From the sequence record SRR2962707_2477: a stretch of DNA of 42,082 nt. One strand, written 5' to 3'. Positions 1-42,082 of the stretch are shown here, one piece after another. A program made the position numbers and the translations under genes. The notes under the pieces are model-generated. The model worked only from the letters and a program-made list of their open reading frames with translations, was not told the origin of the DNA and ran no database searches. How positions within the stretch are numbered: the first letter of the stretch is position 1; every line of letters starts with the position of its first letter.

Positions 1-30
1 GACTCGAACCTGGAACCAGACCGTTATGAG
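1..30 (-). repeat. att site: displaced 3' fragment of the target tRNA, from the anticodon loop CTCATAA to the T-arm
   Basis: The minus strand reads CTCATAACGGTCTGGTTCCAGGTTCGAGTC (anticodon loop CAT, then T-loop GGTTCGA). tRNA-like sequence stops just beyond the anticodon loop, and 1-15 is identical to 42068-42082. Confidence 0.88.
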
Positions 31-102
31 AAGTGGGTATCTAGGCGCAGCGACCGCGCTCCGGCACAAAGTGCCACTTTTGCAACGGTGTTTGCGCAAT
101 CA

Positions 103-117
103 GTTCATGTAGTGTTC
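103..117. promoter_or_regulatory. GTTC-N7-GTTC motif (alphaproteobacterial LexA box candidate, or integrase arm site)
   Basis: GTTCatgtagtGTTC. Confidence 0.4.
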
Positions 118-155
118 TTTATTTCAGGTTCAACGAACCACAATACCGTCCGCAC

Positions 156-170
156 GTTCGTTGCCTGTTC
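156..170 (+). promoter_or_regulatory. GTTC-N7-GTTC LexA box candidate upstream of ORF 189
   Basis: GTTCgttgcctGTTC just upstream of a GGAG RBS (177-180). Confidence 0.45.
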
Positions 171-188
171 TAATCTGGAGCCTGCCCC

Positions 189-395
189 ATGCATTCCCTG
201 CGCCCTGGCGATGCAATCTTACTGGAATATGTGCGACGGGTAGAAAAGCTGTGCTTGGATGACCTACCCTCCGATAGACGAGCCTTGGCAGCACCGGCTC
301 TGAGGCGATTAACAAAATGGGGGTACTTGTCGGAAACGGTTGATCAGCTGGGGCCCGTCTATTCGCTGACGGAGATGGGCCAAGATATCGACTGA
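189..395 (+). CDS. Small hypothetical protein, possible winged-helix (68 aa)
   Basis: GGAG RBS. The C-terminal 'LRRLTKWGYL...VYSLTEMG' resembles a wHTH wing. Confidence 0.5.
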   Translation: MHSLRPGDAILLEYVRRVEKLCLDDLPSDRRALAAPALRRLTKWGYLSETVDQLGPVYSLTEMGQDID

Positions 396-600
396 GCCAC
401 GTTTTAAGCTTCTGTGGTGGTTCCGATTCTAACGCTTACTGATCGGCTTGTGCGCAAGCCTGAGCATTGCTGTGGCGGACAAAGACCTGTGCGATGCCTG
501 TAGTCATTTGGAGATACCTCACCCGACAATCCGCAGTGCTGAATACATCGGCTAAAAGGCGTGACGTCACAGTTTTCAATAGAGGAACATACGTAGGAGC

Positions 601-822
601 ATGAACCAGAACGCTTTCAACTTGCTGCCGGTGATCGGGAATTTTCGCGTCGGCGTTGCAATGGTCGAGCCTGGCACGGCGATTGAAAAGGATGGCGTGC
701 AGCTCATTGTGGATGACACGCAAATGGTTTCCATGGATGGCACATTTTATGTGACGTCTAGGCAGCTTGGGGTGATCCTCGCCCGCACTGACTCCCTGCA
801 AAAGTACCGGCTTTCCTTATGA
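601..822 (+). CDS. Hypothetical protein (73 aa)
   Basis: ATG preceded by purine-rich AGAGGA/AGGAG; globular beta-rich composition. Confidence 0.5.
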   Translation: MNQNAFNLLPVIGNFRVGVAMVEPGTAIEKDGVQLIVDDTQMVSMDGTFYVTSRQLGVILARTDSLQKYRLSL

Positions 823-878
823 AACGCCTCGGAAACGCTCGCCGTCATTACAGGGTTTCTCCAGCCCCCCGCATTGAT

Positions 879-903
879 TGAACCTTCTTTCCTGGGACGT
901 GTT
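879..903 (+). promoter_or_regulatory. EcfG/sigma-T (general stress response)-type promoter candidate
   Basis: tGAAC-N17-GTT (880-883, 901-903) directly upstream of the RBS and ATG at 927. Confidence 0.4.
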
Positions 904-926
904 GTAGCGGGACAGAGGAGATTCCA

Positions 927-1073
927 ATGGCAAATGAAAAAGTACAGCCCGCCCCACTTGAGACAGAGGATGGTGAGCAAATGGACGACAACATCGATGA
1001 TCTCGGTAACATGCCGGACGGCTCAAAACTGGAGCAACCGAGTGACAAGTCTTCAGAGAAAGACGACCATTAG
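927..1073 (+). CDS. Small acidic, probably disordered protein (48 aa, not in the ORF track)
   Basis: GAGGAG RBS 6 nt before the ATG; MANEKVQPAPLETEDGEQMDDNIDDLGNMPDGSKLEQPSDKSSEKDDH*. Confidence 0.6.
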   Translation: MANEKVQPAPLETEDGEQMDDNIDDLGNMPDGSKLEQPSDKSSEKDDH

Positions 1074-1102
1074 CCAGCTGAGTTAATTTAGGCTGATGAC
1101 CT

Positions 1103-1426
1103 ATGACTACCTACGCTTGGACGACCGATGACGATGAAGTCTCGTTTGACTCGATCATGGTGGGGATCGGAGACGATTCCGCAGCACTCATCGCCGCCGG
1201 AACATCACCGGTCGAGCCAGTAGCTAGTGTTTACTGGGCCGAAAAACTGCTGCAGGGGGACAAGGTCCAGGCAGGCATGGAAGGTCCGTATACCATACCT
1301 GAGGCGCTGCAACGGGCAGAAGAATTACGCGCATTATGGGACTTCAATAGCGTCGTCATCACCCTCCAAACCCGCGACACCTGGCGTAAGGAATGGGGCG
1401 ATCTCGCAGAACTGGAGGGCTACTGA
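1103..1426 (+). CDS. Hypothetical protein (107 aa), immediately upstream of SRAP
   Basis: Acidic protein-like ORF whose stop lies 1 nt before the SRAP start. Confidence 0.7.
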   Translation: MTTYAWTTDDDEVSFDSIMVGIGDDSAALIAAGTSPVEPVASVYWAEKLLQGDKVQAGMEGPYTIPEALQRAEELRALWDFNSVVITLQTRDTWRKEWGDLAELEGY

Positions 1427-1427
1427 A

Positions 1428-2111
1428 ATGTGCGGCCGCTTCACTAATGAGATGACCTGGTCTGAATTACACGCGCTCTACAAATTGAGCGACGAGCAAC
1501 CTAGACACTCGAACATGCAGCCAAGGTATAATATTGCCCCGACACAGGTTGTTGACTTTGCACACCTAAACAAGTCTGGCGAATTGGAGATGGACAGGGG
1601 ACGCTGGTGGTTAGTGCCCTTCTGGGCAAAAGAGGTACCAAAGGCAACTCTATTCAACGCCCGCATAGAGACCGCTGATACCACCCCCGCATTCCGTGAG
1701 GCGTTCAAAACCCGTCGCTGCCTCATTCCAGCTGACGGCTATTTTGAATGGACACTCTCAGACGAAGACGGAAAGAAAGATCCATGGCTGCTGCAGCTTC
1801 CGGGCGGAGCGGGTTTCTCGTTCGCTGGGCTTTGGGCTTATAACGACAATCTTGGCGTAACCAGCTGTACAATCATCACCGCGCCTGCAGCACCAGAGAT
1901 TGAGCATATCCACACAAGGATGCCGATCATACTGAACCCAGATACGTACGCCGCTTGGCTCGACATCGATCTTGTCGGAGAGGACGCTAAAGAACTGCTT
2001 CTAGGGAGCCACATCGACAGTTTGCTGGAATTCCATCGCGTATCTCGAGCTGTGAACAATAGCCGGTATGATGGCACCGACACCAAGCAACCTTTGATAA
2101 ACTCACTTTAG
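1428..2111 (+). CDS. SOS response-associated peptidase (SRAP/YedK/HMCES family, abasic-site protection)
   Basis: True start is MCGRF (Cys2), with a GGAGGG RBS. Motifs RYNIAPTQ, NARIET, RCLIPADGYFEW and HTRMP are present. Confidence 0.95.
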   Translation: MCGRFTNEMTWSELHALYKLSDEQPRHSNMQPRYNIAPTQVVDFAHLNKSGELEMDRGRWWLVPFWAKEVPKATLFNARIETADTTPAFREAFKTRRCLIPADGYFEWTLSDEDGKKDPWLLQLPGGAGFSFAGLWAYNDNLGVTSCTIITAPAAPEIEHIHTRMPIILNPDTYAAWLDIDLVGEDAKELLLGSHIDSLLEFHRVSRAVNNSRYDGTDTKQPLINSL

Positions 2112-2134
2112 CGCGAGAAATCGTGATGCGCGCA

Positions 2135-2150
2135 TTAACCTTCGACTAAC
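2135..2150. promoter_or_regulatory. CtrA-box-like site
   Basis: TTAA-ccttcga-CTAAC versus consensus TTAA-N7-TTAAC (one mismatch), upstream of ORF 2191. Confidence 0.35.
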
Positions 2151-2190
2151 CATGCAGGCTCAGCCTCAGTGCATTGGAGGAGGTAAGCAT

Positions 2191-2352
2191 ATGTTCAAGG
2201 TTCAAACGTCGGATACCACCAAGTGCACTGAGGAAAGGGTCGACCAGATGTGGTTGATGGACAGCGCTGACGAGCGGAGGTTGGCGATCTACCGCCGTGC
2301 CGCTGCCGGCGCTCGCAAGGCGCTAGCTGGCGAGACCCCCACTAGGCAGTAA
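2191..2352 (+). CDS. Small hypothetical protein (53 aa)
   Basis: Very strong SD GGAGGAGG before ATG 2191 (MFKVQTSD...). Confidence 0.5.
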   Translation: MFKVQTSDTTKCTEERVDQMWLMDSADERRLAIYRRAAAGARKALAGETPTRQ

Positions 2353-2356
2353 CCGG

Positions 2357-2617
2357 TCAACTCTTGCCGTACACTTTGCTTCCGGGAGTGGTCCCCCCTG
2401 GCGCGCCAATGATCAGCCCGATGTGCTTCCTGCCGCAACTTTCGCATTTTAGGCGCTCAACCAGCGGATTGGGGGTGGCAATAGCTACGAAATTGGGCCC
2501 CAGTTTCATAGCTAGGGCAGCTAGATTGAGTTCGCTTGAGTGCTGGCAGTCGCCGCAGTGCGCGGTGACTGAATAGCCTCCTGCAATCAAATGCTCGAGT
2601 GTGGTGATGGCGCGCAT
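2357..2617 (-). CDS. Small zinc-ribbon protein
   Basis: CGDC...CESC pair; 'LVERLKCESCGRK'. Confidence 0.75.
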   Translation of the reverse strand: MRAITTLEHLIAGGYSVTAHCGDCQHSSELNLAALAMKLGPNFVAIATPNPLVERLKCESCGRKHIGLIIGAPGGTTPGSKVYGKS

Positions 2618-2798
2618 AACATACGATGGGATTAGCCTTCGGAAAAATCAACGGCAGCTGCCTGTGACGGGGCGCCCACTGGCAGCTTTCGCCCTTCGTC
2701 GATGCAGGCCTCAACGAACAGGCTCACATTTCTGTCCTTGATTAACTCCGGTTGTTCCCGACTAACCCGCGACAACAGTGCTGTGAGGTCGGCTAAGG

Positions 2799-3185
2799 TC
2801 ATGGAACTGTGTGGCGCTGTCGAAGTGAATTCGGCTGATGCTCATAAAAGCGATCAAGGCGCGATCCTAAACCATCCACGCGAATACCCACGTCATTGAT
2901 GGCTTTCATAATCCGGTCGGTTTGCTCAGACATCCCCTGTTTCGTGACATAGGTCTCAGCCACATGCAGCTTGTAGTCTGCGTGCTGCTTTTCTAGCAGC
3001 AGACATAAAGCGTGGATCGCCTCCACCTTATGGCTGGCCTCTGCCTGCTTCTGTACAGCTTCCCTGTGCTTCGACGTGTTCGAATTCACGCGCCCTTCCA
3101 GCCTCACCAGCCAAGCTACCGCACCAGCCAGCGTGATAAGCAAGGTCAGCAGGGTTGGGATATTCACAGTTCCATCGAACCCCAT
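2799..3185 (-). CDS. Lysis-module membrane protein (N-terminal TM plus coiled coil), possible holin or antiholin
   Basis: Hydrophobic IPTLLTLLITLAGAVAWLV segment; last gene of the lysis cassette; GAGGG RBS. Confidence 0.55.
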   Translation of the reverse strand: MGFDGTVNIPTLLTLLITLAGAVAWLVRLEGRVNSNTSKHREAVQKQAEASHKVEAIHALCLLLEKQHADYKLHVAETYVTKQGMSEQTDRIMKAINDVGIRVDGLGSRLDRFYEHQPNSLRQRHTVP

Positions 3186-3299
3186 TCACACACCCTCAAT
3201 CTTTCGTACTTCATTTTTTTCGCCAGCCATTTCCGAGTCCCAAGAACTCGGTATTTGGTTAGGTTGGGCTTGGGGGCTAACAAGCCCAGCCGATTTGCT

Positions 3300-3515
3300 T
3301 CAGGCCCCACGACATGCGTGCAGCTTGGAATAGTGCCGTTCCAACTCAACCGCCCATGCGTCGACTGCGCTATCACCGGCAGCCTGAAGCGCATCCACCG
3401 CGGCGACAGGAGGCGGCGCCAGTATGGGGCAGCTACCGACGATCCTTGTCGTCTGACAGCCCGCGCAGACGATCGTAAGAGCCAGCAGGATCGATAGCTT
3501 GGCGATCAATGTCAT
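3300..3515 (-). CDS. o-spanin (Rz1-like outer-membrane lipoprotein)
   Basis: Signal peptide with lipobox CAGC, Pro-rich 'CPILAPPP'; overlaps the 3' end of the i-spanin in another frame. Confidence 0.75.
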   Translation of the reverse strand: MTLIAKLSILLALTIVCAGCQTTRIVGSCPILAPPPVAAVDALQAAGDSAVDAWAVELERHYSKLHACRGA

Positions 3516-3672
3516 CGTAATGGTCCTGTAGATGGTCGCGGCGCTTCTGCTGCTCCGCTTCGATATGGGTTATGCCGGCGCTGCGCCCCCGCAGAAACGC
3601 AATGCCGATGGCGACGATGGCAGCTCCGACAATGCCGAGGCCGATCTGCAGCTTGGCCCAAAGCTTAGACAT
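3433..3672 (-). CDS. i-spanin (Rz-like)
   Basis: N-terminal TM followed by a charged helical region; follows the endolysin and overlaps the lipoprotein gene. Confidence 0.7.
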   Translation of the reverse strand: MSKLWAKLQIGLGIVGAAIVAIGIAFLRGRSAGITHIEAEQQKRRDHLQDHYDDIDRQAIDPAGSYDRLRGLSDDKDRR

Positions 3673-4315
3673 CGCGGGGCCGCATGATCATTTTCGTCAC
3701 CAGCCAGGCGGCGAACCCGCACACAGCGACAACGATGGCCACGCCGATTGCGAACTGCACCGGGCCACTGCCCTGCGTCACGCTGCCGGCGGCTGTGATG
3801 ACGCCGCCCGCGCCGACCAGAACGCCAGGCTTGGTGATGATGTCGGTCACCGTTTCCCGCTTGGGTTCGGTCTGGAACTGCGGCGTCGGGGCAGTCTTGC
3901 TGACCGATTCCCTGGGGAAGTCGCTGCCATCGTTCCAATGCCGGGCTGGGCCGGTGTCGATGTGCATGAATCCAGACTTGGGATAGTGCCCAAAGCCAGT
4001 GAACCCGGCCGACCGAGCCGCGCGCTCGAACACCGCCGGGTCTTGGTTGGTCATCATCACGTCGAAGGCCTTACCGAGACGGTGCTGGGAATGCGTGGCG
4101 CCCCCTACCCGCCTATTGTGCGCATCCGACCGATAGGCGCTAGTGATCAACATCGGCTTGCCGAGAGCGGCTCGAAGAGCCTGCAGCTTGTCCATGCTCG
4201 CTTCATCGATCATCAGCTCCCCTTCGCCCTTGCTGGCGATCTCTTGGGGACTGAAGTTCGGCCAGCGCCAGTCGCCCAGCGGGAAATCCCGCCAGGATGA
4301 GTATGTTCGGGCCAT
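3665..4315 (-). CDS. Endolysin, peptidase M15 (Zn D-Ala-D-Ala peptidase fold) with C-terminal hydrophobic segments
   Basis: SAYRS..HN..VGGA..SQH..GKAFD and FMHID motifs; AGGAGG RBS; two hydrophobic helices at the C-terminus. Confidence 0.9.
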   Translation of the reverse strand: MARTYSSWRDFPLGDWRWPNFSPQEIASKGEGELMIDEASMDKLQALRAALGKPMLITSAYRSDAHNRRVGGATHSQHRLGKAFDVMMTNQDPAVFERAARSAGFTGFGHYPKSGFMHIDTGPARHWNDGSDFPRESVSKTAPTPQFQTEPKRETVTDIITKPGVLVGAGGVITAAGSVTQGSGPVQFAIGVAIVVAVCGFAAWLVTKMIMRPRDV

Positions 4316-4394
4316 GGTGGCCTCCTATCTATGTTGAGAATTTACAGCGCCGCCCTACCCGTGCACTGATGCACGAGCTCGGGAGGGCGAGGCG

Positions 4395-4631
4395 ATGAAC
4401 GTGAATGTCTTCGTTATGCGGATCGACGGGGCGATACAGGCGGAAATGCTAGTTCTGCCGCTGGTCCCTTCAGCACCCATTCGGGAAAAGCACCGGAGCG
4501 GCTGGAGTTATTTCGCTACGGTTGACACTGGCGACGGGATATTTGGCGAAATCGATGCTCGTGCAATTGAGGTGGAGATAGCTTCGTCGGGATTTGCATT
4601 AGTGACGCCGCACCTGCTTGATCGACCGTAA
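4395..4631 (+). CDS. Hypothetical moron protein (78 aa)
   Basis: GGAGGG/GAGG RBS; divergent from the endolysin. Confidence 0.6.
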   Translation: MNVNVFVMRIDGAIQAEMLVLPLVPSAPIREKHRSGWSYFATVDTGDGIFGEIDARAIEVEIASSGFALVTPHLLDRP

Positions 4632-4647
4632 ACCCAAATCTCTGCAA

Positions 4648-4686
4648 TTCGGCGAGCGTCACGTCGGCTTAGCGAAGTCCCGCCAG
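4648..4686 (-). pseudogene. Degenerate relic of an endolysin 5' end
   Basis: 26/39 nt ungapped identity to 4257-4295; translates WRDFAKPT*RSPN versus WRDFPLGDWRWPN. Confidence 0.55.
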
Positions 4687-4797
4687 CTTTAGTTGAGCGC
4701 GATTGTGGTGGTGTCTTTTTAGATCTGCTGACGTAATTGCTACGGACTGGAAAACACCGATTTACTCCATTCGTCCGAAGGGCTATTTGCGAACGAT

Positions 4798-6738
4798 ATG
4801 AATGCTGCCCACCGCTATCGCCCGGACATCGACGGCCTACGCGCCCTAGCAGTGCTGTCTGTCGTGCTATTTCACGCTTTTCCGATGGCCTTGCCCGGTG
4901 GTTTTGTCGGTGTGGACGTCTTTTTCGTCATCTCCGGATTTCTCATCACTCGTATATTAATCGACAATAGCGCTCCTGGAGCTAGGAAGTATCTGGACTT
5001 CTATAGCCGCCGCATTCGCCGCATCTTTCCCGCGCTAATACTGGTCCTTGGATCATGCATGGCATTGGGCTGGATCGTGCTGCTCCCCGATGAGTTCGAG
5101 CAGCTCGGAAAGCACGTCGTGGCCGGGGCAGGATTCGTCTCCAACTTAGTGCTGTGGTCAGAAAGCGGCTATTTCGATGTAGCGGCAGAGACCAAACCGC
5201 TTCTGCATCTCTGGTCGCTAGGCGTTGAAGAGCAATTCTACCTTGTATGGCCCTTTGTCGTGTGGGGGATACTCAGGACCAGGATCCCGCTGGCGCCTGC
5301 TATTGCCACAATAGGTGTCGCGTCACTCGTTCTATGCATCTGGGTATCATCCTTTGATACCACCGCCGCATTCTACTCACCTCTAACCCGGTTTTGGGAA
5401 TTGTGCGCAGGAGCTCTGCTGGCCTCGACACGGTCTCTTTCTGTGCCATTTAAGCATCGTAGTGCAGCCGCCGCCCTAGGTATCGTTCTAATTGCAGCAT
5501 CCCTGTTGTTGATCCCGCCTGGTCCGGAGTTGAGAGGTTGGCATCTCTTGATGCCCGTTGGCGGCGCATCTCTACTAATCGGAGCAGGCATGAACTCCGT
5601 GGTGAACATCGGCCTCTCCTCAAGACCTTTGGTTTGGATCGGCCTCATAAGCTATCCGCTCTACCTATGGCACTGGCCGCTCCTCTCATTCGCGCGCATT
5701 GTCGAGAGCGGGGAGCCGTCACCACAAATACAGATGGCAGCGGTCGCCGCGGCATTCTTGTTGGCAATCCTGACCTATTTTCTGATCGAGCGCCCGGTCC
5801 GGTCGCACCGGTTTATCCTCCGGATACACATGACAGGTGCGGCGTTCTTCGTCCTCGCGTTCATTGGTATCGGCGGACTGTTGGTGAACATGTACGCGGG
5901 GCTACCGTTCCGAAGCCCCGTTGCTGAACAGCAATATGTCGCTCAAGAGATCGAACAGCAGTTCACAGACGGCTGCCCATGGACATTCGTTTATATTAAC
6001 CATTGCGCCGAGACGCCTATCGCCGGCAGCAGCGGGCTAGTTGTTTTGGTTGGCGACTCCCACGTCCGCCACGCTTACGAAATCATCAAGCAAGAAATTT
6101 CGCGTCAGGGGTACGATTTCGTCGCCTTTTCGAACGGAGGCTGCCCGTTCTTGCCAGGCGTCTCAACACGAAATGACAGCAATTGCGAACTTAGGAATCG
6201 CGAGATTCAAGAGTTTCTTGATGATCGCAGCTCAGCTATCACTGGCGTACTTTTGGCGGGCTCATTTGCCACCTACACGGCAGACGGGTGGCTCACTAGT
6301 TCAGGCAAGCCAATCGCATTGCAGCAGGCGATGGAGGATACTCTTAGGACCCTCGGTCAGTACAACATCATACTTCTGGAACAGGTTCCACCGATCCTAT
6401 TTGACCCTAAGAAGTGCATCCAGCGGCCCTACCGCATTACGCAAATAGATGAGTTCGAATGTTCCTCCGACAGGGCCGCGGTCATGGAGACCTTGGCAGA
6501 GTCTCGACGCGCGATCGGCGCCGCCACAGAACAGTTCCCCAATGTCACGCTCTATGATTTCGACAATACACTCTGCGATAATGACATCTGCAGCGGCCGA
6601 GACGAAACTGGGGTGTTGTACTACGACGCTACCCACCTGAACCCGCTTGGCGTGGAGCATGTCAAAAAGCGGATGAATGGCGCCGAAATTTTGCCCGGAT
6701 TAGTCACCGAGAAAGTTACCGAGATGAGCGGGAGCTGA
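4798..6738 (+). CDS. OafA-like O-acetyltransferase (acyltransferase-3 membrane domain plus C-terminal SGNH domain)
   Basis: YRPDIDGLRALAV, GGFVGVDVFFVISGFLIT, HLWSLGVEEQFY and SYPLYLWHWP; SGNH motifs GDSH and DATH. Confidence 0.95.
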   Translation: MNAAHRYRPDIDGLRALAVLSVVLFHAFPMALPGGFVGVDVFFVISGFLITRILIDNSAPGARKYLDFYSRRIRRIFPALILVLGSCMALGWIVLLPDEFEQLGKHVVAGAGFVSNLVLWSESGYFDVAAETKPLLHLWSLGVEEQFYLVWPFVVWGILRTRIPLAPAIATIGVASLVLCIWVSSFDTTAAFYSPLTRFWELCAGALLASTRSLSVPFKHRSAAAALGIVLIAASLLLIPPGPELRGWHLLMPVGGASLLIGAGMNSVVNIGLSSRPLVWIGLISYPLYLWHWPLLSFARIVESGEPSPQIQMAAVAAAFLLAILTYFLIERPVRSHRFILRIHMTGAAFFVLAFIGIGGLLVNMYAGLPFRSPVAEQQYVAQEIEQQFTDGCPWTFVYINHCAETPIAGSSGLVVLVGDSHVRHAYEIIKQEISRQGYDFVAFSNGGCPFLPGVSTRNDSNCELRNREIQEFLDDRSSAITGVLLAGSFATYTADGWLTSSGKPIALQQAMEDTLRTLGQYNIILLEQVPPILFDPKKCIQRPYRITQIDEFECSSDRAAVMETLAESRRAIGAATEQFPNVTLYDFDNTLCDNDICSGRDETGVLYYDATHLNPLGVEHVKKRMNGAEILPGLVTEKVTEMSGS

Positions 6739-6975
6739 TCATTTTTGTTTACTAGCTACTTCAGCTGAGGACGAAACATCTGCTCAGAACGTTTCCTCTT
6801 CCTCAACAATATCTGACCCGCTCTCCCCTACGTGGGCTCATCCCCGCGTCGATTTACATTATCGAGCATAGATTTAAATGGGTCAGAACAGCCGCATCGC
6901 GGCAGCACGTGCTTTGCTCGCTTAAGGGAACCTCCTCAAGTTGATTGCGTGGCTGCGGTGTGATTAGTACCGCGA

Positions 6976-7767
6976 ATGAAAAGCGCTCACGTCATTGCTG
7001 TCTTCGCCGCTATTGTTTCGCTAGTTGCTGCAGCTTTAAGCGCAGGCTTGCCCTCGCGGATATGGGCAACGCACTACAAGATTGTCATCATTGCAGGACA
7101 ATCGAACGCGGTCGGTCGCGCACCCGTCCTCCCTGAGTGGAGAGTAGATAGCGCAGGCATCCAGCAGATTGGGCGATTTGGTGACACCAATTTGGCGATT
7201 ATTCCTGCCATCGAGCCTCTTGCACATTGGGACGCCAGTGGAGCCGCCTTCGGCCTGAAGTCAGTTAGTCTGTTGCGCGGTGTAGAAGGCGGAGAATTCT
7301 TGATCGTACCAGCGGCAATGGGCGCCAGCGGCTTTGTCGACCACATGTGGACAGCAAAAACCGGCCCCCTCTATGTCGACCTTGTGCAGCGCACTCGATC
7401 CATCTTGAACCAATACCCAGGATCGAGCATCCGCGCGGTTCTTTGGCATCAGGGTGAAACCGAATGGGAAGAGTCCCCAGTCGGTTACAACGCGTTGTTC
7501 CCACAACAGATGGCAGAGATGGTAGAGGCGCTGCGCGAAGACCTGCCGATCGCCGACACCCCATTTATTATGGGCGGGACTGTACCCGCTTGGGCCAACC
7601 GACAAACGCCAAATCCAAACACCATCTTGCAAGAGATTGCTGACGCCAATGGCGCTTGTTTTGTGTCTTCGGAAGACCTTATCCCGATGGCAGACGGTAT
7701 CCATTTCGAGCTTGGCAGCCAGATACGTCTTGGACAGCGCTATTTTGACGCGATGCAAACCTGCTAG
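6976..7767 (+). CDS. Exported SGNH carbohydrate O-acetylesterase (SASA/NanS-like)
   Basis: Signal peptide or anchor MKSAHVIAVFAAIVSLVAAALSA; AGQSNA, WHQGE and DGIHF motifs. Confidence 0.88.
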   Translation: MKSAHVIAVFAAIVSLVAAALSAGLPSRIWATHYKIVIIAGQSNAVGRAPVLPEWRVDSAGIQQIGRFGDTNLAIIPAIEPLAHWDASGAAFGLKSVSLLRGVEGGEFLIVPAAMGASGFVDHMWTAKTGPLYVDLVQRTRSILNQYPGSSIRAVLWHQGETEWEESPVGYNALFPQQMAEMVEALREDLPIADTPFIMGGTVPAWANRQTPNPNTILQEIADANGACFVSSEDLIPMADGIHFELGSQIRLGQRYFDAMQTC

Positions 7768-8507
7768 AGCAGGCCGAACATCGCAGGAGCAATCCGATCT
7801 GCGCCAAGCGTTAGCTGGCCCGCCGTTGAAAGGTGGACCTTCTGCTCTGGATCGTCAGTTCGAACGGCCAGCCCCTCCGCAGTCACGCGATCCATATTGA
7901 GGCCAGTCAGCACAATTCCCTCCTGTGATGTGACCACATCATCCCAATATGGGGCGCTGCCAAGTGAAGGGTTGTCGCATAGTGACACAAACACCACCGG
8001 AACAGTCACGCCAAGATCCGCTCGAAAGTCGCTGACGAACTGCAAGAAATTCTCATCCCATGCCTGAGCCGCAACCAGTGAAGTCTGCGCTTCGGTTTCG
8101 CCCTGGTAGAACGCCATCCCGTCTATTGTGCCGCCTTCTGCAATGACCAACCGCGCGCGGTTGAGCAACCCGCCATAAAGAGACGATCGCAGGGAACTCT
8201 TTTGCCATTGAGTGATCGAAGACCCACCATAGGCGCCATTTACTAGACCGATACCCACGTTGGGCAGAAGGCCGGCCAGCGCGTTGGCGAATGACATCCC
8301 GAAGCTTACACCAGCGCCGGTCACAGTAGGCTCGGCGCCAGCGACCCATGCGTCTGCAATTCGCATCCTGATGCGCCCGGACTGAGGGAATTCAGCGCCC
8401 GTTAGATCTGAAGTGAAACCGCGTCCCTCAGCGTTGGATTGTCCCGCTATCAGAAAGTTCTTCCACGATAGCGGGACGCTCTCGGGCAGTGCTGTCGAAA
8501 TAATCAA
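7764..8507 (-). CDS. SGNH O-acetylesterase (SASA/NanS-like), last gene of the tail operon
   Basis: AGQSNAEGRG, YQGE and VHL motifs; no signal peptide; TTG start overlaps the tail-fibre stop (TTGA). Confidence 0.85.
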   Translation of the reverse strand: MIISTALPESVPLSWKNFLIAGQSNAEGRGFTSDLTGAEFPQSGRIRMRIADAWVAGAEPTVTGAGVSFGMSFANALAGLLPNVGIGLVNGAYGGSSITQWQKSSLRSSLYGGLLNRARLVIAEGGTIDGMAFYQGETEAQTSLVAAQAWDENFLQFVSDFRADLGVTVPVVFVSLCDNPSLGSAPYWDDVVTSQEGIVLTGLNMDRVTAEGLAVRTDDPEQKVHLSTAGQLTLGADRIAPAMFGLL

Positions 8508-10621
8508 GAATAGTTCCCCAGCAAGAGGCCGACAGCGAGTAGCTCTGGCGCTTTGTTATTGGCAGTGGTCCATCGCCACTTGCAGCTCGTGCCAGAAGTG
8601 ATCCCGCTGATGTCGGCTCGCCCTGACGCATAGAGTTTCGACCCATCAGGCCGCGCATACTTTTCGATTAAGGTGAGAGCACCATAGGCTGCACCATCGC
8701 GCGAAACGCTCATGATAAAGTCCGTATTCAGAACCGCCGTTTCCAGTTTGGCAAAGGCGAACAGCATCGCCCATGTTGGCGGGGCGGCAAGGGTCATGGC
8801 CACGCTAGAGACTATGACGTTGTTGCTGCCTGAAATCTGGGTTGCGCGGGTGCCGATGCGGTTGCCGCTATCCTCGGTGAAGGTGACGCCCGCGCCGGCT
8901 GCCGTTCCCGTATAGTAGAACCGGGTGCCCGCCCACACCAGCGAAGCCATTGTCGTCGTCTTGACCGCAACATAATAGTCACCGGTCGCCGGGACGCTGT
9001 AGGGCACCGAAAGCGTCCTGTCAGTCCAACCATCCGCGCCAATTGTGTAGGTGTGGCTTTCGCTGACCACAACGTCATAGTTGCCGGCGCTGTTGCGCTT
9101 CAGGATCATCATTGTGACCGTCTGAGTGCCTGCGCGAGCCATGAACCCCAGTTTCGTGCAGACCTGACTGTTATTCAGCTTCCACGACCTGTCGCCCATC
9201 GTAAATGTGGTGAAGTCGGTTGGAGTTGAAAACGGCCCTGCGCTGGCGGGTGTAACCGTGGATGGGGTTGGTTTCAGTTTGCCGGCCACCGAACTGTCGA
9301 GATTGGTCGCGCCGGCAACGTCGACATACGCCAGCGTTCCAATCCCGTCGAATATACCGTTGCCATCTGGACCAGCGAGGATTGGCCCACCCGTTGTGCG
9401 CTCAACTGTTTCCATATTGGTAACGGAGAAGAAAGTGAGCAGCGAGTCTTCGGTGACATCGGCAGAAACCACCGGCGCAGTTGGGTCTGTGCTGTCGACG
9501 CTGATCCCTGTTCCGGCTGTGACCCCGGCTACAGTACCAGCGCCGTCATTGCCCCGGCGCGCCACTAGCGTCCAATAGGCGTTGCTGGTCGTCGGCAGCG
9601 TCGGCGGCGCATTGCCCGTAGTAGGCGCCGTTGCCCGCCAAGATGAACCATTGTCGAGTGTGCCGTCATCAATGGCGTAGGTTGTGCCACCGTCATAGCC
9701 CCCTCGCCAGGTGATGCCGCGCTCGCCCTGAATGCCCTGGATGCCTTGAATGCCCTGGATGCCTTGCGGGCCTGTATAGAGCGCGGCCAGTTCCCAATCA
9801 GGGCCAGTAATCAGTCGCACCACACCGCTGCGCCCCGAGTAAGCACCAAAGTCGGTTTCTAGATCGGTGACAAATACCAGATAACCAACAGCCTCGCCTT
9901 CCAGCGCGGTCAGTTCGGATGGGTCTGCAACTTCAGCATCGGTAACGAAGCCGTCGCCCTGGTCACCAGTTGGCACAAAGAATGCCATCATTTCATCGTC
10001 TGCCGAGAACGTGCTCGACCCGCCGACATAGACCAGCGTCAGCTTGCGATAGCCGGTGCCGTCAACCACCGACCCGGTGATCTTGAACGAATGAAACACA
10101 GATGGGTCAGCGATCGCGCGAAGCCATAGCGTACCCTTGTAGAGCGACGTGCTGTCATCCCATGTATCAAGTTCCGCCGACACTGTAGCGCCGTTGGCGT
10201 CGAGATTGTCCAGGTAGGCTGCGGTCGCGCTGCCAATCGTTGCGTTGTTGAGCCGCAGATAGCCAGAGCCCGGATCGGCGTCGGTCACACTGTCGCTGAA
10301 GCGATAGAACAATCCGCGCCCATTGGCTTCCACGACGCTCATTTGCTCGAGCAGTTGCCGCGTGCGCTCCGACATGCGGATGCTGTCGGCCTGCAGCAAG
10401 ACTTCGTAGGCGTCATCTGCTAAACCAGTGCCAGGCCAAGCATTGATGCTCAGTGACGTGTTGCTGGTCGCGTCGGCGGTCACGCGCGCAAACAGCCCCT
10501 GTGCTGGGTCAGTGAACAGGTCGCCCTCAAACACCTTGCCTTCCCAGAAGGTGTCAGTGCCGGTCACGGTTGTGCCGCCATCGGCAACCGTTACGGTGCC
10601 AGCGGAAATCGATGTGGTCAT
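8504..10621 (-). CDS. Tail fibre / receptor-binding protein (705 aa)
   Basis: Start MTTSISAGTVTV after a GAGG RBS; collagen-like (GIQ)n linker; WRG..Y...W carbohydrate-binding-like module; Thr/Gly/Ser-rich beta C-terminus. Confidence 0.85.
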   Translation of the reverse strand: MTTSISAGTVTVADGGTTVTGTDTFWEGKVFEGDLFTDPAQGLFARVTADATSNTSLSINAWPGTGLADDAYEVLLQADSIRMSERTRQLLEQMSVVEANGRGLFYRFSDSVTDADPGSGYLRLNNATIGSATAAYLDNLDANGATVSAELDTWDDSTSLYKGTLWLRAIADPSVFHSFKITGSVVDGTGYRKLTLVYVGGSSTFSADDEMMAFFVPTGDQGDGFVTDAEVADPSELTALEGEAVGYLVFVTDLETDFGAYSGRSGVVRLITGPDWELAALYTGPQGIQGIQGIQGIQGERGITWRGGYDGGTTYAIDDGTLDNGSSWRATAPTTGNAPPTLPTTSNAYWTLVARRGNDGAGTVAGVTAGTGISVDSTDPTAPVVSADVTEDSLLTFFSVTNMETVERTTGGPILAGPDGNGIFDGIGTLAYVDVAGATNLDSSVAGKLKPTPSTVTPASAGPFSTPTDFTTFTMGDRSWKLNNSQVCTKLGFMARAGTQTVTMMILKRNSAGNYDVVVSESHTYTIGADGWTDRTLSVPYSVPATGDYYVAVKTTTMASLVWAGTRFYYTGTAAGAGVTFTEDSGNRIGTRATQISGSNNVIVSSVAMTLAAPPTWAMLFAFAKLETAVLNTDFIMSVSRDGAAYGALTLIEKYARPDGSKLYASGRADISGITSGTSCKWRWTTANNKAPELLAVGLLLGNYS
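9725..9766 (-). repeat. 9-bp tandem repeat encoding a collagen-like (QGI)n segment
   Basis: gccctgaat gccctggat gccttgaat gccctggat gccttg. Confidence 0.85.
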
Positions 10622-10634
10622 ATCTGCCTCTGGA

Positions 10635-11432
10635 TTAGCTGCGCCGGCCGTAGCGGCCATTGACGGTCAGCGAGTATGTGGATGCGTAGTTAGTCGGGTC
10701 GGAATAGACCGCAGCGTTCGACTGGCCGTAGTACATCGGGTCAACCTTTGTGGTCAGCCCGAATGGAGGGTAGAAACCTGAAACCGAGCCGTTGACCGAC
10801 TTGGAGTAAGGCGCGCTGGGGTTCTGGTAGATCAGGATTCCGCCGCCGCTAGGGAACACGTTGCGTCCGCCGATGGCATCCTCGTTGGGAGTCAACGGCT
10901 TGCCCCAATCGCCCACGCCGCCGCAGGCTGGCCCGACCGATTGCTGAAGTTCAGCGACCAGATTGCCGCCACTTATGTAAATGCTCATCTGCCGGCCAAA
11001 CCCAAGCTCTTCCTCAAGCGTGAAGGTGCCGGTGATCTGGATCGCAACGCCGGTTGGAACGCGCGGGTTGATCGGCCCATAGAGCCAGTTGTGCGTAGGC
11101 GATACGGTGCGGGTCAGTGTGGCGCGACCGATAAAAATGTCTGCCCCAGAAGGCACTGCGCCGAGGGTCAGCGTGTTCGTCCACTCTTGCGGCAGCGCTC
11201 CAACGGCAGAAACATTCTGCACGTCATAGCCATACCCAACGCCAGCGGAGTAATCGACATCGTATTGAACCCCATAAAGCTCGCCCTTGGTCACATCCGG
11301 GAATGCCAGCGAAGCCGTATAGGTCTGCTCAGTGGTCAGAAACTGAACCATCTGGCCGGCTGTCGTCATCGTAATGCGTGAGCCTTGGCGCACGACCAGT
11401 TCGCCGCCCTCATATTTCACGCCGCCGGTCAT
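10635..11432 (-). CDS. Minor tail / tail-tip protein
   Basis: Coupled (ATGA) within the tail operon; Gly/Thr/Tyr-rich beta composition. Confidence 0.7.
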   Translation of the reverse strand: MTGGVKYEGGELVVRQGSRITMTTAGQMVQFLTTEQTYTASLAFPDVTKGELYGVQYDVDYSAGVGYGYDVQNVSAVGALPQEWTNTLTLGAVPSGADIFIGRATLTRTVSPTHNWLYGPINPRVPTGVAIQITGTFTLEEELGFGRQMSIYISGGNLVAELQQSVGPACGGVGDWGKPLTPNEDAIGGRNVFPSGGGILIYQNPSAPYSKSVNGSVSGFYPPFGLTTKVDPMYYGQSNAAVYSDPTNYASTYSLTVNGRYGRRS

Positions 11433-12274
11433 GGCGCTTGCACCTCGATGGCAGCTGAGCCGGTGAACGTGCCGTTGTAAGCGGCGCTTGGCCCGTAGAC
11501 GTACCCACTGGTTTGATAGTTGGTCGCGAATGCGAACTTTTGGCCAGCCGGGACCGTCTCGGTAATAGTCCCATCCGGGTCCACAAGACGCGGCGCGCCA
11601 TTCTTGCGGTCAATCGTCTTGCCTAGCGGGAAGCCAAACGGCAGGCCGCCAGAACGCACCTGCAGATAGCGCCGGTCTGAGCTGAACTTGCCCTTCCCCA
11701 TCTGCAGGATGCCGGTGCTTTCATCGAACCGATAAACCACATCGCCGCTTGGGGCTGGCGGGCGCTTGAACACAAGAACGGTGTAGGTTGCACTGATCGC
11801 TGGCATCACCGACGCAGACTGGATGTACCATTCGCGCAGATAGATTTTGTTGGTGTCCGCATAGGCGCAAATGCTGCGCGTGCGGCCATCCGCCAGGCTT
11901 TGGACCGCACGGCCCGGGTAAACCACGTCATCATTCACCACAACCATGAAGTCAGGCACATAGCCCAGCCCGTGCGTCAGCAGCTCATGCGTTGCGGGTG
12001 AACCGGTATAGACCATCGTACTGGCGGCATTGAAGTTTGCGCCGCCGAGCGAACCAGCGGCGACCGCTGCATGGCTGACCACGACCGCTGTCGGGCCGTG
12101 GCTGACCTCCATATAGTCGAGATCTGTGTGGAAGTAGATGTTCGCGAGCCAGCTGCCGGGATCCATAAAAGGCCGATGCATAAGCGCATTATTGTCTTCA
12201 GTGTCACCGCCGCCCGGCGCCTCTTCATAGATGGCCGCGCGCCCGGTAGCTTCGTCCACCCGGAAAATGATCAT
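11429..12274 (-). CDS. Minor tail / tail-tip protein
   Basis: Coupled (ATGA) to the tail-tip gene; 'HGLGYVP' motif common in tail proteins. Confidence 0.7.
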   Translation of the reverse strand: MIIFRVDEATGRAAIYEEAPGGGDTEDNNALMHRPFMDPGSWLANIYFHTDLDYMEVSHGPTAVVVSHAAVAAGSLGGANFNAASTMVYTGSPATHELLTHGLGYVPDFMVVVNDDVVYPGRAVQSLADGRTRSICAYADTNKIYLREWYIQSASVMPAISATYTVLVFKRPPAPSGDVVYRFDESTGILQMGKGKFSSDRRYLQVRSGGLPFGFPLGKTIDRKNGAPRLVDPDGTITETVPAGQKFAFATNYQTSGYVYGPSAAYNGTFTGSAAIEVQAP

Positions 12275-14673
12275 GGGTCACTCGAAATCTGGAAAATGCC
12301 GTCAGTCAGGTTCCAGAAGCTGTTGCCACTGGCGCTTCGGATTGTGCCGGCGGTCAGATCAAGGATCATTGCGCCGTCTGAGTTGAACATCGCCGAGACA
12401 GACGCCCCGCCATCAGTGCTGATCACGGTCTGGTCAGCGTCAAGGACGATGCGGGTAGGCTCTTCGGTATCCGCAGGGACATCGAGCAGCAACGATGCCG
12501 ATCGATAGGTCACGTCATTGACTGCCGCGGTCAGCGCATAGCGCGCACTGTAGCCGCCAGTGCCGGCCCTTGCTTCCCAGCGGACGTTCACCTCTGAGGT
12601 GTTCCCGCCCATTGCAGCGTAAAGGGACTCCAGCGATGTCGCGATTGCGCCGCCCGGCCCCAGCGCTACCTCGATGATCTCGGTAAAGCTGGCCTCAAGG
12701 TCACCTGCCCTTTTGCGCAATTCGCGCTGCAGCACCTGGCGGTCATTGAAGTTTGCCAGATCCTGTTCGGCCAGGGTTGAGCCCAGCCGTTCAAAGTTGT
12801 TGATCGCGCTGCGGACGCCCGTGCTGATCCATTTCAGATCATCAACGATATCGCCGGCGATATCCTCGAACGTGATGTCGATATCATTTGGCCCGAGCTT
12901 TACGTTCGGCGTTGTCACAGCCAGCCAGTCTGACCATTCCGTCACACGGCCCGAGAACGGCGTGAAGATGCCCCGCGCTTCATAGGCCTGAGCTGGCAGA
13001 AGCCCGTCTGAGATGATGTAGTTTGAGGGCGCAGGGTTTGCTGGATCATATGGGTATTCGCCATCGAAGAACGGCGCAGTCTCCCCAGAGCGCCGCACCT
13101 GAACCCGCACCGATCGAACATCGAGCAAGCCCGCGGCGTAAAGAACCTCAATGCCCGGGCGCCGAGCCTGGGAATCGCTGTCGACATGCGTATATGGCTG
13201 CAAATCCCAGCCGGTCATTACCTGCGGCGTCGGCCGAGCGATCACCAGCGGCGAGATATCCCAAGGCAGCTGATATTCGCTGTCCCAGCCATAGTCTGCA
13301 GGGTCAGCCTCCTGCGCGCCTATGAACTGGTTGCCGTTCGGCAGATCGTCCATTGCAGTGATCAGGAACAGCTTATCAGTCCAGCCGTTGCGCGCGCTCG
13401 TTTCCGAGTAGCTATCGAGCGGCTCGTATTCCCAGAATTCTGGGGGCATCGTCTTTGTCGTCTTGCGGAACCGGCGCGTTTCCTCGATGGCGGCGCGCAT
13501 GAGCTGCTGAACCTGAACGGCAAACGGCACGGCCTTGTAATCTGCCGAGAAAGGCAGGCGCCGGCCATCGTCAAGCGATTCAAGATCAGACCGATAACGG
13601 GGCGGCGCTTCCTTGTTTTCCCATGCCTCTGCTGGCTCGGGATAGGTCGCGGCGATGCCGTTGTAGAGGCTTTCAAGACCGGGAAACGGGTCATAGTTCT
13701 GGCCATCGGTGATCACCGTATCTTCATCGGTGATCGAAACAACGGCGGCATCAGGCTCGCCGACAAGGAACTTATAGACCCCGCCGATTTCAGCCACGCG
13801 GCCTTCGCACGCCTTGAGATATTCGCCGATGATCGCCTGCGGCTCAGCATCAACCGACACTTCAAGCCCGAAGCGGAACCGCTTCTGTGTGCCGCCGCCA
13901 TCCAGACTGATCAGCGCATCGCACTTGTCCATCTGGGCTTCAAGGTTGGCATAGACGAAGTTGTCATCGGTGATGTTCTGGGGGCCATAGACCCACTCGC
14001 CATCGTAGTAGATGCCCTGCATGATGGTATGGATGCCAACCATCGGGTTGTCGTGAGCATCGTCGCCGCGAGGATCGTCCAGCTCGATGCCGTTAATTTC
14101 GGCGAAATACTCGGGGAAGTTGGAGAACAGCTCGCGATTGACCAATGCCGTCGCGACGAAATACGCAACGCCACGGCCAACCATGTCGGCCGTGTATGGC
14201 CGATCGACATCGCTGCCGAACTTTGAGCGCATCAGCGGATCGGCAACCGTCTGGCTGCCATCGTAGAACTTAACCCAGAGATGATCGACACCGCCGACGC
14301 GGTATTCGAGAACAGCGCGGCCGAGGTCGCCAGTGTCCGATGCGGCAAGCGTTACGCGCTCGCCGTTGACGAAAAACCCGGCAAGGCCCCGCACTGGCAG
14401 ATCAGAAACCGAAACGACCTTGGAAAAATAGGCGTTCGGGGTTTCCCCGGAATTGCCCCAGGTGCCGGCGTACTTCAGATGCCCCGCTGTGCCGTAGAAG
14501 CCCATAATGAAAGACAGCGGGTGATCGCCGCCCTTCTGGATCGAGCCGCGGACGCCTGGAACTTTGCGCTTCTGCTCGTTGTCCTGCTGGAACATGCTGG
14601 CGATCAGCGAACTTGCCGCCGACAGAACCAGGCTGATGATCAGATTGACGATAAAGGCGGTAAACGGGTCCAT
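12271..14673 (-). CDS. Tail tip / host-specificity protein (gpJ-like hub and central fibre)
   Basis: 800 aa; hydrophobic N-terminus, 'YNGIAATYPEPAEAW' tail-hub signature, FnIII-like region and C-terminal coiled coil. Confidence 0.85.
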   Translation of the reverse strand: MDPFTAFIVNLIISLVLSAASSLIASMFQQDNEQKRKVPGVRGSIQKGGDHPLSFIMGFYGTAGHLKYAGTWGNSGETPNAYFSKVVSVSDLPVRGLAGFFVNGERVTLAASDTGDLGRAVLEYRVGGVDHLWVKFYDGSQTVADPLMRSKFGSDVDRPYTADMVGRGVAYFVATALVNRELFSNFPEYFAEINGIELDDPRGDDAHDNPMVGIHTIMQGIYYDGEWVYGPQNITDDNFVYANLEAQMDKCDALISLDGGGTQKRFRFGLEVSVDAEPQAIIGEYLKACEGRVAEIGGVYKFLVGEPDAAVVSITDEDTVITDGQNYDPFPGLESLYNGIAATYPEPAEAWENKEAPPRYRSDLESLDDGRRLPFSADYKAVPFAVQVQQLMRAAIEETRRFRKTTKTMPPEFWEYEPLDSYSETSARNGWTDKLFLITAMDDLPNGNQFIGAQEADPADYGWDSEYQLPWDISPLVIARPTPQVMTGWDLQPYTHVDSDSQARRPGIEVLYAAGLLDVRSVRVQVRRSGETAPFFDGEYPYDPANPAPSNYIISDGLLPAQAYEARGIFTPFSGRVTEWSDWLAVTTPNVKLGPNDIDITFEDIAGDIVDDLKWISTGVRSAINNFERLGSTLAEQDLANFNDRQVLQRELRKRAGDLEASFTEIIEVALGPGGAIATSLESLYAAMGGNTSEVNVRWEARAGTGGYSARYALTAAVNDVTYRSASLLLDVPADTEEPTRIVLDADQTVISTDGGASVSAMFNSDGAMILDLTAGTIRSASGNSFWNLTDGIFQISSDP

Positions 14674-15311
14674 CAGTTAGTCGCGCCTTTCGTCTCGCCC
14701 CACCACAGTTCCCACTGCCCGGCGGTTCCGGCGTATTGGCCAAACCGATCGCCCGTGCGCAGCTTGTAGGTTTCGTCACTGCGCTTTGCTGAATTGGTGC
14801 GGGTCAGCTCGCGGGTATGCGAGACAACCTTGATTGTTCGAACGCTCTGGCCGCCGACGGCTGCCGTCATTTCCGGGGCGCCATTCACGAAGCCCACCAG
14901 GCGGCTGCGAGGATTGGCCACCAGCAAGCCGCTATCGGGATCGAGATACCCGCGGAACACCTGAACCCGTGCCGTGCGCAGCCCGACCTCATGGCCGCGC
15001 GCTATGTCTTTGACGATCGGGTGAAGCGGGTTCAGCTTGATTTGCGTCGTGTCGATAGACAGCCCGATCTTGAGGGCGATCGGGTCCATTGACTGAATGG
15101 GCTCGTTGTCGCCGTAGAAAGTATGGTTCTCGACATCGCCTGAGCCATTGACCACCACGTTGACAGCAACGTCTTCGCCGAAGTCGGTGAAGCCGTAGCG
15201 GGTAACCGTGATGCCCTCAGTGATTGTGAACAGCACGAAGTTGCGGGGCAGCACGCCACGCGCACGGTCGCGCACCGCGCCCTGTGTGGCGCTGTCCAAA
15301 GCTCTGACCAT
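14673..15311 (-). CDS. Tail tip assembly protein (DUF2163/gpL-like position)
   Basis: Lies between the Dit-like and J-like genes; C-terminal 'RSDE..K.R.GDRF..Y.....WG' pattern. Confidence 0.7.
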   Translation of the reverse strand: MVRALDSATQGAVRDRARGVLPRNFVLFTITEGITVTRYGFTDFGEDVAVNVVVNGSGDVENHTFYGDNEPIQSMDPIALKIGLSIDTTQIKLNPLHPIVKDIARGHEVGLRTARVQVFRGYLDPDSGLLVANPRSRLVGFVNGAPEMTAAVGGQSVRTIKVVSHTRELTRTNSAKRSDETYKLRTGDRFGQYAGTAGQWELWWGETKGATN

Positions 15312-15320
15312 GTGAAAGTC

Positions 15321-15977
15321 CTAACCGGCTGCTAGTGTTTGCCGCATCGTGAAGGACAGATTGCCCGTCACCATCAGGTCATGGGCCGATGACATCGAGC
15401 CCGGAACGATCTTGCACTTCATCGCCGGCTTGATGACGGTCACCGCCAGCGTTGTCGTAATGCCGGGCCGCAAATGGGGCCGTACCTCGAATAGTGGCGT
15501 CAGGCCGCCTGCGCTTGCCGTCGCACCGGCCACCAGACGCACCAGCGCGCGCCGTGTGGGGCTTCCGTAGTCAAAGGCGAGCATATCCCCCGCCGTGAGT
15601 ACATAGCCGCTTGGCAGGCCTGTTACGCGCATTTCCTTGCGGTTCGCCGCAATGGTGTGGATCGTCGGCGTCGATGCGCCGAGCAATGATCCGTCTGGAT
15701 CGGCTTTCGGATAGGCGGCAGTCGGGCTGTAGGCGTAAAACGTGTTGGTCGAGCCATCCAGGGCATCGAGCTTTGCCTGCAGCGCCAGAGCCTCGGACAG
15801 TTCCATCTCGGAGCTGCTGACCTTGGCCTCCCAGAGCTTGGGGCCAAGATCGGATGCAATGCCCTCGCCGCTGCCCAGCCCGGAATAATCCTGCTGGCTG
15901 ACCAGCATGAAGGGCGCCGAGCGGACCTTGAGCAGATCAAAGAAGTCATCGAGGGCCAGCGGAAACGTGAGCGCCAT
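15321..15977 (-). CDS. Distal tail protein (Dit-like)
   Basis: Directly after the tape measure gene; 'MALTFPL...W.A.....LDG....F..Y.P' pattern. Confidence 0.7.
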   Translation of the reverse strand: MALTFPLALDDFFDLLKVRSAPFMLVSQQDYSGLGSGEGIASDLGPKLWEAKVSSSEMELSEALALQAKLDALDGSTNTFYAYSPTAAYPKADPDGSLLGASTPTIHTIAANRKEMRVTGLPSGYVLTAGDMLAFDYGSPTRRALVRLVAGATASAGGLTPLFEVRPHLRPGITTTLAVTVIKPAMKCKIVPGSMSSAHDLMVTGNLSFTMRQTLAAG

Positions 15978-15979
15978 TA

Positions 15980-17764
15980 TCAGCCCCTTGCCAGCGGATC
16001 GGAATTGACCCGGTTGATAGTCTTCGGCGCTGTAAAGCGATCATACTGTTCGAGCCCGTCAGCGATCGCTGCGGAAACCTGCTCTTGAGTGAGGCCGAGG
16101 CCGCTCATGTAAAGGTTCAGATCGCCTCGGCCGCCGCCCATCCCGCTCAGTTCGTTATTCGGGATCACCTGAGAGCCCCTTGGCAGATTGACCAGCTCTG
16201 GCCCGCGCTCGCCGACCAGCGCAAGGCCGCCCGGCGCATTATTGGTGCCATTGGCAAAACCGGGGATCTTGAAGCCCCCGCCCCCACCAAACGACGCGCC
16301 GAAAAGCATCTCGAAGCCCTTCATGATCGCCATCTTGGCCAGGGCTTGCACCAGGCTCTCAACGGCGCTCATTGCATTGTCGGAACCGGTAATGATGCTG
16401 CCGAATACATTGGCAAGCCCATCGGACAGCGTGGTTGCCATCTCGTTGCCGGCCATTGCCGCAGTCTGGAACGAATCCTGCGCCTGCAGGACAGCCCGGT
16501 TGTAGGTATCCTGATTGATGGCGCCCTTTTCGAGCAATTCATTGAGCCGGGCCACTTCGGCGGCATAGGCTTCCGCTGGGGTTCGGGTTGCCTCGAACAC
16601 GCCAAGCCCTTCGGCCATGACTGCTTTGAGGTCCGATGCCGCGGCCTTTGTGGCGCCGACATTTTCATAGACCGGAACGAAAGCGTCGGCGACTTCCTGA
16701 GCGGATGCCACGACATCAGCCCTCGGCGCGCCAAAGATACCCTGATAGAAGTCCGCGCCGGGGCCGCCCGTATCGCCCGCGGCCAGCTTGTCCGCGATGA
16801 GTGCCTTGGCTTCGTCCTGGCTGTTGAACTTCTGGAAGCCCTTGCCGGCGCCGTTGCCCTGCGCCTTTTCGTTGCCCCAGATGTCATGGGAATTCATGTA
16901 ATCCATCTTGTCGCGCAGCGTGTTGAACGCCCCGACTGCGCTGTTCACAGCCCCGACGACAGTATTCATTGCGTCGACAATCGCCACGGCGATCTGCTGG
17001 GCACTGGCGACAAATTCGGGCGAGGCCATTGTGCCGATCAGCTCATTGAGCGACGGCAGAACTGACGCCGTGATCTGATTGACGATGCCCTGATAGACCG
17101 CCTGCATGCGGGTCAGGCTGTCATTGAACTGCTCAGCGGCCTTCCCGGTGCCGGTGCTCAGGGTGTTGCCAAGCCGATCGGATTCGTTGGCCATGTCGGC
17201 CATGCCCTGCTTGCCCGAGTTGAGCAGCGGGATCATGTCAGCGCCCGAGCGGCCGAGCAGGTTCATGGCAAGCGCGGTCTTCTCTGCACTATCGGGCATG
17301 CGCGACAGCCGGTCGGCCAGGTCGCCGAACACTTCATCAGACGAACGCAGCCGCCCTTCGGCGTCGGTCACCGAAATTCCCAGAGCCTGGAAGGCAGTCG
17401 CCGCCTGCGCGCCCCTGCCCTGCGAGACTTCCAGCATGTTCTGCGACAGCTTTTTCATGCCGGTCGACAGCTGCTCGATGCTCACATCAGACAGCTTTGC
17501 TGCCCATTCCAAACGGGACAGCGCCTCTGTCGTAGTACCGACTCGCTGAGCCATCTTGCTCAGATTGTCTGCCCGGTCGATTGAACCCTTGACCGCAACG
17601 GCCAAGGCAGTGCCGGCAGCGGCCGCTGCAACAGCCACGGCAGCAAAGCCAACCTTGGCCGCCTTGGTGAACTTGTCGAGGCCGCTATCGGCTTTTTTCA
17701 TCCCATTGGTGAAGTCGGCGCTATCAAGGCCGAGCATGACGTGCAGGCTGCCAATTCTGGCCAT
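15980..17764 (-). CDS. Tail tape measure protein (594 aa)
   Basis: Start MARIGSLHVMLGLDSADF after a GAGGTG RBS; Ala-rich helical; C-terminal 'GFANG...GLALVGERGPELV'. Confidence 0.93.
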   Translation of the reverse strand: MARIGSLHVMLGLDSADFTNGMKKADSGLDKFTKAAKVGFAAVAVAAAAAGTALAVAVKGSIDRADNLSKMAQRVGTTTEALSRLEWAAKLSDVSIEQLSTGMKKLSQNMLEVSQGRGAQAATAFQALGISVTDAEGRLRSSDEVFGDLADRLSRMPDSAEKTALAMNLLGRSGADMIPLLNSGKQGMADMANESDRLGNTLSTGTGKAAEQFNDSLTRMQAVYQGIVNQITASVLPSLNELIGTMASPEFVASAQQIAVAIVDAMNTVVGAVNSAVGAFNTLRDKMDYMNSHDIWGNEKAQGNGAGKGFQKFNSQDEAKALIADKLAAGDTGGPGADFYQGIFGAPRADVVASAQEVADAFVPVYENVGATKAAASDLKAVMAEGLGVFEATRTPAEAYAAEVARLNELLEKGAINQDTYNRAVLQAQDSFQTAAMAGNEMATTLSDGLANVFGSIITGSDNAMSAVESLVQALAKMAIMKGFEMLFGASFGGGGGFKIPGFANGTNNAPGGLALVGERGPELVNLPRGSQVIPNNELSGMGGGRGDLNLYMSGLGLTQEQVSAAIADGLEQYDRFTAPKTINRVNSDPLARG

Positions 17765-17768
17765 TGCT

Positions 17769-18092
17769 TCACCTCTTGAGAACTGCAGCCCACTGCTCAG
17801 CAATGGCCTGGCGCTCTTGCCACGTCTGCGAGCGAGGAGCCTTTGCCCCATCCTCGATCAGAAGGTCTTTGAGCTTGGGGATTTTCTTCATCAGCGGGAT
17901 CACTGCCGTATAGAAGGCGGCTGTCATTCGCTCGTTATGTTCGCGGGTCATCCGCTTTTGAGAGGCTTTGAACCGCGCGTTCAATTCGCGCGGGGTAAGG
18001 TTCCAGAAGCCATCGGGGTCATAGTGGCCGAGGGCTGCATATTCGATACTCAGCGCTTGCCAGTCCCACCCCGGCTGGCTTTCCGAGGGTTT
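17769..18092 (-). CDS. Tail assembly chaperone gpT-like segment, reached by -1 frameshift
   Basis: The -1 frame is open from the slippery site and reads WDWQALSIEYAALGHYDPDGFWNLTPRELNARF, including the typical FWxLTPRE motif. Confidence 0.8.
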   Translation of the reverse strand, partial: KPSESQPGWDWQALSIEYAALGHYDPDGFWNLTPRELNARFKASQKRMTREHNERMTAAFYTAVIPLMKKIPKLKDLLIEDGAKAPRSQTWQERQAIAEQWAAVLKR

Positions 18093-18427
18093 GGCTTGAC
18101 CGCGGGGTCAGCGGCTGCTGCCGGAGGAAAAGCGGCGCGCATCGCCTCAAATACCTTTTCCATCACCTTGGGCAGAGACGCAGCGGCGATAATGTCGCCA
18201 GCATCGTCCAACGTTGTGCCCTTGTGGTGCACCTGCAGTGCGGCCCACAACGCGGCGCGCCATGAACCGACGCGCGGGTTCTCCTGATTGCTCAAAAGCG
18301 CGGAAATTTCCATCACGCCGAGATCCAGCAGATCTTCTAGCTGAGCGAGCTCGTTGATGGACATCCGCAAGACATAGGTGACGGGGCCGACCACCAGGTC
18401 GACCTCGCCCTTTTCGGGATTTGCCAT
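18050..18427 (-). CDS. Tail assembly chaperone (gpG-like)
   Basis: MANPEKGEV...LRMSINELAQLED, between the tail tube and tape measure genes. Confidence 0.85.
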   Translation of the reverse strand: MANPEKGEVDLVVGPVTYVLRMSINELAQLEDLLDLGVMEISALLSNQENPRVGSWRAALWAALQVHHKGTTLDDAGDIIAAASLPKVMEKVFEAMRAAFPPAAAADPAVKPNPRKASRGGTGKR

Positions 18428-18436
18428 GAGTGCCCC

Positions 18437-19135
18437 TTACGCTGCGATAACGTCGATGGCTTCCGCACTGGTCGCCGTAGCGGAGCCGGCCGAATTGGTC
18501 GCAGTGACCGTGACCGTGAGGGTATCGCCCAGATCGCCAACAACCGGTGTGTAGGTTGCCTCTTCCGCTCCAGGGATTGCCACACCGCCATTCTTCCAGA
18601 CATAGCCAAAGGAAGTCGGTGCGCCGCTCCAAACGCCCTTGCTGGCCGTCAGAGCCACGCCAACCTGCGGTGTACCCGCAATAGACGGAAGAACGGTATT
18701 CGCAGGCGCGGTCGTGCTGCCGGCAGTCACGGCGCCGGCAACCTTGATCGTGACATCCATCGTCATCTTGTCATCGAACGGGATCGCAGCCGAGCGGCCC
18801 GACACGATGCCGGTATAGGTCGAGGTCACACCGTTTGGATAGGTTTCGCGGGCAGAGAAGCGAGTGCCGCCAACCTGCAGCGCTTTCAGCATCACGTCAC
18901 TGACGGAGCCGGGAATATAGTTGATGGTCATCGAGGCTTCGCCAGGGTCGATCATTCCCGCAATGAATTCGCGGGTACGGTTCGGCGATTTCATATGGCT
19001 ACCATCCGGCGTTTCAGCAGTAGAGGATGGCGGCGAGATATTGGTGATCTCGTCTACTTCGGCCCAGGTTGAGCCTCCGTTTGTCGAGATTTCATAGGTA
19101 GAACCATAACCGATGGTTACTTCAGTTTCAGCCAT
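18437..19135 (-). CDS. Major tail tube protein with C-terminal Ig-like domain
   Basis: 'SHMKSPNRTREFIAGMIDPGE' tube motif; GGAGG RBS; C-terminal 'APANTVLPSIAGTPQVGVALTASKGVW...YVW' Ig-like domain. Confidence 0.9.
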   Translation of the reverse strand: MAETEVTIGYGSTYEISTNGGSTWAEVDEITNISPPSSTAETPDGSHMKSPNRTREFIAGMIDPGEASMTINYIPGSVSDVMLKALQVGGTRFSARETYPNGVTSTYTGIVSGRSAAIPFDDKMTMDVTIKVAGAVTAGSTTAPANTVLPSIAGTPQVGVALTASKGVWSGAPTSFGYVWKNGGVAIPGAEEATYTPVVGDLGDTLTVTVTATNSAGSATATSAEAIDVIAA

Positions 19136-19199
19136 AGCGGCCTCCGATGATGTGAGAGAGTTCAGCGCCTGCCCACGGCGCAATGGATGGGCGCTATCG

Positions 19200-19595
19200 T
19201 CAGGCCGAGAGGCCCCACGAAATCATGTAGTCGCGGCTGTCAGTGAACCACTTATGGCTGTCGACCATGCCGAAGCTGGTCCGCTGGTTCTGCTCAAAGC
19301 AGCCTTGGAATTGATAGCCCTCGAACACGCCGCGGAACCCCGACAGACGGGCCGCCAGAGCCTCGGCGATATCGCGGGCCTTCACAGCGCTGCCGTCGCG
19401 ACAATCGAACTGCACGCGGGTCTGCACGAAGCCTGAGGCGCCGGCCATGTGGTAATCGGTGATGCCCGAGATAACCGTTATTGAAATAGACCCCTGCGGC
19501 GATCCTTGGGGCAGCGTATCCCATTGGGGAGGCGTTGCGATCAGGGCCGAAAGCTGGGCCGACTGCATCAGCAGTTTGGCGAGCTTGTCTTGCAT
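19200..19595 (-). CDS. Tail terminator / completion protein (DUF3168-like)
   Basis: Synteny; 'RVQFDC...A..IAEAL...LSGFRG'; start overlaps the upstream stop (TAATG). Confidence 0.8.
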   Translation of the reverse strand: MQDKLAKLLMQSAQLSALIATPPQWDTLPQGSPQGSISITVISGITDYHMAGASGFVQTRVQFDCRDGSAVKARDIAEALAARLSGFRGVFEGYQFQGCFEQNQRTSFGMVDSHKWFTDSRDYMISWGLSA

Positions 19596-20026
19596 TATTT
19601 CGCCGCCTTCCGTGCTGCCGCCGTTGTGGCTTTCTCGATCTCGACCCAAGCAACATCGCCAATACGCTTGAGCATTGGCTCTTTCGTCTCATCCCAGGCT
19701 GGGCGCATGAACGGCTGGGCCCCGTGGTTCTCGTTGCCGAATTCCTGCTGCACGCCGCTCGGCCGACCGTCAGGGCCGACATATCGCTCTTGCTCTGCAA
19801 CCTTGGGATGAGCAGCCTTGGCGCTCTTGTTCAGAACCCCCGACACGTCGATGCTTTCGCGCAGGCCGCCACTATCGACCGGAACCCGCGACCGGGCCGC
19901 CTTGGCCATGATCTCGCCGGCATTATCTAGAGCCTTGCGGCCGATCGCTCGGCGCTTTGTTTTGGTGAACTGGTTGAGCGCGGCGTCGAGCTGGCGGCCG
20001 CCCTCGAATTTCACGGTCATCTTCAC
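19595..20026 (-). CDS. HK97 gp10-like tail component
   Basis: 'PVDSGGLRESI' and 'EFGNENHGAQPFMRPAWD' motifs. Confidence 0.9.
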   Translation of the reverse strand: MKMTVKFEGGRQLDAALNQFTKTKRRAIGRKALDNAGEIMAKAARSRVPVDSGGLRESIDVSGVLNKSAKAAHPKVAEQERYVGPDGRPSGVQQEFGNENHGAQPFMRPAWDETKEPMLKRIGDVAWVEIEKATTAAARKAAK

Positions 20027-20352
20027 AGGTCGGCCCGCCTCGATGCATCAACGCGCAAGCCCACGCGACGGCCGACCTCGGCCACCGCCTGTATATCGTA
20101 GATATCGCCCTGATAGCTGAGCCGGTCTTTGGGGTTCAGATCAGCGACTGGGGACGAATAGCGGATCTCGAACACATCGGTCGCCGCAGCGTTGACTTCG
20201 GCCCCGGCCAGCGTTTCGCGGGCAGACGCCCGGCGCCACGATGCCCAGACGGTGGCGAATGCTGTGAAACCCTCGATCGGGTTCAGATCATCGTCATATG
20301 TGATGCCGTAGCGCAGCAGCGTGATGCGCCGATCGAGCTTGCGCCCATCCAT
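20023..20352 (-). CDS. Head-tail adaptor / head closure protein (SPP1 gp16-like)
   Basis: 'LDRRITL...FATVWAS...E......FEIRY...DRL....YDI'. Confidence 0.88.
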   Translation of the reverse strand: MDGRKLDRRITLLRYGITYDDDLNPIEGFTAFATVWASWRRASARETLAGAEVNAAATDVFEIRYSSPVADLNPKDRLSYQGDIYDIQAVAEVGRRVGLRVDASRRADL

Positions 20353-20657
20353 CAGGCACCGAGCCCGCATCGGTATGGCCAGATCAAGCTCTTCACCTGG
20401 CTGTCCACATTGGCGCTGAGAATGATGGGCTCGTTATCGTAGAGCCCCTTGACCAGAATGAAGCCCGCAACCTTGAACACGGCTTCCTTCTCGTATGGGA
20501 CCAGCGACAGATTGCAGAACCGGAGCATTTCCTGCTCAGCTGCATCCATATACGCCGTGATCAGAGCGTCTTCGTCGCTGCTGTCGACGTGCAGATGAGT
20601 TTTGACCTCGGCGAGCGTCCATAGCGGGCCAACCTCGGTAATGACGATATCGGCCAT
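20352..20657 (-). CDS. Head-tail connector (HK97 gp6 / SPP1 gp15-like)
   Basis: 'TLAEVKTHLHVDSSDEDALITAYMDAAE' and 'SLIWPYR'. Confidence 0.9.
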   Translation of the reverse strand: MADIVITEVGPLWTLAEVKTHLHVDSSDEDALITAYMDAAEQEMLRFCNLSLVPYEKEAVFKVAGFILVKGLYDNEPIILSANVDSQVKSLIWPYRCGLGA

Positions 20658-20668
20658 GGTGTTTCCCC

Positions 20669-21016
20669 TTAAGCGGCAGCCACGGCCGATGTTGCGGCAC
20701 TAGTGGCCGATGCTGAGCCCTTCCAGTTCGCCGCCGAGACGGTGACGGTGATTTCGGCGCCCTCTTCGGCCGCTGTCAGCTCATAAGTCGACGCCCTTGC
20801 GCCATCGATCGCTGAGGCATCCGCTTCCCACTGATAGGTGAAGTTCGCCGGAGCTTCCTTGCCGGTCCAAGTGCCGGTGCTGGCCGTCAGCGTCTCGCCG
20901 ACCGTCGCCGTGCCAGTGATCACGGGCAGGACGCTATTGACTGGCGCCGCAGGGGCCCCGCCTTCTGCGCCGAGAAATCCCGCATAGCTGCGTTTGTGAT
21001 CTGCCTTGCTGCGCAT
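20669..21016 (-). CDS. Stand-alone Ig-like virion decoration protein
   Basis: 'APVNSVLPVITGTATVGETLTASTGTW...YQW...STYELT', similar to the tail-tube C-terminal domain. Confidence 0.7.
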   Translation of the reverse strand: MRSKADHKRSYAGFLGAEGGAPAAPVNSVLPVITGTATVGETLTASTGTWTGKEAPANFTYQWEADASAIDGARASTYELTAAEEGAEITVTVSAANWKGSASATSAATSAVAAA

Positions 21017-21019
21017 GTT

Positions 21020-21493
21020 TTAGCCCTTCGCCTTTGCCGCGCCATCAGGCTTGGCAGCGTTCGGAGGTTCTACCTTTGTAGTGGCTTCGGCCGCAGCAGC
21101 CGCCGCGTCGATTTCCACCTGCTTCGCGCCTAGCTTCGCCTGAAGATCTGATAGTTCGACAGTTTTCGCTGCGATAGCGGTATCGAGATCGGCGACTTCG
21201 CCCTGTTTTCCCGCTTTCTCCTGCTCGATCGCCTGAAGCGCGCTGTCTGCAGCAACCCGAGCCGCGTTCACTTCCGCAACGATTGCGGCAATATCGGCAT
21301 TTGCTTTAGTACGATCAGCCGATTTTGCCTCCGACGTATCATTCGTCTTCGGCTTCCTGCTTGTCGCTTTGAGCACGCCGAGTTTCACCAGATGAGACGC
21401 ATCGGCCTCGGTCATCTCGCGTTCGCCGCCTTCTTTATAGAATTGGTCGCCTTCGTGCCCGCGCAGCACGTCATAAACGATGGTCTTAGACAT
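21020..21493 (-). CDS. Head-module accessory protein (small N-domain plus coiled coil)
   Basis: AAGGAG RBS; directly downstream of the capsid gene; Ala/Lys-rich heptads. Confidence 0.75.
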   Translation of the reverse strand: MSKTIVYDVLRGHEGDQFYKEGGEREMTEADASHLVKLGVLKATSRKPKTNDTSEAKSADRTKANADIAAIVAEVNAARVAADSALQAIEQEKAGKQGEVADLDTAIAAKTVELSDLQAKLGAKQVEIDAAAAAAEATTKVEPPNAAKPDGAAKAKG

Positions 21494-21516
21494 GGCATTC
21501 TCCTTCGGTTCATAGA

Positions 21517-21542
21517 AGAGGCGGCGCGCAAACGCCGCCTCT
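21517..21542 (-). terminator. Stem-loop after the major capsid gene
   Basis: AGAGGCGGCG-N6-CGCCGCCTCT. Confidence 0.6.
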
Positions 21543-21559
21543 CGTGATCAACCGAACGA

Positions 21560-22861
21560 TTAAGCTACGCGGCCAAAGTCGCCGTAGATAAAGGCTTCTG
21601 GGCGATAGACTGCCAGGGCCAAACGTTCTTCGGCCAGCACTGTGACCAGGTTCTTGATGAAGTCGTCTTCGTTCTCGGTCGCGACTTCGACGCGAGCCTG
21701 CCAGCGATCGAACACCTGGGCGCCGAGTTTGAATGCACCGGTCAGGAACTTGTCCTGAGCAATGGCCTGCGTGGTCACCACAGGGAGGCCCCAGAGGGTT
21801 GGCGAGATCGTGCCCTGCGGATTGCCGATGATGTAGTTGCCGCCGGCATCCTTGAGGGTTTCAATCCATGTCCAATCGATCGGGTTCATGACGTGGCCAG
21901 TTGCAGGGTATTCGGCCAGAGCAGCCTGCAGCATTGCCAGGCGCATCAGATCGATGCTCGTTGGCGAGGTCAGAGTGATCGGCGCCGAATAGGCTGTCGC
22001 CTGCGGGATAATGCCGAGCAGGTTCTGGCCGGTGCCGTCACCATTGAGAAGCTGGCCCTCTTCCTTGAACGCAAGGCCGTAGAGCAGGCGCTGATCAATG
22101 ATCGAGCGCAGCTGCGAAATATCGCTCAGAACCTGGCGGGATGCCTTCATCCAATGCGCGATGACCTTGGCCGAGGTGTTCTTCAGTTCCAGCTTGATAT
22201 CGGAACCGGGCTTGGCAGCCCCCTCCGCAACCATGCCAGCATTGTTGGTGAAGCCGGTTTCCTGCACGTATTCCAGCGTACTGCCATCCATCTGGCCGGG
22301 CGAGAGAAGATCACGCACGGTCATACGGCGCTGCGGCATTGACTGGATGCCTGGCAGACGGGTCTGGTTGATTGCATCGCCGACAGAACCGGCGGCATCA
22401 GTGGTCAGGGAGGTCAGCGTAGCCTTGGCCTGGAAGTCGATGCGGCCGCGCGGGTTGGCCTGAGCCATGAAGGACTTGACGTTCTCGTCTTCGGCGAACA
22501 TTTCACCGAAAGACTTGGCGCGCTCAGCACCGCCGCCGGTGCCTTCAGAAACGCGCTGCTCGAGCTGAGACAGCTGCTCATTGATGCCATTCATCTTGAT
22601 CAGCGCTTCGTCAGCCTGTTCCTTGACGGAAGTGCTGATCTCGCCGGATTTCTTGGCTTCGCCAATGGCGGTTTCAGCGATCTCTTTCACCTTGTCCAGG
22701 GACTTGGTGAACTCGCCCTTGATCTCAGCGGCCAGCGTGGCGACCGAGCTTGGCATATCGTCTGGCTTGTCGAAAACCACGCGAGGGGCGCAGAAGTAGT
22801 TCATTGCGGGCATGGCAAAGAGCGCGCCGGCCATAGTGGCCAAAGCGATTGAACGGGTCAT
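21560..22861 (-). CDS. Major capsid protein, HK97 fold
   Basis: Delta domain; 'VAEGAAKP', 'LNGDGTGQNLLGI', 'LWGLPVV' and 'AEERLALAVYRPEAF'. Confidence 0.97.
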   Translation of the reverse strand: MTRSIALATMAGALFAMPAMNYFCAPRVVFDKPDDMPSSVATLAAEIKGEFTKSLDKVKEIAETAIGEAKKSGEISTSVKEQADEALIKMNGINEQLSQLEQRVSEGTGGGAERAKSFGEMFAEDENVKSFMAQANPRGRIDFQAKATLTSLTTDAAGSVGDAINQTRLPGIQSMPQRRMTVRDLLSPGQMDGSTLEYVQETGFTNNAGMVAEGAAKPGSDIKLELKNTSAKVIAHWMKASRQVLSDISQLRSIIDQRLLYGLAFKEEGQLLNGDGTGQNLLGIIPQATAYSAPITLTSPTSIDLMRLAMLQAALAEYPATGHVMNPIDWTWIETLKDAGGNYIIGNPQGTISPTLWGLPVVTTQAIAQDKFLTGAFKLGAQVFDRWQARVEVATENEDDFIKNLVTVLAEERLALAVYRPEAFIYGDFGRVA

Positions 22862-22894
22862 AGTGTATTCTCCGATTGTGGGGTGTTTAGGGGC

Positions 22895-23584
22895 TTAGCC
22901 CCGGAGTGCGAGCAAGAAAGCTCGTGTTGCATCCGCTCCGGCAGGTTCCCCCTGCCCCTTAAGACAGACGCGCGCGGCACGCTCTGCCTCCGAATTCGAG
23001 AAGCCCAATCCCTTGAGCCATGTCTCAAATTCGCGCTCAGTGAGCCGGTCCCCGGCCTTGAGCTTATCCGTCAACTGGTGTGCAGCCTTGAACGCCTTCA
23101 CGCTCGTGATCGTCGCGTTCTCATTCGCGCCGATGCTGACCACCGAAACTTCCTTCAGGTCGAGGTTCTGAAGCGTCCAAACGCCGCTCTCAGTGTCGAC
23201 CGAGTATTCTTTGATCCGATAGCCAATCGAGAGGCCGTCAATGTCGCCATTCTTGAGCAGCGAATAGGCTTCGCGGCCGCGCTGAACATCCATGTTCAGC
23301 TTGCCCTTCAGCATCAGGCCGCGGGCATCTTCTGCCGCCGCTACCCATTTGCCGATCGGCTCATCTCGCTTGTGCTGCCAGAACATCTTCGGCATCGTTC
23401 CTGCGGCTTTGTGAGCCGCAAGGCTTTCCGTGAACGCGCCAACGGCGATCACATCGCCATAACTGTCGGGCTCACCGCCGAAGGTTGATCCATAGCCCTC
23501 GAATTCGCCATCATCCTTGAGCGACTTGATTTCGAGAACTGGTGCGGAATGCGGCATTGTGATGCCAGCGTCCTTAAACAACAT
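22895..23584 (-). CDS. Prohead protease (HK97 family)
   Basis: 'FEGYGSTF', 'FWQH....PIGKW', 'GLSIGY' and 'EVSVVSIGAN'. Confidence 0.95.
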   Translation of the reverse strand: MLFKDAGITMPHSAPVLEIKSLKDDGEFEGYGSTFGGEPDSYGDVIAVGAFTESLAAHKAAGTMPKMFWQHKRDEPIGKWVAAAEDARGLMLKGKLNMDVQRGREAYSLLKNGDIDGLSIGYRIKEYSVDTESGVWTLQNLDLKEVSVVSIGANENATITSVKAFKAAHQLTDKLKAGDRLTEREFETWLKGLGFSNSEAERAARVCLKGQGEPAGADATRAFLLALRG

Positions 23585-24803
23585 CGTCAGCCTCCTGGGC
23601 GGCGCTTGATTGGTTGGTGATCAGCGGGATCGGATCATCCCAGCCGTCGACTGGCGGGCGATTTTCGAGCTCGCGCACTTCATTCCGAAGCAGCCAGCCT
23701 GGCTTCTGGGTGTCTCCCAGCGCCGCACGGTAGAACTCCGAACGAGCCTTGCTGTCGCCACGCAGGAGCCCTTCGAGGTTGAACTCGATCGTCACACCGC
23801 GCGCCACATCGTCTGGCGTCAGCAGTTGCTTCTGCAGGGCCTGCTCGATCCGCTTGAGACGGCGGCGAAGCGTAAACTTCACAAATCCGAGTGTCTGCTG
23901 TTCAAGGCCGGTGCCCCAGCTTGTCGATTTTTCGGTGTGGCCAACCATATTGGGCGGCACGCCGAACAGCCGGCATATCTCTTCGACCGAGAACGACCGC
24001 GATTCCAGCATCTGGGCGTCTTCAGGATTGAGCGACAGCGTAGAAACCGTCTGCCCGCCTTCGGCAATGAAGGGGCGGCCAGCATTCATGGCACCCAGAA
24101 ACTTCTGCTCGAGAGCATCTTCAATGTCAGTGCGCTGTGTTCCGGTCAGAAATTCCTTGAACGAGATCACGATGCTGGGCAGCATCCCGTTTTTGAATGT
24201 CTTTGTCGCCGCGGCGTTGATGCCCGTCGCCAAGTCGAATGTCTTGCGGCCATATTCGAGCGTCGAAAGGCCGCCGAGTGGATTGCCGCCGAAGCCGCGA
24301 ATGTGCAGAACGGTTTCGTCTGTCTCATCATAGGTTTTGCCGTTGACAGTCCACCGGTAACCGATGCGGCCGCCGGCCAGCTGACGAACATCCATCAGAT
24401 CTGGATAGATCGGGCTCAGGCCAATGATTTTCCCGGCGCTCTTGATCTTGCGCGCGTACCCGTTGCCGCGAAGTTCGATGCTCGCACAAACGAATTCCCA
24501 GAAATCCAGGGCCGTCTGATGGCTATTCGGGCTGTCGTGCAGCACGCGGTACAGGGCATGGTCCTTTGCCACCTCGCGAGAACCGTTCTTTGCCCTCCGA
24601 TACACCATCAGAGGTAGCGATGCTTGCGTACCAACCAGAAGGTTGACGCAGGCCCAGGCTGTAGAAAGGCCGAGAACAGCACTTTCATTCATCGAGACGC
24701 CGGTGATCGTGTCGGAGTCCGAGTTCCGCCAATGAGCGGGATCTCGGATCGAGAGAGGCGTTCCCTTGATCAACGTCAGCAGCGCTGCCTTAAATCGGTT
24801 CAT
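23574..24803 (-). CDS. Portal protein (HK97 family)
   Basis: 'LRGNGY', 'VLHIRGF...GLS', 'DAQMLESR.FSVEEICRLFGVPP' and 'NEVRELEN'. Confidence 0.96.
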   Translation of the reverse strand: MNRFKAALLTLIKGTPLSIRDPAHWRNSDSDTITGVSMNESAVLGLSTAWACVNLLVGTQASLPLMVYRRAKNGSREVAKDHALYRVLHDSPNSHQTALDFWEFVCASIELRGNGYARKIKSAGKIIGLSPIYPDLMDVRQLAGGRIGYRWTVNGKTYDETDETVLHIRGFGGNPLGGLSTLEYGRKTFDLATGINAAATKTFKNGMLPSIVISFKEFLTGTQRTDIEDALEQKFLGAMNAGRPFIAEGGQTVSTLSLNPEDAQMLESRSFSVEEICRLFGVPPNMVGHTEKSTSWGTGLEQQTLGFVKFTLRRRLKRIEQALQKQLLTPDDVARGVTIEFNLEGLLRGDSKARSEFYRAALGDTQKPGWLLRNEVRELENRPPVDGWDDPIPLITNQSSAAQEADDVV

Positions 24804-26512
24804 GCTGACTCCGTCAGGCTCTTGAGATATTCATCCAGACGGCCGGTATTCACAGCTTCTGGGTTTCTCACCATCACCGTCACGGCATCAAACAGAGCCA
24901 TTACCGGGTCAATTTTACCGTCGCCGGCGTTCTGCTTCGTTGCTCGAATAGCCGTCGCCGTTGGCTCGATCTTCAGGTTACCAACGCACCAATCCATCAG
25001 GGATGAACCCGAATGGCGCAGCGTCCCATTGGTCAGCTTTCGCTCGGCTGTCTTGATGGCGTTCATCATCTGATAGCCTTGGGCGGCGCCGATCAGCTGC
25101 CCATTGTCGACCGTCACGCCGATCTGATCGAGCGCTTCGATCATCTCGCCCAGCCCGGCGGGGTCGACGGCGACCGCGGCGAGAAGGTGCCGCTTGTTGA
25201 TTTCATCGATGCGATCAACGATCGCCGATATGTCAGCCAGTTCATCGTCTACAATGGTCAGCTCGCCAGCCGCGGCGAAGCCCTGCAACCGTGCGGCGAT
25301 CGACTTTCGGCGGGTCAGAACGCCCTTATGACACCAGGCATGCGACCATGAGAGCCAGTCGCGAGTTTTCTTATGCCGCCCGAGCGCCGAGAACCCGAAC
25401 AAATCGTCAAGGCCGCCACCGTCGAGCCCGACCACGATCACTTCGCAGTCTTCCATCAGACTTTCGAGCGTGATGCTCGGGTCAGATTGCTTCTCCCAGA
25501 CATCGGCACCGGCCCAGCGGTTCGCCCGCAGGTTCATGCCGATCTCGACGTTCAAGTGCTTGGCCAGGAACGTCGCGAGCGTCGTCTTGTCGCTGCTCAG
25601 TTCCTTGATCATCTCATCTTCAAGCCATTGCTGGCTGACCGACCGCCCGAGATTTGGGTTCGTGATGTAGAAGTTCGCCGGATCTTCGTAGGCTTTCGCC
25701 TTGATCATGTCTGGCGGGAATTCGTAGAGCACCGGCAAGAACTTCGGATTGACGATTTCGCCGTCACGAATCTTGCGGGCATAGTCCAGTTTTGCCTTGA
25801 ACACGCCAGCCGGCGGCTCATCGCTTTGCGTTGACAGCGAGATGATGAAGCCCTCGGGCCGCGACACCAAACCGCCAGTCGCCTCACGCAGCATTGCGTC
25901 AGCGCCCGGCCGCTTGCCGAATACCCAAAGCTCATCGATCAGGATTCGCCCGGCCTTCTTGCCCGACACAGTGTCGGTATCAGCGGCCACGACCTTGAGC
26001 TCTGCCTTATTGCCCAAGTGCTCGATCGTTCGAATATGGTCGCGGACCTGCAGGAACCCGCCTTGATCAGCGGCAACGTCGAGCTCTGGATCAGCTCGCA
26101 CCATCGCGGCCGCCGGGTTGTAACTATTCTTTGCGACCTCGATCGTCGGCGCCAAGATCAGCAGTTCTTCATTCGGCCGCCAGTTGATGATCAGCGCCGT
26201 CAGCATAATCGCCGCGGCAATGGTCGACTTGGTGTTCTTCTTGCTGATCAGCATGAAGAACTCGGTCACCAGCTGATTGCCAGTCTCGGCATCGTAAGCG
26301 CCGAAAATCGCCGAGACGAAATCGAACACCCACTGGTCGCTGACCTCGCCGAAAGTCGGCTGGCCGGGAAGGTCAGTGACCCGCAGCGCCTTGAACACGC
26401 TCAGCGCATGATCGGCCTCGCTCGCATACAGCGGGCGAAACGGGATCAGGGAGCGCTGCGAAACAATCCGCTTTTCCCAATCTGGGCAGGCAGTCGACCA
26501 TTCCGGCATCAT
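24800..26512 (-). CDS. terL: Terminase large subunit
   Basis: Variant Walker A 'ISKKNTKST', Walker B 'ILIDELW', nuclease motifs 'GLDGGGLDD' and 'KIDPVMA'. Confidence 0.96.
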   Translation of the reverse strand: MMPEWSTACPDWEKRIVSQRSLIPFRPLYASEADHALSVFKALRVTDLPGQPTFGEVSDQWVFDFVSAIFGAYDAETGNQLVTEFFMLISKKNTKSTIAAAIMLTALIINWRPNEELLILAPTIEVAKNSYNPAAAMVRADPELDVAADQGGFLQVRDHIRTIEHLGNKAELKVVAADTDTVSGKKAGRILIDELWVFGKRPGADAMLREATGGLVSRPEGFIISLSTQSDEPPAGVFKAKLDYARKIRDGEIVNPKFLPVLYEFPPDMIKAKAYEDPANFYITNPNLGRSVSQQWLEDEMIKELSSDKTTLATFLAKHLNVEIGMNLRANRWAGADVWEKQSDPSITLESLMEDCEVIVVGLDGGGLDDLFGFSALGRHKKTRDWLSWSHAWCHKGVLTRRKSIAARLQGFAAAGELTIVDDELADISAIVDRIDEINKRHLLAAVAVDPAGLGEMIEALDQIGVTVDNGQLIGAAQGYQMMNAIKTAERKLTNGTLRHSGSSLMDWCVGNLKIEPTATAIRATKQNAGDGKIDPVMALFDAVTVMVRNPEAVNTGRLDEYLKSLTESA

Positions 26513-27072
26513 TTATTGTTCACGGCAACCAGCCGAGGCGGGCCCGGCCGCGCAGCAAACTTGCCGCCAGGTGCTGTCGAGGCCTCGGCTGCGCTCTTGC
26601 GCTGCGCCTTCTTGCCGCCGGCCCCCTCGGTTTCGCCCATCGTCTTGAGCGCCAGCGTGATCGTCTGCAGTGTTTTTGCCCGGGTCGGCAGCGACATCGC
26701 CTGGCGCAATGCCTGGACGCGATCGGGATCGGTTTCGTTCATCTGGATGATGACTTCCATCTCGCCCTTGTGGAGCGTTTCGGCAGCCAGCTCATCGAGC
26801 AGACGGTCGGCGACATTGCGCCCGCGGCCGATGACATCCTCGACGCGAGACACATCCGACTTTGGAGCATCCGCGACGGGCAGGTTCGCACTACCAGTTT
26901 GCTGCGAACCTTTTGCCTTTTTCTCTTGCGTCCAGCCCTCTGCTTTCGCGCGCTTACGGATCGCCGTGTCTGAAATCGAGAACCAACGCGCAATCTCCCG
27001 GATCTTGCGGGTTCCAGCGCGATAGTCCTTTTCAATTGCAGCCCAATCAGGGGCCTTTTGGGGATCGCTCAT
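26509..27072 (-). CDS. terS: Terminase small subunit
   Basis: N-terminal HTH 'PDWAAIEKDYRAG...REIA......AIRKRAKAEGW'; C-terminal 'GKKAQRK..A'; overlaps the terL start. Confidence 0.85.
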   Translation of the reverse strand: MSDPQKAPDWAAIEKDYRAGTRKIREIARWFSISDTAIRKRAKAEGWTQEKKAKGSQQTGSANLPVADAPKSDVSRVEDVIGRGRNVADRLLDELAAETLHKGEMEVIIQMNETDPDRVQALRQAMSLPTRAKTLQTITLALKTMGETEGAGGKKAQRKSAAEASTAPGGKFAARPGPPRLVAVNNK

Positions 27073-27207
27073 GAGCAGGTTTGCACCTTGGTTCGCACCC
27101 AAAATTCTCAGCAACAAAAAAATCTCTGCGTGAGGGGAACGCGGGTCCAGAGAGCGGGCACTTTTTGAAGTTTTGCCCGCCCCCCGTCTATGGTTCGCAG
27201 CTGCGAA
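27073..27207. other. Probable cos packaging region
   Basis: Non-coding gap between the HNH gene and terS with GGGGGGCGGG (minus strand, 27176-27185) and an inverted repeat GCGGGCA...TGCCCGC (27154-27180), as expected for HK97-like cos phages. Confidence 0.55.
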
Positions 27208-27567
27208 CTAGATGCCCGATCGCTTCTCTTCCGATTGGATCACAGAGTCATGCACGGCCTTGGTGACCGTCTCGATGTTGTTGATGTCCCAGAACAGATC
27301 CGGGTCGCCATGGTGCGGCTTGATATGGTTGGCAACGGGGCTGTTCGGCTCTGGGCTCTTGCCCGATGCGATCACGCCAGACCGTTGGCAGGTGAAGTTG
27401 TCGCGCACGAACACTTCCATGCGCAGGCGCTGCCATCGTGCGCTCTTGTACCATTGGCGCCAGGCTGCTGTGTTTCGGTTCACTGCCTTGTCCCGCGTCT
27501 CGCGCATCGTGGCGATGCGGGGCTTCATGCTGGCAACCAGAGGCTTGAGTGTCTGGAGCTTGGCCAT
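27208..27567 (-). CDS. Terminase-associated HNH endonuclease (HK97 gp74-like)
   Basis: 'WYKSARWQRLR..VFVRDNFTCQ', 'NHIKPHHGD..LFWD..N' and 'HDS.IQ.EE'; GGAG RBS. Confidence 0.88.
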   Translation of the reverse strand: MAKLQTLKPLVASMKPRIATMRETRDKAVNRNTAAWRQWYKSARWQRLRMEVFVRDNFTCQRSGVIASGKSPEPNSPVANHIKPHHGDPDLFWDINNIETVTKAVHDSVIQSEEKRSGI

Positions 27568-27578
27568 GGCGCGCTCCA

Positions 27579-27611
27579 CAAAGCAAAGCCCCTGCCTGAT
27601 GGGCAAGGGCT
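27579..27611 (-). terminator. Intrinsic terminator in the late-operon leader
   Basis: Minus strand AGCCCTTGCC-CATCA-GGCAGGGGCT-TTGCTTTG, just before the first late gene. Confidence 0.6.
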
Positions 27612-27742
27612 GAGAGAATTCTGTGCATGGGAAACTTTGGGCGGGGAAGCAGTGAGCCTCATCCCCTAGGGCTCGAAGGCAGCGTTCCGAGTGGAACCCC
27701 CTTACAGCCAGCCCAAATCACTTGACATGCACAATAGGCGAA

Positions 27743-28303
27743 TCATGCGGCAGTGGCAACCGCTTCGAATTCGCCCATGTCCAAATCCACAGGTGTTGGC
27801 CGCCCGAAGATATCGATCAGCACGCGCATGCGGTGCATCGAGTGCACCTTGTCGACAACGCCGGGGAATGACGAGAATGGACCATTGGTGACCTTGACCC
27901 GCTGGTTCTTCATGCGCTTGCGCATATCGGCCAGCTCGGTCTTGCTGGTAATGCCACGAGCTCGACGGGCTGCCAGCGTATCATCGAGCTGCAGATCGGC
28001 CTGAGCTTTGCGCAGCGCCAGCACCTGGCTGGTCGGGACAGGGATGGGCTCATGGGGCTTGCCGGGCAGGAAGTCTTCAACGCCATTGCAGCCGCGGACA
28101 TGCCCGAGATCGCCGGCTGTCGGCACCTCAACGAACATGTAGCGAGGGAACAGGCAGAGCGTGAAGCACACCGTCTTGCGCTGCCGCCGATTGAACCGCT
28201 CGATCTTGTATTCGGGCAGATAGCAGTCAAAGCCCAGGCGGCCGATTTCCTCGACGGCCTTGTGTTCGCATTTGATGTTCGTCCGGATCACAAACCACGT
28301 CAT
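27743..28303 (-). CDS. NusG/RfaH-family transcription antitermination factor
   Basis: NGN 'WFVIRT...E', 'LFPRYMFV' and KOW 'VKVTNGPFSSFPGVV...VLIDIFGRPTPVDL'. Confidence 0.92.
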   Translation of the reverse strand: MTWFVIRTNIKCEHKAVEEIGRLGFDCYLPEYKIERFNRRQRKTVCFTLCLFPRYMFVEVPTAGDLGHVRGCNGVEDFLPGKPHEPIPVPTSQVLALRKAQADLQLDDTLAARRARGITSKTELADMRKRMKNQRVKVTNGPFSSFPGVVDKVHSMHRMRVLIDIFGRPTPVDLDMGEFEAVATAA

Positions 28304-28305
28304 GG

Positions 28306-28515
28306 CTATTCCTTGCCCTGTTTCGCCAAATAGGCGCTGAAATCTGCTTCGTTCACTTCGTAGACCTTGAGGGTCAGCAGGATGGCCTCTGCCCTATCGA
28401 GCCGTATGGCGGCGCTCGGCCCCTCCTTGGGCTCAACGCCATTCTCGACAAATCCCTGCAGCCCGTTCCGGTATCTCGTTGCCTCGTCGATTTGGTCGGC
28501 GATTGACACCTTCAC
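28306..28515 (-). CDS. Hypothetical protein (69 aa)
   Basis: GTG start overlapping the initiator stop (GTGA); KVSIADQIDEA... Confidence 0.65.
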   Translation of the reverse strand: MKVSIADQIDEATRYRNGLQGFVENGVEPKEGPSAAIRLDRAEAILLTLKVYEVNEADFSAYLAKQGKE

Positions 28516-29369
28516 TGATCTGCCCTCGCTTGTTCGATTTCTTCGATGCGAAAGCCCCTTTTGCCGCTGGCGCTGACAATTGGGAGCTTTTTCCCGAGCA
28601 TCTTCTCGACAGCTCGGAAATCGGGGTGATCTGCCGCGAGGTAAACCCAACCCTCCAGCGTAGCGGGCGCGGGATCGGCCTTCAGCGGCAACGTCAGCGC
28701 TTCGATCCAGGCCTTGCTGCGCAGCCACTTCCCGAGGCCGACACGGTATTCGAGAGCGGCCTGTGGGGTTTCATGGCGGGCAGTCGCATCTTCGATATGC
28801 CAACGGCCGTACCGCTTGGCTGCGACCAGAACCCGAACCGACTCTTCGTCCGTCAGATCGTTGTAGGCGGCCAGGGCGTCAGACCGGTTCATCATCGGTC
28901 GGCATGGGAACACTTCAAGAATTTCATCAAACGAAACGCGCGTGCTCGCCTGTTCCCGTTCCTTATTCCGGTATTCTTCCGGTTCCTTTAGTGGGGTGCC
29001 AACAGTGTCACCCCCGAGGGTGTCACGGGTGTCACCCTCCCCCGTGTCACCAGTGTCACCCCCCATATTTGGTAGGGGTGTCAATTTGGCACCCCTATGG
29101 AAGCCCACCAAACGGTACTGATTTGACTGCTGTCGACCACTTTCCGTCGCTGTCCCGATGACATCGAGGAAGTCATTTTCATCAAGCCATTTGATCCAGC
29201 GTTGAACGCTGCGGCGAGACATGTTGCTTTCCTCGGCGAGCCTGTTGACAGAAGGGCAGCACAGGCCAGTCTCGTTGTTGTGTGCGTTTGCAAGGCACAC
29301 CAAGAGCATCTTGGCGGCGACCTCCGGGACGTAACTGTCCAGCACAAAAGAGACGGCTTGAATGCTCAT
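28512..29369 (-). CDS. Replication initiator (N-terminal HTH, lambda O-like organisation)
   Basis: 'AKMLLVCLANAHN..TGLCCPSVNRLAEESNMSRRSVQRWIKWL...NQY'; internal iteron block. Confidence 0.85.
   Translation of the reverse strand: MSIQAVSFVLDSYVPEVAAKMLLVCLANAHNNETGLCCPSVNRLAEESNMSRRSVQRWIKWLDENDFLDVIGTATESGRQQSNQYRLVGFHRGAKLTPLPNMGGDTGDTGEGDTRDTLGGDTVGTPLKEPEEYRNKEREQASTRVSFDEILEVFPCRPMMNRSDALAAYNDLTDEESVRVLVAAKRYGRWHIEDATARHETPQAALEYRVGLGKWLRSKAWIEALTLPLKADPAPATLEGWVYLAADHPDFRAVEKMLGKKLPIVSASGKRGFRIEEIEQARADQ
28996..29097. repeat. Origin iterons inside the initiator gene
   Basis: GTGTCAC at 29005, 29020, 29029, 29044 and 29053; GTGTCA at 29078; GTGCCA at 28996 and inverted at 29087; palindrome TAGGGGTGTCAATTTGGCACCCCTA. 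Confidence 0.8.
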
Positions 29370-29866
29370 CGCGCAGCTGCCTCCAGGCGCTCACGACGCC
29401 GACGCAAGCCAACGACGACCGTCGAGTGGTCGCGACCGCCAATTGCATCGCCAACCATCGTGGTGCTGTAGCCAAGCTCGACTGTCAGCCGATGGAATGT
29501 CTCATACCGTGCATCGACAGTGGCCCTTGCGCGGCGAAGGCTGATGATATCGTTGACCGTCACCCCAAATTGAGTAGCGACCTCTTCCATGATCGCCTGT
29601 CGCCCAGCATGCTGCCAATCGGCGTGCCTGCCTTTGCGCAGGCGCTCAACGAACGTGAATTGCTTCGGAACAGGCTCTGCATTGACTGCAGGAGCCACAG
29701 CGCGGGCTGTTGGCGGCATTGGCGGATGCAACCGGGCATGCACTGCCCGGCAGTTGGCCAAAACGTCTCTACCCGTCTCAAACTCGCGTGCTGGCATCAT
29801 ATAGCCAACCCGGAATGCCTGGTGTGGACGGCTCGGCTGGGGAATTGTTGCGAGTGCGGTATTCAT
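29366..29866 (-). CDS. Protein with DnaA C-terminal-like HTH
   Basis: 'EVATQFGVTVNDIIS.RR...VDAR...GYSTT.VGDAIGGRDHSTVV'. Confidence 0.85.
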   Translation of the reverse strand: MNTALATIPQPSRPHQAFRVGYMMPAREFETGRDVLANCRAVHARLHPPMPPTARAVAPAVNAEPVPKQFTFVERLRKGRHADWQHAGRQAIMEEVATQFGVTVNDIISLRRARATVDARYETFHRLTVELGYSTTMVGDAIGGRDHSTVVVGLRRRRERLEAAAR

Positions 29867-30531
29867 GCTGCTGCCTCGTCAAACTTGGTGGATTGGTCGC
29901 CCCATGATGCCCAGCCTGGGCGCGACTTGCGCGCGAAGAGCTCGACATAAGGGCCATCGAACATCGTCTCTATCCGGGCGTACTGCTCATCGGGCTTGCG
30001 GCTGTGCTCACGCCTCCGGGCACGCATTGCGCTGCCTGGCATGACTTCCATGAAGTCTCGCACGCATCGCACGCCCTCTGGCGCCGCGCCCATGCCGAAT
30101 AGATCGTCCGGCAGCACCGCCCGCAGGCTTGGATTGCCCCGCGTTGCCAGCAGGCAGGGCTCAAGGTTCTTCCGTGTTCCGTACCCACCGCCAAAGGCGT
30201 ATTTGCCAGTCTCAGGGTTGAACTTGATCCATTCCCAAGCGAGGCCGGCGAATTCAAAGCCCCAAGCTTCAATGATACGGGTCCACTGCGGCATGAACGG
30301 CCATGTCATCCACATAAACAGCGCACAGTCGTCTGCAGCCAGAATGTCGACGGGCAGCGCAGCGATGTCACCGAGTGGCATACAGCCATAGTGCGCCTGG
30401 GCGGACTTGCCCTGCCCCTTCTCGGAATACTGTTCGAATGCCCACGGTGGATCGGCAAGGATCACGCGATAGCCACCAACAGGCCGCATTTCGGCAAAGT
30501 GCCGGGCAATGGGTGCTGATGGAGAGGTCAT
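29863..30531 (-). CDS. MT-A70 family adenine DNA methyltransferase
   Basis: 'VILADPPW', 'ALFMW', 'GYGTRKNLEPCL', 'EHSRKPD' and 'YVELFAR...GW..WG'. Confidence 0.93.
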   Translation of the reverse strand: MTSPSAPIARHFAEMRPVGGYRVILADPPWAFEQYSEKGQGKSAQAHYGCMPLGDIAALPVDILAADDCALFMWMTWPFMPQWTRIIEAWGFEFAGLAWEWIKFNPETGKYAFGGGYGTRKNLEPCLLATRGNPSLRAVLPDDLFGMGAAPEGVRCVRDFMEVMPGSAMRARRREHSRKPDEQYARIETMFDGPYVELFARKSRPGWASWGDQSTKFDEAAA

Positions 30532-31160
30532 GCCACCGCCCTTTCGCCTGCCAATCCACCCCATTGGTCGGCCATCGCCTCGGCAATGCCTGAGAAAAAC
30601 CGGCTGCGTTCTTTCCACCGGTCAGGGCCTGGCGGCATGCGATGCACGCGCTGCTCCCTGCCGGCCACGATTTCTGTCGGTACCAGTGGCGGGAGCCCCT
30701 TGAGCCAGAAGCAAGCGCGCTTGCTCTCGCCATGACCGAATTGCCACGGCTGCACCGATTGGGCCGGGCTGGCATAGTTCTCGATCAGCGCCTTGGCATG
30801 CCGGTGCATCACCGGGTTTTCGATGCAAATGCGCTCGATGGGAGCGTTCCAGAACGCAGAGAACAGTTCCGCACCTTCGCGCAGCTCGGCTTGCATCTGC
30901 TCAGCCGTCTTGCCTGGGGGCGGCTTTGAGAGCCACCGGACACCGCTGTTGCAGAGGCGGGTGCACGGCGGGTGCGCAACCATGAGCAAATCCCATCCAT
31001 CATCGAGCAGGTCGCGGGCATCGCCGACAATGTGCTTGTTCGATCGATCGTCGGACTGCAGCAGGTCGCACGACCATGCATCATGACCCAGCGCCGCAAA
31101 GGCACGGCGAACCGTTCCCGAGAATTCGCAAGCTACCAGAACGCGGAGTGGATCGTTCAT
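30528..31160 (-). CDS. Compact DNA cytosine-methyltransferase-like protein
   Basis: 'RVLVACEFSG' (motif I-like), 'AHPPC' (catalytic PC) and 'IENP' (motif VI); GGAG RBS before ATG 31160. Confidence 0.75.
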   Translation of the reverse strand: MNDPLRVLVACEFSGTVRRAFAALGHDAWSCDLLQSDDRSNKHIVGDARDLLDDGWDLLMVAHPPCTRLCNSGVRWLSKPPPGKTAEQMQAELREGAELFSAFWNAPIERICIENPVMHRHAKALIENYASPAQSVQPWQFGHGESKRACFWLKGLPPLVPTEIVAGREQRVHRMPPGPDRWKERSRFFSGIAEAMADQWGGLAGERAVA

Positions 31161-31390
31161 TTGTGCAGGCTCCCTGCGATGCGCTTGAGGGTCAGGCTGT
31201 TCCGCGCCTGCTGGGCCAGATCCGCCGGCCGACCGCCCGCCGCAGCAGCAATCAGAGCATCCCGCTTCGTCTTGCGGCGATGATTGACCTGCACGCCCTT
31301 GGCTCTCAGCTCCTTGCGAAGCTGATCTGCTACTGCGTCTTGGGTGCGGATGATCTTGCGGGATGTGGGCATGGTGAGATTTTGGGTCAT
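31157..31390 (-). CDS. Small basic hypothetical protein
   Basis: Translationally coupled on both sides. Confidence 0.55.
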   Translation of the reverse strand: MTQNLTMPTSRKIIRTQDAVADQLRKELRAKGVQVNHRRKTKRDALIAAAAGGRPADLAQQARNSLTLKRIAGSLHK

Positions 31391-31590
31391 GTCTGCGACC
31401 TTCCGGCTGCGCGGCGCTTTCGCCAGCGACGATGGGCTCTGCCGCCTGATGAGCGGATGCCAGGGTTTTGGGATGGCTTTCGGATGCTGGGCATAGTGCC
31501 GGCCGCCAGAATTCCGAGCGGCCGCGGCTGATCCACCATCCCTGCGTAGCGGTCGATGAGCAGATCAATGAACTCATCGAGGAATTCCAT
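31387..31590 (-). CDS. Small hypothetical protein
   Basis: GGAGGG RBS; 'HRRWRKRRAAGR' tail. Confidence 0.55.
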   Translation of the reverse strand: MEFLDEFIDLLIDRYAGMVDQPRPLGILAAGTMPSIRKPSQNPGIRSSGGRAHRRWRKRRAAGRSQT

Positions 31591-31591
31591 T

Positions 31592-31903
31592 TCAGCCCTC
31601 CGGAACGGCGAGGCTATTCAGCCCGGCCTCATAGAGCCGCATCGTCGCTTCGATATCCTCGATGTGCATGGTCAGACCCTGCTCGACGGCCTCGGCCTGG
31701 CGCCGCACCAGATCGCGACGGCTGAGCAGTTCGAACCGCTCGCTTTCGAGTTCCTTCACGGCCATGTCGATCCGGTCCCGATGCGCAGCCAGGCGCTGCA
31801 CCATGGGGGCTGTTTCGTTCTTGGCTGCGCTCGCCAAAGCGAGCTCGTCTTCGCTCGGCGCTGTGTCGACAACCTTGAGATTGCTGCTGGGCTTATTGGC
31901 CAT
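31592..31903 (-). CDS. Coiled-coil hypothetical protein
   Basis: AAGGAGG RBS; heptad pattern. Confidence 0.75.
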   Translation of the reverse strand: MANKPSSNLKVVDTAPSEDELALASAAKNETAPMVQRLAAHRDRIDMAVKELESERFELLSRRDLVRRQAEAVEQGLTMHIEDIEATMRLYEAGLNSLAVPEG

Positions 31904-31931
31904 GTGTCATTCCTCCTTGGATTGAATGGGT

Positions 31932-32339
31932 TTAGTGGCGGGCGTTCAGTCTTTTTCCCTCGTTGACCGTCGCACCTTGCGCCACAGCTTCCGCCAGTAG
32001 CGCTGCAAGGCGATCAGCCAGATCTTGATCATGAGCATTCGTGCCCAATGCCTCCTCGATTTCGATTGTGTGCAGGAGACGCGCTGCCATCTTTGCGCAG
32101 CGGTCCAGGTAGGCAGATCGGACCCGAGCGAAGAGGCTCACATCACAGGTCTTGGCCTTGGCTTTGTAGAGGTGCGTCAGCTGCGAAACGGTCATGCCGT
32201 AATCACGCGCCAGCTTGCGCAGCGCTGCCTCTTTCGTGCTTGTGGTCACTGTCTCCAGCTTCACCATTTGCTGCACGTATTGGGTCGCGGTCGCGGCGCT
32301 CACTCTGGGCACCTCATGACCTGAAATTGGTAACGCCAT
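31932..32339 (-). CDS. Putative transcriptional regulator (CII-like position, HTH-like)
   Basis: 'ALRKLARDYGMTVSQLTHLY' helix-turn-helix-like segment downstream of cro. Confidence 0.6.
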   Translation of the reverse strand: MALPISGHEVPRVSAATATQYVQQMVKLETVTTSTKEAALRKLARDYGMTVSQLTHLYKAKAKTCDVSLFARVRSAYLDRCAKMAARLLHTIEIEEALGTNAHDQDLADRLAALLAEAVAQGATVNEGKRLNARH

Positions 32340-32532
32340 GCTCGGGCACTCCGTCCATGTTGGTTGGGCGGAATGCGAGCGATTACAGAAAGGCTTGAGA
32401 GATGAAGGCGATCAGCGAGAGCATGTACGCAGTGCTGATGGCCCAAGGTATTGGCCCTGGCAGACGGACTGGAATCCGCCGGCTGGGCAAGATGATCGCG
32501 CGCTCGGCTGGAACCGGCGCTGCGGATAATGT

Positions 32533-32655
32533 GGCGAGTGCCCCGATTTTCGGGGAGGAGGAACGATCCTCGGAACACTCGCCGACCAGTCACGCCAAGG
32601 GGGAGGAAGCGCGACCGATGGGAATGGGAAAGAGCGCCGAGGCCGAAGCCCCGGC
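32533..32655 (-). ncRNA. Candidate cuckoo-like (CCUCC-loop, anti-Shine-Dalgarno) structured RNA
   Basis: Minus strand: UUCG hairpin (32636-32655), a 9-bp stem with loop UUCCUCCCCCUUG (32587-32617), and a 14-bp stem with UCCUCCUCCCC in its loop (32533-32583). G-U pairs favour the minus strand. Confidence 0.5.
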
Positions 32656-32871
32656 CAGTTTTCAGGAGTTTGGTCGGGACGCCAATCAAGCAGATCGGCG
32701 GAACAATATTGGAGACCCCTTTCCTGGCTGGACTCAAACAATGAAATTCCGGGTCATCGTGAACCCGAACCTGAGCGCACAACGCAGCTACAGGCCGAGA
32801 GGCGCGCAACGCAGAACCGGCACACCTCCGGGTCTGGCGCTGATCATTGGCGGCAAGGCGTGATGCTGAGG

Positions 32872-32976
32872 TCATAGCTCTGCACCGTCCGAACCGCCCG
32901 CTGTGACCGCGAGAACGATTACCAATGCCGCGATACTTACGGCGCCATAGGCGAGCGCGATCTGCCTGATGCTCAT
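32872..32976 (-). CDS. Tiny single-TM peptide (34 aa, not in the ORF track)
   Basis: MSIRQIALAYGAVSIAALVIVLAVTAGGSDGAEL*; TGATG overlap with the upstream peptide. Confidence 0.55.
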   Translation of the reverse strand: MSIRQIALAYGAVSIAALVIVLAVTAGGSDGAEL

Positions 32977-33095
32977 CAGAACACCCCCGGCGAAAGGATC
33001 GCGGCCAGTGTCAGACCGATCAGAACGCAGAACAGCGCTACCGTTGCGCATATCCGGTTCACCAGGCTGCCAAGTGGAATGGGTTCGCGGGCCAT
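32976..33095 (-). CDS. Tiny single-TM peptide (39 aa, not in the ORF track)
   Basis: MAREPIPLGSLVNRICATVALFCVLIGLTLAAILSPGVF*; GGAGG RBS; TGATG overlap with the HNH gene. Confidence 0.6.
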   Translation of the reverse strand: MAREPIPLGSLVNRICATVALFCVLIGLTLAAILSPGVF

Positions 33096-33658
33096 CACAC
33101 AGCCTCCATCGGAACGTGAGTCCACGTTTTGCCCCGGACTATGCCGCAGACGGTCGCGTGATGAAGCCCGTACTGCTTGGCCAGATCTCCTACTCGCCGC
33201 GAAACCTCACGGTTCTTGATGGCGCGGTACTGCCGGCGGATATCGATCACCTGCTGTTCCGTCAGCTTGGCCTTCGGATTTCGCTCGCCCACCCCGGGCG
33301 TAGTGCCGTGCACTACAGTGTCTGCATGATTTTGGGCACGAGTGGCCCAGCGCAACTCTGCGAAGTGCGCACAAACTCGCGAACCGTTATTGTGCGCAAC
33401 TTCGTGCTTGCCCGATGGGGCCGGGCCAATGAACGCTTCAGCGACAAGGCGGTATACGGTGATGGTTTCCTTGTTGCCGCTGGAATTTGTCAGGGCATAG
33501 CGCAGATACCCATCAGCATCGATGAAACCCTTGAGACGCTCGCCCACTTTGCGGCCATTGGCCGGCACAGCACGACGCACATCACCCCACTCGGAGACAT
33601 CGAAATTTGGGAAGCGTGGGCATGAGAGCCATTGCATCAAATGAGCCTGGGTCATCAA
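33095..33658 (-). CDS. Free-standing HNH endonuclease (NUMOD4/HNH_3-like with C-terminal HTH)
   Basis: 'VSEWGDVR', 'VYRLVAEAFIGP....VAHNNG......LRWATRAQN..D...HGT' and 'AKLTEQQV..IR'. Confidence 0.85.
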   Translation of the reverse strand: MMTQAHLMQWLSCPRFPNFDVSEWGDVRRAVPANGRKVGERLKGFIDADGYLRYALTNSSGNKETITVYRLVAEAFIGPAPSGKHEVAHNNGSRVCAHFAELRWATRAQNHADTVVHGTTPGVGERNPKAKLTEQQVIDIRRQYRAIKNREVSRRVGDLAKQYGLHHATVCGIVRGKTWTHVPMEAV

Positions 33659-33888
33659 ATATCCCCCAACGCGGAAAGATACGTTTCGATCAGCGCCTCT
33701 TGCTCCAGGCGTTCGCTGCGCGGCTGCTTGCGAATGTTCACGACGCGGCGCAAAATCTTGCGGTCAAAACCGGCAGAGTGAGCCTCTCCGAAAATCTCTT
33801 TGATATCGGCGGCGCATTCGGCCTTGTCCGCTTCGCGGCGTTCAATCCGCTCAACCAAAGCGCGCAGCTGTCCGTTCGTCTCGGTCAT
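33655..33888 (-). CDS. DUF2312 / GapR-like nucleoid-associated protein
   Basis: 'QLRALVERIER.E.DK....DIKEIF.EA.SAGFD.KILR.VV.IRK.....EQEALIETYLSALG'. Confidence 0.9.
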   Translation of the reverse strand: MTETNGQLRALVERIERREADKAECAADIKEIFGEAHSAGFDRKILRRVVNIRKQPRSERLEQEALIETYLSALGDI

Positions 33889-34272
33889 CTATGCCTCCTC
33901 AGAAATTTTGTGAACACTGCTTACCTCGCCGACCGGCAGCACCACGATGGCCCGCGCGCAGTTCGGCGCAGTCGCCAGAACGCCGCGATGCACCAACCGC
34001 TGCACCATGTCGTGGAGCGAGCCCTTGGAGCTTTTGCCGATGGCCTTGGAGATTTCGCCGTAGCTGGGCGAATGCCCGTGCTCTGCGACGAAGTCCGAAA
34101 TGAAGTCGACCAGCTTGCGCTGCATGACGGTCAGCCCGACATGGCGCCCTGCTCTGTCAGCCATCAGGCATCGAGCGAGGAATTCGCGATCGTCTTTGAT
34201 GTCACGATACTGATCGGCCAGAATGTCTGCCTGTTCGCGTATCTCGGCTGGGATATCGACGGGGAAAGTCAT
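33889..34272 (-). CDS. LexA-type winged-helix DNA-binding protein lacking a peptidase domain
   Basis: 'LT..QRKLVDFI.....HGHSPSYGEI...GKSSKGSLH..V.RL..RG.......ARAI'. Confidence 0.8.
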   Translation of the reverse strand: MTFPVDIPAEIREQADILADQYRDIKDDREFLARCLMADRAGRHVGLTVMQRKLVDFISDFVAEHGHSPSYGEISKAIGKSSKGSLHDMVQRLVHRGVLATAPNCARAIVVLPVGEVSSVHKISEEA

Positions 34273-34514
34273 GCTGCCACCGTTGATCTGGGGCGAGCGA
34301 CACCTTTGGGCCACGCTTTCCCAGCCGGCCAGTTGTCCGAGAACCAGAGCATCGCCCTCTCGAACACCCGAACCGTTGGACTGAGCTTTCCGGTGGCGAA
34401 GTCATCGAGGCGATTGCCTTGATTGAGAGCCAAGGTCGATACGCGCTTTCGGCCACGGTTTGTCAGTTGGCCGTAGGCATCTGCGACTGTGATGAGTTGG
34501 GTTCTAAGGTCCAT
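34269..34514 (-). CDS. Cro-like repressor
   Basis: Small, divergent from cI; 'VADAY......RVSTLA..G..L......T....ERAM.WFSDNWP....WP' type. Confidence 0.8.
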   Translation of the reverse strand: MDLRTQLITVADAYGQLTNRGRKRVSTLALNQGNRLDDFATGKLSPTVRVFERAMLWFSDNWPAGKAWPKGVARPRSTVAA

Positions 34515-34527
34515 GTCGCTATTGTAT

Positions 34528-34610
34528 GCGGCACTTGTGCCGCATGGTCAAGCGAAAAACGCGGCACTCTTGCCGCTGGCGCGCCTTCTCAGCAGCGGCA
34601 ACAATGCCGC
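34528..34610. promoter_or_regulatory. OR operator array: three 16-bp palindromes GCGGCA-N4-TGCCGC
   Basis: Sites at 34528-34543, 34561-34576 and 34595-34610. The first lies between TTGACC and TACAAT hexamers (minus strand) facing cro. Confidence 0.88.
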
Positions 34611-34612
34611 AC

Positions 34613-35386
34613 ATGAGTACGGCATATGAGCGCATACGCGCACGCATCGATGAACTGCACCCCGGTACAAGTGATCGCGCCGCGTCGTTGGCCGCGTCAG
34701 ATGGCCGGAACGCCGACCTACTGCGAACTATTAAGCAGGGGCGATCCGCCTTTCCTCGCGGAGACAACCTGCAGGGCCTGGCGGACTACCTGCGTTGGCC
34801 CGTAAGCACTTTAACCGCAGAGCCGCACGACGATGACGCCCGCGATCTGCAGCGCGTCCCTCTAGAGGAGGACTGGCGCCCCACGTCAGAAGCGGATGGC
34901 GAGGGCTACGACCGCGACAGCTACAGCCCTACCATTCCTGGTGCGATCCCTGAACTTGATGCCAAGGCAGGAGCCGGCGAAGGTTCAGTGGGTGAAGTAA
35001 TGGTGCTGCCGATGGGGAACGGCACAATATCGGCCCACAAGATCCTGGACGAGTGGCGCATTCCGCCGTCGTATTTGCGCGAGGCCGTCTCCAACCCTGA
35101 ACGCGCCATAGTTCTCGGCATCCAAGGCGACAGCATGATGCCGAACTACGCGCCAGGTGATCGAGTGATAATTGATCTGACAGAGCACGAGCTGCGGGCA
35201 GATGGTGTGTACCTGATCAGCGACGGCTATTCAGAGCCTCAGATCAAGCGGCTGCAGCGCGTCATGTTCGCCGTGCCACCGCGATGCAGGATCATCAGCG
35301 ACAACCCGAGTTATGAGGCTCAGGAGGTCGATGTTGATGGGGTGAAGATACTCGGAAAGGTGGCGGCATACGTGGGGCGGCGGTGA
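34613..35386 (+). CDS. CI-like repressor (HTH plus S24 autopeptidase)
   Basis: Ala-Gly cleavage region 'AKAGAG', catalytic 'GDSM.P' and 'IKRL'; start at 34604 or 34613. Confidence 0.92.
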   Translation: MSTAYERIRARIDELHPGTSDRAASLAASDGRNADLLRTIKQGRSAFPRGDNLQGLADYLRWPVSTLTAEPHDDDARDLQRVPLEEDWRPTSEADGEGYDRDSYSPTIPGAIPELDAKAGAGEGSVGEVMVLPMGNGTISAHKILDEWRIPPSYLREAVSNPERAIVLGIQGDSMMPNYAPGDRVIIDLTEHELRADGVYLISDGYSEPQIKRLQRVMFAVPPRCRIISDNPSYEAQEVDVDGVKILGKVAAYVGRR

Positions 35387-35580
35387 CCATCCCCGGGGCG
35401 CCCAAAGAACCCAGAGAGCTCGCGGCCCGCGCACTATGTCGATTTGACGGTCATCCCGAGGATATCAAGTTCGAAGGAAGGCCTATGTGGGAGAGCTACA
35501 TTCCCTAGGCGGATGCAGTGGTGAAGAATATAGGGTGGTTGCCCGAGGGGAATGGCTGATGCGATTGATAATTGCTAGTT

Positions 35581-35600
35581 TGATATTATATGTGGTATCA
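35581..35600. promoter_or_regulatory. Inverted repeat over the hicA promoter region (probable HicB operator)
   Basis: TGATA-N10-TATCA in an AT-rich patch 2 nt before the GTG start. Confidence 0.55.
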
Positions 35601-35602
35601 CG

Positions 35603-35893
35603 GTGAGCAGAAATGACAAGTTAATCGCCGCCATCAGGAACAACCCAAAGGACGTTCGCTTCGATGACGCTCTTCGTGCTGCGGAATTGATCGGGTTCAC
35701 AGCGTCGGGCGGATCCGGCTCGCACCGTACTCTGGCGCGCCCCGGTGAGCCATCCCAGTTAAATTTCCAGCAAGTCGCTGGCGGCAAAGCGAAGCCGTAC
35801 CAGGTGCGTCAGCTTGTCGAGATGATCGACCGTTACTGGGGCGACGGCAGCGAAAACGGCGAAAATGATGTCGAGAGTGATAGCTATGACTAG
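35603..35893 (+). CDS. hicA: HicA-family mRNA interferase toxin
   Basis: 'NPKDVRFDD......GF....GSGSH....PG....NFQ....KAKPYQVRQL'. Confidence 0.88.
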   Translation: MSRNDKLIAAIRNNPKDVRFDDALRAAELIGFTASGGSGSHRTLARPGEPSQLNFQQVAGGKAKPYQVRQLVEMIDRYWGDGSENGENDVESDSYD

Positions 35894-36425
35894 CAAGTAT
35901 GCAGTGGAGTTTTTCTGGAGCGACGAGGACGAGGGCTATATCGCCACCGTACCTGACTTGCCGGGTTGCTCGGCATTTGGCGAAACGCGTGCTGACGCCG
36001 CCGCCGAGATTGAGCACTCGATCCTGGCTTGGATCGCGGCTGCTGAAGCTGCTGGGAATTCGGTGCCCGAGCCCTCCGTTCGTGCCGACTTTAACAGCTA
36101 TAGCGGCAAGATCCTGCTTCGCATGCCCAAGGAACTACATCAAGACCTGCAGGTTTGCGCTAAACAGCAGGGGGTTAGTCTGAATTCTTACGTATGCTTC
36201 AAGCTCTCCCAGAGGCACTACCACGCCGAAGCAATCAAGGATTTGGCAAGCTCGCTCCGTTGGCAATCTGTCGGCTTTACCAGCGGCGCGACCACTCAAC
36301 ACATCATCCAGCTTGCTTCGGTTACAAAGGTGAACGAGCCTTCCCTGATCCAAGGGAGCACAGCCACCCAGCCAGAAACCATCGTAACGCCATTGGCCAT
36401 GTTTGGGACGACGCACAATGCCTGA
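35886..36425 (+). CDS. hicB: HicB-family antitoxin with RHH domain and ~65-aa C-terminal extension
   Basis: 'WSDEDEGYIATVPDLPGCSAFGET...A' and 'YSGKILLRMPKELHQDL...A..QGVSLN'. Confidence 0.9.
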   Translation: MTSKYAVEFFWSDEDEGYIATVPDLPGCSAFGETRADAAAEIEHSILAWIAAAEAAGNSVPEPSVRADFNSYSGKILLRMPKELHQDLQVCAKQQGVSLNSYVCFKLSQRHYHAEAIKDLASSLRWQSVGFTSGATTQHIIQLASVTKVNEPSLIQGSTATQPETIVTPLAMFGTTHNA

Positions 36426-36663
36426 AGTCGCACAGTATAACTTCTCCTCGCGCGAAGTGGGGATCGCACTGCTGAAGCAAGCTAACATTACGTCTGGCAA
36501 ATGGTCGTTCGGCGTTAGTTTCGGCATTAATATCGGCAATTTCGGCGCCGATGAGCACCAAGTGTTCCCATCAGTGATGGCACAGGCGCAGGGTTTCGTA
36601 CTGCAGCGGGCTCCCGACGAGGCGCCCGATGTGGGCTTGGTGATCGACGCCGGCAAACTCTAG
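36418..36663 (+). CDS. Third gene of the hicAB operon, unknown function (81 aa)
   Basis: ATG overlaps the hicB stop (ATGCCTGA) and the gene is followed by a terminator. Confidence 0.75.
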   Translation: MPEVAQYNFSSREVGIALLKQANITSGKWSFGVSFGINIGNFGADEHQVFPSVMAQAQGFVLQRAPDEAPDVGLVIDAGKL

Positions 36664-36684
36664 CTTCTTACACAGACAGCCTGC

Positions 36685-36714
36685 AAAGCCCCGCCCTCGG
36701 GCGGGGCTTTTTTT
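36685..36714 (+). terminator. Intrinsic terminator, probably bidirectional
   Basis: AAAGCCCCGCC-CTCG-GGCGGGGCTTTTTTT between convergent genes. Confidence 0.92.
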
Positions 36715-36716
36715 GG

Positions 36717-37022
36717 TCAGTTGACCGTCGACCCTAGCGCCTCATAGGCCTGCAGCGTCTTGACCAAGTCGGGTATGACCTTGGGATGGAGCGGCTTGCA
36801 CATGTAGACCCGGTTCTGGTCGCTATCACCCCCGCCTCCCGCGATGCCTACCACTGGAATGATGTTGAATTCATCTTCGTCGGTGGCCGGGCCCGGGAAC
36901 GCATCAAATCGATAGTGGGGATACTCGCGCCGCATAGCGTTGAGCAGCAGCGCCTGCTCCGCCTCCCCTGCCCTCAATAGCCGTTCTGGAAAGGCTACAA
37001 CGAAGTGCGTCACGTCGCGCAT
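36717..37022 (-). CDS. Probably SOS-regulated hypothetical protein (101 aa)
   Basis: MRDVTHFVVAFP...; GGAG RBS embedded in a LexA box. Confidence 0.7.
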   Translation of the reverse strand: MRDVTHFVVAFPERLLRAGEAEQALLLNAMRREYPHYRFDAFPGPATDEDEFNIIPVVGIAGGGGDSDQNRVYMCKPLHPKVIPDLVKTLQAYEALGSTVN

Positions 37023-37025
37023 CTT

Positions 37026-37040
37026 GTTCTCCATATGTTC
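37026..37040 (-). promoter_or_regulatory. Alphaproteobacterial LexA box
   Basis: GAACatatggaGAAC (GAAC-N7-GAAC) 3 nt before the ATG at 37022. Confidence 0.75.
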
Positions 37041-37114
37041 CGCTTTGGATAACACTCCAGATCGCTAAGCGAGTCGAGTCTGATTTCATGGGCGCGATTA
37101 AGTTCTGCATGCGC

Positions 37115-37168
37115 ACGGCAATAGTGCCGCATTCTATGCTTGACGCGGCACAAGTGCCGCACTAGTGT
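37115..37168 (+). promoter_or_regulatory. OL operators and PL promoter
   Basis: ACGGCAATAGTGCCGC (37115-37130) and GCGGCACAAGTGCCGC (37145-37160); TTGACG-N17-TAGTGT (37140-37168) straddles the second operator. Confidence 0.85.
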
Positions 37169-37208
37169 TTTCCCATTACCAGCCATATCGGCAATGGGAG
37201 ATGAGACG

Positions 37209-37976
37209 ATGAACACAGAGACCGCCGCAAAGATCAGCAGCCTGATCAGCCGAGGCGCACTTTTCGTCATCAACCACAGTGCAGGCAAGGACAGTCAGGC
37301 TATGACCGCCATGCTTCGCCGCATGGTCCCCATTGCTCAATTGCTCGTCGTGCATGCCGACCTTGGCCGTGTTGAGTGGTCAGGTGTCCAGGATCATATC
37401 AGGGCAACCATTGGCTCCATGGAGCTGATCGTGTGCCGCAATGAGAACCGTGACTTGCTCCAGATGGTGGCAGATCGCGGCATGTTCCCCAGCCCGCAGC
37501 AGCGCCAATGCACCAGCGACCTCAAGCGCGGACCGATCGAGCGGACAATCCGCCGACATCTCAAGGCCCATCCAGAGTTCAACGGCTTGGTCGTAAATTG
37601 CATGGGGCTTCGCGCCGAGGAAAGCGCCAACCGAGCGAAGGCTAAGGTTCTCAAACTCAATGAGGGGAACAGCAAGGCCGGACGCGAATGGTATGACTGG
37701 CTGCCTATTCATGACTGGTCGCTTGATCAAGTTTGGCAGGAGACCGAAGCTGCAGGCCAGGAGCCGCACCCAGCGTATGCACTCGGTATGTCGCGCCTTT
37801 CCTGCGTCTTCTGCATCATGGCCAGCGACCGTGATCTGAGGATCGCTGCGGAGCATAACCTAGAGCTTTTTGCCCAGTACGTTGCCTTGGAGAAATCCAC
37901 GGGCCGCACAATGATGATGCCCCGCCAAGGCGTTGCGCTAGGCCTCGAAGAAATCACGGGCCTCAAGGCCGCCTAA
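37209..37976 (+). CDS. Phosphoadenosine-phosphosulfate (PAPS) reductase family protein
   Basis: PP-loop 'SAGKDS', 'RQCTSDLKRGPI', 'GLRAEESANRA', 'LPIHDWS' and 'HPAY..GMSRLSCVFC'. Confidence 0.9.
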   Translation: MNTETAAKISSLISRGALFVINHSAGKDSQAMTAMLRRMVPIAQLLVVHADLGRVEWSGVQDHIRATIGSMELIVCRNENRDLLQMVADRGMFPSPQQRQCTSDLKRGPIERTIRRHLKAHPEFNGLVVNCMGLRAEESANRAKAKVLKLNEGNSKAGREWYDWLPIHDWSLDQVWQETEAAGQEPHPAYALGMSRLSCVFCIMASDRDLRIAAEHNLELFAQYVALEKSTGRTMMMPRQGVALGLEEITGLKAA

Positions 37977-38032
37977 CCCCTTCCTCCCCCGGGCGGCGGG
38001 TTTGGCCAATAACCGGCCCGCCGATTTATTCA

Positions 38033-38230
38033 ATGTCCACCCTCCTAGAAGCGCTGATCGAGCAATCTGCTGAGCTGGTCGAGGCCGTCACCTTTGACGA
38101 ATCCGGCGTGAACGGCAGAGGCGGCAATGGCGGCCTGCTCGATCGCCAGACCATGCACAAGGCGGCCCGGCTCGGTCGGACGCTGGAGGCCATCAAGCGC
38201 CGCGGCGTGACTGCCGAGGTGTCGGCATGA
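38033..38230 (+). CDS. Hypothetical protein
   Basis: Coupled (ATGA) to the next gene; 'G.GGNGGLL' motif. Confidence 0.65.
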   Translation: MSTLLEALIEQSAELVEAVTFDESGVNGRGGNGGLLDRQTMHKAARLGRTLEAIKRRGVTAEVSA

Positions 38231-38442
38231 GGGGCCTGCACACAATCCGTCACAGCTATATCGACCCGCTCGAAAAGAAGCCGGTAGCGCGCGGCCGCAG
38301 GGTGATCACGCCCGAGCAGGCTGCAGCCGATACGGCATTCTGGCGAGAGCATCGAGAGAAAGCTCACGCCGAGACGGCACGAATTGAAGCCGAATGGGAC
38401 GCCCGGCACGGGGTCACCAGAACGAAGGGGCGCAAGCCATGA
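38227..38442 (+). CDS. Hypothetical protein
   Basis: GAGG RBS; ATGA overlaps at both ends. Confidence 0.6.
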   Translation: MRGLHTIRHSYIDPLEKKPVARGRRVITPEQAAADTAFWREHREKAHAETARIEAEWDARHGVTRTKGRKP

Positions 38443-38549
38443 TCGCCATCCGCAATACCGTTTTGCTCTCAGCCTGGACGCTGGGGATCTTCGCCGCCGG
38501 GTTCTGGTTGCGCTTCGATGTGCCTATCTGGAGTGCGTTCAATGGCTGA
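38439..38549 (+). CDS. Tiny single-TM peptide (36 aa, not in the ORF track)
   Basis: MIAIRNTVLLSAWTLGIFAAGFWLRFDVPIWSAFNG*; fills the gap with overlaps on both sides. Confidence 0.55.
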   Translation: MIAIRNTVLLSAWTLGIFAAGFWLRFDVPIWSAFNG

Positions 38550-39225
38550 CCGCCCCATCCTGTTCAGCGCCCCAATGGTCCGCGCCCTGCTCGCAGGTAC
38601 GAAGACCCAAACCCGGCGCATCCTGAAACCCCAGCCGTCCGACTTCCAAGGCGCCAAGACCCCGCCAGAGGGCATGTCATGGGTGAACAAGAAGCGCGAT
38701 GCGCCGTTCCTTGCCCTGCATAATGACCTCGAACACTGGTGTTGGTGGGATGAATATCTCAACCAGGGGCCGGATTGGCTCAAGGTCCGCTGGGCCAAGG
38801 GCGATCGGCTTTGGGTTCGCGAGACTTGGGCCCATGCCCAGACGGGCGGATACGATGGCCGTGAAGATGGCGGGGATATCTGGTTCCGCGCCACAGACGG
38901 GCAGGCTGTAGACGGCCCTTGGAAACCTTCAATCTTCATGCCCCGCTGGGCTTCCCGCCTTACGCTGGAAGTCTCAGATGTACGGGTTGAGCGGCTGCAG
39001 GATATCAGCGAGCAAGATGCCGTAGCCGAGGGGATCGAGCAGTCCCGTAACTTCCCAGATCGGTACATGACCCCAGCCGGAGACTATGCGGTCCCGACAA
39101 TCGCCTATCAGCGGCTTTGGGAATCCATCAACGGCCCCGGCTCATGGGATGCAAATCCGTTCGTTATCGCCGTGAGCTTTTCCGTTCACCGCGGCAATAT
39201 CGATCAGCTGGCGAGGGCTTCGTGA
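38542..39225 (+). CDS. ASCH/PUA-like phage protein
   Basis: 'PILFSAPMVRALLAGTKTQTRR', 'GDRLWVRETW' and 'WKPSIFMPRWASRLTLEV..VRVERLQDISE.DA.AEG'. Confidence 0.85.
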   Translation: MADRPILFSAPMVRALLAGTKTQTRRILKPQPSDFQGAKTPPEGMSWVNKKRDAPFLALHNDLEHWCWWDEYLNQGPDWLKVRWAKGDRLWVRETWAHAQTGGYDGREDGGDIWFRATDGQAVDGPWKPSIFMPRWASRLTLEVSDVRVERLQDISEQDAVAEGIEQSRNFPDRYMTPAGDYAVPTIAYQRLWESINGPGSWDANPFVIAVSFSVHRGNIDQLARAS

Positions 39226-39596
39226 TGTCCGGTCGCTCCGCTATTGCCCCTGCTGTTCTCGATACGATTGCCACGATGCGCGAAGCCGGGGCGCCCTATT
39301 CCGCCATCGGCCGCGCTACCGGTGTGAATCCTAAGACATGCCAATATCACGCGCTTGCCCTTGGCGGGTTTGCGCCAGTGTTCAGCTGCTACAGCCAGGG
39401 CCGCACGGCATATCTCCGCGCCGGCAGACTGGTGCGGCCGTTCAACGCCAATGAAGACGCTGCAATCGTCCGCTGGGCGCTGCAGGGCCTGACACTTCAC
39501 GAAATGGGCAGGTGCCTCGGGCGGTCACACAGCACGGTATTGCACCGGCTGCGGGCGCTCGCCAGGCACGGTGCCGAGAGCGAGGCAGCATCATGA
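39225..39596 (+). CDS. Double-HTH protein
   Basis: 'MREAGAPYSAIGRATGVNPKT' and 'GLTLHEMGRCLGRSHSTVLHRL'; TGATG overlap. Confidence 0.7.
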   Translation: MSGRSAIAPAVLDTIATMREAGAPYSAIGRATGVNPKTCQYHALALGGFAPVFSCYSQGRTAYLRAGRLVRPFNANEDAAIVRWALQGLTLHEMGRCLGRSHSTVLHRLRALARHGAESEAAS

Positions 39597-39898
39597 CCAT
39601 TACGGTTTACCAGATCGGCCGCCCCGACATCTTCCCGCCCATCCCTAATTTCCTCGAATACGCCTTCGAGAGGCAGACTATGAAAGACCCTATGCCAGTG
39701 AACCTGCGGACATCCGAGGAAGTTCGCGCCCAAGGCCACCAGGCGGAATGCCGGGACGCCGATGGGCACCTGACCCGCACCCATGCCCCGTTCAAGACCG
39801 ATGAAGACGTGCTTTGGCTGATCAATGAGGCCATGGAGTGCGGGGAAACGGTGACGATCTGGCCGCTGCGCGCTGCTGGGGAGGTTCGTCATGGGTGA
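39593..39898 (+). CDS. Hypothetical protein
   Basis: ATGA overlap with a GAGG RBS; alternative start at 39680. Confidence 0.6.
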   Translation: MTITVYQIGRPDIFPPIPNFLEYAFERQTMKDPMPVNLRTSEEVRAQGHQAECRDADGHLTRTHAPFKTDEDVLWLINEAMECGETVTIWPLRAAGEVRHG

Positions 39899-40271
39899 AT
39901 CCACCGCTCAAAAGCTATCGCAATTCATTGGCGACGGTGCCCGCTCAGATGGGTTCCAGGAATTCGTGGAACTGACCGAGGCGCTGCGCGGGATGAGTGC
40001 AGGCACAGACGAAAAGACCATGCGACTGGTGCGGTTCATGACCGCTGTCAGCATCGCCTGCATTGAGGTCGCCACCCAAGAGCACCAGCGCGATCCTGAT
40101 GCGGTTGCGGATATCGTGCACGCCTTGTGCGCCGGAACGTCCATTGCCATGACCAGCGCCGTGCTCAGTGTTTTGCGGGACGATACACCTGCCGAAGCGC
40201 TGCGCGATATCGTGCTGTCCTCATTCGAGGCCGGGCTTGAGCAGACGATCAAGTCGAACGGGCTTGTCTGA
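39891..40271 (+). CDS. Hypothetical helical protein
   Basis: GGAGG RBS; overlapping neighbours. Confidence 0.7.
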   Translation: MGESTAQKLSQFIGDGARSDGFQEFVELTEALRGMSAGTDEKTMRLVRFMTAVSIACIEVATQEHQRDPDAVADIVHALCAGTSIAMTSAVLSVLRDDTPAEALRDIVLSSFEAGLEQTIKSNGLV

Positions 40272-40753
40272 TGAACCAGCGCGTTGAGCCCATCCGCAGC
40301 GCCGCCATCCGCAACAGCGCCAACGGTGCGCCCTGTATGCTGCAATTCCCGCGCCTTGATAAATTCGAGGGCTGCAACCATGACCCGTCGACAACGGTCT
40401 GGGCCCACTGGCGCGACGAGACGTTCGGCCGGAGCCGCAAGGCGCACGACACCAGCGGATTCCCCGCCTGCAGTTCGTGCCACCAATTCCTCGATGTCGG
40501 CTGGGTCGACAAAATGGAGCTTGGCCTCATCCGATGGTACGTCATTCGGGCAATGCAGCGGGCCTTTGTGCACCTAGTCGAGACTGGCGCAGTGCCGGTG
40601 AAACTGGACGCCGTGCCACGGGCCACCGCCCGCCCGGTAAAACCCCCTAAGTCCAAAGAACCGCGCCCCGCCATCCCTGGACGCCCGATGCAGAACTCTT
40701 CCCGATCTATCGCACCCCGCCAGTTTCAGAAGCCGGTGCGTCACAAGTCATGA
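40271..40753 (+). CDS. DUF1364 (YbcO-like) Zn/His-Me nuclease-fold protein
   Basis: 'SA.G.PC......CNHD..TTVWAH......KAHD.....ACSSCH..LD'. Confidence 0.8.
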   Translation: MNQRVEPIRSAAIRNSANGAPCMLQFPRLDKFEGCNHDPSTTVWAHWRDETFGRSRKAHDTSGFPACSSCHQFLDVGWVDKMELGLIRWYVIRAMQRAFVHLVETGAVPVKLDAVPRATARPVKPPKSKEPRPAIPGRPMQNSSRSIAPRQFQKPVRHKS

Positions 40754-40810
40754 AGTGCCGGACGATCTGGCGTCAAAAATCAATTCTGCCGTTACACCGA
40801 GAGGCTAAAA

Positions 40811-41107
40811 ATGAGCCATTTGGCACCTGCCCGACCACTCACCCCAGACCAAGTCGCTGAAATTTGGGGCTGCTCTCCGAACCACGTGCGCAACCTAATC
40901 CACAGGGGTGAGCTGCGGGCTTTCCGACTAGGGCAGCGCCTGCTCAGAATACCGGCTGATGCAATCGGGGAATACGAAGCATGTCAACAGAACTCAGAAT
41001 TGGGCGCCTCAACGGAGGGTATGTCGTCACCTGGTGGGAGGGAGACAGGCGACGGCGTTATCGTCTTAACGCACAGTCGCGAACGGCAGCAGAGACAGAA
41101 GCTCTAG
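40811..41107 (+). CDS. xis: Excisionase (HTH DNA-binding)
   Basis: 'LTPDQVAEIWGCS..HVRNLI.RGELRAFRLG..LRIP'; adjacent to the integrase. Confidence 0.85.
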   Translation: MSHLAPARPLTPDQVAEIWGCSPNHVRNLIHRGELRAFRLGQRLLRIPADAIGEYEACQQNSELGASTEGMSSPGGRETGDGVIVLTHSRERQQRQKL

Positions 41108-41988
41108 CGGTCTTCCAAAGAGAAACGCTTAAGGCGACCGGCATCACCGTCGGCGCGCTCTGGGAAATGTATCGCAAGGAGAAGGAAGGCCGGCGCATCG
41201 CCGTCACGATGGGCTTCGAGCGCAAGGCGATGTTCCCGTTCTTCGCTGATCTGCGCCCGGAAGAACTGACCATCGAGATGTGCCGGAAATATACGGCAGC
41301 TCGCCGCAAGGCAGGCAAGCAAGATGGAACAATCTGGACCGAGCTGGGTCACCTACGCACCGTTATGACATGGGCCGCTGATCGTCGCCTGATACCATAC
41401 GCGCCAGCCATCGAGCGCCCCCAGAAGCCTGCGCCTAAAGAACGTTGGCTGACCCGTGAGGAATGCGCCCGCCTGATCGCAGCAGCGGACGCCCACCACG
41501 TCAAGCTCGCAATCATGCTGATGCTGGCGACGGCAGGACGCGTCACCGCCATTCTCGAACTGACATGGGATAGGGTGGACTTTGACCGCGGCATCATCAG
41601 CCTTCGAAGCACCGAGGGGACCACACGCAAGGGTCGGGCAACCGTGCCGATGAACGACATGGTGCGGGCAGCGTTAAGCCACGCCGAGAAGGCGGCAACG
41701 ACGGATTATGTGGTGGAGTGGGCAGGCGGCCCCATCAAGCGTCTGCGCACCGGCTTCAACGCAGCGGTAAAGGCCGCTGGGCTGAGAGACGTGAGCCCTC
41801 ACGTTCTTCGCCATTCTGCAGCGGTGCACTTGGCAGCAGCAGGCACGCCAATGAGCAAGATCAGTCAGTACCTGGGACACAGCTCAACTGCTGTCACAGA
41901 GCGCGTATATGCCCGTTTCGCGCCCGACCACCTGCGGGATGAGGCCGATATTCTGGACTTCTCAATGCCGCTCCGACTTGTCCGCTAG
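40981..41988 (+). CDS. int: Tyrosine recombinase / phage integrase
   Basis: Catalytic R ('TAGR'), K ('RKGR'), 'HVLRH', 'LGH' and 'VYA'; ends next to the att site. Confidence 0.96.
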   Translation: MSTELRIGRLNGGYVVTWWEGDRRRRYRLNAQSRTAAETEALAVFQRETLKATGITVGALWEMYRKEKEGRRIAVTMGFERKAMFPFFADLRPEELTIEMCRKYTAARRKAGKQDGTIWTELGHLRTVMTWAADRRLIPYAPAIERPQKPAPKERWLTREECARLIAAADAHHVKLAIMLMLATAGRVTAILELTWDRVDFDRGIISLRSTEGTTRKGRATVPMNDMVRAALSHAEKAATTDYVVEWAGGPIKRLRTGFNAAVKAAGLRDVSPHVLRHSAAVHLAAAGTPMSKISQYLGHSSTAVTERVYARFAPDHLRDEADILDFSMPLRLVR

Positions 41989-42037
41989 GTACGATAAACC
42001 TATGAACCGTCCGCAAAATTCGCCGCAACGTCAATTA

Positions 42038-42050
42038 AATCAATGGGTTG
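42038..42050 (+). promoter_or_regulatory. IHF-binding site next to the att core
   Basis: AATCAAtgggTTG matches WATCAR-N4-TTR. Confidence 0.55.
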
Positions 42051-42052
42051 AT

Positions 42053-42082
42053 TGGTGGGCCCACCAGGACTCGAACCTGGAA
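42053..42082 (-). tRNA. 3' end of the target tRNA (CAT anticodon, Ile2/Met-type), continuing beyond the window; att site
   Basis: Minus strand TTCCAGGTTCGAGTCCTGGTGGGCCCACCA = T-arm, acceptor strand and CCA. The anticodon is inferred from the left-end copy. Confidence 0.85.

Follow-up and report, generated by a model that had tools for sequence, protein, structure and literature searches.

Is the small gene that follows hicA and hicB in the immunity region of this prophage a working part of the toxin-antitoxin (TA) system, and could its product act on the antitoxin? We have approached this question in a window of 42,082 nt (the whole stretch of DNA analysed, from sequence record SRR2962707_2477), in which a first-pass annotation had described a self-contained unit of operator palindrome, hicA, hicB, an 81-aa gene overlapping the hicB stop (here called X) and a terminator. 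It had further proposed that X may serve as a non-SecB partner of an extended HicB C-terminus, in the manner of toxin-antitoxin-chaperone (TAC) systems. All elements of the unit were found where expected, to within a few bases (Table 1), in the order cI-like repressor gene, 41-codon ORF, palindrome, hicA, hicB, X and strong terminator. The module is not the sole occupant of the cI-OL interval, however, which also houses the 41-codon ORF (tblastn matches in 18 alphaproteobacterial plasmid records) and a minus-strand 112-codon ORF (no match in family searches).

Table 1. Features of the module and its surroundings, in window coordinates.
Feature	Position	Strand	Description	Evidence
cI-like repressor gene	34526..35386	+	C-terminal S24 peptidase domain; ORF open from 34526	PF00717 8e-14; phrog_4 5e-28
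OR	34528..34610	.	three repressor operators, spaced 33-34 nt	GCGGCA-N4-TGCCGC palindrome scan
41-codon ORF	35383..35508	+	overlaps cI stop (GTGA); module neighbour	ORF list; tblastn
Palindrome	35581..35600	.	TGATA-N10-TATCA, ends 2 nt before hicA GTG; candidate HicB (RHH) operator	unique in window
hicA	35603..35893	+	96 aa, GTG start; HicA-type toxin, N-terminal extension, acidic C-terminus	Pfam, PHROG, plasmid HicA alignment
hicB	35886..36425	+	179 aa	Pfam, PHROG
hicB core	35886..36209	+	N-terminal HicB-like domain (residues 1-65) and ribbon-helix-helix, RHH (68-108)	Pfam, PHROG
hicB tail	36210..36425	+	residues 109-179 (71 aa) and stop	plasmid HicB comparison
X	36418..36663	+	81 aa, uncharacterised family	family search, AF2 model
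Intrinsic terminator	36685..36716	+	11-bp GC-rich stem, 4-nt loop, U-run; predicted to close the cI-hicA-hicB-X transcription unit	stem, loop and U-run
112-codon ORF	36717..37055	-	between terminator and OL, convergent on the module's terminator; module neighbour	ORF list
OL	37115..37160	.	two copies of the OR-type repressor operator, ahead of rightward operon	palindrome scan

The position of the module is given by the palindrome GCGGCA-N4-TGCCGC. Three copies (34528, 34561 and 34595) separate the leftward early operon from the S24 repressor gene, and two (37115 and 37145) lie ahead of the rightward operon that runs from PAPS reductase to integrase. The whole window holds six matches against 0.55 expected, a number reached in 0 of 100 shuffles; the sixth copy, at 26552, is probably a chance occurrence. 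With the first two groups as operators the module lies between cI and OL in the orientation of cI, inside OR-OL of a lambdoid prophage, thus in the slot of lambda rexAB as the first-pass annotation had placed it. The operator positions also suggest that the true cI start is the ATG at 34604 or 34613. A scan of the plus strand from 35386 to 36685 revealed no terminator, hence none between cI and hicA, while the terminator claimed after X is present and strong (hairpin 36685-36710 followed by a U-run, -28 kcal/mol, z -3.7); both observations lend support to a TAC-like reading. No sigma-70 consensus promoter was found between 34300 and 37300. A DNA-level search with 33000-38500 retrieved no related phage, but only five records, each over 6-7% of the query.

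The window HicA matches Pfam HicA_toxin over 51 of the 58 profile positions (18.4 bits, below the 27-bit cut-off), and the modest significance of this match, just E 0.0024, is a point against a TAC-like reading. A PHROG family annotated as toxin was matched at 9.6e-4, and a PDB sequence search gave no match. The window HicA shares 32% identity (E 1.8e-8) with the HicA of an Acinetobacter plasmid, which clears the Pfam cut-off, and a G-S-H motif is aligned in all three HicAs compared (window, Mesorhizobium and plasmid). On account of this identity, the conserved motif and its position we regard the ORF as a probable hicA, as had been claimed. No Shine-Dalgarno sequence was visible ahead of its start codon.

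The palindrome reported ahead of hicA is there as well. TGATA-N10-TATCA has a single match in the window and was matched in 0 of 100 shuffles, and the 20-nt block has a 19/20 match at the corresponding site of Mesorhizobium sp. SP-1A (locus L001), where the other upstream DNA is unalignable. Because the arms are just 5 bp, we regard it as a candidate operator.

The hicB start lies inside the hicA stop, with an 8-nt overlap (ATGACTAG). Residues 12-65 of HicB match PF15919 (HicB_lk_antitox; 7.1e-9, 36.3 bits, above the cut-off of 27), residues 68-103 match PF05534 (HicB; 1.8e-11, 44.2 bits, above the cut-off of 21), and the protein matches phrog_497, 'HicB-like', at 1.6e-12. The first-pass annotation had noted some 65 extra residues after the RHH domain; the tail exists, but its length is 71 residues. 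It is extra relative to ordinary RHH HicBs: none of the 15 plasmid HicB matches extends past query residue 110 of 179. HicB of a two-gene hicAB locus in Cupriavidus has 109 aa, and that of a Thermus hicAB locus 155 aa with a different, shorter extension and HTH genes downstream; no X is annotated at either.

Three close alphaproteobacterial HicBs share the tail motif L-R/E-W-Q with an invariant W126. The Acinetobacter HicB (162 aa, with a tail of about 55 aa) has no tryptophan in its tail, another observation that speaks against a TAC-like reading, and its BLAST similarity to the window HicB ends about 15 residues beyond the RHH domain. A word-indexed search detected one tail homologue (P0133). 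An AF2 model of HicB from a three-sequence alignment reached a pLDDT of 35.5 and was discarded.

The start of X lies in turn inside the hicB stop (ATGCCTGA), with the claimed overlap, of 8 nt, and the peptide quoted for it was correct. Among 1.84 billion cluster representatives 130 matches were found at E<=1e-3, nearly all of 80-100 aa and aligned over their full length, and residues G27, W29 and P51 are invariant in 72 aligned sequences. The family comprises at least 130 clusters at 50% identity, mostly environmental and 'hypothetical' throughout; gene context was read for three members, with that of a fourth inferred. Its size far exceeds the number of tail homologues that could be detected, likewise an argument against a TAC-like reading. 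The AF2 model of X has a pLDDT of 94.8, with a predicted fold of one helix, a long beta-hairpin and a short strand. X is thereby shown to be a genuine protein, conserved and with a confidently predicted fold.

No member of the family matched Pfam, NCBIfam, PHROG or PADLOC, the PADLOC models had no match to HicA, HicB or X of the window, and a PDB sequence search with X found nothing. Foldseek comparison of the model with PDB gave no match at E<=0.001 (best E 0.6; no SecB among the 50 matches listed), and that with BFVD no fold match (best E 0.06), so that neither a known chaperone nor a solved structure resembling the predicted fold was found in PDB or BFVD. A predicted fold unlike any known chaperone tells against a TAC-like reading. 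A SecB-like X is ruled out by Pfam (SecB matched by 0 of the 72 members), the PDB sequence search and Foldseek, in agreement with the earlier statement that X is beta-rich and not SecB.

Other identities were considered and rejected. A relationship to HicB gave an hhalign probability of 0.1. Matches to the alpha-hemolysin stem had suggested a membrane or pore-forming hairpin, but their TM is about 0.2 at E>=0.7, and throughout the family the hairpin has one polar face. As to fused forms, four of the six long matches (P0069, P0096, P0105 and P0119) are repeat proteins, DUF11, LTD or similar. In P0015 and P0074 an X-like domain carries extensions matching nothing; the 146 residues upstream of, and in frame with, that of P0074 lack a HicB or other Pfam match, a further point against a TAC-like reading.

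Tblastn with the window X, P0005 or P0173 produced no matches, and with the Acinetobacter X none in phages and only its own record in plasmids. P0154 yielded a single useful plasmid match, and its Atlas clusters are 'hypothetical protein' only. A search of genome contigs with a five-sequence X alignment gave one locus from 24 pattern matches.

Homologues of X do co-occur with tail-extended antitoxins. In all three loci with readable DNA, namely the window prophage, an islet of about 2 kb adjoining tRNA-Phe in Mesorhizobium L001 and the Acinetobacter plasmid (NZ_CP061563.1), X comes immediately after a tail-extended RHH HicB which is itself preceded by hicA. L001, which has no cI, resembles the window closely (HicA 71%, HicB 56% and X 54% identity) and keeps the overlap of the hicB stop and the X start. 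The plasmid proteins are far more distant (HicA 32%, HicB 27% and X 27% identity to the window), with 16 nt and no overlap between hicB and X, and the plasmid X matches the family profile in hhalign with a probability of 98.5 (E 1.9e-15). The order hicA-hicB is the same in all three. As a fourth case, the tail homologue P0133 and the X homologue P0002 would share one 3147-nt contig. Since the arrangement is found at 3/3 readable loci, although the three proteins are just 27-32% identical in the furthest pair, HicA-HicB-X is well supported as a tripartite unit.

Between the window and L001 synonymous sites are saturated and non-synonymous differences are low (pN/pS: hicA 0.17/0.89, hicB core 0.23/0.79, hicB tail 0.39/0.73, X 0.32/0.88). 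Judged from this comparison of sequences, the hicB tail is under purifying selection.

To our knowledge, TAC systems have so far been defined by a SecB-like chaperone. According to the available text of PMC5105189 their hallmarks are the order toxin-antitoxin-third gene and a sequence-variable C-terminal extension of the antitoxin, and a HicAB-SecB TAC has been reported from Methylomonas. Prophage TACs sensing phage proteins through the chaperone are documented in the available part of bioRxiv 10.1101/2024.02.24.581848. As far as these published descriptions extend, the Mtb HigBA1-SecB(TA), Methylomonas HicAB-SecB(TA) and E. coli prophage HigBAC/CmdTAC systems share with the window module the tricistronic order with a small third gene, an antitoxin extension that is variable and missing from two-gene relatives, and the location in a prophage. 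Their third protein, in contrast, belongs to the SecB family, whereas X is SecB-like neither by sequence nor by predicted fold and is half the size of SecB. In the extension, the Mtb ChAD carries an aromatic/basic recognition motif; the three close HicBs have L-R/E-W-Q, and the Acinetobacter tail has no tryptophan.

Canonical RHH hicAB ('Class 4' in the available text of Gerdes 2024, PMC10865869) shares with the module the hicA-hicB order, the HicB domain plus RHH and the palindrome at the start; the window differs by the 71-aa tail, the conserved third gene and a longer HicA (96 aa). A word search of the available text of that paper found no tricistronic hicAB class, though its Table S1 may differ, and no hicAB with a non-SecB third gene was found in the literature searched, where the supplements of PMC10865869 and PMC5105189 could hold cases.

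Like the module, lambda rexAB follows the repressor gene in the same direction, within OR-OL and with no terminator before it, but it encodes Rex proteins instead of HicA and HicB types. The same slot downstream of cI holds lysogen-expressed defence morons in the P. putida P1 prophage, a RexAB-type system and hicAB2 (available text of PMC12894663); the latter, a two-gene TA, gave no defence against the phages tried in that account, which counts against a TAC-like reading here as well. Homology of X to proteins of three-component TA systems was not detected in any library searched. In pasABC, paaR2-paaA2-parE2 and omega-epsilon-zeta a small third protein modulates the TA pair; these systems differ from the module in gene order, in families and in the role of the third component (regulator or enhancer).

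The reading we prefer, and to which we give slightly less than an even chance, is that of a conserved, mobile three-gene TA unit in which the HicB tail is bound and controlled by X, TAC-like but non-SecB. The trio would be a lysogen-expressed moron of the lambdoid immunity region, presumably expressed from PRM by read-through. HicA would act as an RNase-type toxin neutralised by the N-terminal domain of HicB, and the RHH domain of HicB may repress the operon at TGATA-N10-TATCA. The 71-residue tail and the translationally coupled X would constitute a third functional pair: X would bind the tail, probably through strands of the tail that extend its long beta-hairpin at the exposed edge, and could thereby control the stability or activity of HicB, which would depend on X. 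If X were titrated or its synthesis blocked, for example by a superinfecting phage, HicA would be freed. The unit would then work like a TAC without being a SecB-type TAC. In a bolder form, which we consider rather doubtful, X would represent a new class of small antitoxin-dedicated partners, unrelated to SecB, that grip the HicB tail through beta-strand augmentation and serve a prophage abortive-infection switch as its infection sensor, with HicA released by a phage product competing for X or when the coupled translation of X stops.

Linkage at three loci fits any functional partnership, and X may be a functional third component that does not work through the tail at all, either binding HicA or a phage protein as trigger or sensor or serving as a second neutraliser, with the tail as a degron or a means of oligomerisation, for instance. 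The poor conservation of the tail among distant members, where X is recognisably conserved, fits such a role; against it, tail and X coincide in 3/3 loci and the ordinary hicAB loci of Cupriavidus and Thermus are both without an annotated X, and we hold it to be unlikely. X could also, instead of being a chaperone, bind nucleic acids as an accessory protein or co-regulator and adjust the autoregulation of the module or its RNA targeting. Separate regulators are known from other TA systems, and the alignments show a Lys/Arg-rich C-terminal tail in many members of the family, but the X proteins of the window, Mesorhizobium and Acinetobacter have no such tail, that of the window is acidic (pI 4.75), searches matched no DNA-binding family or fold and HicB already has an RHH domain, so that we regard this role as quite improbable.

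That X is an unrelated passenger, a small moron with a function of its own on the hicAB transcript, would agree with the 16-nt gap after the Acinetobacter hicB. The conservation of adjacency and order at 27-32% identity, across alpha- and gammaproteobacteria and three kinds of element, and the 8-nt start/stop overlap kept in two loci make this explanation quite improbable. Apart from its small size nothing favours a chance ORF, which is refuted by the 130 full-length database relatives, a pN far below pS and the confidently predicted fold.

With its tail-extended HicB and a following small protein of an unstudied family without a recognisable fold, HicA-HicB-X looks like a new three-part form of a known bacterial self-poisoning or defence switch. 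If the preferred reading of X as a non-SecB third protein with an unmatched fold is true, three-part antitoxin control would be a more general design, and a function would be given to a family of at least 130 'hypothetical' clusters. If X were in addition the infection sensor, chaperone addiction would have arisen in TA systems on two or more occasions, from unrelated folds. For phages of rhizobia-like hosts, the small module of about 1.1 kb would add a candidate lysogen-expressed defence system at the classical rexAB position.

The window holds a lambdoid prophage of the siphovirus type, with a G+C content of about 59%, and its immunity region sits between two divergent early operons. The repressor operators are clean 16-bp palindromes. 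When the whole window was scanned for GCGGCA-N4-TGCCGC with at most one mismatch, six matches were found against 0.55 expected, a number reached in 0 of 100 shuffles; the sixth, at 26552, is probably due to chance. Within OR, the third site overlaps with ATG 34604, which may be the start of cI, and is directly followed by a further ATG (34613). The hicA, hicB and X genes lie downstream of the repressor gene and on the same strand, the slot that in lambda is occupied by rexAB. The first-pass annotation had described a self-contained unit between cI and OL, and its operator palindrome, hicA, hicB, X overlapping the hicB stop, and terminator are all present.

Features of the prophage and its immunity region
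Feature	Position	Strand or direction	Remarks
Terminase, portal, protease, major head, tape measure and tail fibre genes	about 8.5-27 kb	minus	
Antiterminator, replication, methylase and HNH genes	27.7-34.5 kb	minus	
OR	34528-34610		GCGGCA-N4-TGCCGC at 34528, 34561 and 34595; spacing 33-34 nt
cI (S24-peptidase repressor)	from OR	rightward	Pfam 8e-14; phrog_4 5e-28
41-codon ORF	35383-35508		after cI; overlaps cI stop (GTGA)
Palindrome TGATA-N10-TATCA	35581-35600		between 41-codon ORF and hicA
hicA	35603-35893		GTG start
hicB	35886-36425		ATG overlaps hicA stop as ATGACTAG
X	36418-36663		ATG overlaps hicB stop as ATGCCTGA
Terminator	36685-36716		11-bp GC stem and U-run, closing the unit; -28 kcal/mol, z -3.7
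112-codon ORF	36717-37055	minus	between module terminator and OL; convergent with X on the same terminator
OL	37115-37160		GCGGCA-N4-TGCCGC at 37115 and 37145; spacing 30 nt
PAPS-reductase-like gene to excisionase and integrase	37140 to 40811-41988	rightward	

Several neighboring genes deserve mention in their own right. For the 41-codon ORF, tblastn found matches at 47-78% identity in 18 plasmid records from alphaproteobacteria, mostly from sphingomonads among the 15 of 18 records listed; in the one plasmid record inspected the match lies opposite an annotated gene. Beyond its TAG stop the frame runs for 16 further sense codons to a TGA (35383-35559), and the ORF may represent a small gene that is interrupted or read through. 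The 112-codon ORF, for which searches of Pfam, NCBIfam, PHROGs, PADLOC and plasmids gave no match, adds a further unexplained gene to the immunity region. The PAPS-reductase-fold gene (37140-37976) is the first of the rightward, PL-like operon; its product matches BrxP (2.8e-18), SspD (1.9e-12) and DndC in PADLOC as well as the phage 'PAPS reductase' PHROG 424 (2.8e-37), and may serve in DNA modification or anti-defence. The early operon contains a pair of adjacent DNA methyltransferase genes that overlap (29863-31577; phrog_359, 1.5e-63, and phrog_757, 8.8e-61). At the tail-fibre end of the prophage, a gene for a 646-aa O-antigen acetylase (4798-6738; phrog_6705, 4.5e-156) is likely a serotype-converting moron.

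By family membership the locus is assigned to RHH-type (ribbon-helix-helix) hicAB. The identity of HicB can be regarded as secure from its profile matches to PF15919 (residues 12-65, 7e-9) and PF05534 (residues 68-103, 1.8e-11), both above cut-off, and to the 'HicB-like' PHROG (1.6e-12). Taken alone, HicA would be a marginal assignment, with a Pfam match that falls short of the cut-off (E 0.0024) and no match among PDB sequences. Its identification is supported by 71% identity to a Mesorhizobium protein and 32% identity (E 1.8e-8) to an Acinetobacter plasmid HicA that itself scores above cut-off in Pfam (6.8e-8, 32.9 bits); all three proteins align at the G-S-H motif.

HicB had also been said to carry extra residues after its RHH domain, and residues 109-179 (the tail) are indeed such an addition. 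A tblastn search of 72,556 plasmids with HicB yielded 15 records, and every one of the 15 alignments stops at or before query residue 110. The HicB of a Cupriavidus hicAB is 109 aa long, and that of Thermus pVV8 (155 aa) has an unrelated, shorter extension with HTH genes downstream.

X is a genuine protein whose family is undescribed. A word-indexed search found only two proteins (85% identical), and an exhaustive HMMER scan of 1.84 billion representatives gave 130 matches at E<=1e-3, three of them at E<=1e-10. Almost all (124 of 130) are at most 130 aa long and aligned nearly end to end; among the six long ones, four are repeat proteins with partial matches and two combine an X-like domain with unexplained extensions. 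We aligned 72 sequences, comprising X of the window, the two close matches and 69 of the 130 picked by eye for near-full-length matches, and G27, W29 and P51 are invariant among them. None of the 72 matches PHROG or NCBIfam models at E<=0.01, and in Pfam there were single noise matches only (E>=0.03); the X profile found nothing among PDB sequences (best E 0.89), and X has no match in PADLOC. A profile search of a 5.8-billion-protein set returned 97 clusters, nearly all single metagenomic sequences, and every name given was 'hypothetical protein'. The N-terminus of the family offers a fainter clue: it reads M-[A/P]-[E/D], position 3 being E in 44 of the 72 sequences and D in 9, as a ATGNNTGA overlap with a stop codon upstream would dictate, and this could equally be a feature of the protein.

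The AlphaFold2 model of X from this alignment (pLDDT 94.8, pTM 0.73) contains a helix (11-21), a long hairpin (28-45/48-65) and a short strand (75-77). Foldseek, the fold check proposed earlier, gave no PDB or BFVD match at E<=0.001. Column statistics make one face of the hairpin hydrophobic and the other polar or glycine; X is therefore soluble and built of two layers, and the edges of its sheet are free.

The linkage of X to tail-extended hicAB was examined by searching for its homologues. A genome scan led to Mesorhizobium sp. SP-1A, which has hicA, hicB and X in identical order, again with the ATGCCTGA overlap, and a terminator-like GC-rich palindrome downstream of them. The trio lies in an islet of about 2 kb adjoining tRNA-Phe, flanked by housekeeping genes on one side and the gene of a Y-family polymerase on the other, with no repressor gene nearby. 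Between the two loci synonymous sites are saturated and non-synonymous differences low for hicA, hicB and X, and also for the tail separately. The islet (L001 3413-5650), which comes immediately after tRNA-Phe, also carries a small ORF for a putative lipoprotein and, downstream, one of 115 codons that by eye resembles part of a baseplate or spike protein from a phage; the islet is probably the remnant of an integrated element.

Using the distant family member P0154 as tblastn query, a 77-aa 'hypothetical protein' was found on the Acinetobacter seifertii plasmid NZ_CP061563.1, which matches the X-family profile in hhalign (probability 98.5, E 1.9e-15). Upstream of its gene, on the far side of the record origin (L006 1-138 with L005 1-418, pieces of this plasmid) and on the same strand, is an annotated HicA gene. 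Between the two lies a 162-codon ORF that matches Pfam HicB (4.5e-19) and extends about 55 residues beyond the RHH domain. This hicB is missing from the gene table because the ORF spans the start of the circular record, and hicA therefore looks orphaned in the annotation. The proposed co-occurrence of X homologues with tail-extended antitoxins was thus borne out at all three X genes with readable context, X directly following a tail-extended RHH HicB preceded by hicA. A tail-only search found one protein, the 178-aa HicB P0133; it and the X homologue P0002 both come from 3147-nt contigs of the same source, from which we infer a fourth linkage. One of the three loci is on a prophage, one in a chromosomal islet and one on a plasmid, with 27-32% protein identity in the widest pair, and hicA-hicB-X is very probably a conserved functional three-gene unit.

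The palindrome upstream of hicA occurs once in the window and was matched in 0 of 100 shuffles. It belongs to a 20-nt block just 5' of the GTG start that is identical at 19 of 20 positions in the Mesorhizobium locus, while the remaining upstream DNA does not align. The scan detected neither a terminator in the interval from cI to hicA nor a consensus promoter for sigma-70, so expression by read-through from the repressor promoter is plausible. An 8-codon mini-ORF (ATG TGG TAT ...) begins within the palindrome and overlaps the hicA GTG out of frame in both loci (window 35590-35616; L001 4218-4244), and no Shine-Dalgarno sequence is visible for hicA; this may reflect coupling or a leaderless arrangement, or follow from the operator having been conserved.

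Published toxin-antitoxin-chaperone (TAC) systems, HicAB-SecB examples included, share with this locus the gene order toxin-antitoxin-third gene and a variable C-terminal 'chaperone addiction' extension of the antitoxin (PMC5105189), and prophage TACs are described as sensing phage proteins via the chaperone (bioRxiv 10.1101/2024.02.24.581848). A TAC in the defined sense has a SecB chaperone. X was tested as a SecB and rejected, in agreement with the original reading of a non-SecB partner, and the locus is therefore not a TAC in that sense. A TAC-like tripartite mechanism is nonetheless our best reading, held tentatively: HicA would be the toxin, HicB would neutralize it and repress the operon, and tail and X would form a coupled pair controlling HicB. 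In a MAFFT alignment the three tails share a strand-like stretch of hydrophobic character and end C-terminally in G-x-x-x-N-A which, with the free beta edges of X, suggests that tail and X may make contact by strand augmentation.

A P. putida prophage hicAB, reported as a working TA, failed to protect against the phages it was tried on (PMC12894663), which calls for caution with regard to hicA-hicB-X. A survey of HicA gene contexts distinguishes 14 classes, namely bicistronic operons, fused forms and hicA adjoining Viperin genes; none of these is tricistronic in its main text, which also lacks the terms 'SecB', 'extension' and 'three-gene' (PMC10865869). In our full-text literature search, no hicAB came with a third gene other than one for SecB. 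The HicAB core and its prophage slot are ordinary; what is new is the conserved addition of tail plus X, and the unmatched fold of X.
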